A stretch of DNA of 63,035 nt, counting the filler, from Reticulomyxa filosa (taxonomy: Eukaryota > Protista > Foraminifera), in assembly GCA_000512085.1 (NCBI GenBank). It is 15 parts of 15 records of this genome, joined end to end, with 100 filler letters (N's around TTAATTAATTAA, not from the genome) between each part and the next. Parts side by side here need not be neighbours in the genome. Positions count along the whole stretch, not along the records: positions 48,937 to 57,546 come from ASPP01017936.1; 14 more parts are not named here. One strand, written 5' to 3'. The position numbers and the translations under genes were made by a program. Position 1 is the stretch's first letter. Each line of letters starts with the position of its first letter. The notes below the pieces were generated by a model. It was not told the DNA's origin, ran no database searches, and worked only from the letters and a program-made list of their open reading frames with translations. This document shows positions 1-63,035 of this stretch, piece after piece.

Positions 1-1297
1 TAAATTTATCATAAAGAAACACAAAAAAAAATTATTGTTTGTGTCGTATTAGATGTTGCAAAAACCTATTGAGTTGAGTGCATATTCTTTTATTTTTTTG
101 TTTGACTGACAATTCAAACTCCAATCAAATGCATATGCATGTGAAAAAAAAAAAATATGAAGATTGACAGCGATAATGTTAAACCACTTTGCTGGTGCTT
201 TGAAGCAAAAAAAAATAAAAAAATTGTTACTTTAGTAGTGAGCATATGATTTCCGTTCACATAATTTTTTTCCAATGGCTCATTTGGACCACTTTGCTTC
301 TGGTGCTGCGTCGCCATCACAATAATCTCTTTTCTGACTATTCGACGTGACTCAACGACGTGCCATATAAAAAGAACGGGTTGCTCTTGCCAGATGCACC
401 ATATTGTAAGCAAGCAAGCTATGTGTTGAACATTTGACCACGTATGACACTTTCGCTACCACAACATCAAAAAAAGAACTAAAAAAAAGTAAAGAAGAAG
501 AAGTTAGAGAGTGTTGGCTTAAAATGAAGCCATACAGCTAAAGTTTTTAGAGGAGAGACACACAAACGACGATGGAAAACATGAAAAGTTTCCATATTGC
601 CGAAATGCGGCTACACCTTTTTCTTTTCCAAAAAATGGAAAAAAAAACATTAAAATTTGATAGTAGCTTAGGATTAGATCCTAAGCTACCCATTCGGGAC
701 AATGTGTGAGTTTTTCTGATTTATATTGGAATTCAGATATATATGCATTCATCAAATGGATATTATTCATGATTCGATCAACAAGTTTGTAAATATTTGG
801 AACTTTATTTACACAACTTTCTTTGATATTATGATTTGTTAATAGATATTAAAGATATTTTTGAAAAAGAAAATTTTGCGTTCAAATATTGTAATGTTGT
901 TTCTTTTAGTCCGTGTAAATTAAATTGGTATTTGTGTTGAAACTGTGGATTGATGTGTGCTGAAATGTATTTGAGTATTACTAATTTGTTCAAATTCAAC
1001 ACTAGTAATGACAGATTAACAGCAATTACAATTGATAAAGCACAAAAGTTGTTTTATTTTTTTAAATAAAAATATTACAGGTGCAAAGTACAAAAGGAAG
1101 ATTGGTGAAAAAAAGTTCTCCCTTGTTTCCACACGACACAGAACGAAGAGTGGAAAAAAAATTTTATTTGAGAGCAACTTGGATTATTTGAGAGGAGGAA
1201 ATTCATAAGTAGATTCCAAGTATTGACGCACTTGTTGCAAGTTATCAAATACGTGAATGCCTTGGAGTGCATAGTCTCTTATTTCTTTTTTATCAAA

Positions 1298-1397
1298 NNN
1301 NNNNNNNNNNNNNNNNNNNNNNNNNNNNNNNNNNNNNNNNNTTAATTAATTAANNNNNNNNNNNNNNNNNNNNNNNNNNNNNNNNNNNNNNNNNNNN
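1298..1397. other. artificial contig-joining spacer
   Basis: N44-TTAATTAATTAA-N44 (stop codons in all six frames); identical at 14 sites. Confidence 0.98.
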
Positions 1398-2360
1398 TTT
1401 TTTTTTTTTTTTTGAAGTTTCAAGAATTTTCTTTTTTTTGAAAGATAATGCAACACAAGAATATTGAATAGAAAGATAGCATGGAAAGTTTGTTCGTACC
1501 TGATTTCTTTTCTAAAAAGCCGTGCAACTGTGGCAGCTGCAATACATTGAGTTGCATTTCTTGAATTTGCGCGGTCGTGTCTTTTCGTGGGGATTGACTA
1601 TTGCTCGGGGCGGTCATCAAGGTATGCGGCTGTTCCCCTTGTGGAGCATTTGGAGTAGCCACGGGCTCATGTTCACTGCCTCCTTTTCTTTTACTGAAAC
1701 TTTGGCGCAACGCCTCAATCTTCTGCGAATAACGTTGCAATTCTTCTTTGTCTTGAGTTTTGCGCTCATGTAAGTCCTTTGCCAAACTAGCCACGTCTTT
1801 TTTTTTATACGTACCATTTACACATACCTAAACAAACTGCTATTAAAAAAAATTTTTTTTTTTTTTAATACTTTTTGAAGATGAACAACAGTGAGTGCGG
1901 ATATTGTTATCTTTCCTTCCCCACTATCCGTTTTTTTTTTTTTCCCTTCCCTCCAAAAAATACACACCGGCTGACCATTAACAGGTGCTGGATTGTTAGG
2001 TTCGTTGCATTCTCCCGTTTCCAACTCCAAATTATCTACTAGCTCGTGGACGTTCGCCTCGTCTAGTTTCAACTCTTGACTTTGGATGGATGTATGTGCT
2101 GCAATTGTTTTCTGCTTTTCATCTTCATCTTCGTTTGCTGATGCCTTGTTCAGTGTTGACTCGTTGTCACTATTAATTGGGTTTTTTGTGTCTTTCGTTG
2201 TCTTGTCGTTTTCGTCCTCACTACTCTCTCTTGTTTTCTCCGACAATCCCCACTCTTCTTCAAACTCCTTGTCGTCCAGCTGATCCAACACTGATAATAT
2301 GTCTAGTGACAGATCTGCTACGGTCACAGCTTCCACGGCTAAATTATCATCACCAAGCAT
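1398..2360 (-). CDS. uncharacterised acidic/coiled-coil protein, possibly entering a PH domain (3'-truncated, spliced)
   Basis: ATG at 2360 opens an acidic exon that is spliced to the exon in ORF 1420..1794. That exon ends in LHGFLEKKSG, which resembles the first strand of a PH domain, just before the contig end. Confidence 0.5.
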
Positions 2361-2945
2361 TTGAACAATAGCTCACCGATTTTTAAAAATACTTAAATCG
2401 TCTTTATTTTACAATGCTAACGAACATTCTTTTTAGTAACCGCAAAAAAATTTATACAAAGCATGCCATTCATATAGTCTTTTAATATGATGTACACTTG
2501 GTAAATTCTGCCACAGTAAACACGGGTTTAATGATTATTGCAATCTATTTGAATAATATCCAGCTGTAACATTGTTATAATTAGAGTGTTTTGATCAATT
2601 ACATGGAAACAAGGATCATAACTTGATAAGCCAACACAAAATAAACAATAATAATTTTACAGTTTATATAATTTTTGTCAGTGCTTCACTGTTCTACTTT
2701 GGATATTTCAACAATTTTTTAAAACTGTTTGACGATTTCAGAAAAATATGTTCACTATTTCGAGTAGTTGTTACCAAATTATATTGAGAAACTACATTAT
2801 CGAACAAAAAAGAACTGACAACAACCACCGATAATAGATAAAACAAAACACTTTTTGTTTCGTTTGGTATGGTTAGAATTACTCGTCCACAGACAAGTTA
2901 AAGAATCTAAGAACTTGTATTATTGAGGAAAGAGAAAAAAACAAC

Positions 2946-4295
2946 TCAAAGTTTGGCCTTTGGAGCCTTGAATTTATTTTTTAGACCATCCCAACATTTG
3001 TAATAATCGGATTGCAGTAAAGGTTTTTCCAAGGCAGGTTTTGTGACTCGCAGCAAGTAGCACGACTCAAACATGAAAGCCAAAGCTTCCGTTTTAGGCT
3101 AAAAACGAACCCCACACATCAACCAACAAAGTTTGTTTTCAATGAATTGACAAAAGAAAAAAAAAGGAGTCAATTAACTGGGATAGGCACTTGAGGTTCA
3201 ACCGAAGCTTTTTCAAAAGCATCACTATCAGGACCATGAGGCGACATGCACGAGTGCAAGCTTCCACCCCCAGGCAGAAATCCCTCTGGTTTTGCTTCAT
3301 ATTGGCCATAAATATTGCCCATGTACTCGGACATGCAATTTCTGTGACATTTCACACAACCAGTCAAATCACGTGATACTTGCCCATTTAAGAAACAGAG
3401 CAAAGAGAGAGAAGAGAAATTTCAAAAAAAAGAAACGACTCCAAACGCATGCATCAAACCTGTGGTAATAAGGAGGCCGGAAAGTATCCGTGTGCACAGA
3501 CCAGCGAGGAGGGAACACGACAAAGTCGCAAACAGCCACGCCCGGGTTAGCCGTTTGAGCAGTTAAAACTATTTATTTTTCACAGACAATTCACAATAAT
3601 AATAATAATAATAATAACTAATAATAATAAATAAATAAATAAATAGTGAACCTGTAAAGATAGAAGGATCCATGTGGTCAAAAGTAACCGAGTTAACGGC
3701 ACAAAACAAACGCAAATCATATCGGTAAGGGACATAATTTCCATGCCAGCCAACGACATCAAATGGACTGCTCTTTCGATTGCATCGGAATAGCTTTCCA
3801 AGGAACTTTTGGACAATGTAAAAGTTCCCTTCAAAGTTTTCAAAACTCGCGACGGGGGTTTCAAAGTCTCGTGGGTTGGCCAAGCCATTTGCGCCAATGG
3901 GACCCAAATCTGGGATTACAAAATGTCCTTCAAATATTTCTGCAATGTACGCTCGTGATGGTCCTTTTTTTATTATTTGTTTATTTATTTAATGTATTTT
4001 TCCTCTCTCTCTCTACATACACATTCAACTCGTGTGTTCAAACAAAAAATAAAATACCTTTGACAAAAACAGCAAATTGGATGCCCCTTTGAATGACGGC
4101 GATGTAATTAACTGGCACTTCCAAACATCCACATTCAGTACGGATCAGCAAGTCTCCCTCTTGCGGCACGATCAATAGATCTGCGTCACTGTTTACCATT
4201 GCTGAATCAAGCATCGACTCGTTCCACGCGGCGATGTGAATTGCTATCCCTGCCTTCATCTCCGCACTTCCGGAACCACAGATCGTGTTCCAGCC
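2946..4295 (-). CDS. HGD: homogentisate 1,2-dioxygenase (5'-truncated, 5 visible exons)
   Basis: Motifs [92 protein letters not shown] and LAFMFES across GT-AG-bounded exons; stop at 2946-2948. Confidence 0.97.
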
Positions 4296-4345
4296 CTTTT
4301 TTTTTTAAAAAAAAAACCAAAGTTTTCAAGTTTATGAACATTCTT

Positions 4346-4445
4346 NNNNNNNNNNNNNNNNNNNNNNNNNNNNNNNNNNNNNNNNNNNNTTAATTAATTA
4401 ANNNNNNNNNNNNNNNNNNNNNNNNNNNNNNNNNNNNNNNNNNNN
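4346..4445. other. artificial contig-joining spacer
   Basis: N44-TTAATTAATTAA-N44. Confidence 0.98.
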
Positions 4446-4495
4446 CTCTATAAGGTGCCATTTTAGGTGTCAACTTTACTTTGCATTCTACTGTA
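4446..4495 (-). mobile_element. terminal inverted repeat of a putative pogo/Tc1-mariner-type DNA transposon or MITE
   Basis: Exact reverse complement of 47053..47102; reads TA+CAGTAGAATGCAAAGTAAAGTTGACACC on the minus strand. Confidence 0.65.
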
Positions 4496-5424
4496 CCTAT
4501 CAACCAGCTGATCTTTTTATTTTTTGGCGGAGACTTGTAATGTATAGAATGCCGTATAAATTCCTCCCATTACCTCTCAAATGCATCGACTGAGACTCTC
4601 AACGTCATTAGCGGAGACTCGTAGTTATTCACACTACCTCTCAACGATCTTTTTATGAGCATGAGACACATAATGGTTAGGATATTCACATCTTTGCAAA
4701 TCTATATCCATTATATCTCATATGCCTTTATTTCCATCTTCTCCATACTAACTTCTGTTCTTACTTCTTTTTCATTCACAATAACAATCATTTATTAGAT
4801 ATATCTCGTTTCAATCATCGCATGTCATTTTGATAATTATTAGAACAGTAAAAGAAAGATTTAATGATATATTATAAAAACAGATCCAAAAAATTTATGA
4901 AAACGATTTTGAGTCCATTATGACTCTGATTGTTGCTGATGTTTCTGAGGCGTTTTTGGTATTAACAATGGAAAATTTCATTTTATGGATCAATTTGAAC
5001 TATTTTTTTTTATTATTATTGATCTCAACACAGCAAAATTCGAATAAATAAATCAAACGTATAACAAAGCAACTCAAAAATTTCTTTTTATTTATTACAC
5101 CATTTATTTTTTTTAGAGTCCCAATACAATTGATGTTACAACCAAATTTTGTCCAACTTTTAGTGATTCTTTTAAAAAAGGAAATTCAGATTCATCTTTT
5201 TTAATCATTTTTGTATATTGACACATTTAATTATTTGAAAGGATCCAAAAATAGTATTCAATACAATGGAGAATTTACAATTTACTTCAACTGAAATTAT
5301 ATATACAAATTCTAAAAAATAGAAAAACTTGAGTTTATGATATAAATGTATTGTAATTTACTAATAATTTAATTTTCAAAATTCTTTCGTTGATTTCATT
5401 AATTAAAAAATATTTAAGTGCATA

Positions 5425-5590
5425 TTACATAGCTGAACTCTTATGGAATTGAGGCTCCTGTTGGGTTAAACTTTCTTCACTTCTTGTTTTATCTTTCTTT
5501 TTTACTTATTGAGTTATCGTTTTGGTTATTTAATTTATTTTGTTTTACTGAAAACCACTCTCAATTCGAATAAAATCTTTTCGTATTACA
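5425..5590 (+). mobile_element. degenerate LTR copy
   Basis: Aligns by eye with the 46248..46439 element (GAAC..GGAA..GGGTTAAACTTT..TTATTTAATTTA..TTTTCGTATTACA). Confidence 0.55.
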
Positions 5591-5748
5591 TTCAGAAAAT
5601 AATCAAAATGTTTATACTTAAACATTGACAATAAAAAATTAATCAAAGGTTATCAATTGCCAAAATATTTGTTATATATTTAGTAAAATGATTAAAATAC
5701 ATACTCAGCATTCAGCAGAATTATTTATCTGGCTATCAAAATTATTAA

Positions 5749-5905
5749 GTGAACGAAGGAATCTACATTAGGTTAAACTTTCTCAACAAACCTACTTCTT
5801 ACTTTCCTTTTGTTATTTTGTTTTATTATTTAAACTATTCTCTTCTTAGTAAACATCTCTCGTATTACAGTTAGTACACCAATACTATCAACAGATGTCC
5901 TACAT
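5749..5905 (+). mobile_element. degenerate LTR 3' part plus start of internal region
   Basis: Ends TCGTATTACA (5869), followed by GTTAGTACACC...GATGTCCTACA, matching the sequence that follows the 46248..46439 LTR. Confidence 0.55.
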
Positions 5906-6327
5906 GCTAGAAAATGCTCTTTATATACATTTTTGAATTAATTTTACGATCTATCTCTTCAAAAAAAAAGAGAAAAGAGCTATATTATTTTCAAAAATAT
6001 TTTATAAACTGCTTAGTAAAGTTTTAAAAACTACTTTAAGTGTTCGAGTAATATTACAAATCAAGTCAGCCATGATGATGAAATTATTGGATATTTTTCT
6101 ATTGAATCAGTTTGTTGTAGCTATTGTCCAAAGTAATAAGTCTTCCCCCTTTGTCACCTCTGCAAGTTATTAAGGATGATCACCTTGTTCGACTGAGACA
6201 GTTATTTGAAGAGCTAGAGATATTCCCAGCAGATTGGTCGAACTGAAAGGCATATTTTGCCGACTGAATAGCCTTTTTTAAAAAAAAAAAAAAGCAAAAG
6301 GTGATTAGACCAATTTTGTGTATCCTC

Positions 6328-6370
6328 TGTAGGGCAAGTCCCTATTATAAGTATCCGAACGTCAAGGGGT
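6328..6370 (+). mobile_element. 5' fragment of the same LTR, including its TATA-like box
   Basis: TGTAGGGCAAGTCCCTATTATAAGTATCCGAACGTCAAGG versus TGTAGGGCAAGGCCCTATAAATATCTGAACGTTGAAGG read on the minus strand from 46439. Confidence 0.6.
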
Positions 6371-6405
6371 GTTCAAAAATAGAACTAAATCCAAATCCTT
6401 GTGAA

Positions 6406-7149
6406 ATGAGCCGACATTTAGAAAAGGAGTTGATGAGTTTGAGACATCGAGCCAAACAACTGAGCGATGCTTTGAGTAAAATAAATATAAATGATCCAAA
6501 TCAACACTGGAAAGTATTTTTGGACCAATTTAAAGTAATTTGTCAGCAATTGGCATTCTTACAGAGAGAATTGGCCCCACAAACGAATCAAATTTCCAAG
6601 TTTGTGATACAGCCTACAATCGATCATTTCGACTGTACACAGCTTGGTATTAAAAAAATTCCTCAAATCGAAAGTGAAGTCCGGGCCTTAGTCGACCCAA
6701 GCGGCAAAAATGACGAGTTTTCTTGTTAACGCCAGTTGCACTGCAGCAACGAATGGAGAGTTTTACGCAAATGTGTATTAATTTGCAAACATTTAACTAT
6801 CAAATTAAGTCACAAAAGCAAGAATCTCAAAATGACACAACAACGAATGAAGATAATCCAACTACAGCAATGACCGGGGTGGAATGACAAGCAATGTAGT
6901 TGAAATAAATGATGAGGAACTAGACAATGAAGAAAAAAAATCACAGAAGAGTTGTTGCATGCCAGAGCACTTGTATCATATATGTTTTCTGGAGTCATTC
7001 CTCCAAAAAACTTTAAAAGTGAAAGACACCAAGTAGATAAAAAAGATAATTCTGAGTCAAAATCACTTGATGCGGTAATGAAAGACAAATACAAACCCAC
7101 TGACCTTTTCTCAAACGAACAAACTTTGAAAGGTCACCCAACTCAATAA
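6406..7149 (+). CDS. MED8: Mediator complex subunit 8-like (three apparent 1-nt homopolymer deletions)
   Basis: WKVFLDQFKVICQQLAFLQREL, FVIQP, LGIKKIPQIESE, LQQRMESFTQMC and ALVSYMFSG occur in Med8 motif order. The frame is restored by adding one base each at T4 6718-6721, G4 6876-6879 and A8 6933-6940. Confidence 0.7.
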
Positions 7150-7695
7150 GTTTTTTCTTTTTTTCTTTTGGCCAGTCAATTTTCATCCGAACTCAGCACT
7201 TATTTATTAATCGTATTTCCAACGTTAAACCATTTCATTGAAACTTTTCGTTCAGCTTTTTTCTAAAAAAAAAAATTGCTTCTTTGTCAATAAACCAAGT
7301 CACAATGAAAATGAGGTTATTTGCAAAAAAATTCGACTTCAGTTGAAATCACACATTCCAATTTATCCACACACAAAAAAAAAAAATAAAAAAATAAAGA
7401 TAAGAAAAAAAAAGCAAAACAAATAAAGAAAGTTTTATTTTTATTTTATTTTTTGAATAAGAGATATAAAATGGGAGGAGCCACTTTACCGTTGGAACTT
7501 GATTGGGCTACTTCTTCAAAGACAATTTTGTGCCATCAGGATGAGAACAAAAAAAAGAAAAAAAAAACATAGACAAGTGCGTACAAAACAACAAAATAAC
7601 ACAAACAAAGCATTAAAAAAAAATTTCACGAGGACGCAATAACAACAACAAAAGAGCAAAGCAAGTAAACAAAGCGAAAGCAGTAAATAAAGCAA

Positions 7696-9087
7696 TTAAG
7701 TGTGTCCAGCCCATTGTTGGGACGAAATGAAGACAAGAGTTTCGGTGGTGGGATGGTGGTTGACGACAGTAGAGTTGATAGGGAGAGTGGGATAGGAATG
7801 AACGGACGGTAGTTGGAGCGGTAGAGGCAGTGACATTGGCATGGTCATTGGCAGTGTGGACGATGAAGTCGGGGTCGAGGTCAGAGGCGGAGGTGGAGGT
7901 GGAGGTGGAGGCGTGACCGGGAGCAAATACGAACAAACAAAGAGAGGTAAATTAGAAGTGGAGGCGTCAATAAGCAATGTAGTGTTGTCAAGACAATTGG
8001 CAGACGAGTGATGGTTGTGGTCGTAGTACGCAGTTGTGTCATGATTGAGACGAACGGCGGGAGGAGTGTGCCAATGAATCGAAGACATATTTCCACGACA
8101 AAGATGGAAACAAGTGGTTGGAAAGGACCAATTCATTGTCGGATTACTGTTGTCGTTGTGGTCATTGTCGTCATTATGGCCGTGGTCATTGTCATTGTTG
8201 TCATTCTCATTCTCATTCTCATTCTCATTCTCATTGCTCGCATTGTTCGACAATGAAAATGTTGATATCTCGTTCGAAGGTACGTCAATTGTATTGTTGT
8301 TTTTGAGTTGATCGTTCTATTTTTGGTTGTATATGTACATATTTATTATATATATAAAGATTTATCATATAATTATATATGTACATATACAAACTACGTA
8401 TTGCTGATATCGCTGTTTATGATCGGCCAAATCATCGGCGTCCAAAAGATGGACTACCATTTTGTCAATCAAAGATTGCAAGGAGTAGTTAATAGCAAAC
8501 TTGTTCTCCCATGTCATGGGCGTTTCACAAGGACGACGACAGATAGGACATTTGGGCGACGATAAACAACTACTATGCTTCATATGCTCTTTTAAACACA
8601 TGTAACAAAACGAATGTCCGCAATGCAATGTCACTGGTGCTACATACGTTTGTGTGCATATCCCACATTCAATGTCTTGCTTCAATGTCACTATCACATT
8701 TTTCTCTCTTTTGTCGTCCTTCTGTTCCATCCTTGTTTTTGTTCTCTTTTCCTCGTTTCCCTTCCCTTTTTTTGATGTTTTTTTTTCCGTCTTCGCTTTT
8801 TTCTCTGCTTTTCTTCTTTTTTTTCCTTTCACTGCCTTCCCTTTGCTATTCCAATTTCTTTGTCTATCAATCTTTTTTTCACTTAGCTCGGCTCTTTGCT
8901 CTTCTTCTTGCTTCTTTGTGTTATTTCCTTGCTCTTCTTTATCAGCTTCACTTTGCTTTTCTACGCACAGACGACGCGAACGCTTTAACGGCCGTTCAAA
9001 CGCTTCCAATGATTGTGAAGCTTCCAAATCTAAACAGCGTTTTCTCCCATTTCGTTTCAAGCGATCAGCACAGCCTGAAGCATCCAT
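7696..9087 (-). CDS. RING finger (C3HC4) protein, putative E3 ligase, with Lys-rich N-terminus and Pro-rich C-terminus
   Basis: CGICTQTYVAPVTLHCGHSFCYMCL...CPICR; a phase-0 GT-AG intron near 8319-8397 joins it to ORF 7696..8253; 3' end uncertain. Confidence 0.85.
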
Positions 9088-9570
9088 TATATTATTATTA
9101 TTTCTAATCCAACCCCGTAGCACAAAAATCTTTTCGGTGAAATAAACAAAGACAAAAACAAATTGTTGAAAACTTCTGTAGAATTCAATCAAAAATCTTG
9201 TAAATTATTTTTCTTAAATTCAAAAATGATTTTTTGAAAGGAAAAAAAAATAGACATACGATTACTATGCCTTGTCTTGGAAATACGGTGATGCTAAGAC
9301 CAATTGACTCGTTTAGCACAATGCACGAGCCCAATTTGGAAGGTTACCATCACATCTTCGTCGACAGCGTTGAACACTAGACTTTTCATCAAATCATCTA
9401 TAACTACCATTTAGGTAGTTATAAATGTAACAATGTCCTTGCTCCCTTACCTTATATAAATTCTCATGGCACACACTTTTTTTTTTTTTAAACACAAAAC
9501 TAGTCAAAAAATGTTTTCTAATTTGTTCTTGCTTGTTATTACTTGTTCTTGCTTTGCCATTGTTTGCCAT

Positions 9571-9670
9571 NNNNNNNNNNNNNNNNNNNNNNNNNNNNNN
9601 NNNNNNNNNNNNNNTTAATTAATTAANNNNNNNNNNNNNNNNNNNNNNNNNNNNNNNNNNNNNNNNNNNN
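9571..9670. other. artificial contig-joining spacer
   Basis: N44-TTAATTAATTAA-N44. Confidence 0.98.
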
Positions 9671-12600
9671 ATGAATGCCCTTTCGTTTCAGTGTGCCCAG
9701 CAGAAGTGGAGGGGGACAAACAGAGGAGAAATCTTGAGTAAAACCTTTGGTCAGTTAACAGCAGCATGAAAGTGTCGCTGGTGTTGGTGGTGCTGCATGT
9801 ATTGAATGTATTTGCTATGACGTTAAACACAAGTGAGAGTAACACAAGTGTGACGAACAAACAAAAACATTTCAATCAACATATCAATATGAACGTAATG
9901 GCAATATCACGTGATAAATTGCTCAATAACAGAAAATTGGAAACATTGACACATGAGCAATGTCTACAATCATGCAACAACATGGCAAGCGCATCCTCAT
10001 TGCAAATTTCTAACAATGAGTTGATGCAATCAACAAATAAAATTATACGTATTTTCCAAAGCACTCTGAGTGCCAGGCGCTGTTAGCACGAATGAGGAAA
10101 ATGGGCTACAACGCAGCCGACGAACAAGTTGGTCGTAGTGCCCATCTTCGTTTGTGCAAATCAGCAATCTATTACCAAAGGCGTGATATCATATGGCACT
10201 TAGCCTTTAACACAATCTTCGCAATAAATGGACAAATTGGCAATTATCACAAATCATATTCACCAACATATTGCTCAAAATCAAATAAATTTTCGCATAA
10301 TACTAAATCTCAATTGCTGTCAATTCAAACGTCGACGATGCCATGGATGTTGCCAAGTTATTTTTGTCTTCGTTTCTTTATTGCTGTTTAATGATAGATA
10401 TTATTGTTTTGCTTGTTATTTATGTATAGAAAATAATTGTCAAAATGGTCAATTGCAGGCATTATGTGGCAAATAGTAGTTGGAATTATAATAAATATTA
10501 TAACCACTTAATATGGTTTAAAATAAGATTGCAAATGCCCAAGCGAAGGTAAAGTCTTTGTTTTTCGTTATATTCAATTTATAACAATGTCTTGTGTGAT
10601 TTGCAATAGAACAGCACAATAGAATGAAAATAAGAAAATGGGGTAGCAACCACCCCCCGTCTCCGCAAGGAGAACAAATGGTTTGTCCTATTTGTTTTTT
10701 TTTTAATATATTAAATATTGTATATGTATTATATAGGTTCCCCCGTCACTCCAAGATTTCATTTATATGTACCCCACTCCACACAAAAAAAAATAATGAT
10801 GATCATGGGGTTGAAGTCTACCCCGTTTAAAAAAAAAACAAAAAAGGTTTGTATATATTTTTTATTTATTTATATATGTATACCTTTGTTATAAATGCTT
10901 GTTTTTCTTGTGATTAAATAGGAATTCCCCCTAAAATGAAACATATATTTGTATATTTATTTTATTTATTTATTTGTCCCCTCCTAAAAAAAATACAAAC
11001 AAATGTGAATTGCTTCATAGGAAAAAAGAAATTCGCGTTTGGGTCGTGACAAGCTCATAATAGTTATAAATATATTTTTGGTTTGTTTTTAAAAATTATA
11101 AAGCATAACTTTGTGTCTGCATAAGGTATCCGGTGCATCAAAAAACCGTAAGGTATTATTTCTTTGGGGGGTTGAAAAAAGGGGATAAAATGAAGAATAA
11201 TTTGAAAAAAAAAGGAAGTAATAAAAATAAAATAATAAATGAAAAAAAGGGAGGAATTTAAAAAAAATGTATAACAAAAAAAAGAATGAAATAATAAAAA
11301 AGAAATAATAAATAAGAAAAAAAATTGGAAAAAAAAAATGTAGTAATAAAAAAAAAGGATGAATAATGAAAAAGAAAAAAGGTAAAAAAAAAAGAACATA
11401 ATGGAAAAAAGAATAAGAAAGAAAAAAATAAATGAAAGAAAACAAAATAATAATGAAATTGAAAAAAAATGTTACCCCGCGAGGATAGCGACAAAGTTAA
11501 GTGTGATATCCTTTTTTTTATTTGTGTTTGTTTGAAAAAAATAAATTTGGGACATACTTATCAAATAGAAAAAAGCAGAAGAAGAAGAAGGAGTAGATTA
11601 ATGAAGAAGAAAAAGAAAACAACAATATTTCCAAGACACAATGACATGAACTTCGCGTGGAAGATAATAAGGTCGTGATATTTGCAATTTGATTACAAAG
11701 AACAGTGGCTATATCATCAAGGAATACTGGAATGAAATTATTAAATGGATTATTTCGTTATATGATGGAATACATTTGAAAGAATATTGTGGTTAAAAAA
11801 ACGTTGATTACTTTTGTCTTTTTTCTAAACAATTTGCATTATTGTTTTTGTACTTGTAACAGCTAGAATACTTGTGATGTAGGTGGTAGAATCGCAAATG
11901 ATAAAGAAGAATTAGATGTCCAGACATACAAAATCAAACTTGCTGTCTTGATTATAATGAAGACATTACAAAAACTACGTGCATGCGATATGAGAAAGTA
12001 ATAATGTGGTGACTCGACTTTAATGCGAAAGTATATGAAGATGTTGGATCGGTCTACAGTATCGTGAGTACGATCGTCAATCAATTAATTGATATTTTCC
12101 AATGTGATATACTGGTCAAGAAAATAAAGTCCTGTGGCTATATTAATATCTGCGTCCTCAAGGATGACTCGTTTCATTAATATATAACCAGTCTGCAATT
12201 GTAAACACGAACGCGACCAATCATTCCGCGTTGAAACAATTCCGATCCACTTGGTCAAATCCTACGTGCCCAAATATTGTCATCAAAAGTAGAAAAAGTC
12301 GATTTGTTGAATTCAATTTGGAGAAAGTAGTTTTCTCTTTCTCTTTCTTTGATACTCTTCAATTGGTGTGTTATTCCTGTATATATGTATATAAATATAT
12401 ATATATATAGATGTCCAAGTGAAAGTGTTAGAAATTATTAATATGTCCATAGCATAGTACTACAAATTTCTCCTACTCAAATCGTGTGCCGCAAACAATT
12501 AAATATCGAACATTGCAATAGACTTACTAATGTTGCTTTAACTTTGATATGTCATCAAGTAAATTTATTATTTTCTGGAAAATGACGGAACGCAATTATA

Positions 12601-14200
12601 TGTAGTAATGTCCAAAAAACTAATAATTGGGATCGACTTCACAAATCCATCATCTGGAAACAATCCACAATTACACTACCAATCTTAAAATTAACCTTAT
12701 CATGAGCCACCATCAATGATAGCAGACAATGTGAACATAATCTATTAACAATTGTGACTCGACCTTCTGTTGGTATGTTGCAATCATAATTCAAAAGTGG
12801 ATCGCTGTTGTACATTCATAAGTCTATACACACGATAGATACAATCAATGAAGAACAGCTTTAACAGAGCTGTGGTAAATGCAAATGGCAAGTGGTGCTG
12901 ACTAGTGGAATATTCGAGTAAACAGGATCGATCATAGAAGGTCTACATTACTTTTTATATTTTCAGTTGTTGTGATATGTATTAGTCAAAACAATATGAA
13001 CAGACCTTTTGATTTCGAGTGAAAGAAAAATAAAGAGAAAAGTAGAAGAAGAAGAAGAAGAAAAAATGTCGATCAAGTATATGAATTATGTCAAGAATAT
13101 AACAAGTGTTCATGAATCGCGCAAGGTGAACTTATCGATAGAGGCAAATGGATAGTGCAAACAAATGGATGTTAATTGAAACGAAGCGCAGTGGAAATGA
13201 ACATCATGTGCTTATGATCTCACCAACAACATCCAACTTAATATACACTATTATCACTCAAGTCGTCATATGCATAATTAATCAAATACACGTTGTTGTC
13301 ATTCATATGTATTTGCGATTATGTATGTGTGGCTCCACCAAAGATGCATGAAGACATTTCCGATATAGAATTGGATGATCTTTGTGTTAATTTGGTGGAA
13401 GATATCAAGGTTTTGGCATATTGCAATTATATTGCAAAGTTATCTTGGATATTGTCGTCAATGGAGATTGGCAGTAATTGAATAATTTCATTCGATTATC
13501 ATAATACCTTTGAAAGAAGATTGAAGTTAAAACAACATAATTTCTTTTGTCTTTCTTTTAAATTAGTTTGAATTAAGTTGTGGTTTGTTGTTTTTGTGTT
13601 TATGATAACTAGGATATGCTAAGTCAACTGGTGGTGTAGGTAATGGAACTGCAAATGGAGAAGAAGAAGATTCTGCATTGAAATAATGACGATTACCTGA
13701 ACAAGACAAAGCGACGATTCAACACATTGAACAATGACCAAGTCATTGTATTTAATTTGAACAAAAGTAAGCTACAAATACTGCCTTCCAATCGATTGTC
13801 ACTTCCGTTGGCTCTGTTTCGTCGCTATTGTTGTGATTGGGTACTTGAGATGATGTCGATACTATGGTGTAATGTTGGGATCACAGTTGTATCAACTATC
13901 TTCTCTATCTTCTTCTTCGCTAATTGTATTGGCTGCTGTCAAACGCACATTCGATTGCATTACCGTCGTTATCATTGAGACCAATCTTTATCGCAAAGCA
14001 TGTTATGGCTGCGCCAGTGGAAGCAAAGGAATGCTATCATAATCTTGGAGTGCACAAGACAAAAATGAAATCGATATTGCCACAATATACATATTTGGCA
14101 ATATTGTCTGCCTGGTTTCTTCAATGTATAACAAATCAACACATTGATTTGTTTTTTGTTTTCTTTTAATGCAATTCATTTCATTGTGCTTGTTATTTTC
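9671..14200. pseudogene. mosaic of decayed coding-like fragments, not identified
   Basis: Patches of higher-GC, codon-like sequence broken by many stops and frameshifts, plus an A-rich low-complexity tract at about 11170-11470; no family motif recognised. Confidence 0.3.
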
Positions 14201-14589
14201 ATTGAAATACAAGTGTGTTGTGCTCTAATGATTGTCGTCGTTTTCCATTGCATTTATATTTTGATTTCTGAAAAAGCAATCTAAATAAGGGCTGCTCTGT
14301 TGGTGCTATTGAGAATATCTTTAATCTCCAAGTGTTTCCTCCTTGAAGATTTCGTTTGTGTATTCATTTTTCTATTTCCCCAAACTTTTGCGACGAATAA
14401 TGTTATTTGGAAAAAAAAAGACAGCATCATTTTCTTTTTTAAAAATAAAAAGATATTTCTTCTTTTTTTCTCAATGTTTTTAAATTAATTTGATCATACA
14501 AAAGAATATCAATCAGCGCTTATAAAATGTGCAAAGTACACTACAAAAAAAAAATCACCTAGAACATATATACGTACAAAATCATAACT

Positions 14590-14689
14590 NNNNNNNNNNN
14601 NNNNNNNNNNNNNNNNNNNNNNNNNNNNNNNNNTTAATTAATTAANNNNNNNNNNNNNNNNNNNNNNNNNNNNNNNNNNNNNNNNNNNN
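14590..14689. other. artificial contig-joining spacer
   Basis: N44-TTAATTAATTAA-N44. Confidence 0.98.
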
Positions 14690-14964
14690 TTTCCACGTTG
14701 TTATAATGAAAATTTACGAATTTTTTTTAAAATCTGAAAATGGAGTTAGTAATTGTTTTTTTTTTTTTTTTGAGTTTTGTTTGCTTTGTATGTGCAACTG
14801 CAGTGTTGGCAATATTGAGATTTTACCTACCCTCTTATATCAGCATTATTACATTTTCCAAACAAGAATTAGTTTTTTTATATTGCCACTATGAAACAAG
14901 TTTAAAAAATATAGCAATTGGCACCCAAGTCAAGAAACACAAAGTTTTGTAGTTAAGAAGCATG

Positions 14965-15699
14965 TCAAAGACTTGGAGTGGGTGGACACTGTAAGTCCGG
15001 GTTAATTCCTCCAATTTGAACAACACTGATAATCCCTTGAGGAGTATAGGGATAGTTTCTGCCAGTGTTTGGATTCGGGTTAACTTTTACCCCTAAGTAC
15101 TGAGTGACCATCTGATTCACCATATCCAAATCATCTGGATGAGTATGCATGCACCCGGCAGAATTGGGCATTTGCTGTTAGCAGCCACATCAACACATTT
15201 GCAAGATTTGTCCCTCTCTCCCCCTCCCCCTCCCCCCCCCCCCTCCACAGACATATACATACATATATGTATATACATATATGTATATATGTGTCCCTGA
15301 ACACTTTTATTGAAACAATTTTTTTTTTTAAAAAAAAAAAAGTAAATAACCATATCATCGTCCCAATTTGGCCATTCACCAGTATGCATCAAAATGCCAT
15401 CGCGAATATTAGGCAACAGCAACGCGGAATTTCCGACAATGCCTTTGACAACGCGGTGAATAGGGAATGGTCCGTACAAGGTGGCGTTTTGTTCCGGCGA
15501 GTTCAAGTCCAAGTAGGACAAGCCTGTCGGGGTGTTCCCGTCGGAGGTGAATTGATTGTAACCAGGGATGTTGCTGTAATCAGGCCATGCTTGCGAAGGG
15601 TTTGAGTTGCCATGAGCACGTACACGCCATTCGAGCAATAAGATATTATTTGGGTCCAATAGCTTTGCAGTGGTCTCAAAGCATCTTTTATTATTATTA

Positions 15700-15746
<47 letters not shown>

Positions 15747-16219
15747 GTTTTATTTTGTTTTGCATCTTGGAGACAATACAAGGGACAATCTAGATTCAAC
15801 AAAAATAAACACCTGAATTGATCGTTGTACACTGGCAAATATATCTTGTAAGACATGTTATAATCTTTGGCTTTGATTTCTAACCCGTCGTTGTCTGTGA
15901 ATCCATCATACGAATCATAGTACAACGTCGCATTTGCCGTCGGACTGTCAAACAGACCGGTCGTCGGCAAATGGTAATTTGCTTGATACTTTAACACCGC
16001 GTTACTGGTTGTGTTCGTGTACACTGAAGATGGACTCACTGAACTAGGCCAACATAAACAACGTGACATCAACGTAGTCGCTATTAGTACATCATTGCCA
16101 GACATTCCTGGAGACAACACTCTCGTGAAAGGTAGAGGCATTGTCTCACTCTCTCCTAATGATGTCCGAGGCAGTATCTGCCATAGTAATGCAATGTACA
16201 GTATATGATTAAACATCAT
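14965..16219 (-). CDS. secreted peptidoglycan-binding (PG_binding_1-like) plus YkuD/L,D-transpeptidase-fold protein; 3 exons, 316 aa
   Basis: Exons 16219-15813, 15684-15351 and 15174-14965 splice in frame with GT-AG introns. Signal-peptide-like N-terminus; LSPGMSGNDV...AVLKYQANYHLPTTGLFDSPT; GNTPTG; GILMH-x15-SAGCMH. Confidence 0.85.
15688..15746. repeat. (TAT)n microsatellite in intron 1 of the YkuD-like gene
   Basis: Directly visible; explains the poly-Ile and poly-Tyr in the ORF track. Confidence 0.9.
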
Positions 16220-16443
16220 CGACCCTAGAGGATTATCTTTTCGCCTTTTTTTTTATTTGTCTGCTTAGACGAAAAAAGAGGATTGTGAGAGGAAAAAAGT
16301 GCTGTAATAACAAAATATTGAAGGACATATAACTATTCTAAGAAGTCTACATGAAAGCTGTGTCAAGTTTTTTGTCAACGGATATTTTGATAAATAATAT
16401 TATTTGGCTACAAGTTATTAAATGCGTCAATATTTTTTACAAC

Positions 16444-17800
16444 TCATATTTGGTTTGGCTCAACAGAAACAAATCGAAATATTTCTAAAAATGCACCATT
16501 ACATCTTTCCAAAAATTCTGCTGTACTCAAAGAAAATTCTTGTTCTGATTGAAAAATTATACATTTGGTTTTTTGCCGAACAACAGAATACCAAAGAAGG
16601 TTATTTTTCGTTTTATTTGCCTCAAGAGATAATATCATGCCTCTCAGCATTGCAGGATTAGTTTGATTATTTACTGGATTTCTCAACAAATACATATTTT
16701 TCGCACTGTAGAAACAATTCCAAAATGTTATCCATGTTTCATCTGACACAAAAAAATATTCATAACACAACAATTCATCTTTTATCCATCACGATTAAGG
16801 TTTTACTCCTAGTTGTTGAAATAATTAATCATTCAAGCATTTTAAGTGACAAATTAAAAAAAAATAACTGTGTGGGATCTGAGTGCCAAATTGTTGTTTG
16901 TGCCTTGATATATTTTTTAATATTTCGCTGTTGTTTGTATTGGTTTTTCGAAAAATAACACCAATTGTTGTTTTCAACAATATGAGCACTATCTTTATTA
17001 TTTCCTTTACAATGTAACCTTGGCGTAATTGACGCTATTGCAATGTCATCAACACTTATTAATTCATTTCGCTCATTTTTCATGAGGCAATTTTTGAGTG
17101 GTTCTTCCTGTTTTGCGTAGTGCCAATATCTCTTTCCATAACTTCGTTTCTTTAAGTAGTACGAGTGAACTCGAAAAAGGAGAAAAGGTAGCAGAAAATG
17201 CTTTTAGAACTGCCGCTGTTGGTGTGCTATCAAGCTGTCCAAAAAATTTTCTGTTTTCGATAATGACAACATGCATTTTTTTTCGGATGTTTGGTGCCAG
17301 TAGTTTGCACAATGCGTTAATTTGCACTTTGATATGGTCGTTCACACACTGCCGAACAGTTGACGTAATTCTATGCCACAAAGACAAATGAATAAATTAA
17401 ATCTAAAAATATAAAATGAAAATGAAGTAGACTTGGTTGATTTTTCTTGTAATGTAAAAAAGGAGGGCTGAATATGACGAGCAATTTGATTGCACAAATT
17501 GATTCCATGGCCGAATTCAACCGCCGATGCGAGTATGCAAACCAAGCCGTATGTTTCATTAAAAGTGCAGTGATCAATGGTTTTGAACACTATTTTGTTT
17601 TCCTCAAACTCGAGTGTTATGTCGTTTTTTGTCTCTCGGTCGTTATGTTCCATAACAGACTGTGCATTGAGATAAAGAGCATAAAGCGCACTTCCCAAGT
17701 AAAGGGCGTCCCTACTCTCTGTTATGTATTTGTTGGAACAAAATATTTTCTTTGCCAACAAACGACCACTGTTACTTTCAAAAACGATGTATCCATTCAT
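16444..17800 (-). CDS. uncharacterised multi-exon protein with longin-like N-terminus
   Basis: MNGYIVFESNSGRLLAKKIF followed by a helix and beta-hairpin-like KIVFKTID...YGLVCILAS resembles a longin/sigma-adaptin fold; downstream exons in ORFs 17073..17387 and 16444..16773; exon junctions not resolved. Confidence 0.45.
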
Positions 17801-18554
17801 TACAATGAGCCTCCCTTATAAAAAAATTTTCAAAAAAAAAGGGGGCTTATACACGTAAACTATGAGCGAAAGGTGTCAATTGCTAGAACGAATGAACCCT
17901 TTTTTTTCTCCTTCCCCCTCCTCATTCACATTTTACTAGAACTTTTATTTCATTCAATTCTACAATGAAAATATTCAAGGCTTCGAAACAAAAACTAAGA
18001 AAAAAAGAATATTGGTGCCATCCGTCTTCCCCCCACAATTAACAAAATAACAAGAAAGCAAAAACAGAAGTAAAAATGTTCTGATTGAAAAACATTTTTA
18101 AAATTGAAACGATAACCATTGAAAAAATAAAAAACGAACAAAACAAAAAAACAGAACAAACAAAAAAGCTTTTTTGCAAACTATCGAACGACAATTTGCT
18201 GCAGTAAAGACCACACTTTGCCTTCCCCTCCCTCGGCAGAAACGCCTTCACCAACCCTGTTTAATATTTGGTGTAAGCACGCTCAAGAAATACATCTAAC
18301 TTTACAACTGCTCATTATTTGCTTCCCAAAAAAAAAAAAAACAAAACAAACAAAAATCTAACGGTCAGCACTTAAGAAAACTACAACAACCATCACATTT
18401 TAAAAAAATTATACACACACGCTATTTTTTTTAAATGTTCTCCGAATTTGGAAAATTGGGAAATCAAAAAAAAAAAAAAAGAAAAAAAAAATGGAGAAAA
18501 ATAAAACACTCATTTTACCTCTAATTATTTTTCATATACTGTATTACTAATGTA

Positions 18555-21147
18555 CTACAAAATATACTCCCCGTACATTTTGCCGAGTATTTGCTTCCCC
18601 CATGAATGCTTGAGAATATCTTTTCTTGAGATACTTCTTTCAATCTGGTTAACCAAATCTCGGCAGTAATCTACGCTTCCAACATCGAGGAGGGTTTGTA
18701 TAACATAATTGCCGTACTCATGACGAACCATTCGAGTCGTCAAATAGCAATCTTTTTTCTCGCAAAAGTCAACTGAGTCAACTTTTTCTGTGCGTCCTAA
18801 GCGTTGAATTGAATATAAGATTCGACAAAAAATTTTCTTATGCAGTTCGGGTTCATCCTTCAGTTCACGAAGACAATGCTCAATAACGTTGGATGAAAAC
18901 TTGTTGAATACCAACGTTTCCACATCATCGCACATTTTTTCTACCAGGCGCGTCAACAATTGTCCATTCGTTTCCAGACTTAATATTTTCTGAATGACGT
19001 AATTGCCATATTTGTCCATACACAGGCAGTCACGTTATTCATCAATTCGTTGATCACAATGGCCCGTTGCGCATCGGTGCAATGTGCCAGCAAACGTTGC
19101 ACAACCCGGCAACCATAAACATGGACCGAAAATTGAAATATTTTACCTGTGTTTTTTTTTTTTTAAATATAGTTTTTTTTTTTGTTTTTTTTTGGGGGGG
19201 GATAGGAATGTTTCTGGATATAAAAAAAAAAAAAAAAGGAGTACGTACGTAGGAAAAAAAAAAAAAAATTACCTTTAATTAAGCGCAATATCCAATCCAG
19301 ATACTCAGCTGGCACTTTCTCAATAATCTTTTGAAGGACGTGGTTGCCAAATTGATTCTCAAAAAAGATGGACAGCTTGCTTTGATCGAAGGAGCAAATT
19401 TCTTGCAAGACGAGAACCTTGAGACACAAGGGATAATGCTGATCCATGACAATCCTTTGAATTACCCGACAGCTGTACTGGTTAATACTGAGCTCTCGAA
19501 TGTGTCCTAAAAACACTTGGTTGATGATTCGGGTTCCCAAGCGAGCCATTTCGTCCTTGCTCGTGACTTGTACCTCTTCGCAAGCGCGGGTAATGTCATT
19601 AAGCACGCCAGTAATTTGAAGTCTGCCTCTTTCCATGGCAATGGAAACATTATTCCACACTTTGCTTGCGACGCTCGTTGCCAATGCTTCTCCCCTTTCG
19701 CAAGTCATCTCCAATAACTTTTGGATAACATAATTGCCAAAGATGTGCGTGCACAAATACAAGCCGTGGCTCACGATCAATGTATCAATCAATTCGCTTA
19801 AATCACGTATACTAGTCAATTTATCATCACATAACTTTTGCACGTGTCGACTTCCAAATTTGTCCTCGCAAAGACATAGCAACAATCTCGGGTATGGCAA
19901 CAAGTCACGTACGGAGCAATTGAACTCTTGCAACTTCCTTGTCTCGACACCGCGACTTTTGCATAATTCGTCCATTTTGTCCAGCTCTGATGCTTTCAAC
20001 ATGTCCGCGCGCGACTGAAAGTGGTTGTCACATATCTTTTCAGATTTTATCACGATGGGCCCTTTTCTTACTTTTGCCCTTGCCTTTGCCCTTGGCTTTT
20101 ACGTTGATGCTTTTTTCATTGGCTTCCAACATATCGTCATTGCTATTGCTATTGCTATTGCTGTCATTGCAAAAATCATCTACTCGTAATACTCGAGCGT
20201 TGGCACTGCCATTGACATCACGTCGATCACCACAGACACCATTGTAACCAATGTAACCATTGTTGACACCGTTTTCACCATTGTTACCGTTACCACTACC
20301 ATCACCATTGCTACGTATACGTACCAAAACATTTGCTGGACTTTTCTGTGAAGGCGACCACGAATGCGTTATGTAAAGTTGATCTACACAGCCTTGTTGT
20401 CTCTGCTGTTGCTGTTGCTGTTGCTGTTGTGGTTGCACTTCGTTACCCATTTTTCGTTTAAGCTCATGAATTTGTGGGCAGGTATACGTATCTTTAGAAT
20501 TTCTTGGACTGTCATATCTTTTGGATGGCGCCTGCAAACTTGCACTCACTTCATTCACTATTGTGAATACCTGATTTTGGACTGGCATTTGCATTTGCAT
20601 TTGCATTGGCATTGGTACTTGCATTTGCATTGGGACTGGAATTGGCATTGCCAGTTGCATTTCAATGGAATCGCTTGGAACCGATGTCGATGGTGATGGC
20701 AGCCAGCTTTGATTGTAAGGGAGCATCGGTTCACCTCTTGGATCATATACGGCAGCAGGCGTTTGCTTGCAAGGGATACAACAGGTACGACGGGGATAAT
20801 CGCAAACGTGCGCAGGTACAAATTCGTTGATGACATATGCCATACTTGCCTTGCGTCGCACTTCCTCGTTATCATCGACCACACCAAAATAAATATCGGG
20901 AATTGCATCGGTGGATATTTCGTCCTCTTGGGTGTCAATCTGTTTGTTATTGTTATTGTTATTGCCATAATAATTGTCATTGCTGTTAGCATCAACGTCA
21001 ACATTCACGCCCATTTCCATCTCCATTTCCATTTCCATTTCCATGTCAATGTCGCTACTGCTGTTTAGGGACTCATAGCTTCTGCTACTGTTATTCGTGT
21101 TGGCAACATTATAGCTTGGAACATTAATGTACGTATAACAACTGCTA
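18555..21147 (-). CDS. Pumilio/PUF RNA-binding protein, 8 repeats (5'-truncated)
   Basis: Repeat cores GSRHVQ, GNYVIQ, SCRVIQ, GNHVLQ, GCRVVQ, GNYVIQ, SSNVIE, GNYVIQ. Low-complexity Q/N/M-rich N-terminus. One intron and two apparent frameshifts in short homopolymers (near 20065 and 19026). Confidence 0.93.
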
Positions 21148-21247
21148 NNNNNNNNNNNNNNNNNNNNNNNNNNNNNNNNNNNNNNNNNNNNTTAATTAAT
21201 TAANNNNNNNNNNNNNNNNNNNNNNNNNNNNNNNNNNNNNNNNNNNN
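21148..21247. other. artificial contig-joining spacer
   Basis: N44-TTAATTAATTAA-N44. Confidence 0.98.
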
Positions 21248-21269
21248 ATGGCTTCACCAAAGGGATCAC

Positions 21270-22660
21270 TACTTGATAAAGGGAGCTTCTTCGCGTGAAA
21301 TGGACACGACGTACATTGACGTCAAAGATTTCTTTCCTCGAGATGTACCATTGTGTCGGCAAGTGCGTCAGGTATTTAACTCCAAATTGATGATTTCCCT
21401 TTTCGCGAAATCGGTTTCTCCAATGCAGTTCACGCAGTCTCCAATCTTGAATTGGATTTTTGGTAACGGCATTGGCGTTGTCTCGTCTTCTTCAGCGAGA
21501 TCGTTGTTATTGCTGCAGCCAATTTTTTTTCCAACATTAAAACAAAGTTCAACGCACAGTTTCATCGGTGTATCGGGATGCCAGCTATCCAACTCGATTT
21601 CAAAAGTTTTTCATTTGAAAATTGCACATCGCCAAGATAACACACGACGTCTCAAGATTCGAACTCTATCGCTGACAGCCACATTACCAAATTTTCAACC
21701 ATATTTTTTGCAAGTCCATATTCGGTTTTATTGTCTTCGTCCGCATCTTCATTCACTTTTGCTTCTAATCGCTTTCTCGCTATTCAATTTTTTGATATCG
21801 TCGTCCAAAGATATTTATCATCGCTTTCGCTCACTGGCCGATGTCTTCTTCGTATGCCTTTCAAGTCTTGCCGAGTTGGATGAGGGGATGTTTCCAAATG
21901 GTGCAACTCTCTTTGAAGTGGTCTTTCGTCTAATCTTTTCGATTTAATTTTTGCGGATTATTCTTGTTGGCCGAGCGCTTTTTCATACTTTCCAACGTCT
22001 TGTAAATATTTTCGAAGCCTAGATATTCGTTGCTTTCGTCGGCTTGTCTTTTTGCTCACGGGATCCTTCTTTACCTTTCAATATTCTATTATATTGGTCA
22101 TGGAACGTCAACGAGCATAGCATTCACGATTTTTCGCACACTAGTTGAAACATACATCTATGATAACACAAGGTACGTATAATCTTTTTTTTTGTAATGA
22201 ACTTGGAAATTTTTCACACATCTTGGGTTCCATTATGACAGCTTATCACCAATCGTCGAGTTCAATTTCCACCATTACTTCTCCGCAACTAGGGTCGGCC
22301 ACGCTGTTTCATTTCACAACGACCTGGTCCAATCCAACACGATCGCCAACTTGATAATTTTGTTTTTTGGGTCGATCTTATCATCATCATTGTCGGCTAC
22401 TCCAACTCTTTGGATGCGTTTGCACTATGCAATGATGTCGGACATATTTTCCGCTATATTGCGCTTCCTACATAAGTAGCTTCTTGACACTGCGGTCAAG
22501 TACCTCTTCACATCCACGCTGCTGTTGTTCACATCAATGGCCACTCGATGCCAACACTTCTTCACTTTGAAATGTGTTCACCAATTCTGCCACTTGACTT
22601 TGAGTGTGGCTTTCTGCTTTCGTCGACAGGTCTCGACGATGCGCAATAGCGCATTTTCAT
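21270..22660 (-). pseudogene. decayed multi-CAP-Gly-domain protein
   Basis: Two relics, VGDRVGLDQVVVK*...GEVMVEIELDDW and FKIGDCVNCIGETDFAKREIINLELNT*...NGTSRGK, with many stops and frameshifts. Confidence 0.6.
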
Positions 22661-22883
22661 TTTCCATTACCCTCCCCTTTTCCAATTCATTTTCTTTTCC
22701 ATTATATTTTTTTTACCCACTCTCCCTCTCATCTCAAAAAGAAATAAAAAAATAAAAAATAAACAAACTTTCCATCTTTTTTTGAACCTTGAACACTATA
22801 AACACAACCACAAATTGAAATACTTTTTTCATAAAAAAAAAAAACAAAAAAATACTTTTGTAGTGGAGCTAAAAGTTCCAATT

Positions 22884-22983
22884 NNNNNNNNNNNNNNNNN
22901 NNNNNNNNNNNNNNNNNNNNNNNNNNNTTAATTAATTAANNNNNNNNNNNNNNNNNNNNNNNNNNNNNNNNNNNNNNNNNNNN
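22884..22983. other. artificial contig-joining spacer
   Basis: N44-TTAATTAATTAA-N44. Confidence 0.98.
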
Positions 22984-23649
22984 CCCCCTTTTTTTTTTTT
23001 TTTTATTAAAAAAAAAAATTTCTAGTTTTAAACTGTGGAGATTTGGAATGGAAATGTAGTCTTCCCATTGAAATCTTGTAATCTTTGGCGACAATAGGCG
23101 CAACAGATCAATCAGAGTAAGTATACCCTCTGGCGTAAAGTCGGCACGGTCAACGTCGTTCGATTCCGTGCCTTCTGCTTTGCTACACAGTCGTATACAT
23201 ACATTGGGAATCATCACGAGTCCGTTGCCGTCATTGCTTGCTTGCGCTTTGCTTCGGAACGAGTCGTATTTACGCTGAATGTCTGCTTCACTGTGGTAAT
23301 AGATCGTGCAGCTATGCACATCCACCTTTCCCATGTTTTGGCGGTGGCTGCTGCTACGAAATAACATACTTTGGCCACGTCTTATCATTGGAGAGGAGTG
23401 ATAGTATGTTGTCGTGTTCGTCAGACTATCCGTGCTCCCTGTGTCACTTTTGTGCGGAGATAGATGATGCCACCCGCCCAAGTCCCAGGGTCTGTCCCAT
23501 GTATCAATCAATTCCATGCGAGAAGTCTTCATTTCCACTTCATTTTCCACGTCCGGAGATGTAGTATCATCTTGCGATACCTTCGCAGGATTATATATAT
23601 GCATGCTAATATCTACGTTTTTTTTTTTCAGTGGTGCCCCTTTCTGCAC
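22984..23649 (-). CDS. hypothetical protein (partial)
   Basis: Over 200 open codons with coding-like composition; no family recognised. Confidence 0.45.
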
Positions 23650-24031
23650 TTAAACAAACATTGCTAAAATAAACGGTTGTCAATTACAGTCATATAGCTT
23701 CTTTGCTATGCCCTTTTAAAATATTTCTGGCATATGCACAAGGAAACTCTCAAAAATGACAAAACATGGCTAACTGCAATACTACTGTTTCTAAAGTTAT
23801 GTGCAACGATTCTTTAAACAAAGAAAGTTGAGGTCAAATTTTTAACAAGCATCAAGTCACAATAACTCGTGCAAATAAAGCTCACAAATAAAGCTCCGAC
23901 TGAAATTTAAGTTCAACTGACACAAACCGCTTGATGCTAAAAAGGGGACTTCGAAAAAAAGAACAAATCACACAAAATATCGTAATTGACTAAAAAAAAT
24001 AAATTACATTCACTTGCCGGTGATTCTTGGT

Positions 24032-25770
24032 TTATATCAAATTGCCTATAAAAAAGACAATAGTGAAAAGATATGAACAAAAACACAAAAGTTTAAAAAA
24101 TTTGTAAACAAAAAAAGGAATGAAAATGTGGACAAACCGTTGACAAGACTAGTGTTAATGACAATGTGCTGCACATCTGAAAACACGCGCTCGACATTGT
24201 TTTTATCCGTCGCAAGAGTGACATGGGTGTAAATAGGTTTGTCTTTTGGGTTGGAATTTTGACTTTCAAATTGATGTTTAATGAATTCTATGCATGGCTC
24301 GTATTCATTAATACCATCGTATTCAGGGAAGCAAACAGTTAACGGATGTTGCTGAATTCTCTTCGCAAATTCATCTTGTTTGTTCAAGAACAATATCATT
24401 GCAGTGGTGGCAAACCATCGCAAATTGCAAATTTCGTTGAATAACTCAATGCTGTCGATCATTGAGTTGCATTGTTCATCTTCGTACATAATCTATTCCA
24501 ACAAAGACAAAAAAAAAAAACAAAAAAAGACGCATTTTGTTTTTAATCACTGCCACCTATGAGGAAAAACAAAACACAATACAAATTAGTCCACGTGCTA
24601 ACCTCATTATAGGCCGCTAAAGAAGCCACAAAGATGACTGCGGTAACACGCTCAAAACAGTGAATCCATTTCTTGCGTTCACTGCGCTGTCCACCGACAT
24701 CAAACACGTGGAAAGTGGTGCCATGGATATTAAACTTTTGTTCCACTACACCGGTAGTTCGATGTCTCACCATCAATATGTCCTTTTATTTTTTATTGTT
24801 GTGTATATCAGTACTGTAAGCACCCTCCCCTCCTGCTTACCAGTAAACTTTTTTTTTTTTTTGAAGAAGGGAGGGGAAGGGGGATTTGTTTAATCTTTGT
24901 TAAATGTGTCTGAAACTGATGAATTAGTTTTCCCCCCCCCCTCATTTGTTGTCGTGTTATCCATATCTATACATCCTAACCTTATCTGTGGGCACGTAGC
25001 CTCTGACCGCGATTCTTCGTACTTCATTGAAAAAGTACTCCGACGAGTCGTCAACTTTCAAGCGTGCACGCTCGCCAAATGTCGCCTTAATTGCTTCCTC
25101 TTTCCACAACAACTCCACTGCATCCGCAACTTCATCATTTACATCCATATCTCCTCTCACGCTTTCCATAAATTCCGCGGCAGGTTGACCTTCATCACTT
25201 ATCTTTTTTTTTCCACCCCCCCCCCCCAAAAAAAAACGTATACCCTAACCGTTATGAACTTCATAATAAACAACGAAATAAAAACAAATTAACTTTTAAG
25301 TTTCCGAATTTGTCCGGATCTTCATCTTTTAAGTCTTCAAATGCGTTAACCAATTCCTTCATTTGTTCAATAATCTGACTGTAAATGTGGTCTTTAAATC
25401 CTTGCCTGTCTTTATCTTGAAAACCTTGTCCATGGATTGTGCGTAGTTGCTTAAACAATGTGGATTTACCGGAACCACCTATGTCCCACATTTTTAATTT
25501 TTTTTTTTTGGAAGTGACATCATGTCTGTTGTTGTTAGCCTTTTCTTCTGTCCTCAAGAAAGACTGTATACGTTAAAAAAAAAGTTTATGTTGCATATAG
25601 TGTTGTGAAGGGGGATTTTAATATGTGTAATGTCGGATGCACACCCAATTCGTACCAGATCCCAAAAAAAGCAACTTTTTAACGTTGGCATCAATCTTTT
25701 TATCTTGATTCAGTTCCTTGGATACTTGGGTATTACTTCTTAAATCTTCTGAGGATGAACAACAGCCCAT
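24032..25770 (-). CDS. heterotrimeric G-protein alpha subunit (multi-exon)
   Basis: MGCCSS N-terminus, [50 protein letters not shown] and C-terminal GNLI* after the last intron. Confidence 0.96.
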
Positions 25771-26738
25771 CTTATTTTAATTGCACCACAAAATAATCCT
25801 GACTGGTTATTAGCGCCTTCGAGGATTATGAATTTTTATTTTGGCTCTTTGTTTCAAGTGCTAGTAACCAAGTACTTTTGTTCTTTGACACAATTGCACG
25901 AATAACTTAAAAAGTGTTATCTAATTATTTAATTAATAAATAAAAAACGTTGTGATATCCTAAAAAAAATCACTTAGAGTTTTGAAATTTGTAGAATTCA
26001 ATATTATGAATCAGAAATATAAAATTTAGTACTAACAGCGATTTAAGCAAAACATATTGAAACAGAAACTTATTGTACAAAAGAATTTAGTTAAAAAAGA
26101 GTGTATAATAAATACATCAACTTTTCAAAAGAAATAAAAAGTAAAAAACAAGAAAAAGTATTATTTACAGTTTCAAATTATAAAAAAAAATGCCAATGTT
26201 TATAGTCATTTGTTAAAAAATTTTCTCAGCACTTAAAAAAATTTACAACCTTTAAGGACATCCTTTAATTTAAAAATGATAGATGTTTTTCTTCATTTTT
26301 AGTCTAAATATCTGATTGCGTCAATTTCATTTATTCCTCCAATGCTTGAGCCATTAATTCGTAACATAAAGTAGGAGCTTCTTTCATTGCATAATTATCT
26401 TTACACAATGCAATAACTCCACAAGTTGTTACGCTGTGAGCGTATCTGTTTTTAAAAAAATCTTAAGATAGTGCAAAATAAAAATATGAAGCAAAAAGAG
26501 ATTCATTGAGAGGTCAAAAAACCTTTGAATATTGACGGAACTTGTTCCTGAAGAAGCATAAAAATTCATTTTTTTGTTTTCAAATATTTTTAAAAATTAC
26601 AAAACACTATTTTCAAAGTTTGTGTTGAAAATCTTTTGAAAAAACATGAGATATACGAAATTCTTTTTAAAAATTACACGTACTGTCAAAATCCTGTTTT
26701 ATGTTGATAAAGACCCCTTTCGTTAACATTGATCAACA

Positions 26739-27300
26739 ATGTCAAGTCATGCTGAAGAAAAAAAGATCCAAGTAATCGTACAACATTGGATCCGAATACT
26801 GCAAATCAAATTTGGATGGATTAACGAGCTTGACAAACTCATTGTCAATTATGTTCTTTTTTTAAAAAATAAAAATAAATAAAAATATTTAAATGTAATT
26901 TAAAATAGGTGTTTTATGAATTTATTTTTGATACATTTAAGATGTCATCCAAATTAATCAATACATTAACTGGACATGGCTATATACATAATATTGATTA
27001 TACAGTATTCGAGGATTGTCAATTCATTTGTTCTGGATCGTATGACAAAGCAGTTTGTGTATGGGATATTGATAACAACAAAACAATCGAATGTATTTAA
27101 AGGACATACATGTTTTGTGAATAGTGTAAAATACGGACCAAATGAATTATTAAATACAATATTATCTGGATCAGATGATTTTAGTGTTCGTTTATGGGAT
27201 ATTCGATCTGGTCAACAAATTCAAGTATTCAATGGACATTTATTTATTGCATCATCTGTTGAATATTCACCATTTGTAATAAATGATAGTATTGGTAATT
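26739..27300 (+). CDS. lineage-expanded WD40-repeat protein (3'-truncated; frameshift in an A4 run near 27080)
   Basis: N-terminal EEKKIQVIVQHWIRILQIKFGWINELDKLIVNY, an intron, then GH...ICSGSYDKAVCVWD and SGSDDFSVRLWDIRSG repeats. Confidence 0.75.
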
Positions 27301-27400
27301 NNNNNNNNNNNNNNNNNNNNNNNNNNNNNNNNNNNNNNNNNNNNTTAATTAATTAANNNNNNNNNNNNNNNNNNNNNNNNNNNNNNNNNNNNNNNNNNNN
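27301..27400. other. artificial contig-joining spacer
   Basis: N44-TTAATTAATTAA-N44. Confidence 0.98.
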
Positions 27401-27444
27401 CATATGCAACAACATACATCCGCGGTATGCATTACATCAATCAA

Positions 27445-27795
27445 ACTTGTATAAAGTGTGATGCCAAACATATTCCATGTCGTCCCAATGTTCAATTATT
27501 CCACGAGGCAGTGGACATCTGAAGACCAGACCTCTGGTTGATGCGACTTCTCCAGGCATGTAGGCTAACCTATTTTACACAATGAAGGAATTATTGACAA
27601 GAACAAATTTGGATGGAAGTCGTTCAGTTTAATTAGCAGTAACTTTGGATTGATTCCCATTATTATTGAGCGATGCTGTGGTCGCCCTACCGTGTTTGGG
27701 AATGCTTTAGCGGGGGCATCTTTTCCACAATAACCTGCTTTTATTGAAAAACCACCGTTATCAATTATACAACCAGCTGTCTCTCCGGCCAGCAT
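27445..27795 (-). CDS. divergent actin / actin-related protein (3'-truncated)
   Basis: IIDNGGFSIKAGYCGKDAPAKAFPNTVGRPQH, an intron, then PLPRGIIEHWDDMEYVWHHTL. Confidence 0.9.
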
Positions 27796-29007
27796 TACTT
27801 TTGTTTCTTGGAATTGAGTCCTTTCTTTACAACAAAGATTTTTTTTAACTTCAGAAAAAAAGATTCATGTTATTATTTATTATGACATGTTGTAAACATA
27901 CGTTCACAAAAAAAAGGTGTCAGTAATCTATTGTGTACATTGATGAATGTTAAACTTATTTTATTCACTTCTGTCTGCGGGAGTAGTGCTGGCACTAATA
28001 TGCATTGTACTGATACTGTTGTTAACACCGTTTCGCAAACTTTCAGTCTTAAGTCTTTCAACTTCGTCATTATGTGAAACGTAAAAGAACGAAAAGAAAA
28101 ACAAAAATATTGTTTTCTTTTTTTAATAGTCTTTTTTTATATTTGCAAGTTTTCAAAATTTTAATCTAATCAAAATTGAAAGAAACACCAACATGTTGAC
28201 GGCTTTGTGATTTATTTAAATTAGCTTTGGAGTATGTGATATTCCATCTCACGTGGACAAACTTTTTTTGATTTGAAGTTGAAAATCTGAATTTCTAAGC
28301 AGAAAATATCGTTTTCTTGACTAATAAGCTTTTTCAACAAAAAAGTTCAAATAATATTTTCAAAATTGGTGCATTTTATTGAAAGACCTTTTTGGGAAAA
28401 CATTTTTTAGTATTGTCTTTTCAAAGTTTTTTTAGCTCTGACAAATTTTCTAATTTTGTCAAATTACACTAATCGTAAAAATCATTATAGTCTACTGAAA
28501 CTTGTGTTCGGAACTAAGTTCATTTCGTATTACACTTAGTTTCACTCCCATACGCAAACACTGGTCAACAAAACTCTTAATCAAAGCTTTCACAGAGAAA
28601 AAGAGACAGCTGAGAAAAAGCAATGCTACAATAGAACGCTGTTGAAGATGTAGTGAAAGGCGGGCTGCTTTCAACATGATGTTCCCTTTGTTGGCAGATA
28701 TTAAAAATTTTCAAAACTTGTCTATTCTTTTGGGTCCCTACAAAATACACTATTAACCATCATTATTTTGTTCGTTGTCAAGTTTGAAGTTGAATATTCA
28801 TTGTAAAAATTTTAAATTTTTTTTGAGAAATTGACTTGCATTGTTATCTTTGTTCATACAAAAAAAGAATAAAGATTTTATTGTTTAAAAGTCAGGTGTT
28901 TTGTGTTTCGCTCAAGTTATCAACACAAAATAAGCAGGCATATGATATGCGTTTTTTATGTAAACAAACAAGAAATTTTCATAAATTGCACACTTGTTTA
29001 AAAAAGC

Positions 29008-31119
29008 TTATTTTTTAATTGCTTTGACTATTTTGGTAGCAGCATCGTCTAAATCACTGGCTGATTCAATCAACAATCCTGATTTATCCAATAATTTCTT
29101 TCCCTCGTCAACATTTGTACCAGCTAATCTCACCACCAAAGGAATACCTTTGGATTTCAAATTGATTTTTGATGCTGCGGCAATCACTCCACGAGCGATC
29201 ACATCACATTTCATGATACCACCAAAAATGTTCACCAGAATTCCTTTTACATTAGGGTCGCTTGTTAATATTTTGAAGGCTTCTTCGACTTGTTTTTCGT
29301 TGGCTCCACCACCAACATCCAAAAAGTTTGCTGGTTCTCCTCCGTGCAACTTGATCACGTCCATTGTGGCCATTGCCAAACCAGCTCCATTGACTAGTTT
29401 TTTTAAAAAAAAAACACACCATCACAATGAGTGTACAATGCAAGTAAATGTTACAAGACATAAAAACAGACACTACATACCCATGCATCCAATATTTCCG
29501 GCTAAGCCTACATAATTGAGTCCAACGGCTTCAGCAGCCACCTCTCTAGGATCTTCCATTGTGGGATCTTTCCAAGAAAATATTTCCTTGTTTCGAAATC
29601 CCGCAAAATCATCAAAGCCTAATTTTGCATCAACGCAATACACTTTCTCGTTGTAATGTTCCTTTGTAGTTTGTACAAATGGGTTAATTTCTACTTGTAC
29701 GCAGTCGTTCTTTGTGAATAAGTCATAAAGTCCTTGCATCTATTTACATCCAAGCCGACACGCCCCCCAAGCAGTGTTTATCTATCATAGTCACTCTAAG
29801 GCCGTCTTTTATACTTTGCTGCGACACTTACAAAGAATAATTTTCGCTAGAGACACACCTGAACCACGGCGTCGTCCACAGCTTTGCCAGTGAAGCCCAA
29901 AAACTTTGCCATTTCTTGGCCAATTGATTTGGTCAATCCTTGTCGGATATCTATCGGAATCTGTTGAATATCAATTTTAACAAACCAAAAATGCAATTTA
30001 TGATTGAATGTTTATGTCGCAGGGTGTTTTTTTTTTAACAAAAAAAAAACTCTATGCTAAACAGTTTTTATTTTATCCGGATATTTCTCAGCCACTTCTT
30101 CGATTTCCATTCCTCCCATTGGTGAACCAACAATGACAGGTCCGTCATAAGCTCGTTCCAACAAGAAGGCCAAGTAGTATTCTTTCGCAAAGTCTACACC
30201 CTCATGAACTAACACGTATTGCACTTTTTGACCATCAGGGCCAGTTTGATTTGTTACCAATGTCTTTCCAATCATTTCTTTTGTCATGGCTTCTACTTCT
30301 TCGGGTCTGCAAAAAAATATTAGGGGGAAAAAAAAAACCACATCATTACCTTTTTTTTAAAAAAAATTTTCTCTCTTCCCTTGTTGGTGAGAGTTCAGAA
30401 CAACTGGGGAGCTTTTTTTTGTTGTCATTAGGCTCATCAAAAAAAAACTTTGTCCTTGTGAGACAGTGTACAAAAAAAAAAACATAAAAACAAAAAAAGA
30501 AAGAGAAGCACCCAACGATTGACAAACTTTGACACCGCCTTTGAAGCCTGTTTCTTTGAAATAACCTTTGCCTCGGCCACCAGCCAAGATTTGCGACTTG
30601 ACTACCAAATCTCGAGCACCGCTTGCTGTTTGTGTTTTGGTTTGAGGTTTTGTACATTGCACATTATCATAAAATTTAGTATTGAGTTTTTCTTTTCTCC
30701 CTCACCCACATCCCCTTTTCCTTTTCTTTCCCTTTCCGGTTTGTTTGTATTGTCAGTACACACGCCCCAAAAAAAAAATCGAAAACTCCTTAGTCAATTA
30801 TATCCTCGCTGTAACAAACCTCGCAATTCGATGGCGTTCTTCTTCGCTTGTGCAGGGGTTGATGCTAAAATGCCTCTTTGGACACGCACACCGTGTTTTT
30901 GCATTAATTCTTTAGCACGATATTCATGTAAGTTCAAAAAACGTGTTGGAGCCGATTGTTGCCTTGCTGCTGCCGTTTTTTTTTTGTTTGTTATTGTGTT
31001 TGTATTTGGGGTGTGTAGTAGGGAGAGATGAAACAAAACGTTTTTTTCTCCTCCCTCGTACTTACTTTAAATGTTTTGGAAAATTTTTTGGCAAAATTTT
31101 GACGCAAAGCGAACGCCAT
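29008..31119 (-). CDS. succinyl-CoA ligase beta subunit, mitochondrial (multi-exon)
   Basis: Targeting-like [13 protein letters not shown]; [98 protein letters not shown]. Confidence 0.97.
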
Positions 31120-31702
31120 TGCAAATAATAATTGTTTGTTTATTCGATTGAACAAATCAAACTAAGTGAGAAAAATCCTTTAGTTAACTTGAGCTTGTGC
31201 TACTGTTCAGTTGCTTGAAATGTGACAATACAACCTTACATAAAAAGTCTTTGCATAATGCATTATTCTGTCATTAACTTGATTTTGTGTCGTTTTAAAT
31301 GCACTCGAAATTTTGAATTTAATATTCGGGTTGGTGCAAATAGGTTTTCGTTAATTTTGAAGAAGGCGCTTTCATTTTGACAGATTCCCAAGAAGAGAAT
31401 GCCTTAGACATGTATCATCAAGAACAACATTGAACAGAAAAAAGTAGTGAGGGGGAGAAACCAAAAGAAACACGTTTCTCACAGCAATAAGGATCCTTTC
31501 AACAACATTTTTTCCATAATATATATGTTATTATTTTACTTTTAGTCAATTAATCAATCAGTTAATTAATTAATTGATCCGTTTGCATTGTTGTGTTCAC
31601 TTTGGTCTCGTGTTTCATCTACAAAACTATTTCTACTCCAGTTGTTTGCTGCAATTTCGCTGCTGCATCAGTGGGAGGTGCTTGTGTGCTGTGTTGTTAT
31701 TG

Positions 31703-32770
31703 TTATAGGATTTGGTGTTGCGAGACAAATTCACGAGTTAATGTTTTTGTTTTTAAAGACAAATAAAACTGAAAGTTGAGCGGATGGTTTTGGAACAATC
31801 TGAGGTTTGCCGGCTTCAAATTTAATTGCAAAGTTGCTTCCTCTTGGTCAGGATCGGTTTTTTCATCCTCCTGACCATCTCGTCTTTCTTTATACCGTGT
31901 TTTTTCTTGTTCCAACTTCCTGCGTCTTTCTGTTTGTTGAACAATGCCCAACTTGCGAACATAATCTCCGACGGTTAGATTGGCGCTGCTTACCGCTTTG
32001 CTTTCCACTTGATTTTGGCCAGCGTTTCTTCGAAACTCTTGAGCTCTCGATATGGCTCTTGTCACTTGTTTGTGTTGTTCCATGGTCAAATCTCCACAGA
32101 TTGGGCAAAGCTCTTCACTGTCCCAGTCCTTTTAACATATATGTATATGTATATACTTTTTTGTTTATCTGTTTTTTTTTTTTTTAAAAAAAGTATATCG
32201 AACCAGACAAGGAGAATGAATGGCATGACCACAAGCAAAGGCTTGAATGAGCTGTGATTTCTTAAGATTGATCTGCTGTTCAGTCAACCCGACTGTCATG
32301 CTCAGCGGGATATCGATCAACTTTCCTTCGCAAATCTTGCAATAGTTGTCCGGTGTTCTGAAAGCATGTCTGGACGTGTTGATAAATTTTTCATACTCTT
32401 GGAACGCCCCGTGTCCGAACAAGAGGACGGCCGTTTTCAACATGTTTGTTTCGTATTGATAAGTGCTCAGCATCACATCCACCGTATCGCGATAATGCAA
32501 AAACTCTTTGGAATTGCCCTTTTCCACCACTTTCAGAAACATCTTGCTCAGGTTTATTTTCATTCCCATCATCGCCTCCAATATGCGCCCTACAAACTCG
32601 CTTCCGATCGTCTTCATGTTTTCACGTACTTTGCGCGAATACTTTTCTTGGTACGTTTTGTTCGTCACTTTCTTCGCAATTGTCTTGTTGAATGGACAAG
32701 CACTCGTCGAGCAAATGGTCCCATAGCGCCTCTGCGGAGTCTGTCAGTTGATCTGTCTGTTCGAACATGA
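31703..32770 (-). CDS. VPS8: Vps8-like (CORVET subunit) C-terminal region with RING-H2 (5'-truncated)
   Basis: AEALWDHLLD, MLSTYQYETNMLKTA, CKICEGKL, AFACGHAIHSPCL and LCPIC across an intron; last exon uncertain. Confidence 0.75.
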
Positions 32771-32844
32771 GATATGAAAGGGGAGAGATACATTGCATGC
32801 ATATAAGCATATATGATGTAAGAAAAATAGAAGAGATTAAAAAA

Positions 32845-32944
32845 NNNNNNNNNNNNNNNNNNNNNNNNNNNNNNNNNNNNNNNNNNNNTTAATTAATTAA
32901 NNNNNNNNNNNNNNNNNNNNNNNNNNNNNNNNNNNNNNNNNNNN
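32845..32944. other. artificial contig-joining spacer
   Basis: N44-TTAATTAATTAA-N44. Confidence 0.98.
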
Positions 32945-33479
32945 CAAGTATTGAATCAACCAATTAAACTATCTTCAAATTGAATAGTACAATTACAATT
33001 TCATGTACTAACTTTTGAAACATTATTACATTCTAGAGAAAGACATGTTGACAGCAAGTTTTGTCTTTTGCAATACACAACTATGTGTAATAATTGTACA
33101 CCTAAATCTCTGTCGAAAATTCAACGTATTTACGTTCTTTTAGTACATAATAACACGAATGAATAAAAGGCAATAAACTGAAAAAAAGTTAAAAAAACCA
33201 ACAAGTTGTTGAGTATTCATTGAATTTATGAACAATAATCTGAAAACAAACAACACCAAAAAAACTTTGACGTGTCTTCTGGAATGATACAGGCTCAATA
33301 AACTGCATAATACACTGGCAAATTGCAATAAATAAAAAAAGAACAGTTTATTTGCGTAGAAAAACCTACCAAAAATTTTTTTTAATGAAAAAAAACATGT
33401 TTCAAATTTTGTATGCATCTCTGTTCCACGAGTGCTACAATTACTTTTTACAAAAAAAAAGGTGACTTGGAGTGGCATT

Positions 33480-35100
33480 TGGAACAAAGAACTCCACATA
33501 TCGATCGAATACTGACAATGAAGTCATAGTATGAACAGGGCCATCAACAAGTTGTCAATGACGTCCACAGCTTTGTTATTGTCATTTCGAATCTTTTCGA
33601 AAAGAGCTTTTTGAACATATATTGTCCAGACAAGCGTTTTTGTTGATATTGGAGACTTATGCAGGATGAGAAAGGGCGATGAATGATTCACGTTCGTTGC
33701 AACGACCCCATTGTATGTTGACAAAAGGGATATGAAAAGGATAGATTTCGGTGATGAGAATGACATTAAAGTCGCCCGGGTTGTAGCACATGCGACCGAC
33801 GCTGATTGTTATCGTGTTCGGGATACAGCGAGTGTTACACGACAATCCACACTGTCTTTTTTGGCAGTTTCCATTCTTGCTTCACAGTTTGTGTGGCAAT
33901 ATCTACTATCACAAATATGTGTAATTGCGATGGAAATTGAGATTGAGATTCGGATTGCGAGTATATGAAGATGAGGAGAAGAACGTTCCATGCTTAGGCG
34001 ACGTAGCCGACAATATGATGTGAAAAACAATGGAATGACAAGTTAATAGCATTTTGGAATGAAGCAAATCCCATATTTGCACTTGTTTGGAGGCATAGCA
34101 AACCATGTAAGGATTATCCGTCAAAGTGGTCAGGCTCCATAAATTTGCGATGGGAATGTACTTGAGCAGCAGATTCCAGCGTTCCAAATTGTCAAATTGT
34201 TCTTCATACAAATAAACAGCACACTGTACTCATCACATGTGACAGACTCTTGTCGGTAGTATCTAATCATTCACGATCTCTATGCCAAGTATCGTATTTG
34301 CGAATACTTCATTTTGTTCATCACTCCTGTTGTCCCTCCTTGTATTTTTTATGGGTACAAAATTGTTATATTTGAAAGAGATAAATTATACAATTAAAAA
34401 TTTAAAAAATCATTTTTATATGTTTGCTTTATTAACTGATACACAATTTGATAATCTATCTCTTCTCCAAAAAGTATAATGTGCGAAAGTGCCAAATATT
34501 ATTGAGAATGAAACAAGTCCATTTGGTATGTGCGTCATTGACATCAAGATCATTGTAGAGTTGAATATGAACCATTAAATTCAGGAGATGCTTTGCTTGG
34601 ATTTCCAAGTTGTAATGATTTTATTTTTAATTTTTTTTTCATCAAATAATATTATTGTTCGATGTCTATAATCAAATAAAATCTTATAGTCTTTCCATTT
34701 TCCATTCGATAGCATACATACTTTGTCAGGAATATTATATCTTTTTTTATATCTATTTAAGATGATTAGTTATATCATTTATATGTTTATATCATTTGTT
34801 TTATTAACAACAACAGAATAAATGCACACATATAATCAATACATGATTTATTGACTGGTTAATTGTTCGTAACAGTGCAACAGTAATAAGAATTGAATAT
34901 CACTATTCTGATAATAATTATTATCATCATCTCCTTTTTTGAATCCAAGATATTGCAAATCTTTTCCATATCCATAAATACCTGCTCAAAATCTGCACCT
35001 AACATATAATATTTCTTAAATAAATGGTTCTTTGTTAATTTGACGGTATTTGATGTGTTTAAGATATCTCAAAATATTCCATAAAATGTGCAAACACATT
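33480..35100 (-). pseudogene. decayed coding fragments (one with a WD-like VQIWDL motif)
   Basis: Stop-interrupted, codon-like segments; family uncertain. Confidence 0.3.
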
Positions 35101-36026
35101 TCTCTCAATATTTTTATTTCATTTTTTTCTTCTAACCTATTAAATAATATTTTTTGTTTTACTTTACAGTCATGCATACATATTGTACATATTTAACTCA
35201 TTTAAGTTGGAATTTGTACAAATCTCTCTTAATTTCTCGAACGTATCAGCATAAATTTGATTGCAATTTCTCCATACCTTCGAAATAGTTATTTTGTCAA
35301 GTTTATTACCAAATTTTTTTAGTATATACATTAAATATGATTGTTGTTGAAAAGTCGTGCTATAATTAACGTGTATTATTAAAATTAGTTTTAGAAAAAG
35401 GATACTTGAACAAGTTTATTGCCAAATGACGTCTTAACTTGTTGTCTACGATAAATCTGAGAATAATGACTGTTATTTCCAAATCTCCCTTGCACAACCT
35501 CCATGTCCTTGAGAAATTTCTTTTTCAATTGAAAATAATTTTTGAGACTGTTCCATTTGAGATATAGAAAAAGTAGTGAAAACTTTGTTGATGCAGCAAA
35601 AAAAAGAGTTTACAGTTTCCAACTTAATTTAAAATATAAACTTTCGTCGAAATTATTGGGAAAAAGATTCTATTCAAAAGTAAAACCAATTTATGAGATT
35701 GTTAAACTTTTTTGTTTTTTAATTTTCAAGAAAACTTTGTGATGTTGGTGTTTGAATTTTCCCTTTTCAAGAACATTGATCATTGTTTTAATTCAAATTC
35801 GGAAATAATACAATTTAAAAGGCCATCCTAATGTCTAGCAAATGTAAGTTGCAAAAATTATTAGATTCACTTAAATTACACAAAAAATTGAAAGAATAAA
35901 CAAAGAAAACAAAGTTTGCTGTCGTTTTCAATCTCAAAGTAGGAGTAAACGTGCAAAACGCGTTTACCAAACGTAGGAAAAAAAAATCCTTTTCTGTCGT
36001 GTTTTTTTCGTAAAAATTTTAAGACA

Positions 36027-37173
36027 ATGGGAAATGGTACATCTTGCAGTACAACAGTAAGAGTTAAGAATAATTATGGTTGTACTTTGGACTATGTAAC
36101 AGTGTATCACAAATTTCGACAAGACGGAAACGTCACAAGCAAGACTTGGGATAACGTTGGCAAAAACGAGACAACCAGCGCAGATTTTCGGGTGTACTAC
36201 AGAGTAGGTTTTGGTGCGATGACAGACTATGATTGGTGGGCAGTGAAGTTTTGCATTGGTGAAACGGAATATGCAATTGATCCTTACTTTGAGCCGTCTG
36301 GATTTAAAGGATGCTATTTAAAGGAAGAAGACGAACGTGGTCCAGTGACCATAATAATCAAATCAAATTCAACAGATGGTATATATATATATATTTAGGG
36401 TGCTATTTTTAGTTTTATATTATATAGCATACATTATGAAAAGGTATCGTAATATCTCCATATCGCTCATCGGATGCCAGTACAAATTATTCCAACAAAC
36501 CGGGAGGAGGATTACGATGTGTAACTAAAAATAAAGCAGTCCAAGCCATTGCCGTAGCAGGCTTGGCAGCGGCAACAGGAGGAGTTGGAACAGTAGTAGC
36601 GAGTACGGCAGTTTTCGGAATAACACATGGACAGGTTAATTGGAAAAAAAAAAAAAATGGAGTCGGAGGGGAGGGAAAGTATACGTAAATACGAAAATCA
36701 TTTGTTAAATAATATAAAAGGTTGATAATACGCGTGATGAATCTCTTGCAGTAAAGAGAATTAATCCTTATGGGCTAGAGTTGGATGACAAGGTAATAGA
36801 ATTAAAAGTCTTTTCAATATGGCTTTGCCACGGCGTTGTTGCAGCTCCAGGTAGCGTTTTTTCGTCAGTAACAGGTAATTCGGTTACTCATTGGTGGGTA
36901 CAACTTCAAACTAAAAACGCTTGGTACTGTGCCCAGTTCGCTGGCTCAATTTTGGAATTGACTAAACACAGCGACCCGTCTGAGGTGACAACACGTGGTA
37001 AAAGTTGTCGCAAAACTGACGAAAAAGTCAACATCACCAAAAAATTTTCATCTAAACCCGAAACCAGGACCATGCGAGATGTCGTCGAGTTTATGCGTAA
37101 GTACAACGGTTTCTATGACCTTGTTAGTAACAATTGCCAAGATTTTGCAACTACAATGTACAAATGGATCTAA
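36027..37173 (+). CDS. PUD-1/2-like domain plus Gly/Ala hydrophobic segment plus permuted papain (PPPDE/LRAT-like) domain; 3 exons, 331 aa
   Basis: Exons 36027-36378, 36444-36634 and 36721-37173 splice in frame. MGNGTS start; VRVKNN..VTVYHKF..W..DWWAVKF..FKGCYLKEED; AIAVAGLAAATGGVGTVVA; THWWVQL...YDLVSNNCQDFA. Confidence 0.8.
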
Positions 37174-37284
37174 AATATAGATCTTCTAATCTAAAAAAAA
37201 AATTTCAGTGAAAGATATTAATTACTTCTAACAAATTTTTTTGTTCATAAATGAAATTCATTATGGAGTCATATCTATAATACA

Positions 37285-37331
37285 TATAAGGTGCCACTTT
37301 ATGTGTCAACTTTCTTTTGCATTATACTGTA
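37285..37331 (-). mobile_element. degenerate copy of the pogo/Tc1-like TIR
   Basis: TATAAGGTGCCACTTTATGTGTCAACTTTCTTTTGCATTATACTGTA, a few mismatches from 4449..4495. Confidence 0.6.
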
Positions 37332-39589
37332 TAATTGTATTGCAATATTGAGCGAATACAGCAAATATATACATATATTGGATGGACAGATGAAAAAATT
37401 AAACTTTATCTACCACATAAAAATAAAATTGTATATAGTTGATTGAAAAAGAAATAAAAGAAAAAAGTGATTTTAAAGTAGTAAAATCAATTATATTCAA
37501 AATGCAAGAAATACAATCAAGATATCAAAGAAAATGAATTTCAAGTATGTGTGATATTGGACGAAAGAGAAAAATTAATATAGATGAAGCAATTGATATT
37601 TGAAGAACTTATTCGTCAGATCTATTCTTGTTTAGAATGGAAAGACTTGTAAAAGATGAAAAATACAAATTTAAAGTCACAATAATATTTATTGAATAAT
37701 TTGTTATTTGTTTTGATTGTAGTAATTTTTAAAATATATTTTGAAAATAAAAAAATTGGTAAATTTATTAATTATAAAATAAAAACTAAAATCCAAACAA
37801 TATTTAAAGGTTGCATGTTTACAGATATTATAACTGTGCCTCTTATTCATTTACTTTATTTCACAATAATTTTATCAAAATAATCGATCCAAACTTTATT
37901 TCTGAAGCTCGAGTCGAATTTTGAATAATATACTTTATTTCATTTTTGGACTGTTTGTTATTATTATTAATTATTTGTCAATTAGTTGTATATTTGTAGT
38001 TTATCAAAACAAATAAATAAACAAATTATTACCAAAACACGCACTTTTCTTCATATGAGTTAATAATATTGTCCATTTCATCTTTTCCTCCAATAATGTG
38101 TATATAATTGTCTTCACTTAATATCGCAATAAAATTAAATAATGGACTGTTATCTTTGGATGTGATGATCATAGAGAAAAAGCGTTATATATATTTCAAG
38201 TAATCAATGAAAACATGCTATGTCTGCGGATAAAAAATATTATTTGCAAAAATTGAATTTAACTGGAATAAATTTATTAGGAAGATTGCAGATTACATTG
38301 TTCTCATGCGATATTATGAGAAGTTAGAATTTGTCCCATGCAAACAAAAATTAAAAACACAAAATAATTGACTCTGAAAAAAGTTTTCACAAGTTTTTTT
38401 TTACTCTAGACAAATAATCTGAAGCATGGCATAAAATGCTTTTCCAAAGTGTTTTTTTTATAAAATGCTGCTTGGACAGAATTACAAGTTGCATGAATTT
38501 ACACAAAAAGTTTTAGAACAAAAAATTATGGAAATACTGTTAAAAATTACAATCATTGTATGATGTAAAGAAACGAAAAGGATGGACGGGTGGACTTTGT
38601 TTAAATGTTCGTTTTACAATTTTGTTTAAAATATCATAAATTCTGTTTTTTTATCTCACTAAAAAAAGAACTTGCTTGCAAGTCTTGACACAAGGATTTG
38701 TACTGACAAAAATTAAATGATACAATTTAAAGCAGAAATGAGAAGAGTTACACGAAGCATAAATTATTTGAAGATTCTTGGTAACTGATTTTTACCTGTA
38801 ATTTTTAGGAAATAAATTAACTCAAAAAGAAAGGTACATATCATTTAAACATAAACTTGAAATTTTATTTGCAAGATCAAATATATATTCTCCCAATGAT
38901 GAGAAAACACACACAAGGGAATATGCGTGGAATGCAAAAGCAGAGAGTGAAGATGAGAATACACAAATGATGTACTGACATCAGTACAATATGATCAATA
39001 TATTTCAACAGATATGCAAATAAGTACAATGTGGAATCATTCTATTGATTTAAATCTTATTTATATTGCACTTGATCATTGTAAAAAAAATGTAATAGAA
39101 CAAGTGAATTATTAGAAGAATTTGAAAATAACAAGAACAAAAATACAAAGAACAAAAAAAAAAGTTTTTAGAAAGACGTTGTTGTAGTCACAATATCAAT
39201 TTATTTTGTATATTCCTTACTGAAAAAGACAAAAACCAAACGATGTTTGAACATGCCACATTGAATATTGTAAGCAATGGTTTACCATTTGTTGAAAAGG
39301 ATAGAAAAAAATGGATAAAAACGAGTCAAATTTGGGACATTTTTTCTGCTTAATTCCTACAAAAAGAGGACGAATGAAATCCTTATTTTTGGGCATTTTA
39401 AATGCGCAGCTGGTCTTTTGTTTGAAACAATAAACCAAAAATACCTTCTAAAAATTAATGATTTTTTATGTGAAAATCAACACTTTTTGAAATGTTTTTC
39501 TTAATTGATGTCGATAGTTTAAAACACACTTTTGTTAATGTCTTTTCACTTAAAAAAAGTGATAAATAAAAAACTTCATTCATATATGT

Positions 39590-39900
39590 TCATCCCCAAA
39601 CATGAATAAATCATCAGTTGAACAATAACATAAATTAACACAGCTATCACTATTTGATCCTTGTTGTTATTATTTACTTTCTTTTCAATTCCGTACATTT
39701 AAGACATGTTCCTCCTTCATCTACTTTCATCACATAGATTCACTCTTATTTGGTCGAATACCCCAAAAACGAATTGTTTTGTCCAATGATCCAACATATT
39801 ACGTTTGAATTTTCATTCTCTATTACAAATGGTGAATATTCAACAGATCGTATTCATTGTATGTTCTTTGAGCACTTTCATCATTTGATCCAAACAATGT
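39590..39900 (-). pseudogene. WD40 family relic
   Basis: TIRSVEYSPFVIENENSNVIC matches SSVEYSPFVIND of the 26739 gene; interrupted by stops. Confidence 0.6.
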
Positions 39901-40190
39901 TGATTTACTAATTATTGATTCATATTTTGTATTTCAAAAATTGTTTTAATTTTTCAAATTTTTAAGCAATTTTTATGACATAACATACACTCTCATTCAT
40001 AGCGAACAACTCTCATTTTTGTTTAAAATGTTAACGCTTTGTTCTGTTGATTTCAATGACATTCAATTAGTCAAAACAAAACATCAAATATGCATTAAAA
40101 TTATTCAATTTATATTTCAAAACACTTAGTTTAAAAAAATCATTGTTTCAATTGCAAAATTTACAATAATTTCGTCTTACTTCCTTATTT

Positions 40191-42012
40191 TCAGATCGTA
40201 TTAAATGGCTTTGGATCGATGTCTTTGGTATCATGTGCTGATAATTGAATACCGTGAATTGCAATTCTTCCGTCTCCACCTTTATTGTCAAACTCTTGAT
40301 TTCCTCCAAAACATATAATAGTGCCAAAAGTTTGTTCCAATGTATTTTGATAAGATTGAGATTGAGATTTCATTTTAATCAATATTGATCCTCCACTTCC
40401 ACCACCACCTTTAACATCAACACCATCTCCTCCATTAGAATGAATCTCTCCATGATTGATCAATTGTTGTCCAATTATTAGTTCAATTATTCCACCACCA
40501 CTTCCTCCAACTCCATTTCCACTTCCACCACTTCCAAAATGAATTTGTTTCAACAAAGTTTCTTCTCCATACATTCCTCCACCTTTTCTTTTACTTCTTC
40601 CCCTCGTTCCATATCCACCACCTCCACCGCTATTACCCCATTGATCGGTTTTACCCTTTCCAGGGCCTTGATTCTGTGGATATCCCAATTCTGAGCAGTC
40701 AATTTCGGAGGAAGAATGTTTAATCCACAAATGACTTGTTTTGATTTTTAGATGTCCAAAATTTTCACAATCAACAGTTAAAGTAATATTTTCTCCAAGT
40801 AAAAATATTCCAAAATTATAATTATTCCATTCACAATTTTTTAAATATATTGTTTGTTCATTTTCAGTCACTAATAAAAAATCAACTCCATTTCTCAAAT
40901 TCGAATTTTGAATAAATGACAACATATTCTTCCATTTATTGTTAAACTTGGTGATGTCTTCTTCTTGTCTTTTTTTTTCGCTATCATAATCTTTATTTTC
41001 ATCTTGATAATCATAATCTTCTTCATATTTATTTTCATCTTGATAATCATAATCTTCTTCTTCGATAGTTTCCTCTTCTTCTTCGATACTTTCCTCTTCT
41101 TCTTGGATATCTTCTTCTTCTTCGATATTTTCCTCTTCTTCTTGGATATCTTCTTCTTCCTCTTTAGTATCTTCTTCAATTTCTTCTTCTTCTTCAATAT
41201 CTTCTTCTTCAATATCTTTCTCTTCAACATTTTCTTTTTCAATTTCTTCGTTTTCAATTTGTGTTAGGATATTCGCACTTTGGCCGTCTAACTTTGTTTC
41301 AATAACTTGTTTGTATGTTTTAAATTCATTAACATAATTGTCAAATTTTGTTTCAAATTCAATATTTCTTATTTTTAATTGTTGAATGTCATTTGTTAAT
41401 GCAGTTATTGTTTGATCTTTTCCCTGTAGTTTATGTTTTAAATTGTCAATTCGTCTATTATTGATTTTCACAAGTTCTTCCAATTTAGTAACATCGACTC
41501 CAAATGTAATTTTCCATTGTTCAATTTGCCCATTTTGTTGTTGTTTTAAATCAACAATCTCTGTTTTCAACTGTTGAATATCTTTTGTTAGTGCAAATAT
41601 TTGTTCATCTTTCTTTGATGATTCAACTTTTAAGTGTTTCAATTGCTCCTTTTTTTTTTATTTATTTGTTAATCTTTATTTATTTAAGCAAGAAAACATA
41701 ACAATAAATATGACAAAACTGTTTGTACTTTTTCAGATTGTAATTGCAATTGTAAATCTTTAATCACATTTTGCAATTCTCTAATTTGTCCAGTCATCAC
41801 ATTCAATTGATCTGTAATTTCATATGGAATATTTTGTTTGATTGTGATTAAATTGCATGATTTATCCAAATGATCTTTCAAATCTTTCATTTTTCCTTTG
41901 AAATTGCAATTGCAATTATTTTTTGAATTTAAATTTAAATTTGGATTTGATTCATTCCAGAGTTCTCCTTCTTCTCCTCCTGATTTTATTCCTTCATTTG
42001 ATTGTCCTTTTT
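40191..42012 (-). CDS. coiled-coil, acidic-repeat protein with C-terminal Gly-rich domain (5'-truncated; possible TRAF-type zinc-finger remnant upstream)
   Basis: CNFKGKMKDLKDHLDKSC exon and an intron, then a 483-codon ORF with heptads, EEEDIQEEEE and DYDYQDENK repeats, and GGGGGYGT, GSGGSG, GGSGGGIIEL, GGGSGGSILI motifs. Confidence 0.85.
40985..41230. repeat. coding tandem repeats (EEDYDYQDENK and EEEEDIQEEEE units)
   Basis: Directly visible duplicated units inside ORF 40191..41642. Confidence 0.8.
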
Positions 42013-42112
42013 NNNNNNNNNNNNNNNNNNNNNNNNNNNNNNNNNNNNNNNNNNNNTTAATTAATTAANNNNNNNNNNNNNNNNNNNNNNNNNNNNNNNN
42101 NNNNNNNNNNNN
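42013..42112. other. artificial contig-joining spacer
   Basis: N44-TTAATTAATTAA-N44. Confidence 0.98.
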
Positions 42113-42250
42113 GATGTACTTGAGAGTGGAGAAGAAATAATCTCAAAAAAAAAAAAGAAAAACTCATGAGTTGAAAAAGGGATCGCATTTTGTTCATTGC
42201 TTTTATGATTAAAAATGCTTATGGGTTGTGTTGTGAAAAAAGAAAAAAAG

Positions 42251-42702
42251 AATTCGTACTCGAATGCGCGAAGTTATTCGCAACCACGTGTCGTCTGAAG
42301 ATTTGAAAGGAGTGATTCGAAAACTTTCACAATCTTCCATTGGACGTGAAATCAAAAAATCCTGCCAATTGATATTCCCATTGAAAACTTGTTTGGTTGA
42401 AAAAGTTGAGTGCAATTGATTTTTGTGTATTTGTGAGCAAACGAAGAAAAAAAAGACAACTTTCGCCTTTATATTGGCGAACTCTCTTCAAAATAAAATA
42501 TGAAAAAAATCAACAGGTCAAAGTCATGCGTGGTCCAAAACGTGATGTGGCTCGTCTATTGAAAATCCACGAGTTGTCTGCTGCTTTTGATCCTCTTTCA
42601 GAAAGTGATTTGCTAGGACCTGAGACAGCTGTCGCTGCAGAGGAACCAAAAGAAGAAGCTGCAAAAGATGCGGACGGAGATCTGGCAGTTGCAGAAGCAT
42701 AA
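42251..42702 (+). CDS. RPS3A: 40S ribosomal protein S3a (eS1), last two exons
   Basis: Exons 42251-42404 and 42517-42702: IRTRMREVI...DLKGVIRKLSQSSIGREIKKSCQLIFPL..VEK|VKVMRGPKRDVARLLKIH. Confidence 0.9.
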
Positions 42703-43279
42703 AAATCGAAAACAAAAATGTCTTGGTGTTGATACTGCACAAAATTTCTTAATCAATTTTTGTATTATTTTTAAAAGGCATTGACGGAGTTGTTTGTATC
42801 ACAACAATGACTGCACGTATTAATGTACCTTTTTGTTTACACATGTGAAACAGCCGTTAAACGGTTTATCAAAATCTACTTGTGCTTTAGTCGTAACTTA
42901 GCCTTTTCCATTTTACTGAATTATCTCAAGTATCCTTCTATAACATACGGTTTTGTTTGAAGATGAAAGAAATTCACAACTAATTGCAAATCATATATGT
43001 TTTTCCCTTTAAAATAAAAATTCAAACATTTTAAAATAGGTATTACTATTTTCGTGACCTTGACAACATTGCAACAGCAAATCAAATCAACACATATTTT
43101 TTACTTAAAAAAAATAAATTGAAAAAGTTTCAGTCATGTACTTATTTTGCACAATCGTGAATGCAATGCCAACATTTTAATAACAATATAAAAACAATTT
43201 CAGAAATATAATGTTAGCATTATTTAAAATTTTGTCGTCATCACAGAGCCAAAAATAAAATATTTTTCTTAAAAGCGCT

Positions 43280-43680
43280 TTAAGGTAGAGCCGAGTTGTT
43301 AGTGAGATTATTGGAAGTTCCATGTCTTTGTTTGGCTAAATATTGTTTGTACTGGTCCTCTAAGACATCGACACGAGATCGAAATTTGTCTGAACCGCGA
43401 GTGTGATCGTTTTCCACTTGCTTTTGTTTCAGCTTCAGATGCGCTTTCTCTTCGCATAGCTCTCTCAACTCGCTCTGCTGCAGTCGTTCGTTCAGTGCCG
43501 AATGACATTGGATTCGCACTGTTATTTCATTCACAATAACAACAAGAAATAAAGAAATAAAGAAGTTTGAAAAAAGGTATCAAGTTGTTGTAAAAAGATA
43601 GTTTCCTGTTCTCTTGAATTTTGTGATGCAAATGATTCACTGTTTTTGCAATTGCTTCCAGACTTCCTTATTTATGTTTC
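43280..43680 (-). pseudogene. coiled-coil gene fragment
   Basis: Heptad-like ORF 43280..43534 with a stop-interrupted upstream coding-like segment. Confidence 0.3.
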
Positions 43681-44220
43681 TTTTATAACGAACGTTTTTT
43701 ATATAAAGTCTGCAATTGTTCTAAAAAAAAAAAAATTTGCGCATATTTTAGTTTGCTATTCCATTCTTGTTAGATTAATTTTTTTTTCTTCTTTGAAATT
43801 CAAACAATTTTGAGCTGCTTCTTCTTTTATGACCAACTGTTAAAAAAAATCTTAACTATTTTGGATGGTTTATATTCAATGGAAATTATTAACTCCAAAT
43901 GATCAAATTTAAAAAGAAGAATAAGAAGGAATATCCTAAAATGGTGTTATTGTTTGATATCTTCATGCCTAATGCTAAAATTACAAAAAAGATCAGTTCG
44001 ATTTTTGGTTATTTGATGCATTTTTTTGGGATTTTAACGAATTGATTACATTGTTTGTGTTGATATCCATTAAATAAAATTACCCACCTCAACTAAAACA
44101 AAAACGACCCTGTTAAGAGCCTTCACATAACAAACATTCACGTAATTCTTTATTGTGCAATCGAAATTTGATCTTTTTTTTTTTCTGAAAACCGAAACCA
44201 AAAGACGTTTGTGTTTTTTG

Positions 44221-45403
44221 TTAGTGGCTGGCATCACTGTTGTCACCTATTATGTCTCCAAATAGATCATCCTCGCCTTCATTGGTATTTATAATATTTT
44301 TTGTTAATCGTCTTTTTTTTGGTTTCGGGTCTTCAACAAATTCGTCGTTTTCTTTATCTGACAAAACATCTGCGTGCTTCATTTCTGATCTGTTTCGTTT
44401 CTTAATTTTTTTGTCTTTTTCATTGTCTTTGTTCGATTTTGTTTTGTGTTTTTCGGGTTTTTTCTTTTTTTTAGTGCTTGTTTCCTGTGGACTTTTTTTG
44501 GAATCTCTCTTTTTTTTTTTTTTTGTGTGTGTTCCGTTTTGGAGTTTCAGTAGACTGAGGCGTTTGCATTTCATGTAAAGTCGTTTGATTTTGAACAGAG
44601 TCGCTCAGAGGCAAAGCCGACGCAATATTGGCATTTTGATTCTCTTCTGCGGTGTAGTCGATATTTTGTGTGGGTTTAAAAGTTGGTTCTAAGTCGTTTG
44701 TGTCTTTGGTCCCGGCCCAAGTTGGACGTTCCTCAATATCCTTGTAATTTGAGAGAGTGTAAACAATCAAGACCATAGACAAAATTGTTAATAAAAGACC
44801 TTTAAAAAAGGATGTGATACAATTTAACTTTACTATTCTCCTCTCCATCGTATTTACTCACAGTTGCATCATCGTGATCTGAAGCATCTCGTAATGATTG
44901 TATTTGTTTGTCGTGGTCTGCATTGTCAGTGACATCTTTTTCAAAAATGGAGTGGTCGTTTGTTTCCAATGGTTCATCGTCGTGCTGTTTGTGTTTGTGT
45001 TTACGTTTTTTTTTTTTCTTGGATTCATACTTTTCAGTTAGCAAAGCAATATCATTGGAAGTCTGGTTATCCTTTTCCGCACCGACCATTTCCTCAAGAT
45101 TTGCGTTCTGGGGTAAGTGTAGCGCTTCTTCTATGAATTGAGAAATGCGTTGCAAGCAATAGCTGTCACTAGTGTAATGATGTGGCAAGCAACAACAAGA
45201 CAAATAAGAAACATTGAAGAGACGTGTGAACACAATACAATAACTAGTGTTGCGGAATGGTCCAAGCGGGAGTGGTTACGGAGGGATCAGAGGCTTCAAA
45301 GCCAATTTGTCGCATTAGAGTCTGAACATAAACGTCTTTGAAATATTCATGTTCGTAGTCGTGAAGAGGTTGAATTGTTTGACGTGGAGTGGTGGTGGTG
45401 GTG
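44221..45403 (-). CDS. possible Timeless/Tof1-like C-terminal region with Lys-rich tail (5'-truncated)
   Basis: IQPLHDYEHEYFKDVYVQTLMRQIGFE...AWTIPQHY|DSYCLQRISQFIEEAL resembles the Tof1/Swi1/Timeless LM..GF...W.IP motif; later exons are low complexity with NLS-like PKKRR. Confidence 0.45.
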
Positions 45404-45503
45404 NNNNNNNNNNNNNNNNNNNNNNNNNNNNNNNNNNNNNNNNNNNNTTAATTAATTAANNNNNNNNNNNNNNNNNNNNNNNNNNNNNNNNNNNNNNNNN
45501 NNN
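45404..45503. other. artificial contig-joining spacer
   Basis: N44-TTAATTAATTAA-N44. Confidence 0.98.
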
Positions 45504-46247
45504 TCGGCCATGCTTACGTCAGAAACAACATTTTCATTAATGCCACTATTTGACATTATTTCTTTTATTTTTGCGAACTTGCGGGAGAGCGGTAGAGACA
45601 AAGTTTTACGTTAGGCCTTCGTCGGTGACGACTTTACAACTAGGCACAGGTTTTTTTCCAATTAAAAAACAAAACAAAGTAATTAGACGGATTTTATAGT
45701 TCGTTCATAGAAAAACATACTAATAAAAAGAAAGAAACAAACAAATAAGTAGAAAAAAACAAATAAACAGATAAAAAGAAATAAATTATTTTCACTTTCT
45801 ATTCCTTATGTTAGTAATTAAGGCTGGGTCAGTCCAAAACTTTTCCAAAGCCTTTTATTGTTTCTCATACGGAAGAGAAGGTTTCTTTATGCCTACCGTT
45901 TAATCAGTTGGTTTGAAGGCAAGGGTAAAGGTCCTTTTATCAATAAACTTTAATAAAAGAACAATAAAAAAGTAAGTTTAAGTTTTAAGTTTTAGTTTGA
46001 AGTTCAAAAGGGTCAATGTTTCCCTTTTATGGTTCCCAATTTATTTTATGTTCTGCAATAATGGAAATGATATTTTGTCGAATGTCTTCTTCTTTTTTGT
46101 TTTTATTACCTTTTTTGATATTATTTAGGATATTTTTAATTATTTGTGATACATTAATATTTTTCCTAAAAGATATTTGCGTATCAACAAGTGGATTCCA
46201 TTTTTTTATTGTATTTGTAGGACGTCAGCTGGAAGAGGTGTACTAAA

Positions 46248-46439
46248 TGTAATACGAAAATGGTTTTGCTCAAGAAACCAATGTTCGATAAAACAAAAGT
46301 AAATTAAATAAAAGAAAGATGAATAACGCAACCAAAGAAGAAAAGTAAAAGAGTAAGTGAAGTTGGTTGAGGAGTTTTAGCCCACTGGGGACTCCCAGGT
46401 TCCTTCAACGTTCAGATATTTATAGGGCCTTGCCCTACA
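46248..46439 (-). mobile_element. 192-bp LTR-like element (TGTA...TACA)
   Basis: Canonical TGTA/TACA termini, CTATAAATA box near the 5' end, and three homologous partial copies in contig 4446..9570. Confidence 0.65.
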
Positions 46440-47052
46440 ATTTTATATTACAAGACTATATTTAATGATTAATTACCATTTATTGTAAAAAAAAAAAAAG
46501 AAAAATGATTTCTTTTCATTTTCATAATAATTATTATTGCATTATATATGTTTTAATACAATAATAACAACAACAATATTTCAATCTTTTGAAAAAAAAA
46601 ACAATAATATCACAAATATTGAAAAATTGAAATCAAAATTTTTGTTGATACAAATGAAAAAAAATTAAAAGAAATTTGTGCAACTTTCAACTTGAATGAG
46701 TTAAATGTAACTTTAATTTAAAATTACAGGATTCAAAATTACAAAAACAAAACAAAACAGGATTCAAAATATAAAAAAAAATTATACGTAATGGATAAAT
46801 AAAAAAACATTAGTACTAGCACAGGTAAAAGTAAAAATAATTGCAAATGTATGTATAAGTAAATGTATAAAATTGTTTTATGATTTTATATCTATGTGAA
46901 AAAATGGGCAAATATGTAAATAAAAAAAATCATAATGAGTAAATATGATAAATAAAGGATTGTAGATGGAATAATATAAATATTATTTACACTACTATTT
47001 TATATATTTGTTGCTAAAAAAAATTAAGAAAAATAAAAATAAAAAATTATTT

Positions 47053-47102
47053 TACAGTAGAATGCAAAGTAAAGTTGACACCTAAAATGGCACCTTATAG
47101 AG
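47053..47102 (+). mobile_element. pogo/Tc1-like TIR with TA flank
   Basis: TA+CAGTAGAATG...; exact reverse complement of 4446..4495. Confidence 0.65.
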
Positions 47103-47237
47103 ATGATTGATTTTCTTCACGAAAAAACAACATTCAGACCTAATTTTTTTTTTAATTTAAAAAAAATATCTACAAATCGTGTAATTTTTAAACATCATTT
47201 TTAATTTAGTTTTTTATTAAATCTTTCATAATTATTT

Positions 47238-47337
47238 NNNNNNNNNNNNNNNNNNNNNNNNNNNNNNNNNNNNNNNNNNNNTTAATTAATTAANNNNNNN
47301 NNNNNNNNNNNNNNNNNNNNNNNNNNNNNNNNNNNNN
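47238..47337. other. artificial contig-joining spacer
   Basis: N44-TTAATTAATTAA-N44. Confidence 0.98.
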
Positions 47338-48836
47338 AAAACAAGCCCCATAACAACAATAAACAAATATCATTGAAATCACAAAAATTTACATTTAAAT
47401 AAAAACAATTATAATATATGTTAAAAATTAGTTCTACTATTAATATCAAGGTTTTGTTTGTCCTTTTTCTCTACAAAATTACTTTTCATCCTTCTTTCTT
47501 TTCTTATTTAATTAATTTATTTCTCTTTTACTGATAAGTCATTCATAGATCACTATTTTTTTATTACACTTTTGTGCAAGTCAAAGTAACAGTTGATATG
47601 TCAATAACAAGATATATAGTTATTTGAGAAATTACAAATATATAGATATATCACAAATTATAGTAAATCATCTAAAATTTATCAAAATAATAATTTACTT
47701 ATATTCGAAGTCACACAAGTATATACAATACATTTGTATAAATATATTATGCTACAATGATTTTATTATATTTATTTGTTTTTCAATATTTTTTTTAATT
47801 GAATTGATTTTGGTATAACATATTTTTTAAACTTTTCTTGAAAGAAATTATGAAGCAGTTTAATAATATTCACAATTAGAAGTGAAATAAATATATAATA
47901 ACATAAATATAATATTTTCAAAAAATATTTGCAGAAAGTGATTAGAGAGAGTACAAACAATCATTGTGTATGAATTAAAAATGTTAAGTATATTTGCAAC
48001 ATAGAATTCATTAAATTATTTGAACAATTTGCATTAACTTGCAATGTAGATTTTATCAGTATTTTTACTATTGATATTCTATTAAATAATTAAATATCTT
48101 ATGCTCTGAATGAAATCACAGAATTATCTCCTTAATTATCTTTATAAGACACGAAATAAAATTATTAATAAAGTCAAAGAAACAAACATATAGCAATGAA
48201 AAATTAGTTTTAAATTAATTTAAAATCAAATTAAGTTTATTCGTTGATCAGATATTGCATTAGACAGTAGAACTTAATATATTATTTTTTAATGTAAATA
48301 AAACAGTAGATGATTAAGATTTTATTTATGTATTGAATCTACTGTTCAATATATTATCTTTTAATATACATCTTGCATGCATGACTAATATAAATCATTA
48401 TATTACCTTTACCAAAAATTAATCTTTTATTCTTAGTCACTGCAATGAAACCATTTTTTAAAAAAAAAAAGAAAAAAATTTATTTTTCATGCGTTTTGGA
48501 TAATACGAAAGATTATTATTATATTAGCAAGTCTTTTTGCAGAAATACTAAATACTAAATTAAAGAAAAATTAATAGTTAAAAAAAAATAGAAATTATGT
48601 AGATTGTACTACATATGTTTGTTGCAATAATATTTAAGCGTGTAGAGACAACACTAAACATAATACAAATAATAAAGAAATGTGCTAACATAAATGTAGT
48701 ACTCATGATATATCGTAATAAGCAATTCTCGTACTCCAAACAATTTCACGACTTATCTTTATTCTTTCACTTGTTGAATCTTGTTGTTTATTTTCGCTTT
48801 GTTTTAAATTGCTCAAAAGAGCAGAAAAATTTTCGT

Positions 48837-48936
48837 NNNNNNNNNNNNNNNNNNNNNNNNNNNNNNNNNNNNNNNNNNNNTTAATTAATTAANNNNNNNN
48901 NNNNNNNNNNNNNNNNNNNNNNNNNNNNNNNNNNNN
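48837..48936. other. artificial contig-joining spacer
   Basis: N44-TTAATTAATTAA-N44. Confidence 0.98.
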
Positions 48937-49896
48937 CATTGAGAAAATCAATTATCATCATAAGATATGTTTTATGCGTTAAATTTTTGAGGTTGCAACT
49001 ACAGTAGGTTGCAAAGAAAACTGATCAACTTTTCCAATATTTGAAATTGCTGAAATAAATCGTCTCAAATACAATCGACTGCAAAAAACTCCTAAAATGA
49101 ACACATACAAACATTTGTAAGTTTAATCAATATTTTTTCAAAAAATTGAAAAAAAATATTCACGATTTTTCACACTTTTATTAAAAATCAAATACTTTTT
49201 TAGATTATCTAGGATGAGTAAACATACTTAAAAAAGAATTTTAAAAAATATTTATTTTCGTGAATAAATTACAAATGTTTATGGAGGTTCATTTTGAAGG
49301 GACCTTTTCCTTTGCTTGGATTGTATCATATATTTTCCGTGTATTGATTTTTTTTTTTTTTGGAGCAAAAGGAAGTGCAGATTATATCACATGATTAGAT
49401 TGCCAGATTTGTGCTGGCATACCTATTAAATGGCTTAATGATGACCATAAAGAAGTAATAAACAAAAACGATATTACCTTACAACAGTTTATGTGCCTTG
49501 CGTTTACCCGACGTGCCGGAAATCACTGCAAAGAGGAGAGAAAAGGTGTTTTATATTTATTCTGTCAAAGCTGGGCTTTATGGAGGAATGAACGCTGTTG
49601 GAAAAAAAGACCAGTCAATGTATTCGGTAAGCGTACTTTTGTATTCATTCACAAAACAACAAAAACTGTGCTTTTGAGCAATTGGAAAAAAAAGAAATTT
49701 AGCTATTATATAGCTTGACAAAGAGACAAGCCTTATATTAAAGAATTATACTCTGCATTGTATTTCGTTTATGATGGATTGAACAATTCAATAAACTGGC
49801 TGCACAATACGTTGAGTAGTATTGTTTCTCATTTGATCTAAATGTCTAAATTTTTTGACCTGCCACATTTTTAACATAAAAAAAATTAAAGTGTTT

Positions 49897-50790
49897 ATGT
49901 CTTCTTTAAATGAGGAAATAAAGCTGAGATTTTCACCGAATGGCCGTATGGCTTTATTGTGCTTCAGAGATGGAAAGATGGAGTTATGGGACAAAGAATT
50001 ACGAAATAAAATTGGATCAATGCAGGGACATTCCAGTGCAATTGGAAATGCAGAATTTTCATTTGATTGTAGATTTGTTGTATCATGTTCACATGACAAA
50101 ACAATTCGAATATGTAATGTGATATCAGTAAAAGAAGTGAAAAAATTGGGAGGGAATTGTGATGGCGTGAGAACAATACAGTTTTCATCTGATGACAAAA
50201 CAATTGTGTCTTGTTCAACTGATGAAACAATTTGATTATTAGATGTGCAATCAGGAAATGAAATACACACGCTAGAAAAGAATGAAGATCATGAATTTAG
50301 CGTTTACCTGATGTTAAATCATTGCATCATATAGTGTTGATGAAGTATCATTATTTCTGTCTTTGGAATTACTTTTGGCTTCACACGCACACTACGAAAA
50401 AATATGAAAACATTAGTTGGACATAAAAAATTAGTGCTTGATGTACAGTTTACTTCAGATGAGCTCAGTATTATTTCTTGCGCAAATGATGCAACCATTC
50501 GATTATAGGATGTGCAATCAGGAAAAGAACTTCGGCGCTCTGAAGGCGATTTCTGCGATGCAGAAATTGTAAAATTGTCAATGGATGACCTCAGAATTAT
50601 CACGTGCACGAAAAACCGCAAAATTCAAATATGGGACACAAACACAATGACAGTTGTACAAAAGACGAAAGCAAATTCAAATGGTAAGTCATATTGCTAT
50701 CTCGCCAGATGGAAATATAATTACATTACGCAAACGTGATGGGACTTCAATTACGAGGATGATGTACATCACCTGTGATCCAAATAACTG
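49897..50790 (+). pseudogene. WD40-repeat pseudogene
   Basis: FSPNG, GHSS, VSCSHDKTIRI repeats with in-frame stops at conserved positions (TGA 50233-50235 for R; TAG 50506-50508 for the W of WD). Confidence 0.8.
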
Positions 50791-51267
50791 AAAAAATAAG
50801 ACATTTCAACTAAGTGTATTGCAAAAAAAAAACAACAAATTTTGATATTATTTGCGGATTTCTTCAGTCAAACTCAATCTCGTAACTACAATATTTTGGA
50901 AAACTTGTTTAAACTTGCAAGTCAGTATCGTAGTTTTTGATTTGTTCTGTAAATTCGTGATTACATTCAATTTTAGATGGCTCTATTAGATTTACAAATG
51001 AATCTCAAAACGACTCCCTTTCTACTCCAAAAAGTAGAGATCTTATCAATAAAACAGACAAGTCACGACTGTCTGAGAAAGATATTGCAACTCGCAACTG
51101 TTTGAACAAGGCAAACTGCGTAGAAGAATGAAAGAAGATATGGTCGTGACATTAACTTTTTCTTACACAACTTTTTTTTTGTTGTATGATGTTTTGTTGA
51201 AGGATGAAAAAGTATTAAAGTGAACAATACGAGACGAATTGTATGGTTTACAAAAAAAAAAAAAAAG

Positions 51268-52345
51268 GCTGACAATGAGATAGCAACAATTTTACAACGA
51301 TGGCTTAGAACAGCGTCAATAAACCTGGGATGGATCAACGATTTCAACAAAATTGTTGCGCGATATACTCAAGTTTTCCTCATTGACAAAATTTCTGTAT
51401 ATTTTGATGTAACACCTGCAATTCTAATATCGCTAAAAAAAATTCAAGGGCGAACACTTCAAGCTATTAGGGGTAATCAACGGACATTCCAGGGCAGTGA
51501 CAAGTGTAAATTTTTCCTCAGATGGTACTAAAATCGCTTCAGCTTCATGGGACACAACAGTTCGAATATGGGATGTGGCATCGATGAAGGAAATTGATAG
51601 ATTATTAGGACATTACAATTGGGTAAATGATGCAAATTTTTCATTGGATGGGAAGATGGTGGTATCTTCATCCGATGATCAAACAATACGATTATGGGAT
51701 ATAAGTTCCGGACAAGAGATGAGAAAATTAAGAAGGGCTGAACATAGCATAACAAAAAGTAAATTTTCACCAGATGGAAATACTATTGTATCATGTGAAA
51801 AAACAATAATTCAACTTTGGGATGTAACATCTCGACAAGAATTGAAAAAAATGCAAGGACATACAAATTTGGTAACTGATGTTGAATTTTCACCTGATGG
51901 CAAATTTATTGTATCTTCTTCGAATGACAAAACAATTGCGATATGGAATGTGCTATCAGGCCAAAGAGTACGCCAATTGCAAGGACATTCAAGTTTTGTA
52001 TTAAGAGCCAAGTATTCTTTAGATGGCTCCAATATTGTATCTGGCTCTTATGATGGAACAATTCGAATATGGGATGTGTCATCAGGAGCAGAGTTGGTGA
52101 AATTCCAAGGACATTCCGATGCGGTAAGCGATGTGCAATTCTTGCCAGGAAAGAAATTTATTGTATCATGTTCTTTTGACAAAACAATTCGGATTTGGGA
52201 CATCAGGTCGAGACACGAAGTGCAACAATTGTTACGACACAGAAAAGATATAACGGCTTTGGATGTGTCGCCAGATGGCAAAATGATGGTGTCTTCTTCT
52301 GAGGATGAGACAATCATGTTGTGGGCAAGAATAAAAACAATATAA
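51268..52345 (+). CDS. lineage-expanded WD40-repeat protein (7 repeats; 5' exon uncertain)
   Basis: EIATILQRWLRTASINLGWINDFNKIVARY exon, intron 51373-51448, then in-frame GH...FSPDG...D.TIRIWD repeats to the stop at 52345. Confidence 0.88.
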
Positions 52346-53749
52346 TTGTTTCCACTCGTTGCATTTTGTGCTTGTTGCGTCTTTGATTATTTTAAGTAAT
52401 GTTACTGTTAATCTTACATCCGTTTTTTGGATGGTCTGAAGATGTAAGATCATAACGCAATAAGATGTAATTGTTTGAGCAAATTTCAATAAAAAAAAAT
52501 GAAAGATAAAGCGAAATAAAAAAAAAGTTAAAAAAACCTGTTTAGACTTTCAATAATAAGTGGTTTTGTTTAAAAGTGTTATAACTTTGCTCCCATTTCT
52601 AATCCTGAAGTAAAGTTTTCTAATATTGCTGCAAAATGCATTTTAGTTTAGTGAAAGAAAAAGTAAAACAATAAGAAGATAACCAAGACGAAGCTATGCT
52701 CGTCTTAGCTTTCTCTTTCAATTTTGCGTATTTAAATAAAGTTACAACTTTTGTATAGATATACAGCCCATTAACCCGAAATCTCCTATCGATGCTAACA
52801 TATTCAAATTGACTGTATTATACTTTAAGAGATTTGCTTGCTGATTTTCTTTCGAGGGGTTACAACGGTTCCTGTTAAAAACACCGAAAAAAGCGAGTTG
52901 CTGGTGATCTATGTAATCAATTTTTATTTAAATTCATGATGAAATATCGATAATAGACTGAAAATTATTAATAAAAAGTAAAGTAATAATTTCACTCGCA
53001 TAACTTAAAATTTCTTTGTGTAGGATTGATACTTATATTTATTGTAGATTGTTTTGATGACATCTAATTTTTATATTAAAAGTAATAATGAAAAATATTT
53101 TATAATCGTCTTGATTTAAATAAAGAAAGCAAAGTAATTGCTACTTGTAGTTATATGAATGAAACTAAAGTTATGTTGTTTGGCTGGATTAAAATCAATG
53201 TATTTATGGCCACTTACAAAACAACAAATGCATATTCATATTGTTGTGGTACCGAATATCGTTATTGTCATCATTGTATTATTATTGCTATTATGTTTGG
53301 ACTTTATTTTAGCAAATTTTTCATATGATGAAAATATACAAAAATTGTACTTGATATTATTACTGGAAACCTAACACTAATTTTGGTCTTGACAATAAAA
53401 CCTTTTAACAACAATTCGAAACACATGTCTCAATTTACTTGTTAATTCCAAATTATCAATGAAGAGCTAGTTATTATCAAATTTATTATCAGCGAATCCA
53501 TAACACATTAATACTATAAATTTGAAATCAATATTGTCCAGAATCATTGAAGCTATAAAATCAATGAAAAAGTTAACATCACAGCAGTAAATGAAATTAC
53601 TATAATCAACTCAGCAAATGTCAATATGCGCAATGGAAATTCTCATGAGATTTAGATAATTCATTTCTTTAAGAAACCAACTTTGAAATGCCAATTTAAA
53701 TCAAGTGAATTTTTATCAAGTTGATTTCACAAACACACCTATTAATAAC

Positions 53750-54050
53750 ATCTACTTTGGCGAACATGCCTATTTGAAGTTACAGCGGATAGTGTAACAA
53801 AGTGCAATTTTCGCCAGACTGTTCAAAAATCGTGTCATGTTTAGATGATAAAACAATCCGGCTGTTGGACGTGTTGTCTGGAAACAAACTCGTGTATTAG
53901 AAGGGCATTCTCATTATGTCATGACAGCACAATTTTTACCAGATGGTTCTAAAATTGTATCTTATTCACGAGACAAAACTTTCGAATATGGGACAAATCT
54001 TCACGACTACAAATTCAATCGTTGGAAGCATATCAAGGAAAATAGATGCA
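53750..54050 (+). pseudogene. WD40 relic
   Basis: VLEGHSHYVMTAQFLPDGSKIVSYSRDKT flanked by frameshifts and stops. Confidence 0.7.
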
Positions 54051-54370
54051 AACAAATTTGACTCAATATTTGTTATGCAGGAAATTTTTCTAATACCAAA
54101 CTGTGTTTTGATAGGTTTTTATTTGTCGGGATCTCCTTTCTTAAAACGAAAGAAAATTCCTCGTTTTAATTATAAAGAGAAAGTCAATTGTAAAGGACAG
54201 ATAATTAGAAATCTTTTGTCTGTTGAAATGAGCCATCAATTTTAAAAAATAAGGCCAATTTGCCAAAGTTTAAAAAACTATCTAATAAAAACACAATGAT
54301 GACAAACATTTTGCCTTTGTGTTTTTGCGGTGGACCTTTTTGTTTTTATCTTTGATAACGGAGATTTTTC

Positions 54371-56453
54371 ATGATGGCAGGAAAAGAAAGCATTAGAAGT
54401 TTTTTATCAGTGCTGAGACCAGCTTATGTTGAGACTGTGTTGACCGAGCTCTTCGATAACATAGCGTGTGACGACACCGAAGCCGTGGCGTCATTATCGT
54501 CAAACAGATGGAAGATCCTGTTCAAAAAAATAGCACTGCCTGAGGGACAGCAAAAAAAGTTGATCGATGCGGTCAACAAGTTGCGTCTCCGAGCGAGTTT
54601 GCCTTATTTTCTTGTTGAAACTACTATGGTTGACATTGAAACATCGGAGTTAAACTTTATCCGAGCAGAAACCTTAGAGCGAGTCAAAAAAAAAAAACAA
54701 CACACTTACATTTTTTAAAATTCGTTTGTGTATTGCAAAAAGTGCAAACCCAAATCCATCATCGTCAGTGCTGATATCTTGTGGAAACGGGGACAATGAT
54801 ACGTATACCGAAAAGATCAACAATTGTGAAAGTGCAAAGATGGTGTGTTTTAAAATTATAACAATATTTTATATTATTAATTATAAATAAATAAAAAAAA
54901 AAAAAAATAGAGTGCTCCAAAAAACGAAGAAAAAGAGAAAGAAGGAGAAAGTGTAAAAGACACTAATACTGGTAAAGCGAATCAATTGAAAAACCGAATC
55001 GAAATGCGCAAGCCGCGTCGGTATCAAATGGAGAACATTCGCTCAGTGGCTCAAGATTTAGTGTGTAACATGAAAAAAGAGGGAGTATTTGCAATATTTA
55101 AACGACAAGACGAGATTTGGACGGACTCGGAATTTTTGGGCGTGATATTGGATGGCAGTATTCAAAAGGCGACTGCTCTCGCGTCCGATTTGCAAAGCTG
55201 TGACTTGATATTTTTGCTATCAATTCCGCAAAACATACTCGAAACTATGTACGACGTAACGGCAGACGACTGCGTATACTACCCCTTCTTTTCCAGGCTG
55301 TCCACGATAGTAAAGGAACGGGCACAACAGGCTCCGTTTGGAGGCTTTCATATTAAACATGACTGCGGCCGCAGACAAGCACCTTACATGTCGATCGTAT
55401 GGAAGCATGTGCATTTTAACATCTTCGTGGCATTTCATTGTCCACTGTTTTGGAAAGACAATAGTCACGAGCTTTGGAAGGTTAACATTTGGGAAGACCA
55501 AATTCCTGAAAATTTGATTCAAGATTTTAATCGTGATACTGTCAACTCTGCGTATTTGTCATTAATGAAAAAAATTAATGGTGCCGACAAAGGTACCAAA
55601 CGCTTATTTCTATCGAATCTAAGCCTTTGGAACTCTGTATTATCAGTTTATATACATATATATATTCCTTTTTGAGGTGTTGGTTAGACACATAATGATA
55701 CTTACAAAACTAAAACTAACAATAAATAAAATAAAATAAAATAAAATATAGATAAACTACGTTAAAAAATTACCATCGATGTGTAGAGATGTAGTAGTTT
55801 TGCTAAAAAAAATGTGGGAAGAAAAAAAAAGGGGCAAACAGTTCATTCAACTACCAAAAAGCTATTCCTTGGAAATAATTGCCGCATGTGCGTACAATTC
55901 CAAGCCAAGGCAAGTATTTGTAGACGATACCGCCATTACTGCGTTACTTATCGATATGCTTGACTTAATGATTACTTGTGCTTCGTCCGAAGAGGACATT
56001 GTTGTCACAGCACAAGAGAAGCTTACACAAAGCGAATTTCTACAGAAAAAAACAAATGGAATTTGATGGTAATTCGGAGCAAGTCTTGGCAAAGAACTTG
56101 ATTAACGATTTAAAACTTGTTTATCCGACCAAAAAGTATTTATTATTGATCCATCTTTTTCATCAAGTTATGTGAATTTAATATCATCTTTACAATTTTT
56201 AATACGTCCCTAAAACATTTTAATCAAACAACATTGTATGTTCTGTATTACAAAAGAATGCAAAGATCAGTTTCTTCCAATCGTAGAACGCGATTTCACA
56301 AGATGGGCTGACTTAGCAGTTGAACTTGAGTCGTTCAGAGATATATTGCAACGCTATGGACCACGTGCCATTCTTTTTGCATTAGAAGGACCATACGCAT
56401 TTCTTGAGGCCAATGCTGACCTACAAAGTAGTACCACGAAGACTAGCAAATAA
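54371..56453 (+). CDS. SAM-domain plus OAS-like (2'-5' oligoadenylate synthetase/CD-NTase superfamily) nucleotidyltransferase-fold protein
   Basis: Predicted exons 54371-54678, 54743-54842, 54911-55636, 55752-56166 and 56257-56453. SAM-like N-terminus; DGSIQKATAL..SCDLIF; VHFNIFVAF; YVKKLPSMCRDVVVLLKKMW; LPKSYSLEII; FIIDP; RWADLA. Two frameshifts in A runs in exon 4. Confidence 0.75.
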
Positions 56454-57546
56454 ACGCGAATATTAATGAGGAGTTTATCATCAGCTCAAAAGTATGACTA
56501 TTGAAATCACAATCGCATATTCAAAAGAAAAGTGAAATAATTTAATCAAATTCAGAAATTATTTACACACATTATCCAAAAACAAAATTAGACCTTTATT
56601 TGGACCATATTATAAATTAAATCACAATTTGATTTCTTTTTTTTATAATACAATTACATATGTTTCCTTTGCTAACATAAAATTTATCATTATTCGATCG
56701 AATATACAAAGAACGAATTGTGTTATCATACAGTATATTGCAGAAAAAACTGCAATACCTAAATGGCATTATATGAATAAAATCAATTTTCTCCATGAAA
56801 AATAAAGATTTAAACATAATTTTTTAAAATATACTAATATTGTAGTTTTTAAATGAAATTGGTTTTACAATAAGTTTTTTCTATGTTGATCAAAAATATG
56901 ATTTTTTTAAATGATTTTTAAAAATTTTGAATGAATTCATATAAATTAAACCTGTATTGCAAATAAGAAATTTTTAAATCTTTTTGTTTTCATTTTAGGA
57001 ATATTCAAGTCACATAGATACTTTTTTTAAAAATTAGCCTTGTATCTTTCATAGTTTTTAACAAAATTTTAAAACATTTTTTTTGATTATTTAAAAAATA
57101 TTTTTTTGTTGAAAACTTGTTTTTTGGTAATGTTTTATCACTTTCACGCAAATTAATTTTTGTTTCTTCTGAAAAAATGACTTTTTTAAATCATATACAG
57201 TCTATTGTTTATAAATTGCGAATTCTAACTTTGCTTTGATATGACTAGAATCTAAATATGGCTTTTCTTCTTAGTTACTGTACAAATCTCAAAATCGAAG
57301 GAAGCTCTTACATTAAATTTCTTTGCTACGATCGAATACTAGCTCCACCAACCAGCATACTAACAGCAACTCCTTTCTTAAAAGCAATCAAATGTTTCAC
57401 CATTTTAAATATCAAAATTTTGAAATGTTAATTAAAAATCTCAACAATAAAGAAAATTAGCAAAAAAAAAAGGAATTTAATATTTAAAAACTACAAGATT
57501 AATAGATATTTAAAAAAAAATTAGGTTTAAATCTTTATTTTTCATG

Positions 57547-57646
57547 NNNNNNNNNNNNNNNNNNNNNNNNNNNNNNNNNNNNNNNNNNNNTTAATTAATT
57601 AANNNNNNNNNNNNNNNNNNNNNNNNNNNNNNNNNNNNNNNNNNNN
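57547..57646. other. artificial contig-joining spacer
   Basis: N44-TTAATTAATTAA-N44. Confidence 0.98.
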
Positions 57647-57675
57647 TCCAAAAAAAAAAAAAAAGGTCCTTTCCA

Positions 57676-58200
57676 TCAAATTATAATTTTCTTTCTTTTT
57701 TTAAAAATAAATAAAATAAAAAAAATACACACAAAAGTATGATAGATTGCCTGAGGCTTGGCTTCTGCAACGTCGTCTGCGCTGGGACGTGCTCTGGCTG
57801 GTAATGCTCCACATACAACGCAAACAGGCATCGCGTATGGGTTTTCGGCAAATGTGCATATTTCGCAACGCCACATTTTATTCGAACCCATCACTGGACT
57901 CGCCTGTGTCGCTTTTGATCCTTTTTTCATTACACTGTTTTCTATTGCCTTCTTTTCCTCTGGCTCTTGTTGCTGCTTTTTCTCTTCCTCTTCTTTTGCT
58001 ATTGCTGTCACACTTACTTTTGTTATGGCGTGCGAAGACTGCGGCTTCGTATTCTTACCGATCGCAATCACCTCTCTCAGCTCTTCTAAAGAATCGTCAC
58101 TATTATCATCATCACTCTGCTCTGCTTCTTTCTCTCCTAGTGTTCTTGCAGTATCCAATATCTCTGCTTTTTCATCTTCTTCTCGTTCTATTCGTTTCAT
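57676..58200 (-). CDS. RanBP2/NZF-type zinc-finger protein (3'-truncated)
   Basis: WRCEICTFAENPYAMPVCVVCG after an acidic N-terminus. Confidence 0.75.
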   Translation of the reverse strand: MKRIEREEDEKAEILDTARTLGEKEAEQSDDDNSDDSLEELREVIAIGKNTKPQSSHAITKVSVTAIAKEEEEKKQQQEPEEKKAIENSVMKKGSKATQASPVMGSNKMWRCEICTFAENPYAMPVCVVCGALPARARPSADDVAEAKPQAIYHTFVCIFFILFIFKKRKKIII

Positions 58201-58828
58201 GTGTGTTTTCAATTAATGTGAACTTTTTGAGATAAATATAATACATACGCACGCCCGTGTCAAACGGTCAATACCGCTTCCGTTTCTGTCAATTTTTTAT
58301 TTGCAAGTTTTTCAGAGTGAGAGAAATACAGTGTAATATATAATTCTGTTCTTCAAAGAAAAGTGGTTGTACTTCTGTATCCTTGAACTTTTTTAAAAAA
58401 TATTTGGCTATTTGTTTGATTAGACTTTAAAAAATTACTACTCTTTTGGTGTACAGTTTTATTTTAACATAACAAAATACGTACTTTCATTTCTGGAGCA
58501 GATGAGAAAAAGATCTTTTTTTAGTTGAAAAATTTTTTTAGAATTTTTGTAAATAAACCCAACACATTGTAAACAACGAGATTGTGTTTATGATTTCACA
58601 GTGGCAAATAATCTTTTAAAGACCTTTTAACTTTACTTCAATGATACAGTTCTTTATGCTAAAAGTTCTATTTTTAAATTAGATACAAATGAGAAGTAGT
58701 TAATTTGCGAGTTATATCATTTTGGAAAAATTGAATAATTAATTCATCCAAAACGAATAAATTAAACAAAAGACTAAGGTAAAAGAAGTTTGTTTTTGAA
58801 GGCCCAGGTCAGAAACGACTGCATAATC

Positions 58829-59365
58829 ATGTCTGTACCAGTTGAAAATGATGAAGCAATCAATCTGTTGGTAAGAAAGTTTATTAACGTAGTGTGGATT
58901 ATAAACAAAGGATTGTGTGTCACAAAAATAAAAATAAAAAGCCAGGAAGCCAGCGAAGTGAAAACACAACAAATCAAGAAGGGGAACCCGATAGCTTTGA
59001 ATGTGGAGAATCGGCATTTGGACAGCGAATGAACTTTAAGACAAGAAAATGTGAAGATGTATGGGCAGCGATTTTGTGGATAGCAATGATGATAGGGATG
59101 TTTGTGGCATTGATTGCATTGATATATGATGGAAATGTATCCACAAAAACTTCTTCCCACCATTCACGTGATGTTTTGTATGACGTCGCAATTGTAATTA
59201 TCTCAATAATCACCGCCATAGCCATTGGTTTTATGTGGATGGGAGCACTTCAAAGGTCATATATACATTTAAATGTATATTTATTAATTATTCATAGTCT
59301 ACCAAAGGGTCTCAAAAAAAAAAAAGATGACAAAGCAAAAAACATACAAAAAAAAAAAAAAAAAA
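58829..59365 (+). CDS. choline transporter-like (CTL/SLC44/Pns1) membrane protein, N-terminal part
   Basis: Exon 58829-58870, intron to 58941, then RKCEDVWAAILW followed by two transmembrane helices. Confidence 0.7.
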
Positions 59366-59465
59366 NNNNNNNNNNNNNNNNNNNNNNNNNNNNNNNNNNN
59401 NNNNNNNNNTTAATTAATTAANNNNNNNNNNNNNNNNNNNNNNNNNNNNNNNNNNNNNNNNNNNN
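59366..59465. other. artificial contig-joining spacer
   Basis: N44-TTAATTAATTAA-N44. Confidence 0.98.
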
Positions 59466-60302
59466 AAAGGGGGGGGGATAAAAAGCTTCGCAAAAGCGCA
59501 CAAAATAGAAATGACCATTGCCAGGGAGGAGGATTTGTATAAGAGATATAAACAGTATTAAAAAAAAAAAAAAAAACGTGATAGAATCATCCACATTTAT
59601 GGTGACAAGATAGAAAGTGTAAATTTGGACGCGGAAAACGCATAAGGGGTTACATTCAATTTCTTTTTGAACTAAAGCGGGATCAATTTGGGCTCTGTGC
59701 TGCTTCGGGTGATACAGACTGGGAGTAGTGTCCGAATTGGGATACGCTTTATCGATCATCACCAAATCATCACTGGTCGAAATGGCGTGCAATGAGCTCG
59801 GATATGTCGCAGCTTTTTTCTCCTTTTCTGACAATGACAGGTACATCATGTTCGATACGTCCCAACGTGATTTGGGCTTCTTTTTATCGTGCCCTTTTGC
59901 ACTCAAAAAGTGCTGCGGAGGTGGCGGAGGGGACCGTCCCCACTCTGGTGATGGGCTTTGTGCTCGCTCATTTTCGTCCATTGTCTTGGTTTTGTCGTCC
60001 TCCGACTTCCAATCCTCTCTCTTCACATTGTTGCTGCTGCTGTTATTGTTATTGTTATTGTCATTGTCGTTATTAGTATGTCCGTTCTCATTACCGTGAA
60101 GGTGTGACAGCAATGGCAAATCTATATCCAAATCCATGTCCTCCTCCTCCTCCTCTTCCGCTCCTGAAAAGTCGTTGTTCTCATCTTCGCCGTTCGTATA
60201 AATCAATGCGATTTTCGCTGTCACTGGCTGTCCTTTCAGTGGTTGCACTGCTTTTAAAAGTGAAGGAGGCTCTGGTGATGGCGATTGACTGTCATACGCC
60301 AT
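59466..60302 (-). CDS. hypothetical low-complexity protein (3'-truncated)
   Basis: MAYDSQSPSPEP start; acidic, Asn- and Pro-rich with a KKKPKSRWD (ULM-like) motif. Confidence 0.55.
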
Positions 60303-60843
60303 TTTTATTTTTATTTTTATTTTTTTTGTATTCAAAAATAAAAATATATTATTATTGAAATAAACCTTCTTTATCAAAGGTTTTATTAAAACACAACCCC
60401 TTTTCAAAAAAAAAAAAAAAGCTGAACTTACTGCGTTCATTCAATAATTTGCATTTTTTGAACTTGGTTTGGTTGACTATCCTTTGTGTCATAAAAAAGT
60501 GCAAAACATCATTCGACAGTGCTTACCATTTAACTCATTGTGTTCAAAGTACATTGCAACGAAATACAAAGTTTCAATTGTAGAATTTCTTAAATTTGGT
60601 TGTAAAATGGGGTTTTTTTTTTGAAAATGTCAACAAAAAGTCACTGGCACGACTGCCATCAGCGACAAACGTGAAAATAACTCTTCAATTTTGTTTTCTG
60701 TGAACAGTGTCTAGCGCCACATGGAGGCACCAAAACAAACAAAAAATTTACCAAGTGCAGGCGAAAAATTCAACCATATAAAAAAATTTCGAGTGTGTGT
60801 TTATTTGTTTTATTTTATTTTATGTTGTTTTCAATTTTTTTTT

Positions 60844-61666
60844 TTAATCCTCCACCTCGATTCGCAGTTGTTGCTCGTGACGGTGTTTGGATGACTCTGA
60901 CAAGGAAGAATAAGCTCCGCTGTCATAATAGTTTGTTGACGCAACTAGTTTTGATTTTGCAGAAAGCGGTGGTGAGGACCATTTGTTCATATTCTTGAAA
61001 TACGAAGGATATTCGGACGACTCAAATATGGCAATAACTTCCGCGTCACGGGATGGACCTTTAATGTTCCATGGAGCACCGTCCAAAGCTTTGTTTTGTT
61101 CATCATGCGAGTCCTTCAACTCCATCCATTCACGTCGCATAATCTTGAAGAGTGCTCCGTACGTATGTTCAGTCTTCAAATTGAATCTGCGCGCCAGATA
61201 TTCTCTCAATCGTCGCCACGTAATTTTCTCTTCGCCTTCGTCATAAAGCACGCGAATGTGGCCATCAGGAGGCCAGAATTCCAACTCCACGTTATCGCTG
61301 GTCGTGGTGATTGTGGTCGTCCCACTACTGCCGGAATTTGCAGTGTTGCCGACATTGGGACTTGGTTCTTGCACTTTTGGTCGAGCCAAGAACACGTGCA
61401 AAAACAATGCAAATTTGGAAATGTGAGGTAAGGGCTCTGGCAATACCTCTACAGCCAAGAGTACAGTTTTGTCGCTTTCCCACTTTCTCTGTTGCAAATG
61501 TGTGTACGTGTGTATGCGTGTATGAGATATGTGTTATTCGATAGTCACAATTGCAAAACAATATTCCACCTCTTTATTGTATTATAAAAAAATATAATCT
61601 GTGTAAAGACAAACAGTCTTTTCATAAGCTATAAATATTATATAAATATTATATAAATACATATAC

Positions 61667-61707
<41 letters not shown>

Positions 61708-63035
61708 ATATTTATGTGTATAAAGCAGACATATAAATCAGTTACCTGCCCCTTTAATTTTCCAGAATGCAAGCATGGGTATGAAAGGGGACGTTGGAGT
61801 AAGTCATCATACCAACTTAATAATAAATGTTCGTAGGAAGTAACATTGTTTTTGAACTGGTCCAGCGAGTGTATTTTCTTTCGCAAATCGTCATAGCCGA
61901 TATCGATCTCGGTGTCCAGCACAGCGACTTTTTCACTGCAGTAGACAGTGCTAGTTCCGTTCACATCCATGCCCAAGGCTCTGTCCAAGTTCATGAAAGG
62001 CGAGGACAAGTCCCGCACATCGGTAATGGCATAAATATTTTTTTGAATCTTTTTCACAGGCGCCATGCCCTTTTCGAGCAAAAAGCGTTCGCCATTTGAG
62101 CACCGGAATTTATTGTCTCCAAGGTTGCAGTCGTCATGAAAAAATCGATCTTTTGTGTCGCATGTGATATTGTACAATATCCACTCTTTGTATTCTTCCG
62201 GGGCGCGTTTGAAATGTTGCAGCACGCGTTGTTTGATTTGTTTTGCAGAGGTGCGATCTTTGAAGATGAATGCAATGAAATCGGATTGCACAAATGTGTT
62301 TTCATCCGCAATGCTGATACACAGCAAGCGTTCATCGGGATGTGCATAGCGATCGGCTTCCAATATCAAGTCGGCATCATCGCGAAACGCGTGCGGCGGA
62401 TCGACGAGAAAGGGTGTGCTATCACGCACTTGCCATACGCGCAAGTCTTGGGACGGGTTGATTTGCAATTGTTTGCGGACCTCTTCAAACAGTGTATGCA
62501 ATTGATACGGTTTTGTCACTTTCAAAATCACCTGTGGAGGGGATGCCGTGGCTTTGTTCTGAATCGTCAATTGTAAGAATTGCGTTCGATTTTGCCAATC
62601 ACGTGCAGCTCTGGATGTCATATTGGGTAGCAATCCTTCCGACGTTTCAAAGCAAATGTACGGCCTATCTCGGAACGTCGCTGAATACGACAGTGGAAAG
62701 TTGGCTGCCAGCAAATCGTTGTGTGTGATACTTGGCTCCATCCCGTCCTCCAATGCGTCGCGCACGTGGGAAGGTGGAGGCGAAATTGTGCGCGAACGAT
62801 ACTTTGGATTGGTTCTTGTCCAATAACGTATGGGATCGATATTGTCATGCAGGACTTGCGCGAAATTCTTTTGCAAAAACAAGTCCATGTGGTATCGATT
62901 TGAAGTCATTACAGTCTTTGCGGAGGAGCTCTCACTTGGAATAGTGGTAGTGGTAGTGGTAGTGGTAGTGGTGGTGATGGTAGCGGAGGAAGAGGAGGAG
63001 GAGGAGTTCACGACATTGCCAAAATACACGACGTC
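60844..63035 (-). CDS. large protein C-terminal region, possibly a USP40/USP47-like ubiquitin-like-domain tail (5'-truncated)
   Basis: 442-codon and 217-codon exons separated by an intron containing (TA)n; Ubl-like segments (DLRVWQV) and terminal LDGAPWNIK...EQQLRIEV. Confidence 0.45.
61667..61701. repeat. (TA)n microsatellite in intron
   Basis: Directly visible. Confidence 0.9.

Follow-up and report, generated by a model that had tools for sequence, protein, structure and literature searches.

Enzymes with the L,D-transpeptidase (YkuD) fold are usually discussed as builders of the bacterial wall, as targets of carbapenems and as toxins that bacteria use against each other. An earlier note described, in the foraminiferan Reticulomyxa filosa, an intron-containing gene that joins such a domain to a peptidoglycan-binding one, and the locus raises the question of what a protein of this kind does in a eukaryote and how it came to be there. 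The gene is considered here within the window, the whole stretch of 63,035 nucleotides that was analysed. Its profile matches, fold and catalytic residues all place the encoded protein in the YkuD superfamily. Our preferred reading, to which we give a probability of about 0.6, is that the product is a secretory-pathway peptidoglycan stem peptidase, likely of the lysosome or food vacuole, that helps to digest eaten bacteria, a process whose course in amoebae is described as incompletely known in the part of PMC11520349 drawn on here. What is new is a eukaryote-wide and apparently unstudied family, and the interest lies in that family and not in a single host.

A spliced gene on a eukaryotic contig

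When both strands were read, three exons joined through two GT-AG introns (Table 1) gave a reading frame of 951 nt that encodes 316 amino acids and has a single terminal stop, as the earlier note had described, and all of the motifs quoted there are present in the spliced protein. The first ATG, at 16219, has an in-frame stop directly upstream. GC content is 42-49% in the exons and simple repeats occur in both introns. Under the GT-AG rule alone, 216 combinations of donor and acceptor keep the frame open; the rule is therefore insufficient to fix the splice sites and outside evidence is needed. The two closest relatives, P0001 and P0005, align at equal length through both junctions. Contigs of a relative (88-94% identical) run directly from 15351 to 15174, an exact join across intron 2, and from 15678 to 15813 across six intervening letters, as many as 15679-15684 requires (letters that were skipped as a repeat in the contig comparison). 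The junction contigs are three short ones from a single public run (X1), with a depth of 2-3 and 5% of words shared; the run is that of the relative and not of the host, and its type, 'RNA?', is a guess. Both of the joins for which an RNA check had been suggested were thus found, in contigs of this relative rather than in host reads.

Exon 1 is covered by the relative's contigs at 15813-15862 and 15899-16147. Third codon positions hold 29 of the 40 listed differences between gene and contigs, and 32 of the 40 are synonymous as against 22% expected (p ~1e-14), 16 further differences lying outside this count. Because the contigs join at the junctions and the differences are mostly synonymous, the spliced frame is genuine and has evolved under purifying selection, on evidence that comes from a relative at a depth of 2-3 in one run.

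Table 1. The gene and its surroundings, in positions of the window. Full-length relatives are a subset (244) of the 367 proteins fetched, at profile E<=1e-30, and include some near-duplicates.
Feature	Position	Strand	Remarks
Contig piece with the gene	14690-21147		Bounded by N44-linker-N44 joins
Pumilio (PUF) repeat gene	~18558-20098	-	PF00806, E 1e-19 and 1.5e-15; same contig piece as the YkuD gene
Exon 1	16219-15813	-	407 nt; codes for residues 1-135 and 2 nt more; contains the leader, the peptidoglycan-binding domain and the catalytic domain's first strand
Intron 1	15812-15685	-	128 nt, GT..AG, phase 2, 17% GC, contains (AAT)n repeat
Exon 2	15684-15351	-	334 nt; residues 136-247; core of YkuD-fold domain, T-P-T-G motif, catalytic His
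Intron 2	15350-15175	-	176 nt, GT..AG, phase 0; splits His...Cys motif
Exon 3	15174-14965	-	210 nt including stop; residues 248-316; S-x-G-C nucleophile motif, helix, last strand
Predicted signal peptide	16154-16219	-	~residues 1-22, boundary approximate; hydropathy peak 2.25 at residues 6-16
PG_binding_1-like three-helix domain	15917-16138	-	~residues 28-101; PF01471 on residues 60-97
His236 codon, predicted catalytic base	15384-15386	-	His in 244/244 full-length relatives
Cys255 codon, predicted nucleophile	15151-15153	-	Ser252 and Gly254 precede; Ser, Gly and Cys each in 244/244 full-length relatives
Short C-terminal extension	15013-14968	-	Residues 302-316, with Cys310

The earlier note had also held that this is a eukaryotic gene and not bacterial contamination, and here the junctions, the selection and the Pumilio gene on the same contig all agree with it. 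A gene model that is an artefact or a bacterial contaminant could draw on the 216 open splice forms and on junction support from one low-depth run of a relative, its type guessed. It is opposed by the exact junctions and the purifying selection, by the shared contig, by the presence of relatives on coral genome contigs of up to 42 Mb and by intronless metagenome copies that adjoin PRP1_N, NUP50, Foie-gras and anoctamin genes; it is largely refuted already, and we regard it as extremely improbable.

The window contains 14 identical linkers (44 N, 12 bases and 44 N) within 1298-59465, for example at 14590-14689, and genes on either side of a linker need not be true neighbours. The other pieces carry ordinary eukaryotic genes, in reported order homogentisate dioxygenase, Med8, a RING finger protein, G-alpha, a CoA-ligase and WD40 repeats (in the same order, 3572-3988 -, 6268-6726 +, 8368-9204 -, 24049-24492 -, 29011-29421 - and 49837-52342 +). 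A frame at 35949-36395 (+) matches PUD1_2 (PF18457, 'up-regulated in long-lived daf-2') at 43.6 bits against a cut-off of 28.8, a family that occurs mainly in nematodes and fungi, and the frame that follows (36718-37170) resembles LRAT weakly (E 8.5e-4). No paralog of the YkuD gene was found within the window.

Domains, fold and catalytic residues

The combination of a peptidoglycan-binding with a YkuD domain, as originally proposed, was borne out by profiles and by models of relatives. On exon 1 the PF01471 profile scores 22.0 bits (E 1.9e-4), just below its cut-off of 23, and exons 2 and 3 scanned singly gave no match to the YkuD profile. Among the aligned relatives PG_binding_1 is present in 128 of 141 and YkuD (PF03734) in 117 of 141, both at E<=0.01. 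The Bolivina protein P0001, which is 54.5% identical to the spliced model over 308 columns, matches YkuD at 28.6 bits, above the cut-off of 23.4.

Folds were taken from models of two relatives, not of the window protein itself, namely P0001 (pLDDT 94.8) and the catalytic domain of a metagenome relative (pLDDT 93.6). The fold check suggested earlier, run on these models, found the YkuD fold. Foldseek matches of the P0001 model at E<=0.001 are YkuD-family structures, and with the catalytic domain alone all 20 rows at Z>=5 are YkuD proteins, the next row having a Z of 3.6. With VIA-align the N-terminal domain of P0001 superposes on the N-domain of SleB with a Z of 11.9 (rmsd 1.6, 73 aligned); against the AP3 endolysin Z is 11.0 (rmsd 1.3). 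Over bacterial and phage wall-binding domains the range is 10.7-11.9, as against 4.8-5.4 for the animal matrix metalloproteinase domain. For the C-terminal domain of P0001, Pgp2 and Csd6 score 11.9 and 11.8. The catalytic domain alone gave Pgp2 (Z 11.7, rmsd 2.9, 129 aligned), Csd6 (11.5, 3.2, 131) and Bd1075 (10.2, 3.1, 123), and then LdtA (9.8), Tlde1a (9.5), Ldtfm (9.2) and DpaA (7.2). These top three matches are hydrolases and the cross-linking enzymes stand at 9.8 or less, a lead of under 2 Z units at 11-17% identity; a shared fold does not show function. DpaA was rejected as the closest kin on account of its low place in the structural list (Z 6.9-7.2). A profile of the catalytic domain had no match among solved chains at E<=10, and judged by sequence this domain is remote from solved structures.

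The YkuD consensus is given as HXX14-17[S/T]HGCh with catalytic His and Cys in the part of 10.1101/2020.02.18.954545 used here. In the window protein the order is His236, 15 residues, Ser252, Ala253, Gly254, Cys255 and Met. The spacing fits the consensus, and the structural alignments made with the models of relatives span both the His and the Cys positions. Intron 2 lies between His236 and Cys255 and so divides the catalytic motif, as had been noticed. Of the [ST]HGC pattern, the catalytic His and Cys are intact and correctly spaced, but the second His is missing: the motif is H-x15-S-A-G-C, with Ala253 in its place. Of the 244 full-length relatives, 68 have His at this position and the others L, D, A, N, E or S. 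The replacement counts against a digestive role: in Tlde1a this second His helps to position D-Ala4 (PMC9638812, in part). When Tlde1a loses this His, cross-linking suffers more than trimming does (PMC9638812, in part).

The likeness to Tlde1a (Z 9.5-9.6), LdtA (9.8) and Ldtfm (9.2-9.7), all within ~2 Z units of the top, could also mean that the protein is a true transpeptidase or exchange enzyme, which would corrupt the wall of living bacteria as Tlde1a does or link stems to a host amine acceptor. Bacterial proteins also show the layout of peptidoglycan-binding and YkuD domains, and the Tlde1a fold is reported to carry out carboxypeptidase, exchange and some cross-linking reactions (PMC9638812, in part). 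Yet the three best structural matches are hydrolases, the His-Cys spacing (H236/C255) is canonical, unlike the short spacing of the Tlde1 type (H121/C131 in Tlde1a; 10.1101/2020.02.18.954545, in part), and a lysosome-like setting would favour hydrolysis. We consider such an activity unlikely and retain hydrolysis of stem peptides as the reading to be developed below.

Several further features of the family may be recorded. No Cys stands at the column of Cys137 in the 25 alignment rows printed, and an extra disulfide involving Cys137/Cys310 is possible. Six longer relatives of 438-1264 aa (P0036, P0148, P0153, P0174, P0180 and P0218) may be fusions or gene-calling artefacts, and P0036 has an extra match to PF06108 (DUF952). 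Phage proteins in BFVD with a similar domain (best E 6e-6 to 1e-3, 11-19% identity) include some in which it is fused to GH19, to tail lysozyme, to LysM or to tape-measure proteins, which hint at a lytic use of the YkuD-like fold in phages.

A family spread across eukaryotes

Relatives were gathered with P0001 (181 proteins, named hosts being taken from the best 120), with an anemone member (303 proteins, named hosts from the best 120) and from a library of 50% clusters (291 proteins, the best 150 listed). Among the matches listed are the foraminifera Bolivina and Nonionella, the stramenopiles Pteridomonas, Rhizochromulina, Epipyxis, Chrysophaeum and an ochromonad, the Amoebozoa Paramoeba, Ceratiomyxa, Clastostelium and several dictyostelids, the apusomonad Thecamonas, the choanoflagellate Salpingoeca kvevrii, the heterolobosean Pharyngomonas, and Cnidaria in the form of corals, anemones, octocorals, jellyfish and Clytia. 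A sequence labelled Symbiodinium nests between chrysophytes and is possibly a contaminant. The eukaryotic relatives are 37-60% identical to the window protein; in Nematostella LOC5514932 is 43% identical over 290 aa, and in Dictyostelium DDB_G0279747 (UniProt Q54WD2) is 39% identical over 304 aa, with exon 2 alone reaching 51% over 108 aa. The UniRef name of the latter is 'L,D-TPase catalytic domain-containing protein', domain labels of this kind being automatic. No bacterial name occurs among the matches listed, most of which are unnamed, and neither fungi, plants nor bilaterians are among the named matches listed (best 120 of 181 and best 120 of 303). On sequence similarity the family spans at least five eukaryotic supergroup-level lineages, animals included. 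No description of a eukaryotic YkuD family was found in the literature covered, a coverage to which subscription journals and bioRxiv supplements do not belong.

Metagenomes yielded 90 relatives from 112 pattern matches, of which 80 were kept. Split matches suggest introns in 9 of these 80, and on 13 longer loci the neighbours include genes for PRP1_N, NUP50, Foie-gras, anoctamin, RING-BRCT and CLPTM1. In the two nearest ESM Atlas clusters, 100% of the members that have a record belong to Eukaryota.

The search for a bacterial or phage donor was made on samples, as a loose first look without a positive control, so that finding no close relative among those searched does not amount to absence. 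Pattern scans found no relative in 40 candidate stretches from GTDB or in 7 viral ones, and tblastn with the Dictyostelium protein against plasmids and phages gave nothing at E<=0.01. The full profile matched 3 of 401, 17 of 201 and 43 of 401 genomes in three phyla, always at profile positions 16-141, the peptidoglycan-binding part. The catalytic profile matched none of 251 sampled bacterial genomes and none of 5 in a further sample. NCBIfam gave only sub-threshold peptidoglycan-binding matches and PHROGs nothing usable. The ESM Atlas offered as leads a Verrucomicrobiota cluster with peptidoglycan-binding and YkuD domains (0.90) and phage YkuD clusters (0.87-0.88), leads that stand without confirmation by alignment. 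The suggestion in the earlier note that this host had domesticated a bacterial enzyme did not survive these results: the family is conserved across at least five lineages, and no bacterial donor was found in the samples searched.

This drift of the catalytic domain, whose profile finds neither a solved structure at E<=10 nor any of the 251 sampled bacterial genomes, might reflect repurposing for a eukaryotic substrate such as a lysosomal amide or isopeptide bond, with a wall-binding domain that no longer binds peptidoglycan. The SHGC His is free to vary, and a related three-helix domain, not known to bind peptidoglycan, exists in animal matrix metalloproteinases (Z 4.8-5.4). The N-terminal domain, however, resembles the wall-binding domains of bacteria and phages (Z 10.7-11.9) far more closely than it does that of the metalloproteinases, PF01471 still scores in 128 of 141 members, and two wall-related domains retained together argue for a wall substrate. 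Such a change of substrate is in our view improbable, and bacterial peptidoglycan is kept as the presumed target.

A tree of 34 rows, comprising the named proteins and two close unnamed ones (other unnamed rows were left out), was built unrooted. The window protein groups with the Bolivina sequences and the two unnamed ones with a support of 100/100, a placement that by this gene alone points to a probable foraminiferan host. All 12 cnidarian rows fall together as a clade (100/99), within which octocorals and scyphozoans make up subgroups. The seven dictyostelid and protosteloid rows form another clade (99/95), and a support of 93/89 unites the foraminifera and stramenopiles with the alveolate-labelled row. 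A clade of Cnidaria and the choanoflagellate is compatible with the data (p-AU 0.18). A single clade of all eight Amoebozoa is rejected (p-AU 0.004) because of the long Paramoeba row, which is a paralog, a contaminant or a transfer between eukaryotes; purely vertical descent was not accepted on this ground. The pattern, in a tree without an outgroup, fits an old gene that was inherited within groups and often lost. Because of the fold, an ultimate bacterial or phage origin may be inferred.

Predicted routing and the Dictyostelium protein

A hydrophobic 9-mer leader is present in 167 of the 179 relatives with an N-terminal extension. There are four N-glycosylation sequons in the window protein and a median of three in the family, and none of the 244 full-length relatives has a C-terminal membrane stretch or KDEL. 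The leaders, the sequons and this lack of a membrane stretch or KDEL together predict a soluble protein of the secretory pathway. The description of the protein as secreted is therefore retained as far as predicted entry into this pathway is concerned, but its location is better read as likely lysosomal.

Evidence on location came from the Dictyostelium member. In the table of signal-peptide proteins that bind an anion-exchange resin at pH 3, DDB_G0279747 stands in data row 22 (PMC11520349 supplement 3). In the part of that paper used here this fraction, which the authors term putative lysosomal, lyses Gram-negative bacteria, and 135 of 147 proteins of the lytic fraction have a signal or membrane segment, no single protein having been purified. 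Counts for DDB_G0279747 over 50-400 mM NaCl are 4, 7, 15, 14, 13, 8, 0 and 4, with a peak at 150-250 mM, and over 13-17 mL they are 8, 8, 7, 3, 5, 0, 0, 0 and 0, with zero counts in the 15.5-16 mL size fractions in which anti-Klebsiella activity peaks (PMC11520349, in part). These fraction data support location more than function. The lytic assays were run at ~pH 2, and so acid a medium may leave a His/Cys pair with little activity. The protein, of 289 residues, peaks at 13-14 mL, the authors estimating ~70 kDa at 14 mL (PMC11520349, in part); this early elution could be that of a dimer, a heavily glycosylated form or a complex. DDB_G0279747 was not found in the portion of the supplements of an earlier fractionation paper available here (PMC7886984), nor was there a match to family terms, one of them a guessed identifier, in the corresponding portion of the PMC2443395 supplements. 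The literature searched mentions the protein only in rows of supplementary tables and not in a main text.

According to the data drawn from PMC7078664, the mRNA of DDB_G0279747 shows no change with K. pneumoniae (logFC -0.17, adj. p 0.36) or with folate and a slight decrease with B. subtilis (logFC -0.58, adj. p 0.002). This expression speaks against a defence gene that bacteria induce; for a digestive gene that is constitutively expressed it has no bearing either way. The missing induction by these two bacteria would also suit a protein that processes peptidoglycan fragments for sensing or silencing, for example in the control of the cnidarian microbiome, rather than for killing or nutrition. 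All 12 sampled cnidarian sequences fall, as noted, in the one clade, in keeping with such a use, and trimming of D-Ala4 alters a fragment without lysis. Unicellular bacterivores nevertheless dominate the range of the family, and the Dictyostelium member co-fractionates with bulk digestive hydrolases; we hold a signalling role to be rather unlikely and return to digestion.

A likely role in digesting bacteria

In the digestive reading, the leader and the four sequons would route the protein to the lysosome or to the outside, and its N-terminal domain would tether it to the bacterial wall. Cys255, activated by His236, would then attack the bond after stem residue 3 (mDAP/Lys-D-Ala), and the resulting acyl-enzyme would be resolved by water, as in the L,D-carboxypeptidases Csd6, Pgp2 and Bd1075. 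Cross-links at the same L,D bond might perhaps be opened too. Trimming of D-Ala4 alone leaves the wall network unbroken, which counts against the reading; the enzyme would act in concert with lysozymes and proteases rather than by itself. The retention of both domains together across lineages at 37-60% identity speaks for this reading. Most of the named hosts are phagotrophic. That the protein acts against bacterial prey, as the earlier note had supposed, is plausible, with indirect support from the presence of DDB_G0279747 in bacteriolytic fractions.

A bolder version, which we put forward tentatively and consider somewhat doubtful as a whole, is that the family is a very old and undescribed eukaryotic branch of the L,D-transpeptidases, perhaps as old as the last eukaryotic common ancestor, which would belong to the toolkit for eating bacteria, act as a cysteine enzyme that cleaves the L,D bond in stems or in cross-links, and have persisted in organisms as different as amoebae, foraminifera, corals and jellyfish. 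If this is true, animals and Dictyostelium possess an antibacterial enzyme class that had been recorded in bacteria and phages. The conserved wall-binding domain and catalytic pair suggest an unrecognised attack on, or processing of, peptidoglycan by phagocytes and early-branching animals.

Relation to known systems

The best catalytic-domain matches are Csd6 of Helicobacter pylori, Pgp2 of Campylobacter jejuni and Bd1075 of Bdellovibrio (Z 10.2-11.9, rmsd ~3, 123-137 aligned), which share the His/Cys catalytic pair at 11-18% identity to the family models. These are L,D-carboxypeptidases with a C-terminal NTF2 domain, according to the part of PMC8938487 used here. The eukaryotic family is without this domain and has an N-terminal peptidoglycan-binding one instead; the last strand of the model ends the YkuD fold, and the window protein has only ~15 residues more. 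Csd6, Pgp2 and Bd1075 shape their own wall, whereas the hosts of the eukaryotic family have no wall of that kind. Going by the models, the family most likely works as these enzymes do, though it stands outside their family in having no NTF2 domain.

The fold and motif spacing are also those of the bacterial L,D-transpeptidases (YkuD/Ldt; LdtA/YcbB, Ldtfm and LdtMt2), and some bacterial PG_binding_1 and YkuD proteins (PDB 4lpq and 4xxt) have the same order of the two domains. The eukaryotic family differs from them in its S-x-G-C with variable x, its leader, sequons and introns, and in a catalytic profile without a sequence match to solved chains. Tlde1a (Tae5), an antibacterial effector of type VI secretion, shares the YkuD fold and is aimed at the walls of other bacteria, but it is a single-domain protein with an immunity gene and T6SS injection, none of which applies to the window gene. 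Membership of Tlde1 (DUF2778) was ruled out by the His-Cys spacing and by the spliced eukaryotic locus beside a Pumilio gene. PMC3482391, in the part of that source drawn on, deals with bacterial toxins only.

Eukaryotic wall hydrolases of bacterial type are already known in the tick Dae amidases, the NlpC/P60 proteins of Trichomonas and the GH25 lysozymes, which likewise have a signal peptide and introns. Their catalytic folds differ from that of the YkuD family, and they are lineage-restricted transfers with identifiable donors. A lineage-specific domestication of the Dae kind was set aside for the present gene in view of its wide range and of the samples searched, in which no donor was found, a result that does not equal absence. 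Closest in kind are DDB_G0279747 of Dictyostelium and LOC5514932 of Nematostella, uncharacterised members of the same family as the window protein; both belong to genetic models, and the idea is therefore directly testable.

What the first reader, a model, noticed from the sequence alone, without database searches (positions are those of the whole stretch)
54371..56453. SAM-domain plus OAS-like nucleotidyltransferase in a non-animal eukaryote: candidate innate-immune sensor
Seen, in OAS order: VILDGSIQKATAL, CDLIFL, VHFNIFVAF, NYVKKLPSMCRDVVVLLKKMW, LPKSYSLEIIAACAY, VFIIDP and RWADLA. These parallel the OAS1 motifs GGSSGKGTTL, DADLVVF, VEFDVLPAF, LKSLIRLVKHW, LPPQYALELLTVYAW and PVILDP. The N-terminus reads as a SAM domain (FLSVLRPAY...LASLS-like helix...LPEGQQKKLIDAVNKL). 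Known: OAS, cGAS and CD-NTase enzymes make antiviral second messengers, and SAM domains oligomerise. Inferred: an unusual SAM-OAS architecture that could couple nucleic-acid sensing to polymerisation in a protist.
Basis: partly seen in the sequence, partly recalled or inferred. Interest (0 to 1): 0.8.

Follow-up and report, generated by a model that had tools for sequence, protein, structure and literature searches.

The report
Foraminiferan OAS-like gene, SAM-like head
This is a four-exon gene of the foraminiferan Reticulomyxa filosa that encodes a divergent relative of the antiviral OAS enzymes behind a small SAM-like domain, but it has lost two of the three catalytic residues and is broken twice in the assembly, so it is probably a non-enzymatic or decaying copy and not an active sensor.

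Summary
The piece is the whole contig ASPP01017936.1 of Reticulomyxa filosa (Foraminifera, Rhizaria). The gene is RFI_20635, a mis-spliced public "hypothetical protein".

Its only detectable relatives among billions of proteins are seven R. filosa paralogue models. Two of them already sit inside the OAS superfamily in the published CD-NTase tree of Culbertson & Levin 2023; this gene is not in that dataset.

Direct links to OAS are weak but consistent:
- Pfam OAS1_C, E 0.037.
- Family profile against human OAS1, E 0.022.
- Structural Z 8.4 on a poor model.

The N-terminal 75 residues fold with pLDDT about 80 into five helices that match SAM domains best (Z 5-7.4). No SAM sequence family is hit.

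In this copy the OAS catalytic triad reads S, D, N, where three paralogues have D, D, D. Two 1-nt frame breaks lie inside homologous coding sequence, at an A7 and an A5 run.

Verdict: a real OAS-superfamily gene with a new SAM-like head, probably catalytically dead. Whether it is intact is open. Interest is moderate.

The parts
54371..54682 (+). Exon 1 (104 codons, ATG at 54371 or 54374): N-terminal domain plus linker. Proposed donor GT at 54683.
   Evidence: An open frame with GC 0.43, against 0.26 in the following intron. The linker after the domain resembles the corresponding part of paralogue P0002 by eye. The public model splices differently here, so the exon 1 / exon 2 junction is my proposal and is not verified.
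54374..54592 (+). SAM-like five-helix domain (residues about 2-74).
   Evidence: AlphaFold2 gives pLDDT about 80-85 over residues 10-80, with helices 2-14, 17-30, 36-40, 44-54 and 58-74. The best structural matches are SAM domains: LEAFY oligomerisation domain 4ude Z 7.4, rmsd 2.3 over 68 residues; EphA2 SAM Z 6.8. Foldseek's top list is mostly SAM domains, TM up to 0.62. The domain is homologous to the N-terminus of paralogue RFI_32459: local score 71 against 25.9 +/- 4.7 in shuffles, 0 of 2000. No Pfam SAM hit.
54683..54910 (+). Intron 1 (228 nt, GT..AG, GC 0.26).
   Evidence: Part of it is translated in the public model P0001, but that segment has no counterpart in any paralogue.
54911..55636 (+). 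Exon 2 (242 codons): nucleotidyltransferase core.
   Evidence: 100% identical to P0001 residues 141-382. It matches paralogues at 32-39% identity, E 3.8e-34 to 2.5e-21. Protein-language-model features point to SMODS/CD-NTase clusters, score 0.91. The core of the (poor) model aligns to human OAS1 residues 29-156 with Z 8.4. 0 of 20,000 shuffles of this exon stay free of stop codons.
55154..55159 (+). G-S of the hG[GS] nucleotide-binding motif (reads D-G-S where paralogues have G-G-S).
   Evidence: Alignments.
55196..55204 (+). S-C-D at the position of the D-x-D catalytic pair (OAS1 D75, D77). The first Asp is replaced by Ser.
   Evidence: Paralogues P0003, P0004, P0005 and P0007 have D-[EG]-D; P0002 has N-G-N. 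The family profile aligns this motif to OAS1 S-D-A-D-L-V. Coordinates.
55418..55420 (+). Asn at the position of the third catalytic Asp (OAS1 D148).
   Evidence: The paralogues' IQFDVLVAF aligns to OAS1 VEFDVLPAF. The window has VHFNIFVAF.
55637..55751 (+). Intron 2 (115 nt, GTATTA..ATATAG, GC 0.19), containing an (AAAAT)n microsatellite at 55707-55748.
   Evidence: The public model uses the neighbouring donor 9 nt downstream.
55752..56166 (+). Exon 3: the helical C-terminal (OAS1_C-like) domain, interrupted by two 1-nt frame breaks.
   Evidence: Pfam OAS1_C E 0.037 over profile positions 34-85. OAS2 9h1z is the best solved-structure sequence hit, at the same motif in both of its OAS units. 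Homologous to P0003, P0006 and P0008. The donor at 56167 is in phase 1, at the same place as the paralogues' donor.
56046..56052 (+). A7 run: first frame break (coding homology continues in frame +1 after it).
   Evidence: Frame A runs into TGA at 56064-66. The next 28 codons (56053-56136), read in frame +1, are homologous to the stretch that precedes the VFIID motif in P0006 and P0003.
56131..56135 (+). A5 run: second frame break (coding homology returns to the original frame).
   Evidence: VFIIDP follows in frame A. The paralogue loci read straight through this point in a single frame.
56167..56256 (+). Intron 3 (90 nt, GTTATG..ACAAAAG, GC 0.23).
   Evidence: Its position and phase are conserved with paralogue loci L001, L002, L004 and L005.
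56257..56453 (+). Exon 4: last helices of the C-terminal domain, stop TAA at 56451-56453. Absent from the public gene model.
   Evidence: tblastn against P0003, P0006 and P0008: 46-53% identity, E down to 1e-9. The public model ends at window 56175.

Best explanation
Window 54371-56453 (+) is gene RFI_20635 of the foraminiferan Reticulomyxa filosa. It is a fast-diverged member of a small, lineage-specific, birth-and-death family of OAS-superfamily nucleotidyltransferases.

Shown:
- The gene has four exons. The product has a SAM-like five-helix head, a low-complexity linker, a Pol-beta-type nucleotidyltransferase core and an OAS1_C-like helical domain.
- The core keeps the G-S nucleotide-binding motif but reads S, D, N where OAS1 and three paralogues have the D, D, D metal-binding triad.

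Inferred:
- The product cannot run the canonical two-metal 2'-5' oligoadenylate or cyclic-nucleotide synthesis.
- If it is still functional, it acts as a pseudoenzyme. It would keep the nucleotide- or nucleic-acid-binding scaffold and contribute the SAM-like head for self-association or recruitment, much as OASL, MAB21L1 or NF45/NF90 work without catalysis. It might modulate the paralogues that keep the triad.
- The gene was kept open by selection for most of its history. It has no in-frame stop in about 549 AT-rich codons at 35-39% identity to its kin.

Whether the two A-run frame breaks are draft-assembly miscalls (my odds about 55-60%) or real recent lesions is not settled.
For: Identity of the locus:
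- The 8,610-bp piece equals contig ASPP01017936.1. Exon 2 is 100% identical to ETO16704.1 / RFI_20635.

Family:
- An exhaustive HMMER search of 1.84 billion representatives found only R. filosa proteins.
- Word-index searches with a paralogue and with the family profile added only more R. filosa members.

OAS affinity:
- P0003 (EukProt P007837) and P0005 (P006249) sit with three other R. filosa sequences in a 100%-supported clade. That clade lies among dinoflagellate, green-algal, diatom and animal OAS-like sequences, next to bacterial clade C, in the tree file of PMC10732462.
- The family profile's best solved-structure hit is human OAS1 4ig8, E 0.022. It aligns the G-G-S..D-x-D, F-D-V-L and L-P-x-x-Y-x-L-E motifs collinearly.
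- Exon 3 alone hits Pfam OAS1_C at E 0.037 and OAS2 at E 0.19.
- OAS1 ranks first in the structural second look, Z 8.4, rmsd 3.4 over 103 residues.
- Language-model features point to CD-NTase/SMODS clusters.

Active site: alignments.

SAM-like head.

Gene model: exon/intron GC contrast, and an intron position and phase conserved with the paralogues.

Constraint:
- The window copy has 0 in-frame stops.
- Paralogue locus L005 has at least 5 in-frame stops plus frameshifts, and loci L002 and L001 carry indels at non-homopolymer sites.
- 0 of 20,000 shuffles of exon 2 stay open.
Against: - No single sequence or structure match of this gene to OAS is significant by itself.
- The full-length model is poor (mean pLDDT 42). 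On it, OAS1 is tied within 1 Z unit with TUTases, cGAS, DncV and NF90/NF45.
- The window gene was never placed in a tree. Only its paralogues were, and by others.
- The SAM call rests on a two-sequence AlphaFold model and on Z values of 5-7.4, a range the tool itself calls middling for helical domains. HhH glycosylase and integrase N-domains also appear in the lists.
- Loss of catalytic residues, two frame breaks and several clearly dead paralogues together are equally what a decaying copy looks like.
- Inactivity is inferred from alignment, not measured.
Confidence: 0.55

Rival explanations
1. It is a recently dead pseudogene. On this view the two 1-nt indels at the A-runs are real slippage mutations, translation stops at TGA 56064-66, and the degenerate catalytic triad reflects relaxed selection in a family that is shedding copies.
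For: - The frame breaks are in the deposited sequence, and the public predictor had to invent an intron to get round the first one.
- Other family loci are demonstrably decaying. L005 has at least 5 in-frame stops. L002 differs from L005 by several single-base indels. The P0003 locus has a non-homopolymer frameshift relative to L004.
- Two of the three catalytic carboxylates are gone.
Against: - There is no in-frame stop and no non-homopolymer indel in about 1,650 coding nt, despite more than 60% protein divergence from all kin.
- Both breaks sit in homopolymer runs, which cover only 6.6% of the coding bases (0.066 squared is about 0.004 if placed at random).
- The assembly is a very fragmented draft, N50 3.6 kb.
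- Splice sites, intron phase and the non-catalytic family motifs are intact.
Confidence: 0.3
2. It is an active OAS-like sensor. On this view it binds nucleic acid, synthesises a nucleotide second messenger, and uses the SAM domain to polymerise.
For: - OAS-superfamily kinship.
- The G-S motif and one Asp of the D-x-D pair are retained.
- The head is SAM-like.
- The family shows the expansion and decay typical of immune genes.
Against: - The first and third catalytic carboxylates are Ser and Asn, where OAS1 and paralogues P0003, P0004, P0005 and P0007 have Asp.
- By my knowledge of OAS1 and cGAS, loss of any one of these abolishes activity.
- No receptor was identified (not searched).
- Oligomerisation was not shown; the complex prediction gave no verdict.
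Confidence: 0.08
3. It belongs to a different Pol-beta-fold family (NF45/NF90 DZF, terminal uridylyl or poly(A) transferase, CCA-adding enzyme), and the OAS likeness is superficial.
For: On the low-confidence model, TUT4, URT1, NF90/NF45, cGAS and DncV score within 1 Z unit of OAS1.
Against: - All sequence-level signals point to OAS only: Pfam OAS1_C, and OAS1 and OAS2 as the top solved-structure sequence hits for the exon, a paralogue and the profile.
- There is no DZF, PAP or TUTase Pfam hit at E up to 10.
- The paralogues fall inside the OAS clade in a published tree that included cGLR and bacterial CD-NTases.
Confidence: 0.05

Closest known systems
OAS superfamily of CD-NTases (human OAS1/2/3; OAS-like proteins of protists, as defined in Culbertson & Levin 2023, PMC10732462)
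   Same: - The motifs are collinear: hG[GS]xxK.T, the D-x-D strand, F-D-V-L-x-A-F, the L-P-x-x-Y-x-L-E helix, V-h-I-h-D-P, and a W-x-x-L-A helix.
- OAS1 or OAS2 is the best sequence and structure hit.
- Its paralogues sit in the published OAS clade.
   Different: - The catalytic triad reads S, D, N in this copy.
- Pfam OAS1_C scores below its gathering threshold (14.1 against 19.9 bits).
- An N-terminal SAM-like domain is added.
- No RNase L-type receptor is known or was searched for here.
- The family is detectable only within R. filosa.
OASL and other catalytically dead members of the fold (MAB21L1/2, MiD49/51, NF45/NF90 DZF)
   Same: They have an OAS/cGAS-type scaffold with degenerate catalytic carboxylates, joined to or acting through a protein-interaction module. 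By my knowledge OASL carries two ubiquitin-like domains. The OASL OAS-like domain 4xq7 aligns at Z 7.0.
   Different: This is an analogy only. The extra domain here is N-terminal and SAM-like, not C-terminal and ubiquitin-like. No orthology is implied and no function has been tested.
SAM (sterile alpha motif) domains, e.g. LEAFY N-terminal oligomerisation domain, Eph receptor, CASKIN2, tankyrase and SARM1 SAMs
   Same: About 70 residues in five helices. The predicted model superposes at rmsd 2.2-2.6 A over 62-68 residues, Z 6.5-7.4. TM normalised by target is about 0.6.
   Different: There is no sequence-family match. Related HhH-type helical domains also score. Head-to-tail polymerisation was not shown.
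Paralogues RFI_32459, RFI_32460, RFI_34063, RFI_38289, RFI_26060/26061 and RFI_21429 of R. filosa
   Same: They share the core and the C-terminal domain, and intron 3 has the same position and phase. RFI_32459 also has the N-terminal domain and also has a degenerate D-x-D (N-G-N).
   Different: - The window copy is the most divergent, at 30-39% identity.
- It lacks the repeat-rich C-terminal tail seen in P0006 and P0008.
- RFI_34063, RFI_38289, RFI_26061 and RFI_32460 keep D-x-D, and RFI_34063 and RFI_32460 also keep the third Asp. None of them shows an N-terminal domain in the DNA available.

Membership tests
OAS superfamily (CD-NTase; NTase core + OAS1_C PF10421) | Pol-beta nucleotidyltransferase core with the hG[GS] motif | tested here: met
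   G-S at 55154-55159 aligns to G-G-S of the paralogues and of OAS1. The core of the model aligns to OAS1 residues 29-156 at Z 8.4, but the model is poor, pLDDT 42.
OAS superfamily (CD-NTase; NTase core + OAS1_C PF10421) | Three metal-binding carboxylates (OAS1 D75, D77, D148) | tested here: not met
   The window reads S (55196-98), D (55202-04) and N (55418-20). Paralogues P0003 and P0005 have D, D, D.
OAS superfamily (CD-NTase; NTase core + OAS1_C PF10421) | OAS1_C helical domain recognised by Pfam above its gathering score | tested here: inconclusive
   Exon 3 scores 14.1 bits, E 0.037, against a cut-off of 19.9. OAS2 and OAS1 are the top solved-structure sequence hits at E 0.19 and 0.022. 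The published hmmscan table also shows no Pfam hit for the R. filosa members.
OAS superfamily (CD-NTase; NTase core + OAS1_C PF10421) | Phylogenetic placement inside the OAS clade | not tested
   It is shown for paralogues P007837 and P006249 in the published tree. This gene (EukProt P019606) is absent from that dataset, and I could not bring the reference sequences into the session.
OAS superfamily (CD-NTase; NTase core + OAS1_C PF10421) | dsRNA-activated synthesis of 2'-5' oligoadenylates | not testable with these tools
   This needs a biochemical assay.
SAM domain (sterile alpha motif) | Compact five-helix bundle of about 65-70 residues | tested here: met
   The AlphaFold2 domain has pLDDT about 80 and five helices. 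SAM domains dominate the Foldseek and VIA-align lists: Z 5-7.4, rmsd 2.2-3.0. SAM_1/SAM_2 and p73 SAM clusters appear in the Atlas search.
SAM domain (sterile alpha motif) | Sequence match to a SAM family profile | tested here: not met
   No SAM-clan Pfam family is hit at E up to 10 for the window domain or its paralogue. Language-model features give only sub-threshold leads, SAM_NCD1 at 0.88.
SAM domain (sterile alpha motif) | Self-association or polymerisation | tested here: inconclusive
   A three-copy complex prediction gave no verdict. It counts neither for nor against.
cGAS / cGLR (Mab21, PF03281) | Mab21 domain match and placement in the cGLR clade | tested here: not met
   No Mab21 Pfam hit. 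cGAS and MB21D2 appear only as weak structural ties. The paralogues are in the OAS clade, not the cGLR clade.
NF45/NF90 DZF domain | DZF (PF07528) match | tested here: not met
   No DZF hit at E up to 10. The structural tie at Z 7.7 is on a poor model.

The most novel reading that the evidence does not exclude
A SAM-like/OAS-like pseudoenzyme is a functional part of a foraminiferan antiviral system. On this reading it senses nucleic acid without catalysis, polymerises through its SAM-like head, and recruits or regulates the catalytically intact OAS-like paralogues. It would be a protist counterpart of OASL with a different adaptor domain.
Probability: 0.1. Interest if true: 0.7.

Novelty: new variant of a known kind. 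Interest (0 to 1): 0.4.

Why it matters
OAS-like proteins are the commonest CD-NTases across eukaryotes, yet almost nothing is known of what they do outside animals. This locus shows several things about a foraminiferan. It carries a small, rapidly turning-over OAS-like family in which copies with an intact triad, degenerate copies and dead copies sit side by side. One branch of that family has acquired a SAM-like head, a fusion not noted in the published survey. The most divergent member was missed by that survey, probably because it is so divergent and because its public gene model is mis-spliced. If the gene is intact and expressed, it offers a natural pair for asking how protist OAS proteins signal: a member with the catalytic triad (RFI_34063) against a member without it that has a SAM-like head. 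If it is a pseudogene, it is simply one more decaying copy.

Tried and rejected
Searches and tools that gave nothing:
- The word-index search with exon 2 alone found nothing. The 491-aa public model lies outside that tool's length band.
- Pfam, PADLOC and the solved-structure sequence search gave no hit reaching E 0.01 for any exon or paralogue except DUF7014 (E 0.0012, below its cut-off) for P0003.

Structure and binding:
- The AlphaFold2 model of the public protein with an 8-sequence alignment was poor, pLDDT 42. Its fold matches show the NTase class but cannot separate OAS from cGAS, TUTase or NF90.
- Complex prediction with three copies of the N-terminal domain gave no verdict, 0.30 against a mark of 0.32. 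It is not evidence either way.

Models I considered and rejected:
- A 68-nt mini-intron (56069-56136, GT..AG) that would remove the need for the second frame break. It would delete about 23 codons that are homologous to a stretch the paralogues read through without interruption.
- The public model's 103-nt intron (55943-56045) that jumps over the first break. It deletes a conserved segment, including the E-[ED]-I-V-V-T motif shared with P0006.

Tests that were uninformative:
- I asked whether the window keeps the columns that are invariant among three paralogues better than the variable ones. It does not, 48% against 46%.
- A link between the neighbouring WD40 genes. The window's WD40 and the one next to paralogue locus L004 are only about 30% identical and differently oriented, so this is probably coincidence.

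Not found or not done:
- The sequencing platform of the assembly could not be found in the held papers.
All searches used single exons by reference or the unaltered public model P0001.
Full report
**What is there**

The piece 48937-57546 is the complete 8,610-bp contig ASPP01017936.1 of the draft genome of Reticulomyxa filosa, GCA_000512085.1. R. filosa is a naked freshwater foraminiferan in Rhizaria. The locus is annotated publicly as hypothetical protein RFI_20635 (ETO16704.1, UniProt X6MS82, EukProt EP00480_P019606; P0001 here, 491 aa). Exon 2 of my model is 100% identical to its residues 141-382.

**Gene model**

I read four exons:

| Exon | Coordinates |
|---|---|
| 1 | 54371-54682 |
| 2 | 54911-55636 |
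| 3 | 55752-56166 |
| 4 | 56257-56453 (TAA at 56451-53) |

- The three GT..AG introns are 228, 115 and 90 nt. The reported mean intron length for this genome is 87 bp (PMC13746701).
- Exons have GC 0.34-0.43 (0.23 in a 31-nt tail) and introns 0.19-0.26.
- The donor at 56167 (phase 1) and the acceptor at 56255-56 coincide in position and phase with the intron in four paralogue loci.
- The public model differs in three ways. It translates part of intron 1. It skips a conserved 103-nt stretch of exon 3 to get round a frame break. It stops at window 56175, so it lacks the last exon.
- The exon 1 / exon 2 junction is my proposal only.
Everything was searched exon by exon, by reference, or with the unaltered public model.

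**Relatives**

- An exhaustive HMMER scan of 1.84 billion representatives with exon 2 found four proteins, all from R. filosa.
- Word-index searches with paralogue P0003 and with a family profile added four more, again all from R. filosa.
- The family known to me is RFI_20635, RFI_32459, RFI_32460, RFI_34063, RFI_38289, RFI_26060/26061 and RFI_21429.
- None has a significant Pfam hit. The published hmmscan table for the R. filosa members shows the same.

**Link to OAS**

- Culbertson & Levin (PLoS Biol 2023, PMC10732462) recovered five R. filosa CD-NTase homologues by iterative HMM search of EukProt.
- Two of those five are my P0003 (P007837) and P0005 (P006249).
- In their main tree file the five form a 100%-supported clade. 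It sits next to dinoflagellate, volvocine-algal, diatom and animal sequences, beside bacterial clade C. That is where the paper places the OAS superfamily.
- The window gene (P019606) is not in any of their files.
- My own tests agree but are weak:
  - Exon 3 hits Pfam OAS1_C at E 0.037, below the cut-off.
  - OAS2 is the best solved-structure sequence hit for exon 3, at the equivalent helix of both OAS units (E 0.19).
  - P0003 alone aligns to OAS1 at three collinear motifs (E 1.2).
  - A six-sequence family profile has human OAS1 4ig8 as its top hit (E 0.022).
  - Language-model features point to SMODS/CD-NTase clusters (0.91).
- The AlphaFold2 model of P0001 is poor, mean pLDDT 42. Every top Foldseek hit on it is a template-independent nucleotidyltransferase: MB21D2, cGAS, OAS1/2, NF90/NF45, TUTases (E 0.013-0.1).
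- In the VIA-align second look, OAS1 ranks first (Z 8.4, rmsd 3.4 over 103 residues). It is tied within 1 Z unit with TUT4, cGAS, DncV and NF90.
- So the fold class is clear. The assignment to OAS rests on sequence motifs and on the published placement of the paralogues.

**Active site**

Alignment to the paralogues and, through the profile, to OAS1:

| Position | Window | Paralogues / OAS1 |
|---|---|---|
| Nucleotide-binding motif | D-G-S (55151-59) | G-G-S |
| D-x-D pair (OAS1 D75-A-D77) | S-C-D (55196-55204) | D-[EG]-D |
| Third Asp (OAS1 D148) | N (55418-20) | D |

Two of the three metal ligands are therefore gone. RFI_32459 is degenerate in a different way (N-G-N). RFI_32460 and RFI_34063 keep all three acids, and RFI_38289 and RFI_26061 keep the D-x-D pair in the part that is modelled. 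By established knowledge of OAS1 and cGAS, loss of any of these residues abolishes catalysis. I therefore infer that this copy is not a synthetase. This is an inference from alignment, not a measurement.

**N-terminal domain**

- Residues 1-75 are significantly similar to the N-terminus of RFI_32459: local score 71 against 25.9 +/- 4.7 for shuffles, 0 of 2000.
- AlphaFold2 on the two-sequence alignment gives pLDDT about 80-85 for residues 10-80 and five helices.
- Foldseek's list is dominated by SAM domains (ANKS4B, EphB2, EphA7, SAMD5, Scm, SAMHD1, p73). TM normalised by target reaches 0.62 and rmsd is 2.6-3.0, but E is only 0.6-2.6.
- An independent all-against-representatives search puts the LEAFY SAM-type oligomerisation domain first (Z 7.4, rmsd 2.3 over 68 residues). 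EphA2, CASKIN2, SAMD5, ASK3, tankyrase and SARM1 SAMs follow at Z 5-6.8.
- The Atlas shape search returns SAM_1/SAM_2 and p73-SAM clusters among others. Language-model features give sub-threshold SAM leads.
- No SAM profile matches at the sequence level.
- HhH glycosylase and integrase N-domains also appear in the lists, and the tool warns that such Z values are middling.
- I call the domain SAM-like in fold with about 70% confidence. I do not call it a member of a SAM sequence family.
- A three-copy complex prediction gave no verdict.

**Is the gene intact?**

- Coding homology to P0003, P0006 and P0008 runs in one frame to 56045, in frame +1 for 56053-56136, and back in the first frame from 56136. 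The paralogue loci read this stretch without interruption.
- The switches can only lie at the A7 run 56046-52 (one A too many) and the A5 run 56131-35 (one A too few). As deposited, translation ends at TGA 56064-66.
- For miscalls:
  - These are the only lesions in about 1,650 coding nt.
  - Both fall in homopolymer runs of 5 or more bases, which cover 6.6% of the coding bases.
  - There is no in-frame stop, even though the protein is only 30-39% identical to any relative.
  - The assembly is a very fragmented draft, 50,809 scaffolds, N50 3.6 kb.
- For real lesions:
  - The family is visibly decaying elsewhere. L005 carries at least five in-frame stops.
  - L002, 96% identical to L005, carries several single-base indels.
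  - The RFI_32460 locus has a non-homopolymer frameshift.
  - Homopolymers are also natural slippage sites.
- I put about 55-60% on an intact gene.
- I recall, but could not verify in the held literature, that 454 data contributed to this assembly. That would favour miscalls.

**How it most likely works**

Shown: the domain order is SAM-like head, acidic/basic linker, OAS-type core with a degenerate triad, then OAS1_C-like helical domain.

Inferred: it has no canonical synthetase activity. If it is functional, it is a scaffold or sensor that binds nucleotide or nucleic acid and self-associates or recruits partners through the SAM-like head. That is analogous to OASL, MAB21L1 or NF45/NF90, and it might act on the paralogues that keep the triad. 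An antiviral role is a reasonable guess from the superfamily and from the birth-and-death pattern, but nothing here tests it.

**Novelty**

OAS-like genes in protists, including R. filosa, are already catalogued. What is new is this unlisted, highly divergent member, its loss of catalytic residues, and the SAM-like N-terminal domain it shares with RFI_32459. I rate it a new variant of a known kind, of moderate interest. The rating is limited by the unresolved integrity of the gene and the lack of any functional evidence.

Noticed in passing
window 49855-52345 (+); L004 2348-3539 (-): A multi-exon WD40 beta-propeller gene lies 2 kb upstream of the OAS-like gene (public model 497 aa at window 50404-52345). 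Another WD40 gene lies beside the paralogue fragment in L004. The two WD40 proteins are only about 30% identical and differently oriented, so the pairing is probably coincidental.
   Followed up: partly
L005 1126-2886 (+) and L002 1125-2840 (+): These are two 96%-identical copies of an OAS-like gene, each downstream of a tRNA_bind-domain gene, so this is a segmental duplication. L005 has at least five in-frame stops plus frameshifts and a G-to-W change in the G-G-S motif. L002 has several single-base indels. Both look like pseudogenes that the public annotation split into short models (P0004, P0006, P0007).
   Followed up: yes
L001 145-1327 (-) and 2257-3839 (+): RFI_32459 and RFI_32460 lie head to head. 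The region upstream of RFI_32460 holds frame-broken remnants of the RFI_32459 linker, so part of the 5' end was duplicated in inverted orientation and then decayed. RFI_32460 also has internal frame breaks that the predictor bridged with mini-introns.
   Followed up: partly
P0008 residues about 150-209; P0006 residues about 160-234 (L004, L002): Some paralogues carry a C-terminal tail of short repeats (M-D-K-I-S-S-type units in P0008) or a coiled-coil-like K/E/L-rich stretch after the OAS1_C-like domain. The window gene stops shortly after the start of that region and lacks the tail.
   Followed up: no
window 54374-56175: The public gene model RFI_20635 is mis-built. It translates about 55 codons of intron 1 that have no counterpart in any paralogue, removes a conserved part of exon 3 to cross the A7 frame break, ends in the shifted frame, and omits the last exon 56257-56453.
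   Followed up: yes
window 55707-55748: An (AAAAT)n microsatellite with 8 copies lies inside intron 2.
   Followed up: no
PMC10732462, supplementary hmmscan table: Protist OAS1_C proteins in that survey carry varied extra domains: ubiquitin in Zooxanthella and Noctiluca, CHAT, a zinc-binding domain, and a faint SAM_Exu hit at the N-terminus of one Noctiluca protein. Related dinoflagellate nucleotidyltransferases carry an alpha-kinase domain. N-terminal adaptor fusions to OAS may therefore be common outside animals.
   Followed up: no
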